NCBI GenBank assembly: GCA_965225945.1
Contig: CBDDBZ010000030.1
Location: 128,001 to 192,000 of the forward strand
Source: Alphaproteobacteria bacterium
Lineage (GTDB): Bacteria; Pseudomonadota; Alphaproteobacteria; GCA-2731375
DNA length: 64,000 nt
Reading direction: 5' to 3'
Below are positions 1-64,000 of this stretch, piece by piece. The notes beneath the pieces were generated by a model. The model searched no databases, had not been told where the DNA came from, and saw only the letters and a program-made list of their open reading frames with translations. Each line of letters starts with the position of its first letter. Positions within the stretch are counted from its first letter, which is position 1. The position numbers were made by a program, and so were the translations under genes.

Positions 1-2075
1 TCTATCCAGCGCGTTTCGGCGCCTGAATACCAGGGTGCCAAGACCATGCTCTCGCCGTCGGGCGCGATCGACACAATCCAATCGCTGCCGGTCTGGGGGT
101 CCAACCCAGTTTGCGTGCGGCCGAACATCAGCGATCGGATCTCATTGCCATCTAGTCTGTCATTTTTCGGGCGGCGTAATTGATCGAAATTTCTGGGACA
201 CCGGCCTTGCGAAGTCCGGCCTTGAGACGCTCCCTGTCGTTATCCTCCCTGTACGGCCAGAGATCGACGACGGCCAGGGTCAACGGAGGCCGGCCCGCTT
301 TCCTGCGCCGCTTGTTGGCCGAATCGATGGCCGACCGGCCTTGCGGCTTACGGGTGAGATGGCCATAGCTCGCGGCGAGAACCGTGAACACGGAATAGTT
401 CCTCGGGCTGCGCTTGGCCGCCCGTTCGAGCGCCGAAGCCGCGTCGTCAAATTGCCCCAGCCCGAACCGGGCGAGGCCGATCTGGAGTACGTAACTGGCC
501 GGGTAATGAGGATCGAGACGCATCGCCTTGTTGATGAGGTTCACGCTCTGAGTTGGGATACCGGCCCAGATCAATGCTTCGGCCATGGCCATGTAGCCCG
601 CCGGATCATTGGCATCAAGGGCGATTGCGCGCTTGGCCTCGTCAACGCTCGCGTCGTAGTGGCCCTGTCGCGAGAGCATCTTCGAAGCGACCTGGTGAGC
701 AAGAGGCGATGGCTCCTTCAAGGCTTCATGGAGGTACTGCTCGGCCCGCCAAAAAGCTTCGTCGGGTGACACGCCGCGCACATCCCATCCCATCGCCGCG
801 CTGTCTCTATAGATCTCCGCGAGCGCGGCGTAAGCTCGTCCGTATTCGTTATCCAACTTGATCGCTTCTTCGAGGTAGGGCACCCCCTTGGCGTAGTCGG
901 CCGCACTCGCACCGCGAAAATGTTCACGACCTTGCAAAAAGGCGTCATATGCCTGCGGATTGTCGTATCTTCGGCGGCTTTGCAGGGACTGCTCGCCGGA
1001 GGTCAGATTGACCGCCAGCGCGACCACGATGTTTCCCGTCACTTTGTCTTGCAGCGCAAAGACATCGGCAAGTGACCCGTCGTAGCGATCCGCCCACAAG
1101 TGGCCGCCGGTCGCGGCTTCGATGAGCTGGGCGTTGATGCGGACGGAATCGCCGATCCGGCGTACGCTGCCTTCGAGCACGTATCGCACACCCAATTCCT
1201 GGGCCACGGTCCGGATATCGATCTGCTTGCCCTTGTAGGCGAACGACGAATTGCGGGCGATCACGAACAGGCCGGAGATCTTGGAAAGGTCGGTGATGAT
1301 GTCCTCGGCAATACCATCGGCAAAGTATGCCTGCTCGGGATCCGCGCTCATGTTGGTGAAGGGCAGCACGGCGATAGACGGCCGGTCGGGCAGGGTGATC
1401 TCGACGTCTTGGTCTGCCGCGACCTCGGTCGGCGGGGCCGGTGATCGAAGTTCGAGGATCCACAGGGCGCCGGCGCCGACGACTAGGACGGCGGCCGCGA
1501 CCAGCAGCGCAATGCGCAGCCACGGTTGCTTCGCTTTTGGCTGCGCGGCAATCGAGGCCACGGACGCTTCGGGCTCCATGCGTACACGGAATACCGGCAC
1601 CGGCTCCTCGATGTTCTTGACCTGCTGCAGCCCCATGTCCTCGAAGTCCAAGTCCACCGTCGACTTTACCTGCCGGTACGCATCACCCGAGACATAGACC
1701 GCGCCGGGCTCCGCTAGTTCCTGTAAGCGCGCCGCCACGTTTACCCCGGCGCCGAAGATATCGTCATCATCGACCACGATATCGCCGATGTTCACGCCGA
1801 CTCGATAGACGATTCGACGCTCTTCCGGCTGATCGGATTCGCGCTCGACCATCGCCGTTTGAACTTCGACGGCACACAGAACCGCTTCGGCGGCGCTCGG
1901 AAACTCGATCAGAATTCCATCGCCGGTGGTCTTGACGATGCGGCCCTGATGTTCGGCGGTCTTCGGGTCGATCAGTTCCTTGCGGTGAGACTTCTGGCGC
2001 GCGAGCGTTCCCCTCTCATCGGTTTCGATTAGCCGGCTGGTGTATCGCACCCGGTTCCTTGGACACAAGTTTGTC

Positions 2076-2987
2076 TCATGCGGCGGGCCTGAGTGACATC
2101 GCGGTGTGCCACGCCTGACGAGCTTGAGCGGGGCTCAGGTAGCCGTTCTTCTCCACGATCCACTGGGCATTGTACTGTTCGACGAACCCGCGGACGGCGT
2201 TCCGCAGCTCCGCGATGTTGCGGTAGATGCGGCCATGGATGATCTGTTCCTTGAGCGTGCGATTGAACCTCTCGGCGACGCCGTTGGTCTGGGGCTGTTC
2301 GACGAAGGCGTAGGACGGCTGGATGCCCCAGAACTTGATCTGGTTGGTGAAGTGGTCCGACAGATACTGGGAGCCGTGATCCATCCGCAAGGCCAGCCCC
2401 CGCGCCGCACCGGCGGAGGTCGAGGCATACAGCCTCGCAAGCCCCATGGAGATCGGCTGAAGGGCGGCGAAGCGGTCGCCTCGCTTGCACACATGCCAGC
2501 CGACGCACTCGGCGTTCCAATGCTCGATGGCGGTGAATATCCAGCCCCAGCCGTCGTCCACCGTGAACACCCGAACGCCGTCCGTGCCCCACATGAGGTT
2601 GGGGGCATGGGTGATGATCTCACCGACATGGGGATTTCCGCCACGGCGGCGGCAGCGATGGGGCGAGAGCAGGTTGTTCTCGCGCATCACCCGGAGCACC
2701 CGCTTGCGGGAAACACGGATGCCACGACAGACCCGAAGCCGAGCCCAGACCTTGCGGTGTCCCTCGCCCTCCCAGGGGGATGCCTCCAGGTCGGCCTCGA
2801 TGGCCACCAGCAGAGCCTCGTCCGAGATCGAGGGCTTCGGTCCCCGGCGCTTTGCTGGTGGGCGCTCAGCGGTGGCCTGCTGCCGGGATTTCATGGCGTA
2901 GAACGAGGAACGGGCAAAACCCCAGGCCGCACAGACCCGCTGGAGGCCGTAGGCCAAACCCGTGCCGGGAGAGGTGGCGGCACTCAT
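2076..2987 (-). CDS. DDE transposase, integrase (rve) core
   Basis: WGTD...RMDHGSQY...PQTNGVAERFNRTLKE; ATGA overlap with the upstream ORF. Confidence 0.9.
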   Translation of the reverse strand: MSAATSPGTGLAYGLQRVCAAWGFARSSFYAMKSRQQATAERPPAKRRGPKPSISDEALLVAIEADLEASPWEGEGHRKVWARLRVCRGIRVSRKRVLRVMRENNLLSPHRCRRRGGNPHVGEIITHAPNLMWGTDGVRVFTVDDGWGWIFTAIEHWNAECVGWHVCKRGDRFAALQPISMGLARLYASTSAGAARGLALRMDHGSQYLSDHFTNQIKFWGIQPSYAFVEQPQTNGVAERFNRTLKEQIIHGRIYRNIAELRNAVRGFVEQYNAQWIVEKNGYLSPAQARQAWHTAMSLRPAA

Positions 2988-3394
2988 CGCCGCGACCTCC
3001 GCCGCCCCAAAGGGCCGGACGTCTCCGTCTTGGCCTCCAGCAGTTCCACCTGCATGATCAACTCCCCGATCCGCTTCATGGCGATGTCCAGTTCCGCCTT
3101 TACCGGATCGCCCTTGCGTTCCTTGAGCGAGGCATCGATCCCGGCGATCGCCTTCTCACGCCACTGCTCGAGCCGGAAAATCTCCACGCCCAACTGCCGC
3201 GACAAAAGTTCCACCGGCTCGCCACGCAAAAGCCGCAGGGCAACCTCACGCTTGCGCGTCACCGTCCACCGCTGGCCAAGTCCCAGCGGGCCTGCCGGCG
3301 AAACCTGGCCCGGGGAAAACGTGGACGAGCCAAGCTCGCCCTCGTTTACCACAGGCCCATCAACAGCAACTTTGTTCTCAAAATTGTCGGTCAT
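2984..3394 (-). CDS. IS OrfA-like HTH protein
   Basis: RWTVTRKREVALRLLRGE HTH-like segment plus coiled coil; AAGGAGG RBS before ATG at 3394. Confidence 0.8.
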   Translation of the reverse strand: MTDNFENKVAVDGPVVNEGELGSSTFSPGQVSPAGPLGLGQRWTVTRKREVALRLLRGEPVELLSRQLGVEIFRLEQWREKAIAGIDASLKERKGDPVKAELDIAMKRIGELIMQVELLEAKTETSGPLGRRRSRR

Positions 3395-3673
3395 GTTCCG
3401 GTCCTCCTTGGACACTTCGATTAAACCAATTCTGTGTCCAAGGAAATCGGGTCCGACTCACGATTAGCCGGCTGTAACCAACCATGTCGGCGACAAGAAT
3501 GGCGGCCAGCCTACGCTCGACCCGCTGCTCCACAGTCGTCAGCCCTCCTGACGCGCTCAAGTCCGCCAATTGTATACGCTAACTATGCAATTGTCGTAGT
3601 CAGCCAGCCGACCGCTACCTCCGTTCCGGTGACGGCCCCAAAAGTCGCCGACGGCGACGTTTCGGTCGGACGC

Positions 3674-4582
3674 TCAGTCCTCGAGGTCGAGTTCGCTCGC
3701 CTCCGGCACGCGGAAATACTCCGGCTTGGTGTGGCACCAGAGATCGCCCCACATCTGTTGGCCGCCGTCGACGGTGACGACCTCGCCGGTGATGAACTTG
3801 CCGGACGGGGCGGCGAGATAGACGCAGGCCTCGGCCACGTCCTGCACCTCGCCGGTGCGCATCATCGGATTGGCGTAGCTGTAGAGGGCCGCCGCCGTCG
3901 GTGGATAGACGTTGAAGCCCTCGGTCTCGATGCAGCCGGGGGCGACGCAGTTGACCCGGATCCGGTCGGGCGCCCATTCGACGGCCACGGTCTTGGAGAG
4001 ATAGGTGACGCCGGCGCGCGCGGCGCAGGTGTGGGCGATATCGGGCATGCCGCGCTGGAACACGGCGACGATGTTGATGATCGCGCCGGGCCGCTCGTCG
4101 GCGATCCAGCGTCGCGCCGCCGCCTGCATCATGTACCAGGTGCCGTTCAGGTTGGTGTCGATCACCGCGTTCCAGCCCTTGACCGAGAACTCGATCGCCT
4201 TCTGCGGAAACTGGCCGCCGGCGTTGTTGACCAGGATGTCGATGCCGCCGCGCGCCTCCCACGCGGCGTCGATCAGCCGGGCCACCTGCTCGGGATCGCG
4301 GATCGTCATCGGGTGGACGTCGACCTCGGCGCCGAATTTGCGGAGCCAGCGCTCAGTGCCGCGCAACTTCTCCTCGTCGCGCCCGCAAATCACCAGGTCG
4401 GCGCCGAGCCGCGCGAAGAGGAAGGCGATCGCCTTGCCGAGGCCGCTGCCAGCGCCCGAGACCAAGGCCACCTTGCCTTTCAGCAACTCGTCGCGGAACA
4501 CCGTCGGGCGCGCGGCCAAGTCCGCATCCTCGATGCCGTAGATCTTGCGCGCCTTCGCCTTCGTCGCCTCCGCCTCCGCCAT
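3674..4582 (-). CDS. SDR oxidoreductase (enoyl-/dienoyl-CoA reductase-like)
   Basis: SGAGSGLG, NNAGGQF, HTCAARAG, RVNCVAPG; GAGGGAGG RBS. Confidence 0.85.
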   Translation of the reverse strand: MAEAEATKAKARKIYGIEDADLAARPTVFRDELLKGKVALVSGAGSGLGKAIAFLFARLGADLVICGRDEEKLRGTERWLRKFGAEVDVHPMTIRDPEQVARLIDAAWEARGGIDILVNNAGGQFPQKAIEFSVKGWNAVIDTNLNGTWYMMQAAARRWIADERPGAIINIVAVFQRGMPDIAHTCAARAGVTYLSKTVAVEWAPDRIRVNCVAPGCIETEGFNVYPPTAAALYSYANPMMRTGEVQDVAEACVYLAAPSGKFITGEVVTVDGGQQMWGDLWCHTKPEYFRVPEASELDLED

Positions 4583-4847
4583 TTGACGCCTCCCTCGCAT
4601 CCGCGGCCCCGCCGTCCGGGGTCCCGGACTGTGTGATGCTCGCCCGTCGCTCGCAAGGGGAAATTGGGAGACGAGGAGATGCATGATCCGGCCGTTCGGG
4701 GCGCCGTCATGGTCGAGGGCACGGGCAGCCAGCCCAACGTCGGCGTCTTCGTCGGCCATTCCAAACGACTTCGGCCCGCCTGGCGGATAGGCTCCGAGGC
4801 CACTATGATCGGCTCGTGGCCGATGACTGAAGGTAAGGGAGAAAACG

Positions 4848-5294
4848 ATGTCTCAACTCGAAATCGGGGATCAGGCGCCCGCCTTCAGCCTGCTCAATCA
4901 GCATGGCAAGGAAACAAGTCTCGCCGATTTCGCCGGCCGGAACGTGCTGATCTGGTTCTTTCCCCGCGCCTATGGAAACAATTGAACCAAAGAAGCTGAC
5001 GGGTTCCGTGATCGAACCCGGGACTTTGCCGACAAGAACACGGCCTTGCTCGCCATAACCTTCAGCGCGAGCGCGGAGCTGAAGGCATGGGGCGAGGCGG
5101 TCGGGCTCGACATCGACCTCTTGTGCGATGCCGAGCGTTCCGTCGCGATTGAATACGGCGCGGCGGAAAGCCCGGATCAGGAGCGGCCGAAACGGCTTTC
5201 CATTCTGGTCGGCGCCGAGGGCGAGATTCGCAAGATTTACGATGTCTCGGACGCGGAGGCGCATCCGAGCGAGGTTCTGAGCGATCTGACTTAG
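4848..5294 (+). CDS. Bcp/PrxQ-like peroxiredoxin, predicted selenoprotein (UGA at codon 46)
   Basis: MSQLEIGDQAPAFSLLNQHGK...WFFPRAYGNN-TGA(4983-4985)-TKEADGFRD continues in frame to 5294. The TGA occupies the peroxidatic Cys position of the PxxxTxxC-T-x-E motif. Confidence 0.8.
5000..5020 (+). promoter_or_regulatory. Putative bacterial SECIS hairpin
   Basis: CGGGTTC-cgtgatc-GAACCCG, a perfect 7-bp stem 14 nt 3' of the in-frame UGA. Confidence 0.65.
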
Positions 5295-5324
5295 GCCAAC
5301 GGACATAAGTCCTGACCGCCCCGC

Positions 5325-5852
5325 CTAGCCCTCCTGGCCGAGGCGGGCGAGGATGGGAGCGATGGCGGCTTCGGCGATCGCCCTCAGCTCCTCCGCGCCG
5401 CGGTTCTGGATCGGGTGCGCCACCCACACGATCGCCGGCTCGAAGCCGAGCGCCTCGCCCTGTGCCTTGGCCGCGTCCTTGAAGGCCGTGGTCGCCACCA
5501 TCACGCCGGGAATGCCCCTGCCGTCGAGATCCGCGATGTCATGCAAACTGCACGACGTACACGCCCCTCAATCGGCCAGCGCTTCGATGACGACGTCGCA
5601 CTCGGCGGCGATGTCGGCGGCGCCGTAGTCCCGCGCCAGCGTCACCGGCGAAGGCTTGGCGTAGCGCCTGACCTGGAGCTGGCGTTCGGCGAGCAAAACT
5701 TCAATCGAATCAAGAAATTCGTCGCTCCGCTCCTTGCCGATATCCAGCAGTGCGATACAGCACCCCTGGAGCGTGTCCGGCGGGGCCAGGCGGGGCCGCG
5801 TCGCCGGGCCTCCCTCGCTCGTCGGATCGCGCATCGAATAGCCCTCGTTCAT
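5325..5852 (-). CDS. UGSC-family (seleno)protein, motif U-G-A-C-T-S-C
   Basis: ...CDVVIEALAD-TGA(5570-5568)-GACTSCSLHD...GIPGV...HPIQN in one frame, 175 aa. Start overlaps the upstream stop codon. Confidence 0.8.
5537..5556 (-). promoter_or_regulatory. Putative SECIS hairpin of the UGSC gene
   Basis: Minus strand GTCGTGCA-GTT-TGCATGAC (8 bp with one G.U pair, loop starting with G) about 12 nt after the UGA. Confidence 0.6.
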
Positions 5853-7285
5853 GCCTCGATCTCCTTGGTTACGGGTTGTACCACGTCGCGTTTGCGGCCG
5901 CCGGGCCAGCCCCCGATGATCGCCGAGAACAGCCCCGCCGGCCCGCCGGCCCGCGCGATCAGCAAGCCGTGGTCGCGCCAGAACTTGGGCAATACACCGC
6001 TGGCCTCCTCGAGCTCCATGCCCTCGCCGACGCCGCCGACGTCGCGCGCCAATTCCGCCGCCGGCCGCGTCGTCGCCTCGTGCAGCGCCTCCTCGATCCG
6101 CGCCCGGTCCCAGCCCGCGTCGCGGTAGATCGCATAATGCTCCGGCGAGAGCAGCAGGATGGCGTTGCACCACTCAGCCAGCTTGGGATGACCGACGCCG
6201 ATCAGCGACATCGCCAGCGACTTGCTCAAGCTCTCCGGCGTGCGGGACTTCTGGTCGATGAAGCCGGTGACGCCGTCGCCGTGGAAGAGGGTCACGGCCG
6301 AGGCGCCGGCGGCGATGCCGCGGGCTTGCGCGAGTGGCGTCCACTCGGGGTCGGATTCGTCCTCGGCCAGGCAGAAGCCCACCTTGCCGGGATTGCCGAA
6401 GGTCGCGCGGTCGATGCCGCCCGGCTGGCCGCCGCCGACGTTGCGGATCAACAGTTGCAGCGCGCGGCCGATGGTCGAGTTGGCGCGGTTGCCCTGGCCC
6501 AGGCAGTTGACGCCGGAATTCATCCCGATCGCCCGGGTTACGGGGCCGTTGACGATGATCACCGGGCCGGAGAAATAGGTCGTGCACAAGAGGCCATGCA
6601 TGGCGAATTCGCGTTTCAGCGCCGCGGCCACCACGGCGAGGACCACCGGCATGTAGTCCGGCCGGCAGCCCGCCATCACGGCGTTGATCGCCACCTTCTC
6701 GATCGTGCATTCGGCGAGGTTGGGCGGGATCGGGCCGATCACCTCGTCCGGTGCGCGGTCGGTGCCGGCGAGCATGCGCAGGATCCGCTCGTCGGTCGGC
6801 GGCACCACCGGCAGGCCATCGGTCCAGCCGCGCTCGAAACAGCTCTCCAGGGGATCGTCATAGGCGCCGACCTCGATGCGCCGCGCCGCCAGGCCCACTT
6901 CGCCCCAGCGCACTTGCAGCCGCTCGCGCATGCCGGGCTCGACGTTGCGGGCACCGCAACCCGGCTGCTGGTCCGGCAGCGCCGCGCCCAGCCCGGCGAG
7001 GCCGGAAAGTCGCTCCCATTCGCCGCGATGCCAGCCGACGGCGCGGCCAATTTCGCCCGCCTCGCCCAGACGGATCAGCGTCGGCACGATTTCGATGTCG
7101 TGGCGGAAGGAGATCTCAAGCTCCCGGTCGTCGATAGGATCCGGGATCGATTGCGGAAAACCCGGGTCGTCCTGGGTGTAAACGGCCAGCGGCGTCCCGC
7201 CGGCGCGAAGCTCGGCGTAGACCCCTTCCAGCATCTCGCAGGTCGGGCAGTCCCGCTTGGCGACGACGATCAGGCGCTCGCTCAC
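5849..7285 (-). CDS. Thioredoxin-like (CPTC) domain fused to an uncharacterised 'WTDGLPVVPPT' domain; UGSC partner
   Basis: KRDCPTC, EIVPTL (cis-Pro loop), GWTDGLPVVPPT, AINAVMAGC, NRANSTIGRAL; GTG start with GGAG RBS. Confidence 0.75.
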   Translation of the reverse strand: MSERLIVVAKRDCPTCEMLEGVYAELRAGGTPLAVYTQDDPGFPQSIPDPIDDRELEISFRHDIEIVPTLIRLGEAGEIGRAVGWHRGEWERLSGLAGLGAALPDQQPGCGARNVEPGMRERLQVRWGEVGLAARRIEVGAYDDPLESCFERGWTDGLPVVPPTDERILRMLAGTDRAPDEVIGPIPPNLAECTIEKVAINAVMAGCRPDYMPVVLAVVAAALKREFAMHGLLCTTYFSGPVIIVNGPVTRAIGMNSGVNCLGQGNRANSTIGRALQLLIRNVGGGQPGGIDRATFGNPGKVGFCLAEDESDPEWTPLAQARGIAAGASAVTLFHGDGVTGFIDQKSRTPESLSKSLAMSLIGVGHPKLAEWCNAILLLSPEHYAIYRDAGWDRARIEEALHEATTRPAAELARDVGGVGEGMELEEASGVLPKFWRDHGLLIARAGGPAGLFSAIIGGWPGGRKRDVVQPVTKEIEA

Positions 7286-7441
7286 CGCATTTCTCCCCCG
7301 GCCCGGCCGGCTCGACCGGCCCATGATAGCGCAATCGGCACCCCGGGGCTCATTGCAAGGTGCCGCGGCCGATGGACACTCCGGGGTCGCTCGGCTCTAA
7401 TGCCGGGCGAATGGGAACCACGCGCCCGAGGGAGAAACGAC

Positions 7442-8278
7442 ATGGATATCGGCGTTTTCATCTTCGCCACCGACTATACAATCCCCATGGACGAGCTGGG
7501 CAAGGAACTCGAGGAGCGGGGCTTCGAGAGCCTGTTCCTGCCCGAACACACCCACATTCCGACCAGCCGAAAGAGCCCGTTTCCCGGCGGTGGCGAACTC
7601 CCCAGGGAATATTCCCACACCTACGATCCCTTCGTGGCGCTGGCCTTCGCCGCCGCCGTCACGACCAAGCTGAAGCTCGGCACGGGCATCTGCTTGGTGC
7701 CGCAGCGCGATCCGATCGTCACCGCGAAAGCCATCGCCAGCCTGGACATGATGAGCGGGGGCCGCTTCGTCTTCGGCATCGGCGGCGGCTGGAACGTCGA
7801 GGAGATGAACGACCACGGCGCCGAATACAAGACCCGCTTCAAGCTGATGCGGGAGCAAATCCTGACGATGAAGGCGCTTTGGACCATGGAGCAGGCCGGC
7901 TTCGAGGGCGAGATGGTGCGCCTCTCGCCGTCCTGGTCCTACCCGAAGCCGGAGCAACGCCCGCATCCGCCGATCCTGCTCGGAGGCGAGAGCGACTACA
8001 CGCTCAGGCGCGTGGTCGACTATTGCGATGGCTGGTTCCCCCGCGCGGGGCGCGGTTTCGAGCCGGCGGAGCTGATGGCGCGCTTGCACGGAATCGCGGA
8101 CGAGGTCGGCCGCGACATGGCGACGTTGCAGGTCTCGCTGTTTCGCGCGCCGCCGGACGCGGCCGGGCTCGCCGCCTGCCGCGAGGCGGGGATCGATCGC
8201 GCCATCCTCGGTCTGCCCTCGGGCGACCGCGACATGGTGCTGGGGCTGCTCGACGACTACGAGCCGCTGCTGGCCTGA
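7442..8278 (+). CDS. LLM-class F420-dependent oxidoreductase (Rv2161c-like)
   Basis: GFESLFLPEHTHIP, DPFVALAFAAAVT, GGGWNVEEMNDHG, PKPEQRPHPPILLGG. Confidence 0.8.
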   Translation: MDIGVFIFATDYTIPMDELGKELEERGFESLFLPEHTHIPTSRKSPFPGGGELPREYSHTYDPFVALAFAAAVTTKLKLGTGICLVPQRDPIVTAKAIASLDMMSGGRFVFGIGGGWNVEEMNDHGAEYKTRFKLMREQILTMKALWTMEQAGFEGEMVRLSPSWSYPKPEQRPHPPILLGGESDYTLRRVVDYCDGWFPRAGRGFEPAELMARLHGIADEVGRDMATLQVSLFRAPPDAAGLAACREAGIDRAILGLPSGDRDMVLGLLDDYEPLLA

Positions 8279-8292
8279 GAGGCGGCGACGGC

Positions 8293-8715
8293 GTGACCGA
8301 CGCTGTGCGCGCGTTTCTCGATAGCGCGCGCGTCGCCCACCTGGCGACGGCGGACGGTGAGGGCCGCCCGCACGTGGTGCCGGTCTGCTTCGCGCCGCTG
8401 GACGAGACGATCTACATCGTCCTCGACGAAAAGCCCAAGCGGGTCGCCGGGCGGGCGCTGAAGCGGGTCCGCAATATCTTGCAGAACGGGCAGGTGGCCT
8501 TGGTCGTCGACCATTGGGACGAGGACTGGTCGCGCCTCGGCTGGGTGATGGTCCGGGGGCCGGCGGAGATCCTCGATGGCGGCGCCGAGCACGCCCGCGG
8601 CCTGGCCGCGCTCCTGGCCCGCTATCCGCAATACCGCGAGATGGATCTCGGCGGTGCGCCGATGATCGCCGTCCGGATCGACCGGATTACCTCGTGGGGA
8701 GCGCTAGAGTCCTGA
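8293..8715 (+). CDS. PPOX-class F420-dependent oxidoreductase (Rv0121-like)
   Basis: RVAHLATAD...PHVVPVCFA...DEKPK...LKRVRNI...VDHWDEDWSRLGWV...RYPQY. Confidence 0.8.
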   Translation: MTDAVRAFLDSARVAHLATADGEGRPHVVPVCFAPLDETIYIVLDEKPKRVAGRALKRVRNILQNGQVALVVDHWDEDWSRLGWVMVRGPAEILDGGAEHARGLAALLARYPQYREMDLGGAPMIAVRIDRITSWGALES

Positions 8716-8818
8716 GCTCTCAGCGGGAATAGACGAGCAGGGCGACACCCAAGAGCGCCGCAGCCCAGATCGCCATCGAGCCGGTGGACCAAGTCCGCAC
8801 TCATAAATCGGTGACTGT

Positions 8819-9239
8819 TGTCTAATTGAGTTCTGTCCTTTCAGGAAATAATTCCGCCTTGCCGCATCTTCGGTTGTCCACGGGGTCCCCCGTTTTTCGG
8901 TTTTGGGTTCTACTCTTCCCCATGCTTCTCATGGCGCCTCGCTCACCATTGAAGGTGAGAAGGATTGGTGCCATCAGGCTCGAGTGTTCGAGTTCCGGTT
9001 GTCCAGTCGAGTTTTGTCCTCTCCGGATGGAATTCCGCCTTGCCGCATCTTCGGTTGTCTACCCGGCCTTGCCATGGGGGGCTGGAGTTGCCGGCGCCTC
9101 AGGATGGCGGTCAGAGGAAGAAGGGTGTCTTTGATGTCCCCAACGCGGTCGATGCCGCGACAGTATAGGCGAGATCACCCTTCCCCGTCAGGCTGCGGCA
9201 AGCAGGCGGAAGCGGGCCTAGGGCCCGCCGGCCCGACGC
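8819..9239 (-). ncRNA. Putative bridge/seek RNA region of IS110 copy 1
   Basis: About 420-bp 3' non-coding region essentially identical to 16100-16521, containing guide-like segments (see findings). Confidence 0.65.
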
Positions 9240-10271
9240 CTAGGCCCAACGAAAGTCGGTCTCGTCCTGCCACAGGCGGTGCAGCAGGACGGCGAGCTTT
9301 CTGGCGACGGCGACCCGGGCCCGCTTGGCCGCCTTGCGTTCCTGCAAGGCGAGGCCCCAGGTCCTGAGCGCGCAAGGGCGTTTCAGGGGCCCGAGCACCG
9401 CGTTGGCTCCCTCGTAGAGGGCATGGCGCAACATGGCGTCGCCCGCCCTCGGGATGTGGCCGACGAGATCGACCTCGCCGGATTGATAGCGCCTCGGCGT
9501 GAAGCCGATATAGGCGCCGACGTCGCCCGAGCGGGCGAAGCGCCCCGGATCCTCGATCGTGCATCTGTAGACCAACGCCAGGTGCGGACCGACGCCGGGC
9601 GCCGTCATCAGGCGCCGGGTGAGCGGGTCCCGGGCGGCGCGTACCTCGAGGCTCTTCTTCAGCTTGGCCAGTTCCTCGTCCAGGGCGGCGAGCGTCTCCA
9701 TGAGCGGCGACAGCGCCGGGCGTAGCGCCGGCATTCGGGTCAGCAACGCCTCGACGCGCTCGCGCCGCTTGTTCGGCGTCGTCACCTGGCCGAGCCGGAG
9801 GCCGAACAGCTTCAAGAGGCCACGCAGCTGATTGACCATGTCCCGGTGGCTCTTGACCAGTTGCCCGCGCACCCGAAGCTGCGCCCGCTCGAGGTGGCTC
9901 TCGGGGTCCTTGACGTGCACCGCCTTGAACCAGCCGGTGCGGGAGAGCTGGGCCAGCCCCTCGGCGTCGTTGGGATCGGTCTTGTTGACTCGGGTCGAGA
10001 GCACCCCCTTGGCATGGCGCGCGCAGACGCAAACCACCGCCACATCGCGCTCTTGGAGACCATGGTACAGGAAGACAGACAGCGGTCCGGTCTCCAGCAC
10101 CGCCCGCGACAGCACCGCCGCGAGCTTCGCCGTGTGTTTGGCCAGCGTCTTGGCGATCACGTCGGGATCGCTCGCGCAGCGCCCGCGCCAGAGCACCGCT
10201 CCGGCACCGTCCACCAGACAAATGTGGGTCTGCTTGTCGGAAACATCCAAACCGGCATAGACTTCGCGCAT
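9240..10271 (-). CDS. IS110 DEDD recombinase/transposase
   Basis: GLDVS, VLETG, NKTDPNDAEG, C-terminal YQSG serine and ARVAVARKLA. Confidence 0.92.
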   Translation of the reverse strand: MREVYAGLDVSDKQTHICLVDGAGAVLWRGRCASDPDVIAKTLAKHTAKLAAVLSRAVLETGPLSVFLYHGLQERDVAVVCVCARHAKGVLSTRVNKTDPNDAEGLAQLSRTGWFKAVHVKDPESHLERAQLRVRGQLVKSHRDMVNQLRGLLKLFGLRLGQVTTPNKRRERVEALLTRMPALRPALSPLMETLAALDEELAKLKKSLEVRAARDPLTRRLMTAPGVGPHLALVYRCTIEDPGRFARSGDVGAYIGFTPRRYQSGEVDLVGHIPRAGDAMLRHALYEGANAVLGPLKRPCALRTWGLALQERKAAKRARVAVARKLAVLLHRLWQDETDFRWA

Positions 10272-10432
10272 GGGTCATCCTCCTTCTTGAAGCCACCGAC
10301 GGACTTCAGGCCGGGGCGGACTTCGTGGTTAGTCGGAGGGTGACCCTAACTCAATTACGCCATGTCCCCGGAAATCGTGTCCCCGGAAATCTGCCTCCGG
10401 TTTCCCCGAAGGCATTTACGCAATCGCGCGCG

Positions 10433-10861
10433 CTATTCCGGCAAAGTTTCGCCAGAGCCGCCGAACTCCGTCGGCATGTCCTTAAACTTGGGCAGTCCGT
10501 CCTTCACCGAAACCGTCTTGCTCGCATAGAACACATGCAACGTCGGTTCGTGAGTGAAGCCCGGCACCACGTTCGGATAGACGTCCACGAGCTTCATGCC
10601 AGGGTGGTCGCTCATAACATGGCCGCCGCAGGTTCTGCAGAACTTCCGAAAGCTGTTTTCGGTCTTGTTGAAGGTGCCGATGTTGTCTTCGCCCTTGGTG
10701 ATACGCACGCTGTCGGGCGACCACAGGCTGAAGGAATTGATCGGCGCCGCCGCCCAGGCCGCGCAGTCGACACAATGGCAATATCCCATGGCCGCCGGCT
10801 CGCCGGTAACTTCGAACTCCACTTCGCCGCAGAAACAGCTGCCTTTGAATGTGTCACTCAT
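10433..10861 (-). CDS. GFA family (CENP-V-like) Zn protein
   Basis: GSCFCG, CHCVDC, RKFCRTCG, PTLHVFY; AGGAGG RBS. Confidence 0.9.
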   Translation of the reverse strand: MSDTFKGSCFCGEVEFEVTGEPAAMGYCHCVDCAAWAAAPINSFSLWSPDSVRITKGEDNIGTFNKTENSFRKFCRTCGGHVMSDHPGMKLVDVYPNVVPGFTHEPTLHVFYASKTVSVKDGLPKFKDMPTEFGGSGETLPE

Positions 10862-11279
10862 CGATTTCTCCCTCCTAGCGAGTCGCTCGCTCTTGCAGAA
10901 TAAGTATACCATTATGATTCTCCTGCCGGCACGCCGCCCCTATCACCCCCGCCCATGCACGAGGGGTCAGGTCTTGTATGTGGCATTGTCAACAATGGAA
11001 GCATCATGAACCACGGCCCGCCCTTCGTCTCATGGTAGGGGATCCGCCAGTGGTCACCATGAGATGACGGGCGACATCCGCCCATCCCTCGACCTCGAAC
11101 GAGGCGCCACCGGCCGCGTCACCTCGATCGACGGGCCGCTGGAAGGGGCGGCCGACAGCACCACCCGCACTCGGGATTTGGGCATCCAGGAGTCGGGGTC
11201 CCAGGTCTCGAACGTCGAATCGCAGGCGCCGACCCGCTCGAGCGCGCTCGGAACCGATTCCCTGACCCCGGACGACACG

Positions 11280-12070
11280 CTACGCCTCGCGCAGCGCCTT
11301 CAGCTTGACCAGCATGGAGAGCGTGCGCTCGAACCCTGCGGTCGAGAGCGGCGTCATGGCGCTGCAGCCGTTCCAGCGCCGCCTCGTCGAGGGCGCTGGC
11401 GAAGAGGTGGTCGCGGATCAGATCCGCGTACACCAGCACGGCGCGGCGGGCGTCGAGCGCCGGCAGGAGCGTCTCGTGCAGCCACGCGAAGAGCGACGGC
11501 TCGGCCCCAGGGTCGCACGGGGTCTCCGCCGCCGCCCGATACCAGGCCTCGCGCGAGGCCCGATCGAGACGCCGCTCGATGCCGCCGTCGGTGGCCCGCG
11601 CGCCCTCGGCGTAGCGCCCGGCCGCGCGCGCCGCCTCGAGCCGGGCGTCGAGCGCGCCCAGCGCGTCGCGCCGCCCCGCCTGGTCCAGGCGCAGGACGTC
11701 GCGCACGGCGCCCGGCGCGACGCGGGAGGTGTCCGAGACCAGGAGCAGCGGCGTCGCCAGCCAGGCCGACTCGCCGGAGCTGACGTGGGAGGCCCCGTCC
11801 GAAGTCATCCGCCGCAGGCAGTCGTGGTGCGCCGCGTGCTCCGCGCGGCGCAGCCGGCGGCGGCGCCAGAGGATGTCCGCGAGCTCCTCGACCAGATGGC
11901 TTTCCGTCGGTCCGGCGGGGGCGTGCTCGCCGCGAAGCTGCTCCAGGAGCTCGGCGCGCTGCTCCGCGTTCTCCCAGGGCAGCACCGGCGCGGCGCCGGC
12001 GAGACCGTGGCGCGTCGCGTTCAGCCGCCGGGGCACGGGTGGGCTCGGGTCGCAGGGCAATGGCTCGGAC
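11280..12070 (-). CDS. Hypothetical protein with an N-terminal NAxxHGL motif; apparent frameshift near the C-terminus; start uncertain
   Basis: RLNATRHGL...PAGPTESHLVEELADILWRRRRLRRAE. Removing one base at 11334-11336 gives DRRFERTLSMLVKLKALREA*. Confidence 0.5.
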
Positions 12071-13163
12071 AAGGGCTGGACTCGTCGATAAGAAATTTCG
12101 ATCGCGGCAATAATCCCCCAGGTAGGAAATCTAGTGTCAAAATACAACCGTAGCAGCGGAAAATACTTATTTCCATATATGCGGTATTAAGGTTTTTAAG
12201 GCCCGAGAGGCGTTTTTTGCAGAACGACGTTCGGCCGGGCCGCAGCGAAGCGGGAACGGCGTTGAATTTCAATATCTTGATGGTATTTGGAATATTTGGA
12301 TCGCATTATAAACGCGCTCGAAAACGTCGTCATCCGCGATGACGCGCGGCAATTCGGCGCATTTAGGCACTTTCCGACCAGGTTGAAACGTTTGATGGGG
12401 ATGATTTTGGATTTCAAGGGACATGGCGTAATTGAGTTAGGGTCACCCTCCCAACAACCACGAAGCCGCCCTGGTCTAACGTCCATTGGGCGGCTTCGAG
12501 AAGGAGGATGACCCATGCGCGAAGTCTATGCCGGTTTGGATGTTTCCGACAAGCAGACCCACATTTGTCTGGTGGACGGTGCCGGAGCGGTGCTATGGCG
12601 CGGGCGCTGCGCGAGCGATCCCGACGTCATCGCCAAGACGCTGGCCAAGCACACGGCGAAGCTGTCGGCGGTGCTGGCCAGGGCGGTGCTGGAGACCGGC
12701 CCGCTCTCGACCTTCCTGTTCCATGGTCTGCAGATGCGCAAAGTGGCGGTGGTTTGCGTCTGCGCGCGCCATGCCAAGGGGGTGCTCTCGACCCGAGTCA
12801 ACAAGACCGATCCCAACGACGCCGAGGGGCTGGCCCAGCTCGCCCGCACCGGCTGGTTCAAGGCGGTGCACGTCAAGGACCCCGAGAGCCACCTCGAGCG
12901 GGCGCAGCTTCGGGTGCGCGGGCAACTGGTCAAGAGCCACCGGGACATGGTCAATCAGCTGCGTGGCCTCTTGAAGCTGTTCGGCCTCCGGCTCGGCCAG
13001 GTGACGACGCCGAACAAGCGGCGCGAGCGCGTCGAGGCGTTGCTGACCTGTGGAACGGCGTGCAAAGTTGACCCCTGTTGAGGGGTGATCGGCGTCCAAA
13101 TTTGACCCCCTGAGCCTGGCTAGTCCAAGTCACCTCGTTTTTGGGCGGACGAGGTGGTGGGGG

Positions 13164-14675
13164 ATGTTGGTCGTGGAGACGATAGCGCGGATCCGGCGGG
13201 AGTATTTCGTCAAGGGGAAGCCGATCAAGGAGATCGTGCGGGACGTGAAGGTCTCGGGCAACACGGTGCGCAAGGTGATCTGTTCGCAGGCGACGGCGTT
13301 CACCTACGACCGGCGGGTCCAGCCGATGCCGAAGCTGGGGCCGTGGACGGCCGAGCTGGAGCGGATGCTGGAGGCCAACGAGACCAAGTCGAAGCGGGAG
13401 CGGCTGACGCTGCTACGGATCTCCGAAGCCCTCGAGGGTCTGGGCTATGGCGGCGGCTACGACGCGGTGCGGCGCTACGCCAAGGCGTGGCGGTGGCGCC
13501 GTTCGGCATCGACGGCGCAGACCTATGTGCCGTTGGTGTTCTCGCCGGGCGAGGCCTATCAGTTCGACTGGAGCCACGAGTACGTGGTGCTGGCGGGGGT
13601 GACGACCAAGGTCAAGGTCGCGCACGTCCGGCTGTGCCACAGCCGAATGTTCTTCGTCCGCGCTTATCCGCGCGAGAGCCAGGAGATGGTGTTCGACGCC
13701 CACGACCGGGCATTCCGGCTGTTCCAGGGTGCCTGCCGGCGAGGCATCTACGACAACATGAAGACGGCGGTGCAGACCGTCCTCATCGGCAAGGAGCGCG
13801 CGTTCAACCGGCGCTTCGTGCAGATGTGTGGCCACTACCTGGTCGAACCGACAGCATGCACGCCGGGAGCGGGATGGGAGAAGGGGCAGGTCGAGAACCA
13901 GGTCGGGATCATCCGCGGTCGGTTCTTCACCCCGCGGCTGCGCTTCAAGACCTACGACGAGCTCAACGCCTGGCTCTTGGACCAGTGCGTCGCCTACGCC
14001 CGGCGTCATCCCCACCCGGTGTTCAAGGACAGGACTGTCTGGCAGGTGTTCGAGGACGAGCGTCCGTCCCTGGTCGGCTATCGCGGGCCGTTCGACGGCT
14101 TCCACGCGGTCCCGGCGTCGGTGTCGAAGACCTGCCTGGTGCGCTTCGACAGCAACAAGTACAGCGTGGCGGCGCGCGCCGTCGGCCGTCCGGTCGAGGT
14201 CCATGCCTACGCCGATCGCATCGTCATCCGCCAGGACGGCGAGATCGTCGCCGAGCATGCCCGGCGCTTCGGCCGCGACCAGACCGTCTATGACCCGTGG
14301 CACTACGTGCCCGTGCTGGCGAGGAAGCCCGGTGCGCTTCGTAACGGCGCGCCGTTCAAGGACTGGGCGCTGCCCGGCGCCCTGGGTCGCGTGCGCGTCC
14401 GGCTCGCCGGCCACGACGACGGCGACAGGCAGATGGTCGAGATCCTCACCGCCGTGCTGGCGGATGGGCTGGCGGCGGTGGAGGCCGCCTGTGCCGAGGC
14501 GCTCGCTGGCGGCGTGTGCAGCGCCGACGTCGTGCTCAACATCCTCAATCGTCGGCGCCAGCCGTCCGAGACGGCGCCGATCCCGACGCCCGCGAACCTG
14601 CGTCTTCGCTTTGAGCCGGTGGCCGATTGCACCCGCTACGACCGCTTGAGGGGGGTCGGCCATGGAGCGCCATGA
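13164..14675 (+). CDS. istA: IS21 transposase
   Basis: [25 protein letters not shown]. Confidence 0.93.
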
Positions 14676-15390
14676 GGTCCTGGAGATGATGGCCGCACTC
14701 AAGCTCGCCGGCATGCGCGACGCGTTCGACGAGGTGCTCGCCGACGGCCTCAAGCGCCAGCATCCGATGCAGCGAATCATCGGCGAGCTGTTGAAGGCCG
14801 AGATCGCCGACAAGCAGGCGCGATCCATCAAGTACCAGATGAGTGGCGCCAAGCTGCCGCTGGCCAAGGAGCTGGCCGACTTCGACTTCACCGACACCCC
14901 GGTCAACGAGCCGCTGGTCCGCGAGTTGGCGGTCGGCGGCTTCCTGGCCAACCAGCGCAACGCCGTGCTGATCGGCGGCACCGGCACCGGCAAGAGCCAT
15001 CTCGCCGTCGCCATCGCGCGGGCCTGCATCCGCGATGGCGCCCGGGGCCGCTTCTTCAACGTCGTCGACCTGGTCAACCGGCTCGAGGCCGAAGCCCGCG
15101 CCGGCCGCCAGGGCCGGCTCGCCGATCAGCTGGCCCGGCGCGACCTCGTCATCCTCGACGAGCTCGGCTACCTGCCCTTCGCCCAAACCGGAGGCCAGCT
15201 GCTGTTCCACCTCGTCAGCCGGCTCTACGAGCGCACCTCGATCATCGTCACCACCAACCTGACCTTCGGCGAATGGCCGTCCGTCTTCGGCGACGCCAAG
15301 ATGACCACCGCGCTCCTCGATCGTCTGACGCACCACTGCGAGATCATCGAGACCGGAAACGACTCCTGGCGCTTCAAGAATCGGTCCTAA
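14662..15390 (+). CDS. istB: IS21 AAA+ helper ATPase
   Basis: [30 protein letters not shown]. Confidence 0.93.
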
Positions 15391-16099
15391 AGGCAACCGA
15401 TCCACCTGCCGCCCGGTCGCCCAGGTGGGCCCACAGGAACCTCCCACGCGCGGTCCGCCGCCAGCCGCGTGGTGGGCGCGTCGGCCCGCGCGCGGGCCCC
15501 TCCTATGGACTACCTGTACGACCTCCGCCGTGCATCCCCAAAGGGGTCAACATTGCACGCCGATAGGGGGTCAATGTTCAACGCCGATTGACATGCTGAC
15601 CCGCATGCCAGCGCTACGCCCGGCGCTGTCGCCGCTCTTGGAGACGCTCGCCGCCCTGGAGGAGGAACTGGCCAAGCTGAAGAAGAGCCTCGAGGTACGC
15701 GCCGCCCGGGACCCGCTCACCCGGCGCCTGATGACGGCGCCCGGCGTCGGTCCGCACCTGGCGTTGGTCTACAGATGCACGATCGAGGATCCGGGGCGCT
15801 TCGCCCGCTCGGGCGACGTCGGCGCCTATATCGGCTTCACGCCGAGGCGCTATCAATCCGGCGAGGTCGATCTCGTCGGCCACATCCCGAGGGCGGGCGA
15901 CGCCATGTTGCGCCATGCCCTCTACGAGGGAGCCAACGCGGTGCTCGGGCCCCTGAAACGCCCTTGCGCGCTCAGGACCTGGGGCCTCGCCTTGCAGGAA
16001 CGCAAGGCGGCCAAGCGGGCCCGGGTCGCCGTCGCCAGAAAGCTCGCCGTCCTGCTGCACCGCCTGTGGCAGGACGAGACCGACTTTCGTTGGGCCTAG

Positions 16100-16521
16100 G
16101 CGTCGGGGCCGGCGGGCCCTAGGCCCGCTTCCGCCTGCTTGCCGCAGCCTGACGGGGAAGGGTGATCTCGCCTATACTGTCGCGGCATCGACCGCGTTGG
16201 GGACATCAAAGACACCCTTCTTCCTCTGACCGCCATCCTGAGGCGCCGGCAACTCCAGCCCCCCATGGCAAGGCCGGGTAGACAACCGAAGATGCGGCAA
16301 GGCGGAATTCCATCCGGAGAGGACAAAACTCGACTGGACAACCGGAACTCGAACACTCGAGCCTGATGGCACCAATCCTTCTCACCTTCAATGGTGAGCG
16401 AGGCGCCATGAGAAGCATGGGGAAGAGTAGAACCCAAAACCGAAAAACGGGGGACCCCGTGGACAACCGAAGATGCGGCAAGGCGGAATTATTTCCTGAA
16501 AGGACAGAACTCAATTAGACA
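16100..16521 (+). ncRNA. Putative bridge/seek RNA region of IS110 copy 2
   Basis: Stem / internal loop / hairpin at 16157-16220 with target-matching segments; donor-matching segments at 16231 and 16279; 29-bp internal repeat. Confidence 0.65.
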
Positions 16522-17496
16522 ACACAATACCTATCTTCCGTACCCTCGTGACGAGGATGGGTATTGCGTCCCCATAACTATGTTTCGGTGACACAATACT
16601 TATCGTAACTGCCCAGGTACATGGTGGCCTTTTAGGCGGCGTGGAGACGCTCGATCAGGGTTTCGGGATTTTCCATGAGCGCCTGGATGATGTTCCAGCC
16701 CTGTTTTCTGGCGGTCGAGATGAAGCCACGGACGGTGGCAAAGTCTTCGGCGCCTTTCTGGCTGCGGAAGCCGCCGGAGATTTTCTGCTTGACCTTCATC
16801 ATGCGCCCGTCCTGCTCGGCCTGATTGTTGGTGAACGGCACGGCGAAATTGATGAGGAAGCGCAGCGCGTCTTCCTTGTGTGTCTGAAGGCGCCGGAGAA
16901 GGTTGTGCCCGGTGCGGCGCGGCTTGCTTCCCCGGCGCTTGGCCTTGCTCGATCTGGGCGCAAGAGGAGGTTGTGCCTCGTGAAAGGCGATGCCCTCGGC
17001 CGTGATCGCGTCGTAACACCCTCGGAAGCGCTCGACGAGGCCTGGTTTCAGCGCCACGCCCCGCTCCCGGGCGAGATTTACCGCGTGGCAGGCGCGGCGC
17101 AATAGTCTCTGCATCTTGCGTGCCCAGCCCTCCTTCTCGATCTCGATCAGGGCTTGCAACTCGCGCAGGTGATGGGCGTTGCACAGCGCGTGCCGTACGC
17201 CCTCCATCGTAAAGTACGGCTTCCAGTGGTCATGGACGACGATGCCGCCGACTCCGCCGAGCAGGCTGCCGCGTCGCTCCGAGACCCGATAGAAGGTCAA
17301 CCGCGCGGTCGAGGCGACGTGCAACCATTGGGTCCGCCCGGCGATCCGCAAGCCGGTCTCGTCCATGTGCTTGACCGGCGCCGATTTCACCAGTTCGCGG
17401 ATCACATCGACGACGCCTTGGACGGACTCGGCGCTGTTCCCGCCCATCCGCGCGAGGCTCGCCGGAGACAGTTCCGCCCCGAACAGATCCTTCATC

Positions 17497-18251
17497 CTTG
17501 CCTATCCGGTTATCACCCACACCCACTATATGTAGTGTGTCTCCTTGGACTGCAGGCAAGGGCCGGCGCAGGCGCATTGAGGAGGCGATCCGGCTAATTC
17601 TTGATTGTTCTGAAAACCGAACCGGAGTTTAATTCACGTCACGTACTTAACATCGGGGGACGGAACGGTGGCGACCAAGGGAAAAACGAAGAAACCCACG
17701 GCCAGACGGGAAGCTGCTGATGAAACGACATCGTCTGAGCGATTGACGGCACTAGTCGAAGAAAGCGACGCGCTGGCACGAATCGTTGCGAAGAACCCGT
17801 CCGCGCCTGTTAGTCTCCTGCGCGTTTTGAGTCGCAGCGAAGACGAAGCGACACGCAAGAACGTGATCCTCAATCCGTTTACTTCATATGACGTATTGAG
17901 CGAACTTGAAAACCAGCTCACAGAGCTATTTGTGAATAATCCGGCACTCGAATCCTACAATTCAATGAAGCTCTGATTTCCTGGAATATTCCATCGGTGT
18001 CGTTCACCTCCGATTTCAGATAAATTTCAATGAAGTGACGGTCCTTTATGCAACGTGGCGTTTTGCCAAATCCGACTCAATGATTAGGATTTCCACCACG
18101 CTAAAGTGTCGCCTAAAAGGCGCTACAATGCCGTCCGAGTCCCTGCTCGGCATCGCCGGAGATATCTCCGCTTCGACCTGCACCGAGCTTTACTCAGGAA
18201 AATGGGTGCACACTACATATAGTGGGTGTGGGTGATAACCGGATAGGCAAG
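17497..18251. mobile_element. Non-autonomous TIR element (MITE/MIC-like) with lower-GC cargo
   Basis: Perfect 43-bp TIRs (17497-17539, 18209-18251); 8-bp TSD CCTTCATC at 17489-17496 and 18252-18259; no transposase. Confidence 0.9.
17668..17976 (+). CDS. Small LRV/HEAT-repeat-like cargo ORF, possibly truncated
   Basis: Repeating ...VAKNPSAP...VILNPFT...VNNPAL pattern. Confidence 0.45.
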   Translation: MATKGKTKKPTARREAADETTSSERLTALVEESDALARIVAKNPSAPVSLLRVLSRSEDEATRKNVILNPFTSYDVLSELENQLTELFVNNPALESYNSMKL

Positions 18252-19165
18252 CCTTCATCAATTCAGCCAGGCGGTCCTCGGGCAGGAGTTGGTAGTGCGA
18301 CAGGTAGACCACCATGGCTCCGATCCGAGCGCCGTATTGAACCGGGCCGGTGATGCCGACGGGAAAAGAAGCCCGAGTGTACGTGCCGCAATGCCCGCAA
18401 CGGCAGCGATGCGCCCGATGCTCCGTGACCACCAGGGGCCGGGGCTCGGGTAGATCGAAAACCTGGCGGGCCCCATGGCGGGTAGCCATATCCGGCGTCA
18501 ATCCCGAACCACACCACTGGCACGTCTCGGGATAATGGTCGACGGTGGCGTCGGGATCGGCGACTTGGCGCAGGGTCTCGCCCTTGTGGCCCTTTTGCCC
18601 GCCCGGCTTGCGGGCCGATTTCTTACGGAGGCTCCTGGTGCGCTTCTTTTTACCCGCCGGTGGCTTGTTCAATCCATCGCTCGACGGTGGCTTGCCGCTG
18701 TTCGTGCTGTTCAGGCCAAGCCGGCGCTCGAGTTCACCAAGCCGGAGTTCGAACTCGGCGAGCCGCGACCCTTGGGCCAGCACCACATCGATCAGCTCGT
18801 CTTTCGACAAAAAGGCAAGAACATCCCTATCCATCGAATCCTTAGAATCGACCAACCACGCTCTGTCAAACGAAATCTAGGCCGTCAGCGCCCCAAACCC
18901 ACAAAATCTACCCCAGAGACCCAATCCGCAGCCTCATCGAAATCAGCTACCTGGGCTGTTACTACTTATCTTCCATGGTGGGGGCCGCTGAAAGCCCGCC
19001 TCGGGTCGAACAATTTATCCCCGTAAGGCAGGTCGGATGTCTCGTTCCGGCGACGAGGATAAGTATTGTGTCCCTGTAACCTTAGGTGGAGCGCGCGGAG
19101 CGAAGCGCGGCAAGCCCGGCCCGGCTGGACGAGCCGCTTCGCCGGCCGCGCCCGAGCCGGGCTCG

Positions 19166-19834
19166 CTATTCCAGCGAAATTCGCAAGCCGGCGGCCGCCG
19201 CCCAGGGCGCCAGCGCGATCGAGCCCAGGAGGCCGGCGCCGAGCAGCAGCAGGTGCGGGCGAGGCGAAAGCTCGAGGATCGCCGCCTCCGAGGCCGCGAC
19301 GCCGAAGATCAGCACCGGCAGGTAGAGCGGCAGGACCAAAAGGCTCAACAGCACGCCGCCGCGGCGCATGCCGACGGTCAGCGCCGCGCCGATCGCCCCC
19401 ACCAGGCTCAGGATCGGCGTGCCGAGCCCCATCGCCATGACGAGGACCACGAGGCCCGCCGGGTCCATTTGCAAGGCGAGCGCCAGCACCGGGGCGGCGA
19501 CGATCAGCGGCAGACCGGAGCTCAGCCAATGGGCCAGCGCCTTGGCCAGCACGACGAGCTCCAGCGGCGGGCCGGCCAGCGCCAGGAGCTCCAGGCCGCC
19601 GTCCTCCCAGTCCGCCTGGAACATGCGATCCAGTGCGATCAAGGTCGCCAGCAGCGCCGCGACCCAGACCACGCCCGAGGCGATCCGGGCCAGCACCACA
19701 GCCTCCGGCCCGACGCCCAGGGGAAAGAGCGTCACGGTCATGACGAAGAACGCCACCACCAGCAAGGTGGCGCCGCCTTGGCGACGGGCGATCAGCAAGT
19801 CTCGGGCGACGATGGCGAGGAGTGCGTCCATCAC
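19166..19834 (-). CDS. ccmB: Heme exporter protein B
   Basis: LFPLGVGP, DWEDGGLE, LLVLPLYLPVLIFG. Confidence 0.93.
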   Translation of the reverse strand: MMDALLAIVARDLLIARRQGGATLLVVAFFVMTVTLFPLGVGPEAVVLARIASGVVWVAALLATLIALDRMFQADWEDGGLELLALAGPPLELVVLAKALAHWLSSGLPLIVAAPVLALALQMDPAGLVVLVMAMGLGTPILSLVGAIGAALTVGMRRGGVLLSLLVLPLYLPVLIFGVAASEAAILELSPRPHLLLLGAGLLGSIALAPWAAAAGLRISLE

Positions 19835-20439
19835 CTGGCCCCGAGTTCCAGCACGTCGGCCTGGGCGAGATCGAGCCCGACGTGGGTCGCGACGATCGCC
19901 ATGCCGCCGCCTGCCCGGTGCGCCTCGATGGCGGCGGTGATGCGCGCGACGCCGTCCTCGTCGAGCGACACCGCCGGCTCGTCCAACAGCCAGAGCGGCG
20001 CCTCGCCCAACAGCGGGCGCGCCAGGGCGACGCGCTTGCGCTGCCCGGCGGAGAGACGCTGGGTCGCCACGTCGGCCAACCGATCGATCGCCAGCGCCCG
20101 CATCGCCTCGTCGAGGCCGCCCGGGCGGCCGCCTAGGCGCGCCCAGAAGGCGAGATTTTCGCGCACCGTCAGCAGCGCCTTCACCGCGTCCGCATGGCCG
20201 ACGAAGGCGAGCCGGCGGCGCTGCGCCTCGACATCGGCGAACACGTCCTCGCCGTCCCAGGCGAGCCTGCCGTCCTCCGGTCTGAGCAGCGTCGCGATAA
20301 GCCGCAGCAGGGTGCTCTTGCCGCTGCCGTTGGGGCCGCGCAGGATCAGCGCGCCGCCGGCCGCCAGCTCGAAACTAAGATCGCGCAAGACGAGACGCTC
20401 GCCCCGGCGGCAGGCCAGCCCCCGCGCCGCCAGTGCCAC
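19831..20439 (-). CDS. ccmA: Heme ABC exporter ATPase
   Basis: GPNGSGKS, LSAGQRKRVALAR, LWLLDEP; overlaps ccmB. Confidence 0.92.
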   Translation of the reverse strand: MALAARGLACRRGERLVLRDLSFELAAGGALILRGPNGSGKSTLLRLIATLLRPEDGRLAWDGEDVFADVEAQRRRLAFVGHADAVKALLTVRENLAFWARLGGRPGGLDEAMRALAIDRLADVATQRLSAGQRKRVALARPLLGEAPLWLLDEPAVSLDEDGVARITAAIEAHRAGGGMAIVATHVGLDLAQADVLELGAR

Positions 20440-20454
20440 GGCCGCTCACTCCCC

Positions 20455-21696
20455 CTAGTCGAGCTTGCGCGCGTCGTCGACCACGCGCCCGTCGTCCGCC
20501 AGCTCGTCCGCGGGCACGAAGGCGACGGCGCCGCGAAGCTTCAGCACGCTCTGGATCGAGAGCTCGATGGCGCCGCGCAATTCCTCGCTCTCTTGGCCCA
20601 CCGCGACCTGGAGCGTCATCCGGTCGACGCTGTCCGGGTTCTCCAGCACGAGGCGCGCCTTGGTGATCTCGGGGTGGCGGCGCGCGATGTCCCCCACGTT
20701 CGAGGGATGCACGAACATGCCCTTGAACTTGGCCGACTGATCGGCCCGGCCCAACCAGCCCTTGATCCGGAGGTTGGTCCGCCCGCAGGGACTCGGGCCC
20801 GGGAGAAATTGCGAGAGGTCGCCGGTGCCGTAGCGGATCAGCGGGTAGACGGAATTGAAGGTGGTGACCACGACCTCGCCGACCTCGCCCTCGCCCACCG
20901 GCCGGGTGCCGCCGGGCTCGACCAATTCGAAATAGATGCCTTCATCGACGATCATGCCTTCGCGCGCCGAGCTCTCGAAAGCGATCAGGCCGACGTCGGC
21001 GGTGCCGTAGCTGTTGGCGACCTCGATGCCGCGGGCCGACAGCAGCTCGCGCACCGCCGGCGTCAGCGCCTCGGCGCCGACCACGCCTACTTGAATCGAG
21101 GAGGTGTCGATTCCCATCTCGTCGCCCTTCTCCACCAGAATTCGGAGGAAGGAGGGCGTGCCGACATAGCTCCGGGGGCGGATCCGGCCGATCGCCTGGA
21201 GCTGGATCTCGGTGTTGCCGACGCCGCCCGGAAACACGGTGCAGCCGATGGCGTGGGCCGAGTTTTCGACCATCGCGCCGGCTGGCGTCAGATGATAGGC
21301 GAAGGTGTTGTGGACGATGTCGCCCGGCCGCATCCCGGCGGCCCACAGGCAGCGGGCGAAACGGCCGAAATCCTCGGCCCCGCCGCCGGGTTCGTAGACC
21401 GGTCCCGGCGACATGAAGATCTGCGCGATAGGGCCCGTGTCGCGCGCGGCGAGGCCGCCGAAGGGAGGGGCCGCCTGTTGTGCTTCGACGATGTCCGGCT
21501 TGCGGGTGACGGGAAGTGCCGCCAGCGCGTCGAGATCGCCGATATCTTCCGCCGCGACGTCGCCAAGCAGGGCGCCGAAGAATTCGGTATTGGCCTTGGC
21601 ATGGGCGATTTGGCGGCGCAGCGCGACGAGCTGTTCGGCGCGGCGCGCCTCGGGTTCGCGGGTCTCGAGCGCGTCGTAATGCTCGTCGTGGACCAT
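20455..21696 (-). CDS. Phenylacetate-CoA ligase-like AMP-binding protein
   Basis: FMSPGPVYEP, YGTADVG, PLIRYGTGDLS, KGMFVHP. Confidence 0.85.
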   Translation of the reverse strand: MVHDEHYDALETREPEARRAEQLVALRRQIAHAKANTEFFGALLGDVAAEDIGDLDALAALPVTRKPDIVEAQQAAPPFGGLAARDTGPIAQIFMSPGPVYEPGGGAEDFGRFARCLWAAGMRPGDIVHNTFAYHLTPAGAMVENSAHAIGCTVFPGGVGNTEIQLQAIGRIRPRSYVGTPSFLRILVEKGDEMGIDTSSIQVGVVGAEALTPAVRELLSARGIEVANSYGTADVGLIAFESSAREGMIVDEGIYFELVEPGGTRPVGEGEVGEVVVTTFNSVYPLIRYGTGDLSQFLPGPSPCGRTNLRIKGWLGRADQSAKFKGMFVHPSNVGDIARRHPEITKARLVLENPDSVDRMTLQVAVGQESEELRGAIELSIQSVLKLRGAVAFVPADELADDGRVVDDARKLD

Positions 21697-21782
21697 CGGC
21701 GCGGGACCTCCCTCGATGTCTTTAAAAGGAAAAGGCGGCGGCCCCGGTACGGCCCCTGGGCCCGGCCCCGGCGGCTTCGACC

Positions 21783-22595
21783 TCAGGCGAGCCAACGCTT
21801 GCGGCGGCGGTAGTGCTTGAGGTCGCGGAAGCTGGTCTTATCGCCACCGCTGAAGCCGAGGTAGAACTCCTTGACGTCCTCGTTGTTCGCCAGCGACTCG
21901 GCGGCGCCGTCGAGCACCACGCGGCCGTTCTCCAGCACATAGCCATAGTCGGAATAGCGTAGCGCCACCGTGGCGTTCTGCTCCGCCAGGAGGAAACTCA
22001 CGCCTTCCTCCTTGTTGAGCCGGGCGACGATCTCGAAGATCTCCACCACGAGCTGCGGCGCCAGACCCAACGAGGGCTCGTCGAGCAGGATCAGCTTCGG
22101 CTTGGCCATGAGCGCGCGGCCGATCGCCGTCATCTGCTGCTCGCCACCGGAGATGTAGCCGGCGAGCGAGCCGCGGCGCTTCTCGAGCCTGGGGAAATAG
22201 CCGTAGACCATCTCCAGGTCCCGCTGCACGGCGGCCCGCCCGTCGCGACGGGTATAGGCGCCGGTCAACAGGTTCTCGTCGACGGTCAGATGCTCGAAGC
22301 AATGGCGCCCCTCCATCACCTGGGTGACGCCGCGCTTGACCAATACCGAGGGGTTGAGGGCCTGGACTTCGCCGCCTTCGTAGATGATGGAGCCCTTGGT
22401 GACCTCCCCCCTCTCGGCGCCCAGGAGATTGGAGATCGCCTTCAAGGTGGTGGTCTTGCCCGCGCCGTTGGCGCCGAGGACGGCGACGACGCCGCCCTCG
22501 GGCACCTGGAGCGACACGCCACGCAACACCAGGATCACATGGTCGTAGATGACCTCGATGTTGTTGACGACGAGGAGATTTTCCCTCTCGCTCAC
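21783..22595 (-). CDS. ABC ATPase (LivF-like)
   Basis: GANGAGKT, SGGEQQM, LLDEP. Confidence 0.9.
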   Translation of the reverse strand: MSERENLLVVNNIEVIYDHVILVLRGVSLQVPEGGVVAVLGANGAGKTTTLKAISNLLGAERGEVTKGSIIYEGGEVQALNPSVLVKRGVTQVMEGRHCFEHLTVDENLLTGAYTRRDGRAAVQRDLEMVYGYFPRLEKRRGSLAGYISGGEQQMTAIGRALMAKPKLILLDEPSLGLAPQLVVEIFEIVARLNKEEGVSFLLAEQNATVALRYSDYGYVLENGRVVLDGAAESLANNEDVKEFYLGFSGGDKTSFRDLKHYRRRKRWLA

Positions 22596-22640
22596 GGCAT
22601 TCCCTACCGGGTTACTCGACTAGACGTGGAACCGGACGGC

Positions 22641-23963
22641 TCAGCCTTCCTTGGAGCAATCACGCGGGGTGATGTTGTTCTCCTTGGCGAACTTCGCCGC
22701 ATCGGCCTCGATCAGCGGGCGGGTGATATCGCGCATGACCGGGATCCAGTCGCTGACGATCTTCCACTCTTTGACCTTGGCGTCCCACTGCTGGAACAGT
22801 ACCGGATGTGCGCCCTCGTGGTCCTCGCAGGTGACCTTGATCTCCGGATAGCCGGAGAGGCCGATCTTTTCCCAACCCGCGGGCGTGATGTGGGTGTTCT
22901 CGAGACCCCAGCGGACATGCGTGCCCGTGACGACCTTCACGCCGAACTTCTTCTGCGCCTTCTTGATCGCCTCGATGACGAAGACCATGTTCAGCACGGC
23001 GCGGTTGTAGAGGACCTCTCCGACCCGCTCCCTGACGCCGGCGCCCTTGCCGCGGTCGTAGACATACTTGCGGATGTCGTCGTGCAGCTTGCTCTTGCCG
23101 CCGGGCGCATGGAAGGTCGCCGACTTGTAGCCGTGCCCGACATCACCGACCGGGCCCATGTCGACCTCGGTGCCCGACCACCAGTTGCCGATGAAGTGGT
23201 CCATCGGGTAGCCGATCTCGGCCGCGCTCTTCAACGCCACCTGGTTCATCACGCCCCAGCCGGAGAGGAAGATGTAGTCTGGCTTCCAACGGCGGATCTG
23301 CAGCCAGGTCGCCTTCTGCTCCTGCCCCGGATGGTCGACGGCAAGCATCTTCAGCTCGTAGCCGAACTTCTTGGAGAGGATCTCCAGCGTCGGGTTGGCT
23401 TCCTTGCCGTAGGCGCTGTTGTGGTAGATGTGGGCGATCTTCATGCCCTTGAGCTTGTCGAGGCCGCCTTCTTGCAGGCCCATGTAGTTGATGACGGCGC
23501 TGGCCTGGTTCCAGTAAGTGGTCGGGAAGTTGAACACCCACTTGAAGACCCGGCCGTCGGCCGCCGACGTGCGGCCGTAACCCATGGAGAAGATGGGGAT
23601 CTTATCCACCGGCGACTTGGGGATGAGCTGATAGGTGATGCCCGTCGAATACGGGAAGATCACGACGGGCTTTTTCGATTTGAACTTCTCATAGCATTCG
23701 ACGCCGATTTTCGTGTTGTACTGGGTTTCGCACTCCTTCAGCTCCAACATGACGCCATTGACGCCGCCGTCTCTTTCGTTGATGAGCGTGACGTAGTCCT
23801 TGATGCCGTTGGCAGAGGGGATTCCGCCGGGCGCGTAGGGGCCCGTCCTGTACACCAGTGCCGGGATGAAGATGGTTTCCGCCGCGATGGCGACATCGGC
23901 GGCCACCATGCCGCCCACCGCCGCCACCGACGCCATCCCCAGGATGGCCTTTCTAATAAACAT
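22641..23963 (-). CDS. ABC substrate-binding protein (LivK-like)
   Basis: Signal peptide; YRTGPYAP, INERDGGVNG. Confidence 0.88.
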   Translation of the reverse strand: MFIRKAILGMASVAAVGGMVAADVAIAAETIFIPALVYRTGPYAPGGIPSANGIKDYVTLINERDGGVNGVMLELKECETQYNTKIGVECYEKFKSKKPVVIFPYSTGITYQLIPKSPVDKIPIFSMGYGRTSAADGRVFKWVFNFPTTYWNQASAVINYMGLQEGGLDKLKGMKIAHIYHNSAYGKEANPTLEILSKKFGYELKMLAVDHPGQEQKATWLQIRRWKPDYIFLSGWGVMNQVALKSAAEIGYPMDHFIGNWWSGTEVDMGPVGDVGHGYKSATFHAPGGKSKLHDDIRKYVYDRGKGAGVRERVGEVLYNRAVLNMVFVIEAIKKAQKKFGVKVVTGTHVRWGLENTHITPAGWEKIGLSGYPEIKVTCEDHEGAHPVLFQQWDAKVKEWKIVSDWIPVMRDITRPLIEADAAKFAKENNITPRDCSKEG

Positions 23964-24068
23964 GACCTACTACCTCCCTTCGGTCTTTTCGCGTCCCTCA
24001 TGGGATCGCGCGATCTCGGACCCTAGCAAATCCGAATGCGGCTCACAATTCACGAAGCCGCCGGCCCG

Positions 24069-25145
24069 TCAATAAGGAAATGGCCAGACCCTGAGTTTTT
24101 CCTTGGCGATCTGCCAGAGCCGGGCCAGCCCCAGCGGCTCGACGACCAGGAAAAAGATGATCAGGCCGCCGAAGATGATGAACTCGAGATGTTTCGCGGT
24201 CACCGCCTGGAAGCCCAGGAGATCGACCATGAAGTTGTTCAGCGCGATCGGCATCAAGATGATGAAGGCGGCGCCGAAGAACGCACCCATGATGGAGCCC
24301 AGGCCGCCGATGATAATCATGAACAGCACCTGGAACGACTGGTTGATCTCGAAGGCCTCGTTGGTCTCCACCGAGCCGAGCCAGACCGCCCAGGTCATGG
24401 CACCGGCCACGCCGATGTAGAAGGAGCTGACGGTGAAGGCCAGCAGCTTGGTCTGGAACGGCCGGAAGCCGATCAGCTCGGCGGCGATATCCATGTCGCG
24501 GACCGCCATCCAGGAGCGGCCGATGGGACTTCTGACGAGGTTCTTGGCCACCAGGGCGAAGACCACCACCAGGATCAGCGCGAACAGATAGCGCGCTTCC
24601 GGCGTCGCATGGGGACCCGTCACCAAGACGCCGAAGGCCTCGCGCGGCGGCGCCGTGATGGTGCCCGACGGCGTGTAGTTCACGAACCACGGCACCTTGT
24701 TGTAGAGCCAGCCGAGGAAGAACTGCGCCGCCAGCGTCGCCACGGCGAGATAGAAGCCCTTGATCCTGAGGCTGGGGATGCCGAAAATCATGCCGACGCC
24801 GGCGGTGATCAGGCCGGCGGTGAGGAAGACGACGATGATGTTGAGCTCGGGAAAGGCGGTCATCAGCTTGTAGGCCGCCACCGCGCCCGTCGCCATGAAG
24901 GCGCCGGTGCCGAGCGAGAGCTGGCCGCAATAGCCGGTCAGCAGGTTGAGCCCGATCGCCGCCATCGAATAGCACAGCACCGGGATCATGATCGCCTGCA
25001 GGAAATACTCGTCGCCGAAGGTCGGCACGGCGACGAACATGACCACGAGCACCAAGGCGATGAACCAGCGATCCTGCTTCAGCGGGAAGATCGCCTGGTC
25101 GGCGTCGTAGTGCGATTTGAACTGACCCGCCTCGCGATAGATCAT
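24069..25145 (-). CDS. ABC permease (LivM-like)
   Basis: GLNLLTGYCGQLSLG, AVRDMDIAAE. Confidence 0.9.
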   Translation of the reverse strand: MIYREAGQFKSHYDADQAIFPLKQDRWFIALVLVVMFVAVPTFGDEYFLQAIMIPVLCYSMAAIGLNLLTGYCGQLSLGTGAFMATGAVAAYKLMTAFPELNIIVVFLTAGLITAGVGMIFGIPSLRIKGFYLAVATLAAQFFLGWLYNKVPWFVNYTPSGTITAPPREAFGVLVTGPHATPEARYLFALILVVVFALVAKNLVRSPIGRSWMAVRDMDIAAELIGFRPFQTKLLAFTVSSFYIGVAGAMTWAVWLGSVETNEAFEINQSFQVLFMIIIGGLGSIMGAFFGAAFIILMPIALNNFMVDLLGFQAVTAKHLEFIIFGGLIIFFLVVEPLGLARLWQIAKEKLRVWPFPY

Positions 25146-25148
25146 GAT

Positions 25149-26144
25149 CTAGACCCTCTCGATGATCTTGTCGCCGAACAGGCCCTGCGGCCGGAACAGC
25201 AGGAACACCAGCGCCAACATGTAGGCGAACCAGTTCTCGATCGCGCCGTTGACCAGCGGGCCCCAGTAGACCTCCGCCACCTTCTCGCCGACGCCGATGA
25301 TCAGGCCGCCGACGATGGCGCCGGGCACCGAGGTGAAGCCGCCCAGGATCAGCACCGGCAGCGCCTTCAAAGCGATCAGCGAAAGCGAGAACTGCACGCC
25401 GCTGCGCGTCCCCCACATGATGCCCGCGACCAGGGCGACGATGCCGGCCACCGACCAGACGATGATCCAGATCGTCTGCAACGGGATGCCGACGGAGAGC
25501 GCCGCCTGGTGATCGTCGGCCACGGCGCGGAGCGCCCGGCCGACCCGGGTCTTCTGGAAAAACAGTGCCAGCACGATCACCATCACGGCGGCCACCACAG
25601 TGGCCCAGATGTCGAACACCTGGAACAGGATGCCCTGCCAGATGAAGTTGCCCTGGGGGATGCCGATGTCGAGCGCCTTGATCTCGCCGCCCCACATGAT
25701 TTCGCCGACCCCTTGCAGCACGAAGGCGAGGCCGATGGTCGACATGAACAAGATGATCGGGTCCTGGTTCACCAGGGGTCTCAGCACGAATTTCTCGATC
25801 ACGATGGCGAGGACGACCATGGCGGCGATGGTAACGATGATGGCGAGCCAGGGCGGCATCGCCAGCCAGCCGATCTCGGAGAGCACGATCGGCACGGTGC
25901 CGGTCATCAGCCCGACCAGGGTGAGCGCGGCGAACAGCGCGAGGATTCCCTGGGCGAAGTTGAACACGCCCGAGGCCTTGAAGATCAGCACGAAGCCCAG
26001 CGCCACCAGCGAATACATCACGCCCGACATCAGCCCGCCGATCACCACCTCGGCGAAGAACTCCGGCGCATCGATCATGTCCAGGATCGGCGCCTCGACG
26101 ACATCGACATAGAGCGGCAGCAGAAACTCGCCCCAGAATTCCAT
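25149..26144 (-). CDS. ABC permease (LivH-like)
   Basis: YSLVALGFVLIFKASGVFNFAQG, FRPQGLFG. Confidence 0.9.
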   Translation of the reverse strand: MEFWGEFLLPLYVDVVEAPILDMIDAPEFFAEVVIGGLMSGVMYSLVALGFVLIFKASGVFNFAQGILALFAALTLVGLMTGTVPIVLSEIGWLAMPPWLAIIVTIAAMVVLAIVIEKFVLRPLVNQDPIILFMSTIGLAFVLQGVGEIMWGGEIKALDIGIPQGNFIWQGILFQVFDIWATVVAAVMVIVLALFFQKTRVGRALRAVADDHQAALSVGIPLQTIWIIVWSVAGIVALVAGIMWGTRSGVQFSLSLIALKALPVLILGGFTSVPGAIVGGLIIGVGEKVAEVYWGPLVNGAIENWFAYMLALVFLLFRPQGLFGDKIIERV

Positions 26145-26172
26145 CTCGAAGGCTCCTCCCGCGCGGGCGCGC

Positions 26173-26978
<806 letters not shown>

Positions 26979-26982
<4 letters not shown>

Positions 26983-28949
26983 GCCGCCTTGCGTCGTTCG
27001 CCGTCGCCGACGAAGGTTTCGGCCTCGCCGATCTTGAGATCCGCCTTCATCTGGCCGGTGTGGCCGTCCTCGAAGGTCACACTCGTTTCGATGCTGACGT
27101 CGCGGGCATCGCTGAAGAGGGCGTCGATCAGCGGGCTGTAGCGATCGGCGATGATCCGCCGGCGCACCTTGCGGGTCCGGGTAAGTTCGCCGTCGTCCGC
27201 GTCCAGCTCCTTGTGCAGCAGCAGGAAGCGTTTGATCTGCGAGCCGGCGAGCGCGCTATCGCGCGAGAGCGTCAAGTTGACGGCCTCGATGCAGCCCTTG
27301 ATCAGGTCGTAGACCTCGTCGCGCGAGGCGAGGTCGGTGAAGTTGGTGTAGGAGATGGCGCTCCGCTCGGCCCAGTTGCTGGTCGCCTCCAGGTCGATCA
27401 CGACGAAGCAGGCGACATGGTCCTGGCCGTCGCCGTGGGCCACCGCCTCGCGGACGAAGGGATGGAATTTCAGCTTGTTCTCGATGTACTGCGGCGCGAA
27501 GAGCGTACCGTCGTTGAGCTTGCCCACGTCCTTGGCCCGATCGATGACCTTGAGGTGGCCGGTATCGTCGAGAATCCCGGCATCGCCCGTGTGCACCCAG
27601 CCGTCCGCATCCAGGGTTTCGGCCGTCGCCTCGTCGTTCTTGAAATAGCCGATGAAGTTGCCCGGGCTCTTGTAGAGGATTTCGCCGTCCTCGGTGATCT
27701 TCAGCTCGACTCCGGGGCAAGCCGGCCCGACGGTGTCGAGCTTGACGTCCCCGTCGCGCTGAATGCAGGTGTAGGCTGAGGACTCGGTCTGGGCGTAGAG
27801 CTGCTTCAGGTTGAGCCCGATCGAGCGGTAGAAGTTGAATACCTCCTCGCCGAGCGGCGCGCCGCCGGTATAGGCCAGTCTCGCGCGACTGAGGCCGAAG
27901 TTGTTCAGCAGCGGACCGTAGATGATATAGGAGCCCAGCGCGTAGAGCAGCCGATCGATGCCACCGACCGCCCGGCCTTCCAGCAGGTCGATGCCGACCC
28001 GCCCGGCGAGCTTGGTGAAATAGTCGAAGATTTTTCGCTGCAGCCAACCGGCGTCCTCCATCCGGACCTGGATCTGGGTGAGGAAGGTCTCCAGGATCGC
28101 CGGCGGCAGCAGCGCCATGGTCGGCCCGATGTCCTTGAGGTCCCCCATCACGGTGTCCGAGTTCTCGGGACAATTGACCGTGAAGCCGACGACTCGTTGC
28201 TGCGCCACCGAGAAGAAGTGGTCGCCGACCCAGGCGAGCGGCAGATAGGCCAGGATCTCCTCCTTGTCGGTGAGCAACTCCATCTCGGATTGCAGGCGCG
28301 CGCTTTCCAGCAGGCCTCGGAAGCTCAGCAGGACGCCCTTCGGGTCGCCCGTGGTACCGGAGGTGTAAGCGATGATGGCGACGTCGTCCGCCTTGCCCTC
28401 GGCCACCTGGGCCAGGAAGAAGTCGGGGTTGGCCGCGCCATGGGCGCGTCCCCGCTCGATCAGGCTCTCCAGCGAATGCAGGTCGTCGCTGGCATAATGC
28501 CGCATGCCCTTGGAATCCTCGAAAATCAGGTGCTCGATCGCCGGCACCTTTTCGCGCACCGATTGGACCTTGTCGATCTGCTCCTGATCCTCGCAGATGG
28601 CCATCCGGACCTCGGCGTGCCGCAGCACGTAGAGCATCTCGTCGGCAACCGATTCCGCATAGAGCGGCACCGGGATTGCGCCCACCGCCTGCACCGCGTC
28701 GAAGGCCAGGTAGAGCTCCGGCCGGTTGGAGCCGATGATGGCGATCGTGTCGCCGCGCTTCACGCCCAGGTCGGCCAGGCCGCAGGCGAAGTCGCGAACT
28801 TGGTCGGCGGCCTGCTTCCAGGTCCAGGTCTGCCAGATACCGAGGTCTTTCTCCCGATACGCCGGCCGCCCGCCCCGCTCCTCGGCATGCTTGAGAAGAA
28901 GCTTCGGGCTGGTGTCATAGGCCTTCAACGACGTCTGAAGTTCCGACAT
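26979..28949 (-). CDS. Long-chain acyl-CoA synthetase
   Basis: YTSGTTGDPKG, GWVHTGDAG, GELTRTRK. Confidence 0.9.
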
Positions 28950-28960
28950 CGAACGTCCTT

Positions 28961-29000
28961 CCCCCTTCAAGGGCTCCGGCCCCCCTTCAAGGGCTCCGGC
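28961..29000. repeat. Perfect 20-bp tandem duplication
   Basis: CCCCCTTCAAGGGCTCCGGC twice, just upstream of the acyl-CoA synthetase start. Confidence 0.9.
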
Positions 29001-29341
29001 CGTCCGACGGACGTCGCGGCCGCGCGCACGGGTCGGCCCCCAAAACCGGCCCGCGAGACCGTCGGTAATCCGTCTCCGGCAGGTGCCTCCCGATCGTCGA
29101 GCGCCGACGGGGCCCCAGGTGGCCCACCCGGTGGCGCAGCGCTATTAGTCCACTTCCGCGCGTGGCGTCAAGCTGTCGCCCGAGATTGCGGCCCTCGATC
29201 CTCACGTCAACGTCGCAATCCGGCGCCGATCAGGCTACAAGGGGCCGTGCAACGCCACCGTGCCGGAATCGCGATCGGCCCCGGCCGAATTTCGTCGGCA
29301 CGGTCGGACGTCCGACAAATCGTCGCGAAGGAGGTCGATCG

Positions 29342-32029
<2,688 letters not shown>

Positions 32030-32113
32030 GGGGACGGGATCGACCAACCGTCGTGCGGCCATCACCGACAATTGATTTCGCGGTGATGGCCGGGCATCGC
32101 TAATATCCGGGCC

Positions 32114-32857
32114 ATGAAAGGCCTGTGTCATAGCTTGGGCGGCGCCTCGGTCGCGACCGCCATCGCTCTCGGTTCGGCCCTCGCCGTCGACGCCGGGGAG
32201 CGGCTCACCGTGGTCGAGCTCTTCACCTCGCAGGGTTGCAATTCCTGCCCGCCGGCGGATCGCTATCTCGGCCAGCTCGCCGAGCGCGACGATATCCTGT
32301 CGCTGAGCTTCAACGTCGACTACTGGGACTACCTCGGCTGGCGGGACACCTTGGCGTCGCCCGTCCACACCGAGCGCCAGCGCCGCTACTCGACGGCCAT
32401 GCGTTCGCGCCGGGTCTACACGCCGCAAATGGTGATCGGCGGCACGCTGGAGAAGGTCGGTTCCGACCGCGCTTCGGTGTCCCGGGCGATCGAGAATGTG
32501 CGGGGGGATGCGCGCATCTGGCTCGCCATCGAGATCGAGCGCGTTGATGACATGATCGTCGCCCGCCTACCGGGGGGCCGGATGGCGCGCGAGGCGACGA
32601 TCTGGCTGGTGCGTTACGACAGCCGCCGGGAGGTCGAGATTCGCCGCGGCGAGAACGGCGGCCGCACAATCGCCTATCACAACGTGGTCCGCGACTTCGA
32701 CAATATCGGCCTGTGGCGCGGCGAGGCGATGGAAGTCGCCTTCAAACTCTCCGACCTCGTCGAGGGCGGGCGCGACCGCTGTGCGATCCTCGTGCAGATC
32801 GGCGGTCAGGGCCCGATCATCGGCGCGGCGCGCATGGCGATCGACGACGACTCCTGA
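32114..32857 (+). CDS. DUF1223 thioredoxin-fold secreted protein
   Basis: VVELFTSQGCNSCPPAD, VDYWDYLGWRD, YTPQMV. Confidence 0.9.
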   Translation: MKGLCHSLGGASVATAIALGSALAVDAGERLTVVELFTSQGCNSCPPADRYLGQLAERDDILSLSFNVDYWDYLGWRDTLASPVHTERQRRYSTAMRSRRVYTPQMVIGGTLEKVGSDRASVSRAIENVRGDARIWLAIEIERVDDMIVARLPGGRMAREATIWLVRYDSRREVEIRRGENGGRTIAYHNVVRDFDNIGLWRGEAMEVAFKLSDLVEGGRDRCAILVQIGGQGPIIGAARMAIDDDS

Positions 32858-33052
32858 GCCCGGCAGGCTGACGGAGCGCGACATCGGGGGATGCCCCTAA
32901 TCCGTGGATCGACAACCCACGGAGTCCCCTCCTCTCAGCCCATGACACAAACTCTCATGCATCACCCCTTGCCCGCGAGGGGTGACAAACCGGGCAGAAA
33001 GGGGATAGTCTTTCGTTCCTGGTGAGCCGTCGAGCAGCTAGAACTTCGGCTA

Positions 33053-34225
33053 ATACCAATCGGCCTTGAGGGAGACTCACTTTGAGGATTCCCATGGTGG
33101 ATGATTTCTGACTCAATTCCGGTGATTCGGAGTTGAGGAGGTTCACCATGGGAGCGGCGATCGGGTTACGAGAGGATTTCGATGCGGCGGAGCTGCGTCG
33201 CTTGGCGAAGCTTTCCAAGGATGCCGGCCAGAGCCGCCGGCTCTTGGCTCTCGCGGTGATCTATGACGGTGGGCGGCGGACGGATGCGGCACGGACCGGC
33301 CACGTGGGGCTTCAGGTGATCCGAGATTGGGTGTTGCATTTCAACGCCGAGGGCCCGGACGGCTTGATCGATCGCAAGGCGCCCGGTGCGGTGGCGAAGC
33401 TCGACGATGCACAACGCCAGGCGCTGGGGGCACGCGTCGATGCGGGGCCGAACCCGGCGGTCGACGGCGTGGTGCGCTGGCGGCTGAAGGATCTGGCGGG
33501 CTGGATCCGGGATATGTTCGCGATCTCGCTCGACGAGACCACGGTGAGCCGGGAATTGAAGGCGATGGGCTTCACGAAGATGACGGCGCGTCCGCGCCAC
33601 CATGCCCAGGAGGAGGGCGTCATCGAGGATTTTAAAAAAAATTCCCCGAGCTGGTGGCGCAAGCCCGCCGGCGCCTGCCCGCCGGCACCGAGATAGAAAT
33701 CTGGTGGCAGGACGAAGCCCGTGTCGGCCAGAAGAACAAGATCACTCGGCGCTGGGCGCGGCGCGGAACCCGGCCCCGCGCACCGCATGACCAGCGCACC
33801 AAATCAGCCTATATCTTCGGCGCCATCTGTCCCGAACGCGGCGTCGGCGCCGCCCTCGTGCTCCCCCACTGCGACACCCAGGCCATGCAGCTGCATCTGG
33901 AGGAGATCTCCTCCCGGGTAGGCGCGCGCGCGCATGCCCTCCTGCTCCTCGATCAGGCGGGTTGGCACACCACGGACAAGCTGAAGATCCCCGCCAACGT
34001 TACCCTCCTGCCCCTGCCACCACGCTCGCCGGAGCTCAATCCGACCGAAAACATCTGGCAGTTCATGCGCGACAACTGGCTGTCCAACTTGGTCTTCCAA
34101 TCCGACGAGCAGATCATCACCTCCTGCTGCGAAGCCTGGAACAAGCTCATCGATCAACCATGGAACATCACGTCCATCGGGCGGCGTAAATGGGCGCATG
34201 AGTTCTGATTAATGCCGATTGGTAT
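33053..34225 (+). mobile_element. IS630 family element; transposase 33148-34208 via probable programmed -1 frameshift
   Basis: IR ATACCAATCGGC/GCCGATTGGTAT; slippery TTTTAAAAAAAA at 33630-33641; WQDEAR, LDQAGWH, SPELNPTE. Confidence 0.9.
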
Positions 34226-34289
34226 AAGTCCCCAATCAAAGCCGCCAGCGTCGAGACCCAGCCGCCGAGTGAACCGACCACCGTGCCCA

Positions 34290-34438
34290 CGCTTGACCCC
34301 GTGGGCCCACAGGTCCCTCCCGCGCGCGCCGCCGCGTCAGCCTGTCGAGGGCCCGCCGCGTGGCGCGCGGGGCCCTCCCGTGGACTACGGGGACAAGCTC
34401 GCAGCCGCCGGTGGCCCCATTTTACTCCGCCGTTGACA
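34290..34438 (+). mobile_element. IS21-family right-end remnant
   Basis: Similar to 15425-15593 (GTGGGCCCACAGG..CCTCCC, TGGACTAC) and ends in ...CGCCGTTGACA. Confidence 0.6.
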
Positions 34439-34600
34439 TGTCCAGCGCCGCGGCGGACACGGCGCGCCCTATCGCCGTGATCCACCGGCGGGATATTGAG
34501 TGTATGGCGACCGCCCAAATCGAGCAGGCGCAAGATTCGGTGCCGAGCTATTCCGCCAAATCGCGGAGCGATAGGACGCCCGGCGCCGCGGCGGTTCCGT

Positions 34601-35587
34601 TCAGGGCACGACCATGTAGTGGACGCTGAAAAGCGCATCCGAATCGACCCAGGTCTCGGTCGGGCGCCAACCCGCCCGCTCGGCAAGCGTTATGAATTCG
34701 TCGACGGTGTATTTGTACGAATTCTCGGTATGGATGGTCGCGCCCTCGTCGAATGTAAAACATCGGCCGGCCAGCCGAACGGCTTGATCCTTGAGGCTCA
34801 CGAGGTGCATCTCGATCCGGCCGCGCTCCGCGTTGTAAGGCGCATGATGGGCGAAGGCGTCGAGATCGAAATCCGCGCCGAGCTCGCGATTGATGCGCCT
34901 CAGAATGTTGAAGTTGAATGCCGCCGTGATGCCGCTGTCGTCATTGTAGGCGGCTCTCAGAACCCGCTCGTCTTTCTTGAGATCGACGCCGATAACCAAC
35001 GCGCCTCCGAGTCCGATGGTTGCTGCCGCATTGGTCAGAAACGCGCACGCCTCGGCGGGTGCGAAATTGCCGATTGTGGAGCCGGGGAAAAAACCGAGAC
35101 GCCGCGTGCCGCCGATGCGCCGGGGCAGCTCGAAGGTCTGGGTATAGTCGGCGCAAACCGGTATGACGGGAACATCCGGATAGTCTCTGGCCAGCGCCCG
35201 CGTCGCGGCAATCATGTGCTCGCGCGAAATGTCCACCGGAACGTAAGCGGCTGGCCGCTCCATGACGTCGAGCAAGTACCTGACCTTGACGCTGGAACCG
35301 CTGCCGAATTCGACGACGCTCCTCCCCGGACCGGCCGCGGCGGCGATGTTGCGGGCCTTCGCCTGCAACAGCGCGATCTCGGTGCGCGTCAGATAGTACT
35401 CGTCGAGATCACAGATCAGATCAAACAAAGCCGAGCCGCGCCGATCGTAGAAATATTTGCACGGCAGCGTTTTGGTCTCGCCGCCGAGGCCTTCGATCAC
35501 CGCAGCGCGAAAGACCTCCTGCGAATCATGCCGTTCGTCCCGAAGACCTTCGAGAGCGCCAGATTCGATTGCCGCAAGGTTGGTCAC
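34601..35587 (-). CDS. egtD: Histidine N-alpha-trimethylase
   Basis: KTLPCKYFYD, EYYLTRTE, FFPGSTIGNF, AYND, IHTENSYKY. Confidence 0.93.
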   Translation of the reverse strand: MTNLAAIESGALEGLRDERHDSQEVFRAAVIEGLGGETKTLPCKYFYDRRGSALFDLICDLDEYYLTRTEIALLQAKARNIAAAAGPGRSVVEFGSGSSVKVRYLLDVMERPAAYVPVDISREHMIAATRALARDYPDVPVIPVCADYTQTFELPRRIGGTRRLGFFPGSTIGNFAPAEACAFLTNAAATIGLGGALVIGVDLKKDERVLRAAYNDDSGITAAFNFNILRRINRELGADFDLDAFAHHAPYNAERGRIEMHLVSLKDQAVRLAGRCFTFDEGATIHTENSYKYTVDEFITLAERAGWRPTETWVDSDALFSVHYMVVP

Positions 35588-36894
35588 GCCGCGTCTTCCG
35601 CGAGCCTCAGTCCGCTGAACTGCCAGCGTTGATGGGGATAGAAGAAATTTCGGTAGCTCGCCCGCGTGTGATGATCGGGTGTGACACAAGACCCACCGCG
35701 CAGAACGACTTGGCCGCTCATGAACTTGCCGTTGTATTCGCCGACCGCACCCACGGCGGGCCGGTAGCCCGGATAGGGCGTGAAGGCGGAGCCGGTAAGC
35801 TCCCAGACATCGCCGAAAAGCTGTTGAAGCGGCCCCTCGGCCTCATCGGCGGGGGCGGGTCTCAAGCGGCCGCTTCCCATCCAGTTGCCACGCACCGGAC
35901 AGTCCGCGGCCGCGATCTCCCATTCTTGCTCGGTCGGCAGGCGCTTGCCTGCCCAACTCGCATAAGCGTCTGCCTCGTAATGGCTGACGTGGCAGACGGG
36001 GGCGGCCATCTCAACCGGTTGCATGCCCCGGAGCGTCATGGACCACCACTCGCCGTCCCGCCTTTCCCAGTAAAGCGGCGCCTGCCACTCTTCGCTCCGC
36101 ACGTTGGCCCAGCCATCCGAAAACCAGAATTCGGCGCGCCGGTAACCGTCATCGTCCATGAACGCGAGCCATTCGGCGTTGGTCACCGGTCGTGAGGCGA
36201 TGCGATAGGGCCTGATCAGCACCTCGTGGCGCGGTCCCTCATGGTCGAAGGCGAAGCCCGCGCAGTCATGACCGATCTCGTAGATGCCGCCTGACACGTC
36301 GTGCCAGGAGAACGGTGATGCGGTCCGCCTCTCGGTTGGCACACCTCGTTTGAAGGCGGGTCTTACGGGATTGCAGGAAAACAGGTGCAGGATATCGGTC
36401 AGGATCAGTTCTTGATGCTGCTCCTCGTGGTGAAGGCCCAGATTGAGGAGCGGTCCGAGCCGCGCCCACGTGCCCTCGTCCATGCTCCGCAGATATCCGA
36501 GAACTGCCGTATCGACGTGGGCTCTATAGGCCAGAATCTGGTCGATCGTCGGGCGCGTGAGCATGCCGCGCTGCGGCCTTGGATGACGCGCGCCGACCGC
36601 CTCGTAATAGGAATTGAAAAGGTAGCCATAATGCGGATCGAAGAGCGCGTAGGTAGGCTCGTTCGGCGCGAGGAGAAAGGTCTCGAAGAACCATGTGGTG
36701 TGCCCAAAATGCCATTTCATTGGACTGGCATCGGGCATCGACTGCACGACCTGATCCTCCGGCGAAACCTCACGGCCGAGCGATTCGGTGACCTGCCGAA
36801 CCTGCCGGTAGCGCTCGAGCGGTGTAGCGGTGCAGCTGTCGCGACGCGAATCCGCCATCATCGGTGTAGCGGTCGGCGCGAGGCGCGAAGCCAT
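35584..36894 (-). CDS. egtB: Ergothioneine sulfoxide synthase
   Basis: QSMPDASPMKWHFGHTTWFFE, HHEEQHQEL, GEYNGKFM, RASYRNFF; start uncertain. Confidence 0.92.
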   Translation of the reverse strand: MASRLAPTATPMMADSRRDSCTATPLERYRQVRQVTESLGREVSPEDQVVQSMPDASPMKWHFGHTTWFFETFLLAPNEPTYALFDPHYGYLFNSYYEAVGARHPRPQRGMLTRPTIDQILAYRAHVDTAVLGYLRSMDEGTWARLGPLLNLGLHHEEQHQELILTDILHLFSCNPVRPAFKRGVPTERRTASPFSWHDVSGGIYEIGHDCAGFAFDHEGPRHEVLIRPYRIASRPVTNAEWLAFMDDDGYRRAEFWFSDGWANVRSEEWQAPLYWERRDGEWWSMTLRGMQPVEMAAPVCHVSHYEADAYASWAGKRLPTEQEWEIAAADCPVRGNWMGSGRLRPAPADEAEGPLQQLFGDVWELTGSAFTPYPGYRPAVGAVGEYNGKFMSGQVVLRGGSCVTPDHHTRASYRNFFYPHQRWQFSGLRLAEDAA

Positions 36895-36979
36895 GTGTCC
36901 GCTCCGGGCAATTGTCATGGTGAGAAGAGTAACCATTTTGTGGCGGAAAATCAATCAGCGCACGTTATCGTTGCGGTTA

Positions 36980-38116
36980 TACCCCGACTCCCCGCAGACC
37001 CGAAAAAGTTCTGGCAATCCGGCTGCGGATCGATTCTTCTCGCGGTCATGATTCGCGGTGGATTTCTGAGCATCGAGGAACGCGCGGCCCTGGAGGCGGT
37101 GATGGGGCATCCGAGCGAGACCCACGGGGTGGCGCGCCGCGCGAACGCCGTTCTGCTCTTGGATGACGGCTTGAGCTGCGTCGAGGTGGCGAAGGGGCTC
37201 TACCTCGACGACGACACGGTGCGGACGTGGCTGAAGCGCTACCGTGCGGGCGGCCTGGATGAAATGACGCTGTTCGACTGGCATGGCCGGTCGGGCCATC
37301 TGAGCCGGGAGCAAGAGGCGGAGCTTTCGGCCCATCTGAGCCAACGGCTTTACCGCGATACCGGCGAGGTGGCGGCCCATATCAAGGCGACCTACGGAGT
37401 GATCTACAGCCATTCGGGCTGCATCAAGGTGATGCATCGCCTGGGCTTCGAATACAAGCGCCCGAAAAGCCTGCCGGCTCAGGCCGATGAGGCCGAGCAG
37501 GCCGCCTTTATCGAGGCCTATGAAAGTTGCTCAACGGCTTGGCCGCCGACGAGGTGGTCTACTTCGCCGATGCGGTGCACCCGGAATTCCAGTCCCGCCC
37601 AGTCCATGGCTGGGTCAAGAAGGGCGACAAAGTGGCGTTACGCCGGACCTCGGGGCGCCAGCGCATCAATCTCCACGGCGCGCTCAACCTGGAAAACTTC
37701 CACTGCCCCTTGGTCCAGGCCGAGAGGATCAACGCCGCCTCGACGATCGCGCTGTTCGAGATGCTGGAGGCCACCAATCCCGGCAAGTCGCGGATCTATG
37801 TCTTCGCCGACAATGCCCGCTATCACCACGCCCGCCTGGTCCGACAATGGCTGGAGAGACCGGGTTGCCGCATCAAGCTCATCTTCCAACCGTCCTACGC
37901 TCCCCACCTCAACGCCATCGAGCGATTATGGGGCGTCATGCATCGCGAGGTGACCCACAACAGCTTCTACGCCAGCTTCGCCCTCTTCACCGAAGCCATC
38001 GACGATTTCTTCCGCCGACGACTGCCACGAGAGTGGACGACGTGGCGCGACACCATCACCGACAATTTCCGAATCATCTCGCACAAGGATTTTCGGGTTC
38101 TGGGGTGAGGCGAGTA
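36980..38116 (+). mobile_element. Second, distinct IS630 element; transposase 37048-38108 with a frameshift near 37524
   Basis: TA dinucleotides flanking TAC...GTA ends; FADAVHP, DNARYH, APHLNAIERLW. Confidence 0.85.
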
Positions 38117-38129
38117 TATCTATCGTTCT

Positions 38130-39603
38130 ATGGAAATTCTTTCTGAATATCCCAAACAGGTGATTGTGTTAAAGGGGACACAGAAAGTATGTGGCTTAAG
38201 GGGGCGGAGAGCAGGGCTACAGAGGAGATTGATTGACGAGGGCCAAACTCAAGGGTTTGGAAAATATTGTAGGGATATCGAGGCCGCTGAGCGTGGTGAT
38301 ATGGTCCTCCAAAAAAAAGATTTTGGATCACGGACGAGTGGCTACGGAACATATGAAAAGAATGCTATCTGACGTTGCAGACATGCCGGGTGCGCTACGT
38401 GATTCCGCCGGTACCTTCACGGACACCTAGGTAAAGATTATTCGCAAAGGATCGTGCTTTACTGACGAAATTATCAAAACATTTGTTGAAAATATTTTGC
38501 TCAATTCTGTATGCATTAGTGATAGAGTGCCTGGAACGCAGGAGGTTGGGTTATGGACGGCAAGGGTTTCCAGTGTGGCTTTCGGCGGCGCGCGGGCTGA
38601 CGCGCGCGCAGCGGCGCGAGGCGCTCGCGGTGCTGTCGGGCCGGAGCGAGGGCGAGGCATCGAAGGCCGCGATCGAGCTTGGTGTGGACGAGGCCCGGCA
38701 CGTCCGTGCGCGACCAATTTCGCGCGGTATGGCGCGGGGTCTGCGGCGCTACCAGTGCAAGGGCTGCGGCAGGACCTTCAACGCGCTGAGCGGTATTACG
38801 CTGGCTGTCGTTCGGGGCGTCGCTGGCGAAGGGGGAGACGGTGAAGGCCTCGGCGGCGCGCTGCGACGTGGCGGTGAGCACGGCGTTCCGCTTCACCGGT
38901 TTCTGGCGGCGGCGCGGAGCGATTCGGAGGTGCTCAAGGGGATCGTTACGTCTGGAGAGCCGGAAGGGCGCGCGCGGGCTGGGGCGCAAGGCACGGCGGC
39001 GGGGCGGCAAGGCGAAGAAGCGCGGCCTCTCGCGCGAGCAGGTACCGGTTCTCATGAGCGGAACGACGGTCAGCGCGGTGCTGCCCAGGGTCGATGCTCA
39101 CGGCTGCCCTCGACCCGGTGGTCGCGAAATAGCTACCCACCGTGCGCCGCCGCGCTCGGGGTTCAAACTGGGGGATCGATCTGCATGTGCAGACGTGAAC
39201 AGCCGCCACAGCCGGTACTTCCTGCGTCCCCGCCGCCATCGCCATATCTGAGACAACTAACCTGAGCTGGTTCCACCTCGTCGGCCTCGCCCCCGGCGCC
39301 AATGAAGCCTGCCTCGCCGCCGCCGTAACAATGACGCATAACGACATAGTTGATTATTCAAAGATCACCCACTGTAACCAATTTACCCAGTGAGGAAGAA
39401 TTACCCAATACCTTCATTTTCGATCTGCGCTTTGTGCACAAATACTGATATTAAACTGGATCTCTGTCGGTAGCCCACATAGAGTTAAACCGCAAAAAAT
39501 GCGAAACGACATGGTTGATATTAACTTCGCTACCTACGCATCTTTCTTTGACGGAATTCTGACCGAAGACAAAAAGCTTGAAAGCATTTATCGCGAAGCA
39601 TAA
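38130..39603 (+). pseudogene. Degraded low-GC hypothetical gene, interrupted by the IS1595 remnant
   Basis: AT-rich coding-like fragments either side of the IS1595 (MEILSEYPKQVIVLK...; ...MRNDMVDINFATYASFFDGILTEDKK). Joining them is inferred. Confidence 0.35.
38500..39353 (+). pseudogene. Heavily degraded IS1595-family element
   Basis: ATG 38553 with GGAGG RBS; LRRYQCKGCGRTFNAL zinc ribbon; RKARRRGGKAKKRGLSREQVPVL; many frameshifts. Confidence 0.7.
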
Positions 39604-40102
39604 AGTTTGCGTCATTTGCTTTTATACGTTGACAAAGTTTAGCGACGGCATAGGTACTAGGTCGGCTTGGTCAGTTGCGTAAATTGGCGAAACCCAATTT
39701 GCCCGATAAGGCTTATCCCCTTGGCTCCGGTGATGGAACATATGGTGTGCCGGGCTCGGGTCGGACAAGCGGAACAAGTAGTTGATATGGCGTCCTTTTC
39801 CGACATGGTAGATGCCCATGTGGGAGCATGCTAGGGAGCCGCCACCATCATCTAGGCCAGCACGACAGGCCATTTTTCGCACGGCACCGACTTCGAGCTG
39901 ACACTATTCCTAATGTGTAAGATGCTAATGAAGCCAAGAGAAAACGCCCCGTTGACCGAAGCCGACGGGGCGAAACCACCTACTGGTAGGCCACTATTCG
40001 CCTCAAGCGTTGTCTCAGACTGTGCGGCGAACGTCGTGCCTGAAGCCAGTCAAGGCGCTGTTCGGGTGTCATCAAATTACGGGGGCTACCGTTTCGGCGT
40101 TC

Positions 40103-40583
40103 ATTAGAACTACGTCTGCTCGGTTATAAGCTCCAGAAGTGAGATGCATCGAATATCCTCTTCCTGGCACACATAGGGCATTTTGGGATTCTCTGCTGTG
40201 CCACCCTTTTCCTCGGTAACAACGGTGAGAGGGGGGTTGTGCGTTTGGGAAAGCGCTATCACAAATGGATCGGAGCCAGAGCGTCCCTTGCTGGTATCAA
40301 CCAGGCGAGGCTATTTGCCGAGCAGAGTGGAGACGGCCTGCTGTACAGCGTCATCGATTTCGACGAAGAGGTCAGGATGTGCCTCACACCATTCAGCTAG
40401 GTCATCATCCTTCTTCTTAATATCGTTCAGAACCTCAATCGAGGCGCGCAGGCGAGCTTCGGCAGTTAGAGCTGAGAGGCGGTCCCAAACGGGCTTGAAT
40501 ATCTGTATTCCTGGGGGATAGGCCCGCACCCAGCCGTGAATGAGAGCGCTTGTATCGATCGAATAGTAGAAGTCCGCGCTCAT
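40103..40583 (-). pseudogene. DUF4411-like PIN-domain protein with in-frame TAG
   Basis: YSIDTSALI...; after the TAG at 40313-40311 the frame continues PRLVD...SDPFVIAL...VVTEE...KMPYVC. Confidence 0.75.
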
Positions 40584-41782
40584 CCCAGCCCCACGGTCTG
40601 CTCGATCTTGGGGAGATGACGGACGCGCAGGCCAAGGTAGGAGGAAACGTCATTGAGTGTGATGCGGTCCTGATAATAGTTGTTGAGCAATAGCCGGATG
40701 AAGGGTTTGCCGAAGTTGGTCACGGCGTCGCGCGGCGGATTCGGTCGATACTCCTGCTCTTGGAGTTTGACCTGCTCTTTGGCGCGACGGGCCTTTTCCT
40801 CGGTTGCGTATTGGTTCCGTTTCCGCCGGTAGAAGCTCGCTGACGTCCGGTCGAACGTCACTAGACGCCGGACAACGGCCTCTCGACTGACGCTATAGAC
40901 TTTCGCCAACTCTTCAATTTCGCGATCATCCCATTCCGCACGGCCCGAGCGCCATTGGAGAATATCCTCAGCTAAGAAACGTTCTCGCGGCATAAGAGTC
41001 GCCGCCGCAACATGATTGCAGGACACTTCCACTCGCTGATCCTCGGGTGGGCGTGAGGCGTCTACATCCAGATCGGAAACGCCACTTTGCCGCAGCATGA
41101 GATGGGAAAATTCATGTAGGAGACTAAAGGTGCGTCGGTTGAACGGTGTCCTCTTCCGGCTTATCGCTATTACCGGCAATATGTCTTCGCTGATAGCAAA
41201 ACCTGAAACTTCATCGGGGGAGATTCGGCCCATCTGGAAGACGAGGACTCCGAGGGCCTCCACATGCGTGCGCCAGGTATTGAAAGAGACGCGCGAATCC
41301 GGTCATTGCGCTTGGACTGGATACCTGATTTCCAGGTGATGACGGATCGTAGTTGCCAGGTCCTCCGGGTCTGCATCGAGTGACGTGGAAAGAGGGAAGG
41401 AAATAGGCGTCTCTTCAAGGTCGCTCATGAGATCAAGTGCAAGCGCGCGCCTTTGCTGTGCAAAGCGCATCTCACTGACTAGCTCCGGCGAATATTCGCG
41501 CAGACCATCGCCCGGGAGACGGCGAAAGTGCCGGAGGACCTGAAACTTCTTTGGTACCTCTTGGAGATAGAAAACGCTAAGAGGCCGCTTGTAGACAGTG
41601 GCCATCTTGCGAAGCTGCTTGATTGTCGGGCGCGCCTCTTCCTTGCCGCAACTTTCCCAAGCGGCGAGGCGTTCGGGTTTGACCTGAAGTTTTTTCGCGG
41701 CTTCCTCGACGCTGTAGGCGGCGCTTTCCCGTGCCCAGGTGAGAAGTTTGGGCCGTACTAGCGCACGAACACGTTCAGCCAC
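40580..41782 (-). pseudogene. XRE-HTH + ImmA/IrrE metallopeptidase with in-frame TGA
   Basis: N-terminal HTH (LTWARE...WE...PTIKQL); RTFSLLHEFSH HExxH motif. The two track ORFs share a frame and are separated by TGA at 41305-41303. Confidence 0.8.
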
Positions 41783-42496
41783 TGTTCCCCCCCTGGTCAG
41801 CGAAAAGGTGATCTCTCACCTTAGAGGAGTTGTACGGTTCGAACCAAGCGCGGATAGCTCCGTTTTTCACGAAGCACCAGCCTTCCTTATCATGCCCTGT
41901 CCATTATAGCTCGATCATTTTCATGGCCTGTCCCTCAGTTACATGTTTTGATCGTACTGTAAATCAACATCTGGTTGTATATCCTACAAGATAGCCGAAG
42001 CAGGCCCGCCGGTTCGGGGTCGAGATGACACTATTCCAAATAGTGTCAGATTTCTCTGCAGGCTTCGCACGCCAGATTTCACTATTAGGTTCAATGCCTT
42101 ATCGAGGTTGTCGAGAAATCTGACACTTCCCTGGAGTAATGTCAGACTTCAGATTTTGAGCCCGGAAGGGTTTGTCGGAAATTGGCGATCACCGCTATGA
42201 CCGCTCAGGGTCAATACTCTCCTGTTAGAGTTCCCTAATATTACGGGGATTCCCGGGGGTGGTCCAGACGCACCGGGACGGATAGACGACAGCGGCCGAT
42301 GATCGGGCGCGCTGGCGCCTCGGCTACATCCCCCGCCATGCTCCGCTTTGCCCTCGCGATCACACTTCGCGCCCTCGGCCGGGCTCGCCCGATATCACCC
42401 GCGGAGCCGCCTCGAGGGCGGATTTGGCCGAATCACATGGGCACAAACGACACCGAGGTGAAGCCGAGGGACTTTTGACCAGACAACGCCCGACAC

Positions 42497-44893
42497 TCAC
42501 CCCGCCTCGTCGTCGGCGACCGTGCCGAGGGCGGCGAGAATGCGCTCCGGGGTCGCCGGTTGCGCGTTCACTCGCGCGCCCAGCGGCCTCAGCGCATCGT
42601 TGATGGCGTTCATCACCGCGGCCGGGGCGCCGGCGGTACCGGCCTCGCCGGCACCCTTGGCGCCGAGCTCGGAATCCTCGGTCGGGGTTTCGATGTGGGC
42701 GACCTCGATGTCCGGCATCTCGGCGGCCATCGGCACCAGGTAGTCCATCATGCTGCCGTTGAGCAATTGCCCCTCGGAATTGTAAAGGCAGTGCTCGAAG
42801 AGGGCCGCGCCGATGCCCTGGACGATGCCGCCACGGACCTGCTCGTCGACGAGCTGCGGATTGATCACGGTGCCGCAGTCCTCCACCGCCCAGTGCTTGC
42901 GCAGGGTGACGAAGCCGGTCTCGACGTCGACCTCGAGCGAGCACGCTTGCACGCCGTTGGTGAAAGCGAAGGGGTACTGCTGGGGCACGTAGTGCCGGGT
43001 CACCACCAGCTCGCTCTGGAAGTCCTTGGGCAGGGTGTCGGGCCGGAAGTAGGCGATGCGCCCGATCTCGTCGAGCCCGAGCCGGTCGCGGCCGTCGCTC
43101 ATGTCGACCACCCGGTCCTCGCGGATGTCGAGGCTCGCCGGCTCGCACTGCAGGACGATGCCCGCCACCTCGAGGATGCGGGCCCGCAACGCCTTGCCCG
43201 CCTGCACCGCCGCCTCGCCGCCGACGCCTGCGGCGCGCGACGCCCAGGTGCCGCCGCCATAGGGCGTGACGTCGGTGTCGCCGGTGATGACCCGCACCTT
43301 GTCGAGGCTCACGCCGAGCGCCGTCGCCGTGACCTGGGCCATCACCGCCTCGGCGCCCTGGCCTTGCTCGGTGACGCCCGAGGCGCAGATGACGTTGCCC
43401 TTGGCGTCGAGGCGGAGCGTGCAGCCCTCCTGGGCGGAGATGCGCGCGCCGCCGACACCGTAAAACATGGCGCTCGGATTGGTCAGCTCGAGGAAGGTGG
43501 CGATGCCGATGCCCAGGTAGACGCCGTCGGCCCGCCCGCGCTCCTGCTCGGCGCGCAAAGCGTCGTAGTCCATGAGTTCGAGCAAGCGCTCCAGGGTGCG
43601 CTGGTGCGACAGGCGCTCGAAGCTGAGGCCGCTCGGCGCCTTGCACGGATAGGCGTCGTCGGCGATCAGGTTCGCCCGGCGGACCTCGACGGGGTCCATG
43701 GAGACGGCCGCCGCGGCGGCATCGACCAGGCCTTCGGTCACGGCGGTGGCGATGGGGTGGCCAACCGCCCGGTACTGGCACATGGGAACCTTGTTTTGGA
43801 ACACCACGCGAGTCCTCGCCCGGTAGCTGTCGATGGCGTATTGGGCGCCGGTCAGGTTGACGATCTGGTTGGCCTCGATGGCGCTCGTGCGGGGGTAGAC
43901 CGAATAGGGACCGATGCCGGTGAGATCGTCGATCTCGAGGGCGAGGATGCGGCCGTCGTCGGCGATCGCCATGCGCCCGCGGACCCGGTGGTCGCGGGCA
44001 TGGATGTCGGTGAGGAAGGATTCCAAGCGGTCGGCGATGAACTTGACCGGCCGGCGCAGCATGACGCTCAAGGCGGCCGTCGCCATCTCGTCGGCGTAGG
44101 TATGGACCTTGATGCCGAAGGAGCCGCCGACGTTGCGGCAGATGACGCGGACGTCGTGCTCCTCCAGGCCCAGATGCGTCGCGAAGATGTTCTGCATCAT
44201 GTGCGGGGCCTGGGTGGAGTGGTAGACGGTGAGGCGCGCCTCGGCCGCCTCAAAGCTGGCGAGAATGGCGCGCGTCTCCAGCGTGACGCCGGTGTGGCGG
44301 CCGAAGGAAAAGACCTCCTCGACCACCGTGCCGGCGGCGAAGGCCGCGTCCACGTCGCCCGCCTCGAAGCTGCGCTGCCAGGCTAGGTTGTCGCCGAGGT
44401 CTTCGTGGATGACCGGCGTCCGGGCGTCGAGCGCCCGTTCCATGTCGACGACCGGCACCAGCTCCCGCCACCGGACGTCGACGGCTTCGACGCCGTCTTC
44501 GGCCTGCGCCCGGGTCTCGGCGACGACGGCGGCGACCGCCTCGCCCTGCCAGCAGGCCTTGGCGAGCGCGATGGCGTGCTGGGGCTCGGACTTGAGGCCC
44601 TGCAGATGGCTGAGGACGCCGACCCAGGGCGTGCAATAGGCCTCGAGCTCGGCGCCGGTGACGACGGCGACGACGCCCGGGCTCTGCTTCGCGGCAGCGC
44701 TGTCGATCGCCTCGATCAGGGCATGGGCGTAGGGCGAGCGGACGAACGCGACATGCACCATGCGCGGCAGTCGGATGTCGTCGACGAAAGTTCCGTGCCC
44801 CTGTAGCAGGCGGCGCAGGTTGGGCCGGGGCACGCTGCGCCCGATATAGCTGTTCGGCCGGTCGAGGATGGCATGGAGCGTGGTTTCGCTCAT
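42497..44893 (-). CDS. Xanthine dehydrogenase/CoxL-like molybdopterin large subunit
   Basis: VRSPYAHA, GGSFGIK, QYRAVG, EQGQG, GAKGAGEAG. Confidence 0.9.
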   Translation of the reverse strand: MSETTLHAILDRPNSYIGRSVPRPNLRRLLQGHGTFVDDIRLPRMVHVAFVRSPYAHALIEAIDSAAAKQSPGVVAVVTGAELEAYCTPWVGVLSHLQGLKSEPQHAIALAKACWQGEAVAAVVAETRAQAEDGVEAVDVRWRELVPVVDMERALDARTPVIHEDLGDNLAWQRSFEAGDVDAAFAAGTVVEEVFSFGRHTGVTLETRAILASFEAAEARLTVYHSTQAPHMMQNIFATHLGLEEHDVRVICRNVGGSFGIKVHTYADEMATAALSVMLRRPVKFIADRLESFLTDIHARDHRVRGRMAIADDGRILALEIDDLTGIGPYSVYPRTSAIEANQIVNLTGAQYAIDSYRARTRVVFQNKVPMCQYRAVGHPIATAVTEGLVDAAAAAVSMDPVEVRRANLIADDAYPCKAPSGLSFERLSHQRTLERLLELMDYDALRAEQERGRADGVYLGIGIATFLELTNPSAMFYGVGGARISAQEGCTLRLDAKGNVICASGVTEQGQGAEAVMAQVTATALGVSLDKVRVITGDTDVTPYGGGTWASRAAGVGGEAAVQAGKALRARILEVAGIVLQCEPASLDIREDRVVDMSDGRDRLGLDEIGRIAYFRPDTLPKDFQSELVVTRHYVPQQYPFAFTNGVQACSLEVDVETGFVTLRKHWAVEDCGTVINPQLVDEQVRGGIVQGIGAALFEHCLYNSEGQLLNGSMMDYLVPMAAEMPDIEVAHIETPTEDSELGAKGAGEAGTAGAPAAVMNAINDALRPLGARVNAQPATPERILAALGTVADDEAG

Positions 44894-45378
44894 GACGCCG
44901 CCGTCCCCAGGGCGCTCTGGGCGACGCTCTCGACGGCGTCGACGATGGCGTGATAGCCGGTGCAGCGGCAGTAGTTGCCGGATAGGTACGCACGGATCTC
45001 GGCCCGGGTCGGCGCCGGGTTGGTCGCGAGCAGGGCCTGGGCGGTGAGCAGAAAGCCTGGCGTGCAGTAGCCGCACTGCAGGGCATTGCGGGCATGGAAG
45101 GCGGCCTGCAGCGCGGCCACCTCGCCGCTATCGGAGACGCCCTCGATGGTTTCCACCCGGGCGCCGTCGACCTGCGCCGCCAACACCAGGCAGCCGCGGA
45201 CAATGTCGCCGTCGAGGCGCACCGTGCAGGCGCCGCAGACGCCATGCTCGCAGCCGACGTGACTTCCCGTCAGTTCCAGTCCGTAGCGCAGGAAGTCGAC
45301 CAGGCTTTGGCGCGCCGGCACGCTGGCCCGGACCTCGGTGCCGTTGATCGTGGCCTGGATGTCGACCATCGGCTCCAT
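44890..45378 (-). CDS. CoxS-like 2Fe-2S subunit
   Basis: GCEHGVCGAC, QCGYCTPG, CRCTGY. Confidence 0.92.
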   Translation of the reverse strand: MEPMVDIQATINGTEVRASVPARQSLVDFLRYGLELTGSHVGCEHGVCGACTVRLDGDIVRGCLVLAAQVDGARVETIEGVSDSGEVAALQAAFHARNALQCGYCTPGFLLTAQALLATNPAPTRAEIRAYLSGNYCRCTGYHAIVDAVESVAQSALGTAAS

Positions 45379-45401
45379 ATGTTGGATTCTATCCACTAGC
45401 C

Positions 45402-46253
45402 TCACGCCGCCATTCGGGCGAGCACGCGCTTTGCCAGGACGCCGCAGTGGTGCAGCTTGGTCCGAGCGCCGTAGCCCGGCTGGCCGACCGGTCGGATGTC
45501 TTGCGCGAGCGCGCCCACCGCGTCCTCGATGTTGGCGCTCGACAGATCCTGGCCCTCGAGCCTCTGGGCACTGGTCGTCGCCAGGACCGGCCTGTCGCCC
45601 GCGGCGAAGAAGGCGAGGCGCAGGTTGAAAGCGCGCCCGTCCTCGAATAGTCCGTGTGCCGCCAAGCCCGCCAAGGCGTAGTCGCCATGGCGCCTGGCCA
45701 GTTCGTCGAACCCCGAACGGTATCCTGGTGCGAGGACGGGAACCTCGACACAGCGCAGCAGCTCGCCGGGGCGCAACGCGGTCTCGAAGACGCCGGTGAA
45801 GAAATCGGCCGCCGCCACATGGCGCCTGCCGTCGAGGCCTTCGAGCTCGACGCGACCGCCGAGCGCGAGCACGCAGGCCGGCAGTTCGGCCGCCGGATCG
45901 GCGAGCGCGAGGCTGCCGCCGATGGTGCCCCGGTTGCGGATTGCCGGGTGGCCGATATGAAGGACGGCTTCCCTGAGCAGCGGTGCCGCCTCGGCGATCG
46001 CCTGCGAGGCGGCGAGGTCGCAATGGCGCAGCAGCGCGCCGATGCGCAGCCGGCCGTCTTCGATGGAAACCGCCTTGAGCCCGGGCAGCGCGCCGATGTC
46101 GACGACGTGGCTAGGGGCCACCAGGCGCATGTTGAGCATGGGCACCAGGCTCTGGCCGCCGGCGAGGACGACCGCGTCCGGATGTTCGGCGAGGACCGCC
46201 AACGCCTCGTCGATGGACGACGGCCTGACATACTCGAACGGTGCCGGTTTCAG
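45402..46253 (-). CDS. CoxM-like FAD subunit
   Basis: KPAPFEY, AGGQSLVP, IRNRGTIGGS; probable CTG start. Confidence 0.88.
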   Translation of the reverse strand: MKPAPFEYVRPSSIDEALAVLAEHPDAVVLAGGQSLVPMLNMRLVAPSHVVDIGALPGLKAVSIEDGRLRIGALLRHCDLAASQAIAEAAPLLREAVLHIGHPAIRNRGTIGGSLALADPAAELPACVLALGGRVELEGLDGRRHVAAADFFTGVFETALRPGELLRCVEVPVLAPGYRSGFDELARRHGDYALAGLAAHGLFEDGRAFNLRLAFFAAGDRPVLATTSAQRLEGQDLSSANIEDAVGALAQDIRPVGQPGYGARTKLHHCGVLAKRVLARMAA

Positions 46254-46539
46254 GGAATTGCCCCCCTCGAACGCTGCGGACCGGACTCCATGCCCGTCCC
46301 CGGGCAGGCATCTCGGTGCCATTTGGCCGTGGCTGCCCGTGGCGATATTGTACCCAGATAGCGGCCGGAACAAGCGGCGCCCGAGGGGACGGGCGGCGAG
46401 CCGACCGACGGCCCGAACATATCGCTCTTTCGTGGCCGATCCGTGTTGTGCTAGGAATCGTCACGCGCAATCCAGGAGATCATCGAGCGACAACGATCCG
46501 TAAGGCAACGACGTTGCCGAGCAAGGGGGGAATTTAGGG

Positions 46540-47808
46540 ATGTTGGAGAAATTTGCGACGAAGCGCCGTTTCCTGGCGCTCGGTGGCGTGCTGGTGGCCG
46601 CCATGATCATCTCACAGGTCCTCACGCCCGCGGCGCGGGCGGCGGAGCCGCTCAAGATCGGCTTCTCCATGGCACTCACCGGGGCGCTCGCGGGTGCGGG
46701 CAGGGCGGCCTTGATCGCCATGGAGATTTGGCGCGAGGACATCAACAAGCAGGGCGGTATCCTCGGCCGGCAGGTCGAGTTCGTCTACTTCGACGACGCC
46801 ACCTCGCCGTCCAAGGTGCCCGGCATTTACACCAAGCTTCTCAACATCGACAAGGTGGATTTGGTGGTCTCCAGCTACGGCACCAACGAGATCTCGCCAG
46901 CCATGCCGATCATCATGCGCAAGGGGCTGGTTTTCATGGCGCTTTTCGGCCTCGCCGTCAACGACCGCTTCAACTACGACCGCTATTTCCAGATCATGCC
47001 GGCCGGCCCGGTGCCCAAGGAGGACTGGTCCCGGGGATTCTTCGAGCTGGCCATGGCGCAGAGCCCGAAGCCGAAGAGCATCGCGCTCGTGGCCGAGGAT
47101 GCGGAGTTCGCCCGCAACGCCGTCGCGGGAGCCCGCAAAAATGCCGAGAAAGCCGGTCTGGACATCGTCTACGACAAGACCTTCCCGTTTGGCTCGACCG
47201 ACGTGACGCCGGTGATCCGGGCGATCAAGGCCTCGGGCGCCGATCTCGTTTACATGGGCTCCTATCCAAATGGCTCGGTCGGCCTGGTCAAGGCGGCGCA
47301 CGAGCTCGACCTCAAGGCCAAGATGTTCGGTGGCGGCATGGTCGGCCTGCAGTTCGCGGCAATCCAGAAGAACCTGGGCCCGATGCTGAACAACATCGTC
47401 AACTATGATTTCTGGGTGCCCGAGCCGACCCTCGATTTCGAGGGCGTCGAGGCCTTTCTGAAGAAGTACCAGGCCGCCGCCAAGGGCAAGAAGGTCGATC
47501 CCCTGGGGCATTACCTGCCGCCCTACGCCTATGCCTATCTGCAGGTTCTCGGCCAAGCGGTGAACGCGGTCGGCAGCCTCGACCAGAAGGCGATCGCCGA
47601 ATACATCCACGCCACCACCTTCAAAACGGTGGTCGGTCCGGTCAAGTTCGGCAAGAACGGCGAGTGGGCGAAAACGCGGACCCTGCAGGTCCAGTTCCGC
47701 GACGTCGAGCCCAACAATTTGGAACAGTTCAAGCACGCCGGCAAGCGCATCGTGCTCTATCCGGAGAGCGTGAAATCGGGCAGCATCGTCTACCCCTACA
47801 AGCAGTGA
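46540..47808 (+). CDS. ABC substrate-binding protein (LivK-like)
   Basis: Signal peptide; LKIGFSMALTG, INKQGGILGR. Confidence 0.9.
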   Translation: MLEKFATKRRFLALGGVLVAAMIISQVLTPAARAAEPLKIGFSMALTGALAGAGRAALIAMEIWREDINKQGGILGRQVEFVYFDDATSPSKVPGIYTKLLNIDKVDLVVSSYGTNEISPAMPIIMRKGLVFMALFGLAVNDRFNYDRYFQIMPAGPVPKEDWSRGFFELAMAQSPKPKSIALVAEDAEFARNAVAGARKNAEKAGLDIVYDKTFPFGSTDVTPVIRAIKASGADLVYMGSYPNGSVGLVKAAHELDLKAKMFGGGMVGLQFAAIQKNLGPMLNNIVNYDFWVPEPTLDFEGVEAFLKKYQAAAKGKKVDPLGHYLPPYAYAYLQVLGQAVNAVGSLDQKAIAEYIHATTFKTVVGPVKFGKNGEWAKTRTLQVQFRDVEPNNLEQFKHAGKRIVLYPESVKSGSIVYPYKQ

Positions 47809-47844
47809 TTGTAATCTGACCGCACGATCGGGACCCCGGCGCTG

Positions 47845-48720
47845 GTGTTGTCCGCCGATCTCTTGGTCAACGCCATCGTCTCGGGTGTCCTGCTCGGCGG
47901 TTTCTACGCGGCCGTGGCACTGGGCCTGTCGATCACCTTCGGGCAGCTGGAGATCGTCAACATCGCCCACCCGACGTTCGTCATTTTCGGCTCCTACGTG
48001 ACCTACATCGTCAACCAGAACTTCGGCCTCGACCCGGTTCTGGCCGGAATCGTCATTGCCCCGGCGTTTTTCTTGCTGGGCGTGCTGCTCTATCGCTTTT
48101 ACTACCTCAGCTTCGAGAAGGCCGGGCAGGAATCGCTCGCCGGCCTGGCCTTCTTTTTCGGCCTGATGTTCATCATCGAAGTGCTGCTCATCCTCGTCTA
48201 CGGGGTCGACTACCGGCTGGTCAGCGCGCCCTATATCGGCCAGACGTGGCACCTCGGCTTCGTCGATTTTCCGCTGCGCATGACCGTACCGTGCGTGACC
48301 GCGGTGATCATGACGATCGGGGTCTACCTGTTCCTCTCCAAGACCTTCACCGGGCGGGCCATCCAGGCGGTCTCCCAGGATCGCGTGGCGCTGCAGCTGA
48401 TGGGCGCCGACCCCATCCGCATCAAGCAGATCGCGATGGGCATCGCCATCGCCACGGCGGCCGTCGCCGGCGCCCTGTTGATCATCATCGGCCCCGTCGA
48501 GCCCTCCGTCGGGCGGCTCTACATCGGTCGCATCTTCGCCATCGTCGTCTTGGGGGGCATGGGCAGCGTCGGCGGGACCCTGGCCGCGGCCTTGCTGATC
48601 GGCGTCGTCGAGAGCATCGTGGCGACCTTCTGGGGGCCGTCGTGGGCGCCCGCCGTCGGCTTCTCCATCCTCATCGCCACCCTGGCGCTGCGTCCCCAGG
48701 GCATGTTCGGCAGGGCATAG
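47845..48720 (+). CDS. ABC permease (LivH-like)
   Basis: Hydrophobic; VNIAH, LRPQGMFG. Confidence 0.88.
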   Translation: MLSADLLVNAIVSGVLLGGFYAAVALGLSITFGQLEIVNIAHPTFVIFGSYVTYIVNQNFGLDPVLAGIVIAPAFFLLGVLLYRFYYLSFEKAGQESLAGLAFFFGLMFIIEVLLILVYGVDYRLVSAPYIGQTWHLGFVDFPLRMTVPCVTAVIMTIGVYLFLSKTFTGRAIQAVSQDRVALQLMGADPIRIKQIAMGIAIATAAVAGALLIIIGPVEPSVGRLYIGRIFAIVVLGGMGSVGGTLAAALLIGVVESIVATFWGPSWAPAVGFSILIATLALRPQGMFGRA

Positions 48721-48726
48721 GCGGCC

Positions 48727-49683
48727 ATGAGCAAATTCTGGATGGCGGTCCTCGCCGTGTTCATAGCCGGGCTGATCTTCACCGGGGTGGTCGACAACGA
48801 GTTCTATTTCTTTGCCGCCTACGTCATCTTGCAGGGCCTGATCATGGCCACCGCCTGGAACATCCTCGGCGGCTTCACCGGTTACGTGAATTTCGGCTCG
48901 GCCGGCTTCTTCGCCGTCGGCGCCTACACCTCGATCGCTCTCGACCAGGCGTTTGCGTTGCCGCTGCCGGTGCTGATCGTGGCCGGCGGCCTGATCAGCG
49001 GGTTGCTGGGGCTGGCCACCGGCTACCTGACGCTGCGTCTGAAAGGCATCTACTTCGCCATCGCGACCCTGGCCATGGCGATCGTCCTCGAGACCGTCGT
49101 CAACAACTGGGAATATGTCGGCGGGGCCAGAGGCGTCTACATCCTGACGCCCGAGGAGACGCTCATCTTCGATTCCTACATCGAGCTCTTGTTCATGGTG
49201 ATGGTGACCATTGCGATCGCCGCCGTGGCCGTGGCGCGCCATTTGAGCAGGTCGAGGATCGGCCAGGGGCTGGCGGCGATCCGCGACGACGAGCTGGCCG
49301 CCGAATGCATGGGGGTGCCGACGCTTCGCCTGAAGCTGATCTCGACGACGACCATGGGCGTCTTCATGGGCATGGCCGGCGCGCCCTATCCGTTCTTCGT
49401 CACCTTCGTCGACCCGATCTCGGCGTTCTCGCTGTTCATTGCCATCAACGCCATCGCCATGCCCCTCATCGGCGGCACCACGGTCTGGTACGGCCCGGTC
49501 ATCGGCGCCCTCCTCCTCGGTGTCACCCAGGAAATCACCACCGTGACCATCTCTTCGGAACTCAACCTGCTGATCGTCGGCGTCGTCCTCATCGGCTTCA
49601 TCACCCTGGCGCCGGGCGGCATCGTCGGCCTGATCCAACGCGTCAGAGGAAGGAAAGGGAGCGATGGGCGCGCCGCTGCTTGA
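48727..49683 (+). CDS. ABC permease (LivM-like)
   Basis: WNILGGFTGYVNFG, AIRDDELAAE. Confidence 0.9.
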   Translation: MSKFWMAVLAVFIAGLIFTGVVDNEFYFFAAYVILQGLIMATAWNILGGFTGYVNFGSAGFFAVGAYTSIALDQAFALPLPVLIVAGGLISGLLGLATGYLTLRLKGIYFAIATLAMAIVLETVVNNWEYVGGARGVYILTPEETLIFDSYIELLFMVMVTIAIAAVAVARHLSRSRIGQGLAAIRDDELAAECMGVPTLRLKLISTTTMGVFMGMAGAPYPFFVTFVDPISAFSLFIAINAIAMPLIGGTTVWYGPVIGALLLGVTQEITTVTISSELNLLIVGVVLIGFITLAPGGIVGLIQRVRGRKGSDGRAAA

Positions 49684-50389
49684 CACCCGCAACGTGACCA
49701 AGCGCTTCGGCGGCTTCGTCGCCCTCGAGAACGTCTCCATGCGCGTGGACAAGGGCGAGCGGTTGGGTCTGATCGGCCCCAACGGGTCGGGCAAGACGAC
49801 CATGATCAACTGCATCTCCGGCGCGCTGTTCAACGACGCCGGCGAGATCATCTTCGAAGGCCGCGACATCACGGCCCTGCCGGCCCACCGCCGCGCCCGC
49901 CTGGGCATCGCCCGCAGCTTCCAGATCCCCAAGCCGTTCCGCTCCATGTCGGTGATCGAGAACCTTTATATTCCGCTGGAATACGCCGCCTGGACGCGCA
50001 TCGAGCGCGGCCGCGTCGGCGATGAGGCCATCGACATCCTCGAGCGCATCGGCCTGGCGGACAAGGCCCACGAGAACTGCGCCGACCTCACCCAGATCGA
50101 GATGCGCAAGCTGGAACTGGCCCGCGCGCTGGCGGCGAAGCCCAACCTGCTGATCTCGGACGAGGCCATGGCCGGCCTGTCGAGCGAGGAGATCGACGAG
50201 ATCCTGGAGATCCTGTTCGCCCTCAACGCTCTGGGCGTCGCGGTGATCATGATCGAGCACATCATGCGGGCGGTAATGCGCTATTCGGAACGGATCGTCG
50301 TCTTCGACGCCGGCCGCAAGATCGCCGAGGGCGCGCCCGACGACATCGTCCGCAATCCGGACGTCGAGAGGGCCTATCTTGGAGAATAG
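49664..50389 (+). CDS. ABC ATPase (LivG-like)
   Basis: GPNGSGKT, ARSFQ, AYLG. Confidence 0.9.
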   Translation: MGAPLLDTRNVTKRFGGFVALENVSMRVDKGERLGLIGPNGSGKTTMINCISGALFNDAGEIIFEGRDITALPAHRRARLGIARSFQIPKPFRSMSVIENLYIPLEYAAWTRIERGRVGDEAIDILERIGLADKAHENCADLTQIEMRKLELARALAAKPNLLISDEAMAGLSSEEIDEILEILFALNALGVAVIMIEHIMRAVMRYSERIVVFDAGRKIAEGAPDDIVRNPDVERAYLGE

Positions 50390-51110
50390 GATCGTCATCG
50401 AGGACGTCGTCGCCGGCTACGGCTCGGTCCAGGCCCTGCGCGGCGTCTCCCTGACCGTCGAATTTGGCGAGACGGTCGTGCTCCTGGGCTCCAACGGCAA
50501 CGGCAAGAGCACCCTGATCAACAGCGTCATGGGGCTCGTGCGCCCGAGTGCGGGGACCATCATGCTGGAGCGCGACGGCCGGCGCATCGATCTGGTTGGC
50601 ATGCCCCCGGAGGAGATCGTCGGCTTGGGAATTGCCCTGGTTCCCGAAGGGCGTCGCCTGTTCCCGGCGCTCACCGTCGAGGAGAACCTCATGCTCGGCG
50701 CCTTCCGCAAGGACGCCCGGGCCGCGATCAAGGAAAACCTGGAGTTCTGTTTCGAAGCCTTTCCTGCCTTGGCCGAGCGCTTCAAGCAAGTCGCCGGCAA
50801 CATGAGCGGCGGCGAACAGCAGATGATCGCCTTCGCCCGCGCCCTCATGTCGGCGCCCCGTATCCTGCTCGTCGACGAACCCTCGGTCGGCCTCGCGCCC
50901 ATTCTGGTCAATCGCATGATCGCCAAGATCCGGGAGCTCAAGGAACAGCGCAATCTGACCATCCTGATGGCCGAGCAGAACTTCAACCAGGCGATCAAGA
51001 TCGCCGATCGGGGCTATATCATCGTCCATGGCGAGATCGTCTTCGAGGGCCGCGACTCCGACGAGCTCAAGGACAACGAGCTGGTCAAGCGGTACTATCT
51101 GGGCGTCTAG
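50379..51110 (+). CDS. ABC ATPase (LivF-like)
   Basis: GSNGNGKS, VPEGRRLF, SGGEQQM. Confidence 0.9.
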   Translation: MENRIVIEDVVAGYGSVQALRGVSLTVEFGETVVLLGSNGNGKSTLINSVMGLVRPSAGTIMLERDGRRIDLVGMPPEEIVGLGIALVPEGRRLFPALTVEENLMLGAFRKDARAAIKENLEFCFEAFPALAERFKQVAGNMSGGEQQMIAFARALMSAPRILLVDEPSVGLAPILVNRMIAKIRELKEQRNLTILMAEQNFNQAIKIADRGYIIVHGEIVFEGRDSDELKDNELVKRYYLGV

Positions 51111-51158
51111 TGGATTCTATCCACTAGGGTGGGCGCCGGTTCGCCGTTGGAGGACGCC

Positions 51159-52037
51159 ATGACCCTACCCGAGGATCGCGTTCCCTATTCCGCCATAATC
51201 GACCGCCCGCCGCTCCGCCTGCCGGATGGCGCGCGCATGGTGGTCTGGACCATCGTCAACGTCGAGGAGTGGCGTATCGAGAGTGCGATGCCGCGCAGCG
51301 TTCTATCGCCACCCATGGGTCAGCCCTTGCAGCCGGATTTACCGAATTGGGCTTGGCACGAATACGGAATGCGGGTCGGTTTTTGGCGTTTGCTGGAGTG
51401 TCTCGAGCACTTTGACGTGACCGCGACTTTGGCGATAAACGGGTCGGTTTGCCAGTCCTATCCGCGCGTCGCCAACGCGGCGCTGGAGGCGGATTGGGAA
51501 TTCATGGGGCACGGATTCCACCAAGGGCCAATGCACAAAATCGAAGACCAGCCGTCAGCCATCGCCCGAACCATCGAAGCGATCCGCGGCTTTACCGGCA
51601 AAGCTCCTCGTGGCTGGGAAAGCCCCGGTCTTACCGAAACTTTCGAAACCATCGACCACCTGGCGGCGGCGGGTCTCGAGTATGTCGCTGACTGGGTGTT
51701 GGACGACCAACCTTGCGAGATCGCGACCGCGCACGGCCCCGTGCTTTCGATCCCCTACACGGTCGAGACCAACGATATCGTGATGATGGCCTTGCAGCAG
51801 CATGAGTCGCAGGTCCTGCTGCAACGCGGACGCGATCAGTTCGACCGGCTGTATCGGGAGAGCGAGCGGATCACCCGGGTGATGGCAATCAGCCTGCACC
51901 CCTATATAACGGGTGTCGCCCACCGGATCGGCTACTTGGAGAAGCTATACGAGCACATCCGCAACAAGCCCGGCGTGCTGCTATGGACCGGCGAGGAGAT
52001 CCTCGATTGGTATCGGGCCGAGCGGCCGCCCGCCTGA
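51159..52037 (+). CDS. Polysaccharide deacetylase family (PuuE-like) hydrolase
   Basis: EYGMRVGFWRL, EFMGHG, GWESPG, ISLHPY. Confidence 0.85.
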   Translation: MTLPEDRVPYSAIIDRPPLRLPDGARMVVWTIVNVEEWRIESAMPRSVLSPPMGQPLQPDLPNWAWHEYGMRVGFWRLLECLEHFDVTATLAINGSVCQSYPRVANAALEADWEFMGHGFHQGPMHKIEDQPSAIARTIEAIRGFTGKAPRGWESPGLTETFETIDHLAAAGLEYVADWVLDDQPCEIATAHGPVLSIPYTVETNDIVMMALQQHESQVLLQRGRDQFDRLYRESERITRVMAISLHPYITGVAHRIGYLEKLYEHIRNKPGVLLWTGEEILDWYRAERPPA

Positions 52038-52050
52038 GGCGGCTTCGGCT

Positions 52051-52464
52051 TCAGGCCTGCTGCAGCTCGATCATGTTGCCGAAGCCGTCCTCGAAAAAGA
52101 CCTGTTCCGACGCACGCCCGACCAGGCCCTGGTAAACCCAGAATTCGATCTCTCGACTTTCTAATTCGCGCTTCGCCTCTTCCAGATCTTCCACCACGAA
52201 GGCGAGGTGGGCACGGGTCGGATCCTGCTTTCGCGACCGTGCCGGTGGCGACTTGCCCTTGGCCCCAAAAACATGAATTTGCTGGCTGCGATTCCCCTTG
52301 GCAAGATTGACCCAAAAGCCCGGGATGCCTGGAATGTGCGGGCGTTTGCGATCGACCTGCAGGCCAAGCAGGTCGCTCCAGACATCGAGCGCCGCCTCGA
52401 CGGCCTCGTCGTCAGGTGCGATACGCACACCTGCATGCATCAAGCCGACAACCTTAATTCCCAT
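52051..52464 (-). CDS. VOC/glyoxalase-like protein
   Basis: HAGV, QIHV, HLAFVVEDL, FFEDGFGNMIEL. Confidence 0.8.
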   Translation of the reverse strand: MGIKVVGLMHAGVRIAPDDEAVEAALDVWSDLLGLQVDRKRPHIPGIPGFWVNLAKGNRSQQIHVFGAKGKSPPARSRKQDPTRAHLAFVVEDLEEAKRELESREIEFWVYQGLVGRASEQVFFEDGFGNMIELQQA

Positions 52465-52620
52465 GATTTGCTTCCCCCATGCGTCGTCATTCGAGAAAAT
52501 TCCAATATATTCGCCTCCACCCCCAACGCGATTCGGCCCACGGTCTCGATGCAACGGTCGCACCTCTGCCGCCTCCGCTTCGTCGATGAATACGGGAGAC
52601 GGCTCCGGCGCGTTCGACCG

Positions 52621-53325
52621 TTAGTCCCGGGGCGGCTGGGTCAGCCCTCTTGCCACCGCGGGTCGCGCTTCACAGCGTCGCACATAAGCGACGACGTTGG
52701 CGAAGTCGGCGACACCCACGACCTCCGCCGCCCCGTAGAAACCGCCGATGACGCGAATCCAGGGAAAAGTAGCGATATCGGCGATCGTATAATCGTCGCC
52801 CATGATATAGTCGCGCCCCTCCAAACGCCCGTCGAGCACATTCAAGAGGCGTTTGGTCTCGGCAATATAGCGTTCGGTTGGATCAGGATCGGTGATCTTG
52901 TCCGCCGCGAATTTATAAAAGTGTCCTAGCTGGCCGACCATCGGCCCGATGCCCCCCATCTGGAACATCAGCCACTGGATGCACTCGATCCGCGCCGCTG
53001 GGTCGCTCGGCAGCAGCTTGCCGGTCTTCTCCGCCAGGTAGATTAGAAACGCCCCGCTTTCACACAGCGCCAGCGGGCGCCCGCCGGGTCCGTCCGGATC
53101 GATGATCGCCGGAATCTTGTTGTTGGGATTGAGCGATAGGAACTCAGGCGTGTTCTGGTTGCCGTTGCCAAACGACACCAGATGCGGTTCGTAGGCTAGG
53201 CCCAGTTCTTCCAAGACGATCGACGCTTTGACACCGTTGGGTGTGGGAAGCGAGTAGAGCTGGATCCGATCCGAATGCTGGGCCGGCCAGCGTTTGGTGA
53301 TCTGGAACTCTGCAAGATCGCTCAT
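52621..53325 (-). CDS. Glutathione S-transferase (YfcG/YghU-like)
   Basis: TPNG, NPNNKIPAI, ESGA, WLMFQMGGIGPM. Confidence 0.9.
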   Translation of the reverse strand: MSDLAEFQITKRWPAQHSDRIQLYSLPTPNGVKASIVLEELGLAYEPHLVSFGNGNQNTPEFLSLNPNNKIPAIIDPDGPGGRPLALCESGAFLIYLAEKTGKLLPSDPAARIECIQWLMFQMGGIGPMVGQLGHFYKFAADKITDPDPTERYIAETKRLLNVLDGRLEGRDYIMGDDYTIADIATFPWIRVIGGFYGAAEVVGVADFANVVAYVRRCEARPAVARGLTQPPRD

Positions 53326-53689
53326 TGAATGGCACCAAGGTTACCAGGTAGGATCCTCGACCAGTCGAGAATGGTAAAACATTCGACTGTCGAAGGCGAT
53401 TCGTATCCTGCGCCTCCTGCAGCCGGTCCCGGATACACTCCGCGGCGGCACACTCGCCGCCAGTGCCCGCTCGCGCGAACAGCCGCGTGGCGCGACCCTG
53501 GCGCTGTTCGAGGAATTCGTACGGGCGTAACTCGATCGGTCCACCTGGCGGCTCGGCGGCGCCCGAGTGCCGGACGGAATACCACGGCCGCTCGGCGCAC
53601 GGTTCACGCTTCGAGCCGTTACGCCAATCGCCATAAATGGCGGCTGGTCGGGGAGCGCTGTCTTCGCCGCTGATCTCGCCGAAGCTGCC

Positions 53690-54073
53690 TCATGCGCCGC
53701 GCCGCGCGTAGCTGACGGTCAGCACCTCCCAGAGATGCCCATCGTCGTCGTTCCAGTAAAAATTTCGCCCCCCCATCCGTGTGTTGAGCTGAAGGTCGTC
53801 GGCGCCGTTCGGTGTGCTGCGATACTTGATGCCCGCGCCGCGAACGCGCTCGAATATACCGTCGAACTCCTCGTCGCTGACATGGAAACAGTAGTGGTGG
53901 CGCTCGAGCCGCTCTGCCTCGTCGAAGTCGAGCGTCAGTGTTTCGTTGACATAGACGGGGCTAAAGTGGCCGACCTTCGCTTCCCACGCTACACCCAAAA
54001 TTCCGGCGAGCGCCTCGGCGGAGGCAACGGGACCGCGCGAGGGAACAATGACGTGATCTAACAGAATCGCCAT
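53690..54073 (-). CDS. VOC family protein
   Basis: LDHVIV, HYCFHVS, GGRNFY, GHLWEVLT. Confidence 0.85.
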   Translation of the reverse strand: MAILLDHVIVPSRGPVASAEALAGILGVAWEAKVGHFSPVYVNETLTLDFDEAERLERHHYCFHVSDEEFDGIFERVRGAGIKYRSTPNGADDLQLNTRMGGRNFYWNDDDGHLWEVLTVSYARRGA

Positions 54074-54445
54074 AACGCGCCTCCTATATTTGTGCCGGTC
54101 GCAAACCTCGCTCTGCGAAACCTCATTCGGGCACGGCATTCCCGAGTTGCGCCCATCGCGAATTATAAGCGCATCGCCGAACGGCCGCCATCGCGAGCTT
54201 AGAGCAAGATCCGAATCGCGGCGAACAGATCGGCTTTGGCGCTTCTCGCCATGGCGCTCTGGGCGTCGATCGCGGCCAGGGCGCAGGCGGGCGAGCCCTG
54301 AATGCTGATGAGGCGGGAAGGGGCCTGCGTCGAGCTGGCGACGGCCGCCCAGCGGAAAGAGACCTTGGCCGCCATCACCGCGCCGGGGGCGCTCGCGGCC
54401 CGGCGCGCTTCCGCCGGGCGCGCGATTTCGCTATCACTTGCGTCC

Positions 54446-55999
54446 ATGGCGCTCGCACGATTTGCCGCGACGGTCGGCGGCTACACGCTGGCGAGCCGCG
54501 TGCTCGGTTTGGTCCGCGATATCCTCATGGCGGCGGTGCTGGGCGCGGGGCCGGTGGCCGACGCCTTCTTCGTCGCCTTCAAGCTGCCGAACTTTTTCCG
54601 TCGCCTGTTCGCGGAGGGCGCCTTCAACGCCGCCTTCGTGCCGGTTTTCTCGGGCCTGGTGGAGCGGCGGGGGCGGGCCCACGCCTTCGCCTTCGCCGAC
54701 GCGGCGTTGGGCCTGTTGCTGCTGGTCTTGCTGCTCTTCACCGCCGTGGCGCAGGCCGCCATGCCTTGGCTGATGCTGGGCCTCGCGCCGGGCTTCACCG
54801 CGTCGCCCGAGAAGTTCGACCTCGCGGTGACGCTGACCCGGCTCGCCTTTCCTTACCTGATGCTGATCAGCCTGGTCTCGCTGCTGGCCGGCGTGCTGAA
54901 TACGCTCGGCCGTTTCGCCGCCGCCGCCGCCGCGCCGGTGCTGCTGAACCTCTGCCTGATCGCCGCCCTCGCGCTCTTCGCCGACAGCCTCGAGACGCCC
55001 GGGCACGGCCTCGCCGTCGCCGTCTCGGTGGCCGGCGTGGTGCAGCTCCTCTGGCTGCTGCTGGCCGCCGCTCGCGCCGGTTATCTGCCGCGCCTGGCCG
55101 CGCCGCGCCTGACGCCGGAGGTGCGAGAGCTGTTGCGGCTGATGCTGCCAGCCGCCCTCGGCGCCGGGGTGGTACAGATTAACTTGGTGATCGACCTCAT
55201 CCTGGCCTCGACCTTGCCGGAGGGCTCGATTTCCTTCCTGTTCTACGCCGACCGCCTGAACCAGTTGCCGATCGGCGTGGTCGGCGTCGCCGTCGGCACC
55301 GCGCTGCTGCCGATTGTCTCGCGCCAGATTGCCCGGGGCGAGACGAAGGCGGCGGCGACCTCGCTCAACCGGGCGATCGAGTTATCGGCGATTCTGACGA
55401 TCCCGGCCGCCGCCGCGCTGGTGATCCTGCCCGAGGGATTGATCGCCGCGTTATACGAGCGCGGCGCCTTCACGCCGGCGACGACCGAGGCGAGCGCGGC
55501 GGCGCTGGCCGCCTACGCCGTGGGCCTGCCGGCCTATATCCTGGTGAAGGTGCTGACGCCCGCCTATTTCGCCCGCTTGGACACCCGAACGCCGGTCAGA
55601 ATCGCCATCGCGGCGGTCGCGGTCAATCTCGTGCTCAACCTGATCTTGATGCAATTCCTCGCCCATGTCGGCCTGGCGCTGGCGAGCGCGATCGCCGCCT
55701 GGTTCAACGTCGCGCTGTTGGCCGCAATCCTGCACGGGCGCGGTCATCTGACGCCCGATCGTCGTCTCGGGCGGCGCCTTCTTGGGATCGTCGCGGCGGC
55801 GGCGGTGATGAGTCTCGCGCTGCTGGCCGCGCTCGCGGTCCTGGACGAGCTGCTCGCCGACCCGACGGCGCTTCGGATCGTCGTCGTGGCGGCGCTGGTG
55901 GTGGGCGGCGGCGGGCTTTACGCGCTCGCCGCGCTGGCTTTCCGCGCGGTGCGGCCGCGCGAGATCCTCGCCTTGGCGCGCGGTCGCCACGGCGGTTGA
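54446..55999 (+). CDS. murJ: Lipid II flippase
   Basis: [30 protein letters not shown]. Confidence 0.95.
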
Positions 56000-56061
56000 C
56001 CCGGCGCCGGCCCTCGCGCCATAACCCGCCCTCGCCATCGGCGGCAAGGACGGAAAATGTG

Positions 56062-57060
56062 ATGGAACGGATATTCTCCGGCGTTCAACCGAGCGGAAAC
56101 CTGCATCTCGGCAACTATCTGGGCGCGATCCGCAACTTCGTCCGCCTGCAGAATGATTTCGAGTGCATCTTCTGCGTCGTGGACATGCACGCCATCACCG
56201 TCTGGCAGGAACCTTCGGAGCTGCGCCAGAACACGCGGGAGGTGGTGGCCGCTTTCATCGCCTCGGGCATCGATCCCGAGGCTCATGTCATCTTCAACCA
56301 AAGCCAGGTCCGGGCGCACGCGGAACTGGCCTGGATCTTCAACTGTATCGCCCGCCTCGGCTGGCTCAACCGGATGACCCAGTTCAAGGAAAAGGCAGGC
56401 TCGCAGCGCGAGAACGCCAGCGCCGGGCTCTACGTCTATCCCAACCTGATGGCCGCCGACATCCTGGCCTACAAGGCGACGCACGTGCCCGTCGGCGAGG
56501 ACCAGAAGCAGCATCTGGAGCTGACCCGCGACATCGCGCAGAAGTTCAACCACGACTTCGGCGTCGAGTTCTTCCCGCTCATCGAGCCGCTGATCCAGGG
56601 CGAGGCGACGCGGGTGATGAGCCTACGGGACGGCTCGGCGAAGATGTCGAAATCGGATCCCTCGGAATACTCGCGCATCAACCTGACCGACGGCGCGGAC
56701 GAGATTGCCCGCAAGATCCGCCGTGCCCGCACCGACCCCGAGCCCCTGCCGGAGGGCGTCGCGGGTCTGGAGGGGCGAGCGGAAGCGGCCAATCTGGTCA
56801 CCATTTACGCGGCCTTGGACGAGACCACGACGGAGGCGGTGCTGGTGGAACATGGTGGCGCGCAATTCTCCGACTTCAAGCAGCGGCTCACCGACCTCGC
56901 GGTGGCGCGGCTCGCCCCGATCGGGGCGGAGATGTCGCGGCTCATGGCGGCGCCGGGGGAGGTCGAGCGGATCCTCGAGCGCGGGGCGGAGCGGGCGGCC
57001 GAGATCTCGGAACCCATCCTGGCCGAGGTCAAGGAAATCGTCGGTTATCTGAACGTTTGA
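56062..57060 (+). CDS. trpS: Tryptophanyl-tRNA synthetase
   Basis: [16 protein letters not shown]. Confidence 0.97.
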
Positions 57061-57183
57061 GGGCGCGAGACCGGATTTGGCGGGGGAACTTCCGGGCAGC
57101 GCTTGGCGCGGCGCCGGTTGATCTGCCCTCCCGCTCTCCCCATCTCTGCGCCAACGCGAGGAATTCACGCCCGAGGCCACGTC

Positions 57184-58182
57184 ATGCGCGATCGAGTCGC
57201 TGCCCAGATGCGGAGATGGCTTCCCCAGAGATCGTCGTCCACGCCCCTGCTGGAAGATTTTCGGATCAAGCGGATCGCTCTCAAGGGGGGAATCGCGGTG
57301 TTGCTGGTGGTGGCGCTCTATTATCCGCTCGGCATGGCGCTGACGCATCGGATCTCGGACGACATCGACTTCCAGGCGGGGCCGCGGGACTGGGTCGAGG
57401 GCGGCAGCCACGCGGTCTCGATCGCGACGGCGCTGATCGATCGCGAGATCGACGAGAACCGCTGGGTCGCCAACGATCCCTGGTTCCTGGCGCCGGCGGC
57501 GCTCGACAACATGCCCAACTTCCAGCAAGGCATCATCCGCGCCATCGGCCGCTTCGCCTTCGAGCTGGTGGATCAGATCGGCCGCACCCGGGGCTCGAGC
57601 CAGACCGACCCCGACCTGCAGGAAGCCTCGGGTCAACTGCAATACGCGGGCGACGTCTGGATCTTCGACCTCTCGACCTCCTACATCCCCACGACGCCCT
57701 CGGAGAGTCGCTACCGCAAGGCTCGCCGCTCGCTCCAGGACTACAACCGTCGGCTTGCCGGCGGCGGCGCCAAGTTCGAACGGCGCAACGACAACCTGTT
57801 GGCGACGCTGGATCGCATCGCGCTCGATCTCGGCGCCTCCTCGGCGACGCTCGACAGCCACATCGAGCAGCATTCGGGCCGCTTGATCGATACTTTGGCG
57901 GATGATCACTTCTACGGGATCAAGGGCCAGACCTATGCCTACTACCTGCTGCTGCGCGAACTGGGACGAGATTTCGAGACCGTCATCGCCGCGCGGGAAC
58001 TCACCGCCGCCTGGGAAGAGATGTTGGGAAGCCTCGGCTCGGCGGCCGCGCTGTCGCCGCTGGTGATCGTCAATGGGGCGCCGGATTCGCAGGTCTTGCC
58101 GAGCCACCTGGCGTCGCAAGGCTTCTATCTGCTGCGCGCCCGCGCCAAACTCCGCGAGATCACCAACATCTTGCTGAAATAG
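57184..58182 (+). CDS. DUF2333-like protein
   Basis: WVANDP, LDNMPNFQQG, R.RGSSQTDPDL, ADDHFY. Confidence 0.75.
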   Translation: MRDRVAAQMRRWLPQRSSSTPLLEDFRIKRIALKGGIAVLLVVALYYPLGMALTHRISDDIDFQAGPRDWVEGGSHAVSIATALIDREIDENRWVANDPWFLAPAALDNMPNFQQGIIRAIGRFAFELVDQIGRTRGSSQTDPDLQEASGQLQYAGDVWIFDLSTSYIPTTPSESRYRKARRSLQDYNRRLAGGGAKFERRNDNLLATLDRIALDLGASSATLDSHIEQHSGRLIDTLADDHFYGIKGQTYAYYLLLRELGRDFETVIAARELTAAWEEMLGSLGSAAALSPLVIVNGAPDSQVLPSHLASQGFYLLRARAKLREITNILLK

Positions 58183-58251
58183 CCGACGGCGGACGGCCGT
58201 TGCCTGATCGCCGCGTGCCATGGCAGCATGGGGTGGTGGAGGCCGTTTTCG

Positions 58252-58734
58252 ATGAGTGATGGCGACCCGCGCGTCCGCCGGAACTTTCTGGTGGTGGTCG
58301 ACGATACGCCGGAGTGCCGGGTGGCGCTCCGCTTCGCCTGCATGCGCGCGCATCGCACGGGCGGCGGCGTGGTCCTGCTTCGAGTCATCGAGCCGGCCGA
58401 CTTTCAGCACTGGATGGCGGTCGAGAACCTGATGCGGGAGGAGGCGCGGGAAGCGGCGGAGGAACTGCTGCAAGGCCTGGCGGGCGAGGTTTACGACTAT
58501 TCCGCCATCACGCCCGAGTACCGTATCCGCGAGGGCCGGGTGGACGACGAAATCCTGGCCCTGCTGGCGGAAGAGCCGTCGATCCGGATTCTGATCCTGG
58601 GCGCCTCGCCCGACGCGGCGGGGCCCGGGCCGCTGGTCTCCCGCCTCGCCGGGCAGGTCTCGGGCTCCATGCCGGTACCGGTGACCGTGGTGCCCGGCAA
58701 CATGACGGCGGAGCAGATCGACGACCTCGCCTGA
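58252..58734 (+). CDS. Universal stress protein
   Basis: FLVVVDDTPE, GPGPLVS, PVTVVPG. Confidence 0.88.
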   Translation: MSDGDPRVRRNFLVVVDDTPECRVALRFACMRAHRTGGGVVLLRVIEPADFQHWMAVENLMREEAREAAEELLQGLAGEVYDYSAITPEYRIREGRVDDEILALLAEEPSIRILILGASPDAAGPGPLVSRLAGQVSGSMPVPVTVVPGNMTAEQIDDLA

Positions 58735-58857
58735 AGCCTCGTCCCGCCCGTTGGTCCGGTTGACCTCGCCTGGGCGCGTCGCTAGGTTGCGCCGCGCAAA
58801 ATTTCGGCCTGCTCGAGCGGTGACGGGGCGAGCCCTCGACGACATTCGGTGGCAAAC

Positions 58858-59751
58858 ATGGCGGTGGACACGGCGGGCGAGGCCCTGTCCTTTCAGGATC
58901 TCGTATTGACCCTGCAGCGCTATTGGGGTGCGCGCGGCTGCGTCCTGTTGCAGCCCTACGACATGGAGGTCGGCGCCGGGACCTTCCATTGGGCGACGAC
59001 GCTGCGCGCCCTCGGCGCCAAGCCCTGGAACGCGGCCTATGTGCAGCCTTCGCGCCGGCCGAGCGACGGCCGCTACGCGGAGAACCCGAATCGCCTGCAG
59101 CACTACTATCAGTTCCAAGTGCTGATGAAGCCTTCGCCGCCGGACTTCCAGGATCTCTACCTGGGCTCGCTCGGGGCGATCGGCATCGATCCCGGCTTGC
59201 ACGACATCCGCTTCGTCGAGGACGACTGGGAAAGCCCGACCCTCGGCGCCTGGGGGCTCGGCTGGGAGGTCTGGTGCGACGGCATGGAGGTGAGCCAATT
59301 CACCTATTTCCAGCAGGTGGGGGGCTTCGATTGCCGGCCGGTCTCGGGCGAGCTGACCTATGGCCTGGAACGCCTGGCGATGTATGTCCAGGGGCTCGAC
59401 AATGTCTACGACCTCGCCTGGAACGACGCGGGCGTGAGCTATGGCGACGTCCATCTCCAGTCGGAGCGGGAGTTCTCCGCCTACAACTTCGAGCATGCCG
59501 ACACCGAGGCCCTGTTCCGCCACTTCGCCGACGCCGAGGCGGAATGCGGGCGTCTGATTCAGGCCGAGTTGGCGCTGCCGGCCTACGACCAGTGCATCAA
59601 GGCGAGCCACCTGTTCAATCTGCTCGAGGCGCGTGGCGTCATCAGCGTGACCGAGCGGCAGTCCTATATCGGCCGGGTTCGCAGGCTCACCCGGGCCGCA
59701 GCCCATGCCTGGCTGGTCTCCCAGGGCGAGGCCCCCGACGAGGGGGATTGA
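58858..59751 (+). CDS. glyQ: Glycyl-tRNA synthetase alpha subunit
   Basis: [30 protein letters not shown]. Confidence 0.97.
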
Positions 59752-59752
59752 G

Positions 59753-61819
59753 ATGGCGGACCTGCTGCTCGAAATCCTTTCCGAGGAGATCCCGGCGCGC
59801 ATGCAAGCCCCGGCACTGGCCGAGCTGGAGCGTCGCGTGCTGGACGGCTTGCGTGCCGCCGGGCTCGATCATGGCCCGGCCGAGGCCTGGGTGACGCCGC
59901 GCCGGCTCGCGTTGCATGTCGCCGGCCTGCCGGAGGCCCAGCCCGACACCCGCGAGGAGCGGCGTGGCCCTCGGGCCGACGCGCCCGAGAGGGCCATTCA
60001 GGGATTTCTTCGCGGGCTCGCCTTGAGCCTGGACGACTGCGAGACACGGGAAACGGAGAAGGGCAGCTTCCTCTTCGCCGTGATCGAACGCCGGGGTCGC
60101 CCGACAGCCGAGCTGCTGGCGGAGCTGCTGGCGGAGGTGCTGGCGGCGTTTCCCTGGCCCAAGAGCATGCGCTGGGGCGCCGGCGAGACGCGCTGGGTAC
60201 GCCCGCTGCATTCGATCCTCTGCCTCTTCGCGGGCGGGGTGGTGGATTTCGAATTCGCCGGCATCCGGGCGGGAACCGAGACCAGGGGGCACCGCTTCCA
60301 TGCGCCCGACAGCTTCGACGTCACCGGGCTGGATTCTTACCGCGACGGTCTCCGGGCAGCCCACGTCATGCTCGATCACGCGGAGAGGCGGACCCGAATC
60401 GCCGAGGAGGCCCGGCGCGTGGCGCTGGCGGAGGGCTTGCGGCTGGTGCCCGACGACGGCCTGCTGGACGAGCTCGCCGGACTGGTCGAATGGCCGGTCG
60501 TGCTGCTGGGGCGGATGGACCCCCGGTTTCTCGAACTCCCGCGCGAAGTGTTGGTGAGCGCGATGCGGGCGCATCAGCGCTATCTCGCCCTCGAGACCGG
60601 CGAGGCCGTGCTGGCGCCCCGCTTCGTCGTCGTCGCCAACCTGAAAGCGACGGACGGGGGCGAGCGAATCGTCGCCGGCAACGAGTGTGTATTGACCGCC
60701 CGATTGGCCGACGCCGAGTTCTTCTGGCGAACCGACCTGAAGCGCCCGCTTGCCGATTCGGTCGCGGAGTTGGACCGGATCGTGTTCCACGCCAAACTCG
60801 GCAGCCTCGGCCAAAAGGTCGCGCGGATCGAGGCGCTGGCGCGATTCTTGGCACCCTCGATCGGGGCCGAGATCGAGGCGAGTGGCCGTGCCGCGCGACT
60901 CGCCAAGGCCGACCTGGTCAGCCAGATGGTGGGCGAATTTCCCGATCTCCAGGGCCTCGTGGGGCGGTATTACGCGCTCGCGGGCGGCGAGGCGGCGGAG
61001 GTGGCCGACGCGATCGGCCAGCACTATTCGCCCTTGGGCCCGAACGACGACTGCCCGAGTGCGCCGACCGCTCTCGCGGTGGCCTTGGCGGACAAGATAG
61101 ACACCCTGATCGGCTTCTTCGCCATTAGCGAGACGCCGACCGGCAGCCGCGATCCCCATGGGCTGCGGCGCGCCGGGCTCGGCGTCATTCGCATGGTGCT
61201 GGAGAACGAGCTTCGGCTTGGCCTCGGGCCGATCTTCCGCCGTGCCCGGGAGGCTTATGGCGATTCGGTCGAGGGCGGCGATGTGGCGGTGGAGATGAAC
61301 CTGCTGGCCTTCCTGGCCGACCGGCTGAAGGTCCATCTCCGGGGCCAGGGCGTCAGGCACGATTTGATCCAGGCGGTTTTCGCCCAGGGCGGCGAGGACG
61401 ATCTGGCCCGGCTGATCGCCCGGGTCCACGCACTCGCCCGATTTCTGGAGAGCGAGGACGGCGCCAACCTGCTGACCGCCTATCGCCGCGCGGTCAACAT
61501 CGTGCGCATCGAGGAGGGCAAGGACGGCCGGGCGCATGACGACGCGATCGACGAGGCCCTGCTGGGCGAGCCGGCGGAGCTGGCGCTGGCAGCGGCGCTC
61601 TCGGCCGCGGTCGAGCAAAGCGACGCGGCCTTGACGGCGGAGGATTTCGAAGCCGCGATGGCGGCTCTCGCGGCGCTCCGCCCAGCCGTCGACGCATTTT
61701 TCGACGCTGTCACCGTTAATGCCGAGGACGTCGCGTTGCGGGCCAACCGGCTCCGGCTCCTGGCGCGGATCAGGCAGACCCTGCACCGGGTCGCGGACTT
61801 CTCGGCGATCGAGGGATAG
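59753..61819 (+). CDS. glyS: Glycyl-tRNA synthetase beta subunit
   Basis: LLEILSEEIPA, PKSMRW, VRPLH, EFPDLQG, NRLRLL. Confidence 0.96.
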   Translation: MADLLLEILSEEIPARMQAPALAELERRVLDGLRAAGLDHGPAEAWVTPRRLALHVAGLPEAQPDTREERRGPRADAPERAIQGFLRGLALSLDDCETRETEKGSFLFAVIERRGRPTAELLAELLAEVLAAFPWPKSMRWGAGETRWVRPLHSILCLFAGGVVDFEFAGIRAGTETRGHRFHAPDSFDVTGLDSYRDGLRAAHVMLDHAERRTRIAEEARRVALAEGLRLVPDDGLLDELAGLVEWPVVLLGRMDPRFLELPREVLVSAMRAHQRYLALETGEAVLAPRFVVVANLKATDGGERIVAGNECVLTARLADAEFFWRTDLKRPLADSVAELDRIVFHAKLGSLGQKVARIEALARFLAPSIGAEIEASGRAARLAKADLVSQMVGEFPDLQGLVGRYYALAGGEAAEVADAIGQHYSPLGPNDDCPSAPTALAVALADKIDTLIGFFAISETPTGSRDPHGLRRAGLGVIRMVLENELRLGLGPIFRRAREAYGDSVEGGDVAVEMNLLAFLADRLKVHLRGQGVRHDLIQAVFAQGGEDDLARLIARVHALARFLESEDGANLLTAYRRAVNIVRIEEGKDGRAHDDAIDEALLGEPAELALAAALSAAVEQSDAALTAEDFEAAMAALAALRPAVDAFFDAVTVNAEDVALRANRLRLLARIRQTLHRVADFSAIEG

Positions 61820-61828
61820 GCACTGGCG

Positions 61829-64000
<2,172 letters not shown>

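Follow-up and report, generated by a model that had tools for sequence, protein, structure and literature searches.

The stretch of DNA analysed here, a window of 64,000 nucleotides from an alphaproteobacterial genome, carries two copies of an insertion sequence, hereafter ISx. Copy 1 is intact, measures 1547 bp including one AC core, and lies on the minus strand at about 8817 to 10363 with its left end at the high coordinate; it was delimited by the inverted repeats I1-I3, the junctions and a blastn comparison with the genome. Copy 2 (12423 to 16523, plus strand) is split at about 13049-15593 by an IS21 element, as judged from the junctions and from the Pfam matches of the IS21 genes. The transposase of copy 1 (ORF at 9240 to 10271, minus strand) combines a DEDD (RuvC-like) N-terminal domain with an IS110-type C-terminal domain. 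The ISx transposase is 343 aa long and matches PF01548 with 64.5 bits (cut-off 29), PF02371 with 61.6 bits (cut-off 21.3) and the NCBIfam model NF033542, "IS110 family RNA-guided transposase", with 218.6 bits (cut-off 140). Its translation contains, as GFTPRRYQSG, the motif G-x-x-P-x-x-x-x-S-G; the form G-x-x-P-x-x-x-x-S/T-G is described as conserved in the C-terminal domain of the IS110 family (Siddiquee 2024, PMC11187229). The non-coding ends are unequal in length, as in the IS1111 group, with 92 nt on the left (12423-12514) and 425 nt on the right (16100-16523). Subterminal inverted repeats of 10 bp are found 6 and 4 nt inward of the cores. The left arm, TAATTGAGTT (12429 to 12438), is the reverse complement of the right arm, AACTCAATTA, which was read in the sequence at 16508 to 16517; repeats of this kind, 7-17 bp long, are described as typical of the IS1111 group (Durrant 2024, PMC11208160). 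Since the domains, the subterminal repeats, the end lengths and the 343-aa transposase (IS1111 range, 330-350 aa) match the features described by Durrant 2024 and Siddiquee 2024, ISx is, by its sequence features, a member of the IS1111 group of the IS110 family. Its right end would hold a guide-RNA gene.

The clade of ISx is alphaproteobacterial, and in the plasmid collection its closest relatives with a name carry no annotation beyond IS110 family, ISAzs32-like or ISMno22-like. A scan of genome contigs for the same element outside its own genome returned 15 loci, whose protein identity ranges from 37 to 63%, and nothing closer. Five of the 33 genomes of the host's order have a match, and none of 109 records from the plasmid collection spans 80% of it. 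The yield of additional ISx insertion sites beyond its own genome was a single new right flank, from an RNA-library contig (run X3).

Copy 1 is flanked by GGGG-ACA-TGGCG on the left and TAGACA-ACA-GTCAC on the right, and copy 2 by AGGG-ACA-TGGCG and TAGACA-ACA-CAATA. The junctions share just AC(A), and no other duplication was seen. A first-pass annotation of this DNA had read a 3-nt ACA core here, which we revise to what is probably an AC dinucleotide followed by a coincidental A. Four related families have AC-A at the left junction and AC-G or AC-C at the right one, a pattern that argues against ACA as the core; the A of the left junction is the first base of the element. From these comparisons, AC is most likely the shared core of ISx. 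Copy 2 sits within one arm of a REP-like palindrome. A word carried by the arms of this palindrome recurs at the end of a neighbouring IS66-family element, and neither of the remaining two complete ISx sites belongs to the palindrome's family. An exchange of flanks by inversion between the two inverted copies was ruled out, as the flanks of copy 2 jointly make up one arm of the palindrome and the other arm is intact.

The right end of copy 2 contains, at 16151 to 16226 on the plus strand, a module that constrained and free folds, a covariance model (R1) and pair counts on 14 relatives identify as a target-binding loop. Copy 1 carries the same sequence at 9114 to 9189 on the minus strand, located by right-end alignment and by a cmsearch with model R1 (61.8 bits, E 1.3e-13). 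All the word coordinates of the first-pass annotation were confirmed by direct reading of the sequence. The outer helix, P1, pairs 16154-16164 with 16213-16223 and includes the stem words GAAGGGTG (16157-16164) and CACCCTTC (16213-16220). It is followed by a bulged A at 16165, by helix P1b (16166-16168 with 16210-16212) and by the hairpin P2, in which CGCGG (16181-16185) pairs with CCGCG (16192-16196). In the RNA folds, the guide words fall on opposite strands of the internal loop closed by this stem and this hairpin. The putative right-target guide, TATACTGT (16173 to 16180, plus strand), is the reverse complement of AC-AGTATA and would pair with the top strand over the core and the right flank; the homologous column of the model tracks the right flanks of the relatives. 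The putative left-target guide (16197 to 16204, plus strand), placed by the model alignment and the left junctions, consists of TTGGGG and the core AC in top-strand letters and would pair with the bottom strand. The word GGGGACA reads at 16199-16205, and the AT at 16205-16206, after the left guide and core, equals the first two bases of the element, in the manner of a handshake guide. A further helix, annotated at 16131-16305 on the plus strand and pairing 16129-16147 with 16290-16308, is predicted by the minimum-free-energy and centroid folds to close around both this module and a second loop region downstream.

Support for this structure comes from its conservation. The folding energy was not significantly better than that of shuffled sequences, either over 431 nt (z = -1.7, with 5 of 100 shuffles folding as well) or over 188 nt (z = -1.4, 19 of 200). 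Rfam gave no match at the gathering score in the whole window, and at E <= 1 the sole match within 16050-16560 was Tombus_3_IV (E 0.41), taken as chance. Model R1, a covariance model of seven sequences, finds four relatives outside its seed, with E values of 2.8e-4, 2.2e-3, 3.8e-3 and 0.26. The seed, alignment A4, carries a hand-written structure; the MAFFT alignments A1-A3 misplaced some 3' strands. Searches with R1 did not find the module in the family G1b (L028) or in ISy (L032, L036), a second family, and four weak matches (L006:136-225, L021:1081-1142 and positions 36260-36335 and 58025-58064 of the window) were taken as chance; the Novosphingobium pSA3 element (L053) was outside the set searched. 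Over 14 sequences, 90.3% of the helix cells are paired, against 72.3 +/- 1.8% in shuffles, none of 500 of which reaches 90.3%, in an alignment that was fitted to R1 and that favours the structure accordingly. In the three helices, 10 of 14 pairs are changed on both sides, and controls slid along the alignment pair at 36-49%. The loop strands remain unpaired while the helices show these compensatory changes.

In this genome, the flanks of ISx match the right arm poorly. The left flanks are CCGGGG, ATGGGG, CAAGGG and CTGGGA, and those of the solo left ends CCGGGG, ATGGGG and CCGGGG, each then followed by AC. The right flanks are AGTCAC, AGTTTC and ACAATA, and the three complete sites match the right arm at 3, 4 and 4 of 6 positions. 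None of these flanks is unrelated to the predicted site; other copies in unrelated targets would, according to the first-pass annotation, have spoken against its proposal. Regarding its suggestion that right-arm mismatches are tolerated, the mismatches themselves are observed (3-4 of 6 at three sites), and from them we infer that the element may be active at such sites. Two perfect copies of the predicted 12-mer are unoccupied in the genome. Searches of the two congeneric genomes with the sequences flanking copies 1 and 2 and the C11 copy brought up paralogous or repeated sequence only, and no orthologous empty site of ISx; for ISy, an empty site is present in this genome. When the mononucleotides of the 425-nt right end were shuffled 20,000 times to gauge chance, GGGGACA turned up in 5.8% of the shuffles, and GGGGACA with ACTGT at most 45 nt upstream in 0.15%. 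Within ISx alone, the match between guides and sites is suggestive; at the level of sequence, the comparison with relatives renders it conclusive.

One such relative is an element on a Sphingomonadales MAG contig (L001), whose transposase is 60% identical and which carries TATACTGT and GGGGAC at the same places as ISx. Its insertion site is precisely the predicted GGGGACAGTATA, AGTATACGAAATAG comes directly after its right end, and an unoccupied, paralogous GGGGACAGTATACGAAATAG is found 30 nt further downstream. The target GGGG-ACA-GTATA, predicted in the first-pass annotation, is therefore the real insertion site of an element that shares the guide words. Moreover, relatives with other guide words occupy correspondingly other flanks, and the strand logic agrees with that of IS621 and the IS1111 seekRNAs, which upholds the reading of the target loop.

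We compared guides and flanks across six guide groups: ISx, Novosphingobium pSA3, ISz, a Microvirga family, a Limnocylindria/alphaproteobacterial family and G1b. Cognate guide/flank identity is 7.7-12 of 12, ISx being the weakest pair at 7.7/12, and non-cognate identity has a mean of 3.16 and a maximum of 6. The true assignment of guides to flanks is the best of 720 permutations, also for each arm alone; these are few groups, and kin share guide and site by descent. The co-variation that the first-pass annotation proposed to look for across homologous elements is hence present, and the comparison of sequences establishes it together with the loop architecture, the conserved helices and the guide/flank match. 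The rows of the matrix hold one of about 10 loci of the Microvirga family, one of three of the Limnocylindria family and two of seven of G1b. Three loci with only the right flank known were left outside for that reason (L001, L017 and L019, with right-arm identities of 6/6, 5/6 and 4/6). L020 was left outside because its site resembles that of G1b; adding it brings the number of permutations that reach the observed sum to 2 of 720. ISy was left outside because its register differs; its right-target guide does not cover the core. The guide positions of two of the six groups, Novosphingobium pSA3 and G1b, were placed by eye. The guide words were first marked with the flanks known; in the model alignment, made later, the guides of the other groups fall in these same columns. 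The comparison relied on fixed homologous positions because un-anchored best-match searches of the right ends with 10-mers or 8-mers taken from flanks or ends were too noisy (background 6-8 of 10).

Downstream of the target-binding loop lie two words that may act as donor guides. CGCCAT (16231 to 16236, plus strand) is the reverse complement of the six bases that open the left end, ATGGCG, and TAGACAAC (16279 to 16286, plus strand) has the letters of the last eight bases of the right end, TAGACA and the core AC. The equivalents of CGCCAT in relatives, matched by eye, are CGCGAT, CACCAT, CACTAT, CCCCAT, CGCCAT and CAGGAT, where the left ends read, in the same order, ACCGCG, ATGGGG, ATAGCG, ATGGGG, ATGGCG and ATCCCA. 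Likewise, TAGACA is replaced by GAGAGA or GATAGA where the right end closes with AGAGA or TATAGA, and the best internal match to the right-end word is at the equivalent place in the right ends of 9 of 11 relatives. The first-pass assignment of both words to the element's own ends is supported by this co-variation, with positions matched by eye. The left- and right-end words are nearly alike in six of the groups, and therefore few independent co-changes back the donor words. In the predicted fold they appear in a multi-branch region, not in a simple internal loop.

The terminal 65 nt of the right end (16459 to 16523, plus strand) are an 85%-identical second copy of 16278-16342, as seen in repeat family D2 and by pairwise alignment. 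The first unit (16278-16342) retains an intact donor word and a decayed end, and the second a decayed donor word (GTGGACAAC) and a working end; GATGCGGCAAGGCGGAATT occurs twice. This duplication bears on a narrower reading of the region, to which we give a minor, still appreciable share of the probability. Here only the first module (16151-16226) would guide, as a short seekRNA that reads the target, while CGCCAT and TAGACAAC would be conserved DNA words, such as transposase binding sites or leftovers of the duplicated right end; the ends would be recognised through the subterminal inverted repeats and the target halves flanking the element. According to the published description, an 82-nt seekRNA with target matches alone supports the movement of a mini-element, and the donor must be flanked by target sequence (Siddiquee 2024, PMC11187229). 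GACAAC is found four times in the right end of ISx (16281, 16337, 16462 and 16518), the terminal 65 nt are duplicated and the likeness of the ends could therefore be by descent, and CGCCAT is just 6 nt long and pairs in part in a weak hairpin of the predicted fold. However, from group to group the internal word shifts in step with that of the right end (TAGACA, GAGAGA, GATAGA and, in ISy, AGAGAAG), the word ahead of the second hairpin shifts with the left end (ATGG, ATAG, ATCC, A-CGCG), and the donor words keep the 5'/3' order and strand sense of the target guides. We favour two loop regions, one for the target and a putative one for the donor. A bolder proposal, which we consider improbable, is that ISx has two alternative right ends and two alternative 3' partners for the closing helix, which would give it more than one circle or RNA form, like the modular transposition reported for ISPpu9 (PMC12288879), and that a poor right arm would be tolerated because the element aims at diverse REP-like or terminal-repeat words beginning with GGGGAC-A.

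Whether the conserved stem-loop works as RNA or as DNA is a separate matter. It could act in transposition as a single-stranded DNA hairpin or as a protein-binding site, given that co-variation of pairs cannot separate RNA from single-stranded DNA and that the RNA-library contigs show no transcript ends. These contigs cover the right end of ISx in 4 of 4 runs from 2 studies, a weak hint of RNA, as they carry no transcript end, strand or level and DNA carry-over is possible. Their ends vary between runs, and the transposase gene is covered in part. Against a role as DNA, the base of P2 is a T-G (G-U wobble) pair in 8 of 14 sequences and further wobbles are found in P1b, which RNA tolerates. In addition, the module lies on the transposase strand about 50-110 nt past the stop codon in all relatives, and the family's published mechanism works through RNA, which co-purified with four IS1111 transposases according to Siddiquee 2024 (PMC11187229). 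We therefore regard a DNA stem-loop as very improbable. Least credible of all is that the complementarity is a coincidence in a G+C-rich non-coding end, the hairpin being a terminator or a stabiliser of the transposase mRNA that plays no part in choosing the site: an unremarkable folding energy, the frequency of GGGGACA alone in shuffled right ends and the partial right-arm matches in this genome would fit, but not the co-variation of guides and flanks over six groups, the exact 12-mer occupied by L001, or compensatory changes in helices whose loop strands stay unpaired.

The comparison with known systems was made with published descriptions. As described for the seekRNAs of ISEc11, ISPa11, ISKpn4 and ISPst6 (Siddiquee 2024, PMC11187229), the RNA of ISx would be encoded in a long non-coding stretch downstream of the gene for the transposase, and a pair of short segments match the target's top and bottom strands, overlapping in the target, with the top-strand match 5' of the bottom-strand match. 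ISx also shares with these elements the subterminal inverted repeats, a transposase within the size range of the group, the C-terminal motif ending in SG and natural retargeting among relatives through changed loop words; unlike theirs, its target is GGGG-AC-AGTATA. In IS621 as described by Hiraizumi 2024 (PMC11208158), the left target is read on its bottom strand by one guide, and the right target on its top strand by the other. Like IS621 (PMC11208160, PMC11208158), ISx appears to have target and donor internal-loop modules, each consisting of stem, guide, stem-loop and guide, with a bulged A beside the outer stem and with both guides covering the dinucleotide core. As in the IS621 handshake guides, the 3' loop strand continues past the core with one to four bases that agree with the partner DNA: AT in ISx, and for ISz ATGG (target loop) and AC (donor loop). 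Unlike in IS621, where the RNA is in the left end, the RNA of ISx would be in the right end, after the gene, and the order of its guides is reversed relative to the transposase gene, equivalent to the same scaffold reading the site turned round. Moreover, ISx has AC (GT in the complementary strand) and not CT as its core, along with long subterminal inverted repeats, and its donor words apparently lie in a multi-branch region. The insertion of copy 2 in an arm of a REP-like palindrome may be set beside the descriptions of IS4321/IS5075 and ISPpu9/ISPpu10 (ISPpu9: PMC12288879).

Altogether, we conclude with high confidence that an IS1111-group bridge RNA (seekRNA) has its target-binding loop encoded at 16151-16226, and at 9114-9189 on the minus strand, and this RNA would be read as follows. 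By analogy with the published mechanism of the family, the long right end, downstream of the transposase gene, would give rise to an RNA that binds the DEDD/serine recombinase. Of the two loop strands, the 3' one (TTGGGG-AC) would pair with the bottom strand in the left half of the target and the 5' one (TATACT-GT) with the top strand in the right half. Both loop strands cover the AC strand-exchange core, and therefore the cognate site would be (TT)GGGG-AC-AGTATA. The second loop region, with CGCCAT at 16231 and TAGACA-AC at 16279, would serve the donor. The element would then enter between the AC core and the right flank, without duplication. Synthesis of the RNA, its binding by the transposase, a circle intermediate and the chemistry would all proceed as published for the family.

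The first-pass annotation had presented ISx as a further programmable member of the family. The IS1111-type guide is confirmed, and the system is not of a new kind: RNA-guided IS1111 elements were published in 2024. Right-end RNA guides are reported as predicted for 93% of IS1111 elements (Durrant 2024, PMC11208160) and as shown experimentally for four of them, with RNA co-purifying with the transposases (Siddiquee 2024, PMC11187229). Our findings open no new mechanism, and NCBI annotation models already name the protein family "RNA-guided transposase". They do show that bare sequence is enough to read an IS1111-type guide and to predict its target correctly. In addition, they yield the target-loop model R1 for the alphaproteobacterial clade, an AC core and natural examples of retargeting, and they permit the correct annotation of the ends and targets of such elements in this genome and its relatives.

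The bridge-RNA guide that the first-pass annotation placed at 16150-16290, in the right end of copy 2 of ISx, an IS110/IS1111-type insertion sequence, is real and was correctly interpreted, as supported by a relative inserted in the predicted 12-mer target, by the co-variation of guides and flanks, and by structure. ISx is present twice in the window, in inverted orientation. Copy 1 (approximately 8817-10363, minus strand) is intact, and copy 2 (12423-16523, plus strand) is split by an IS21-family element (13049-15593) lying inside its transposase gene; Pfam matches (IstB_IS21, rve) confirm the istA (13164-14675) and istB (14662-15390) genes of this insert. The arms of copy 1 that match either side of the insertion have 8 nt in common (9738-9745), the overlap that an 8-bp target duplication would leave. 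The copy 1 gene product (343 aa) has the Pfam domains DEDD_Tnp_IS110 and Transposase_20, matches the NCBIfam model NF033542 "IS110 family RNA-guided transposase" at 218.6 bits (cut-off 140) and carries the C-terminal motif GFTPRRYQSG. A 10-bp subterminal inverted repeat (TAATTGAGTT and AACTCAATTA), a left end of 92 nt and a right end of 425 nt give ISx the marks of the IS1111 group, which the accounts of Durrant (2024; PMC11208160) and Siddiquee (2024; PMC11187229) describe as a subterminal inverted repeat with a short left and a long right end.

All words and coordinates of the proposed guide proved correct on direct reading, and the reconstructed empty sites of both copies agreed with the junctions. 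RNA folding places TATACTGT and GGGGACA on opposite strands of one internal loop, closed by an outer stem of 8-11 bp, a bulged A, a 3-bp inner helix and the CGCGG/CCGCG hairpin; the folding energy is unremarkable against shuffles (z = -1.7 and -1.4). GGGGACA occurs by chance in 5.8% of shuffled ISx right ends, and together with ACTGT at most 45 nt upstream in 0.15%. A covariance model of this target-binding module (16151-16226 in copy 2), built from seven sequences with 14 pairs set by hand, gives 61.8 bits for each of the two window copies and also found four relatives outside the seed. In the resulting alignment of 14 sequences the guide words fall in the columns that had been chosen by hand, and 10 of the 14 pairs show changes on both sides. 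Pairing cells reach 90.3%, compared with 72.3 +/- 1.8 after shuffling (0 of 500 shuffles as high), in an alignment that was fitted to the model and hence favours the structure; sliding the partners by 1-3 columns lowers pairing to 36-49%. No Rfam family matched anywhere in the window, the ISx right-end region included.

The strand logic of the loop is that of characterized systems. In the description of IS621 by Hiraizumi (2024; PMC11208158), the left-target guide base-pairs to the left half-site on its bottom strand and the right-target guide to the right half-site on its top strand, each guide also spanning the core. For IS1111 seekRNAs, the account of Siddiquee (2024) gives a top-strand match lying 5' of the bottom-strand match, the two overlapping in the target. 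The ISx loop is consistent with both the strand rule and the match order and, with the site taken on its opposite strand, reproduces the IS621 layout of stem, left guide, stem-loop, right guide and handshake bases. Past the core, the 3' loop strand continues with AT in ISx and with ATGG in the Microvirga family and in ISz, a family with four copies in another genome, in each case the bases with which the element starts; in ISz the donor word is followed by AC, with which its right target arm starts. Judged from these words, the post-core bases of the three families may be handshake-like.

The decisive evidence comes from relatives, namely 15 loci from a protein-based scan, host-order matches in 5 of 33 genomes and one plasmid record, in every one of which the target-loop module lies approximately 50-110 nt past the transposase stop codon. 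L001, a 60% identical relative with the same guide words (right TATACTGT, left TCGGGGAC), sits in the site predicted for ISx: its right end is followed by AGTATACGAAATAG, and an empty GGGGACAGTATACGAAATAG lies 30 nt beyond that flank. Where guides differ, flanks differ with them. ISz (right guide ATCTGTGT, left guide TGATGAAC) is flanked by GATG(A/C)-AC on the left and, in three of its four copies, by AC-ACAGAT on the right; L017, from the same genus and 67% identical, has right guide GTAACTGT and right flank GGTTAC; and the element of Novosphingobium resinovorum pSA3 (right guide AGGTTTGT, left guide TTTGGGAC) lies between TCTGGG-AC and AC-AATCCT. The Microvirga family, a Limnocylindria/alphaproteobacterial family, L020 and a second family of the ISz genome agree likewise. 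Across six groups with differing guides, scored over six positions per arm, cognate identity was 7.7, 10, 9.5, 11, 12 and 8 of 12, against a non-cognate mean of 3.16 (maximum 6), with guide words first marked when the flanks were already known and rows including L001, L017, L019, L020 and ISy left out of the matrix. The true pairing outscores every other of the 720 permutations, on either arm alone as well, in a set of few groups, two of them placed by eye only.

Searches of the genome (blastn/tblastn) recovered a third complete ISx copy on contig C11 (97% identical), an interrupted copy on C13 with its right end cut short, several solo left ends (C37, C4, C34, C32) and, at the end of C16, a duplicate of the right part of copy 2. 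This last stretch (C16 1-2066), which also takes in the right IS21 part and the flank to the right of copy 2, probably arose as an assembly duplication of window 14450-16600. Copies 1, 2 and C11 do not differ in the guide region; the C13 copy differs there by one change. These copies do not sit in unrelated targets: their left flanks are GGG(G)-like, reading CCGGGG, CAAGGG, ATGGGG and CTGGGA before AC in the copies and CCGGGG, ATGGGG and CCGGGG at solo left ends, with differing left flanks at the more diverged C32 and C34 fragments. The right flanks of the three complete copies (AGTCAC, ACAATA, AGTTTC) match the guide at no more than 3-4 of 6 positions, mismatches of the kind from which right-arm tolerance was suggested.

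The 3-nt ACA core proposed earlier is shared by the ISx junctions (left GGGG-ACA-TGGCG, right TAGACA-ACA-GT), but probably only its AC belongs to the core. The Microvirga (L002) and Limnocylindria families, L020 and family G1b have AC-A at the left junction and AC-G or AC-C at the right, and all left ends of the clade start with A. The simplest reading of these junctions, as distinct from empty sites, is that the core would be the AC dinucleotide, the third A in ISx both starting the element and opening the right target arm. Cores of two bases are described for IS621 (CT; Hiraizumi, 2024) and ISPpu9 (AG; PMC12288879).

As for the donor halves of the circle junction, the left end opens with six bases of which CGCCAT at 16231 is the reverse complement, and the right end closes with eight bases identical to TAGACAAC at 16279. 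Words at equivalent places in relatives vary along with the element ends (left ATGG, ATAG, ATCC, A-CGCG; right TAGACA, GAGAGA, GATAGA, and AGAGAAG in ISy), these places being matched by eye and the independent changes few. We consider it probable that both are donor loop words reading the ISx ends. The rival reading, that only the short target module acts as guide, as in the 82-nt ISEc11 seekRNA, is less probable. The last 65 nt of the right end are doubled, 181 nt apart and 85% alike (16278-16342 and 16459-16523 in copy 2; 8817-8881 and 8998-9062 in copy 1). The outer unit is the working right end; the inner one retains TAGACAAC, its end and inverted repeat having decayed. In relatives only approximately 60-75 nt separate the donor word from the element end.

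Another family of IS1111 type in this genome, ISy, has a transposase with 42% identity and is present in approximately 11 copies (L032-L045; contigs C34, C24, C12, C29, C37, C21, C38, C33, C26). An empty site on C38 (minus strand, near 305196) fixes its junction within GAGC-GAA-GCCGACATT. Its right end contains words matching both the right target arm and the left junction, ordered as in ISx and set in a different register, and the covariance model did not find ISy. Its copies sit in a repeated site; in one of them, L036, the guide region is a variant and the flank is different.

Several ISx targets lie in repeats. Copy 2 occupies one arm of a palindrome from a REP-like family with many copies in the genome (approximately 55 nt, arms starting GGGGACACAATAC, more than 15 places including window 16524-16625). 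This arm word is also the end of the neighbouring IS66-family element (approximately 16600-17495), which has 14 matching places in one same-genus genome. Its transposase gene is cut at approximately 17495 by another element (at 17496-17560), whose end sequence also interrupts ISx on C13 (7350-8100). Several ISx left flanks carry tandem repeats of approximately 15 nt (window 10364-10395; C4 near 10671; C34 near 299341), the units alike in their GGGGAC ending and otherwise differing between places. A similar repeat lies at an unoccupied L001 site (1440-1480), and two perfect target 12-mers are unoccupied in the ISx host genome.

RNA-library contigs cover most of the ISx right end in four of four runs from two studies, one contig joining it to the copy 2 flank. 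This is a weak hint of transcription, as neither the ends nor the strand or level of a transcript can be told from such contigs, and the libraries may contain DNA. A contig of run X3 (window 8813-9133) joins the right end to a flank absent from the window, starting AGTCGTAAC, and so records one more insertion site, in a related strain or community.

Altogether, these comparisons refine the first reading with a probable AC core and a right arm poorly matched in the host genome. On sequence grounds, the ISx guide belongs with the bridge/seek RNAs already published for IS1111 elements and reveals no new mechanism.
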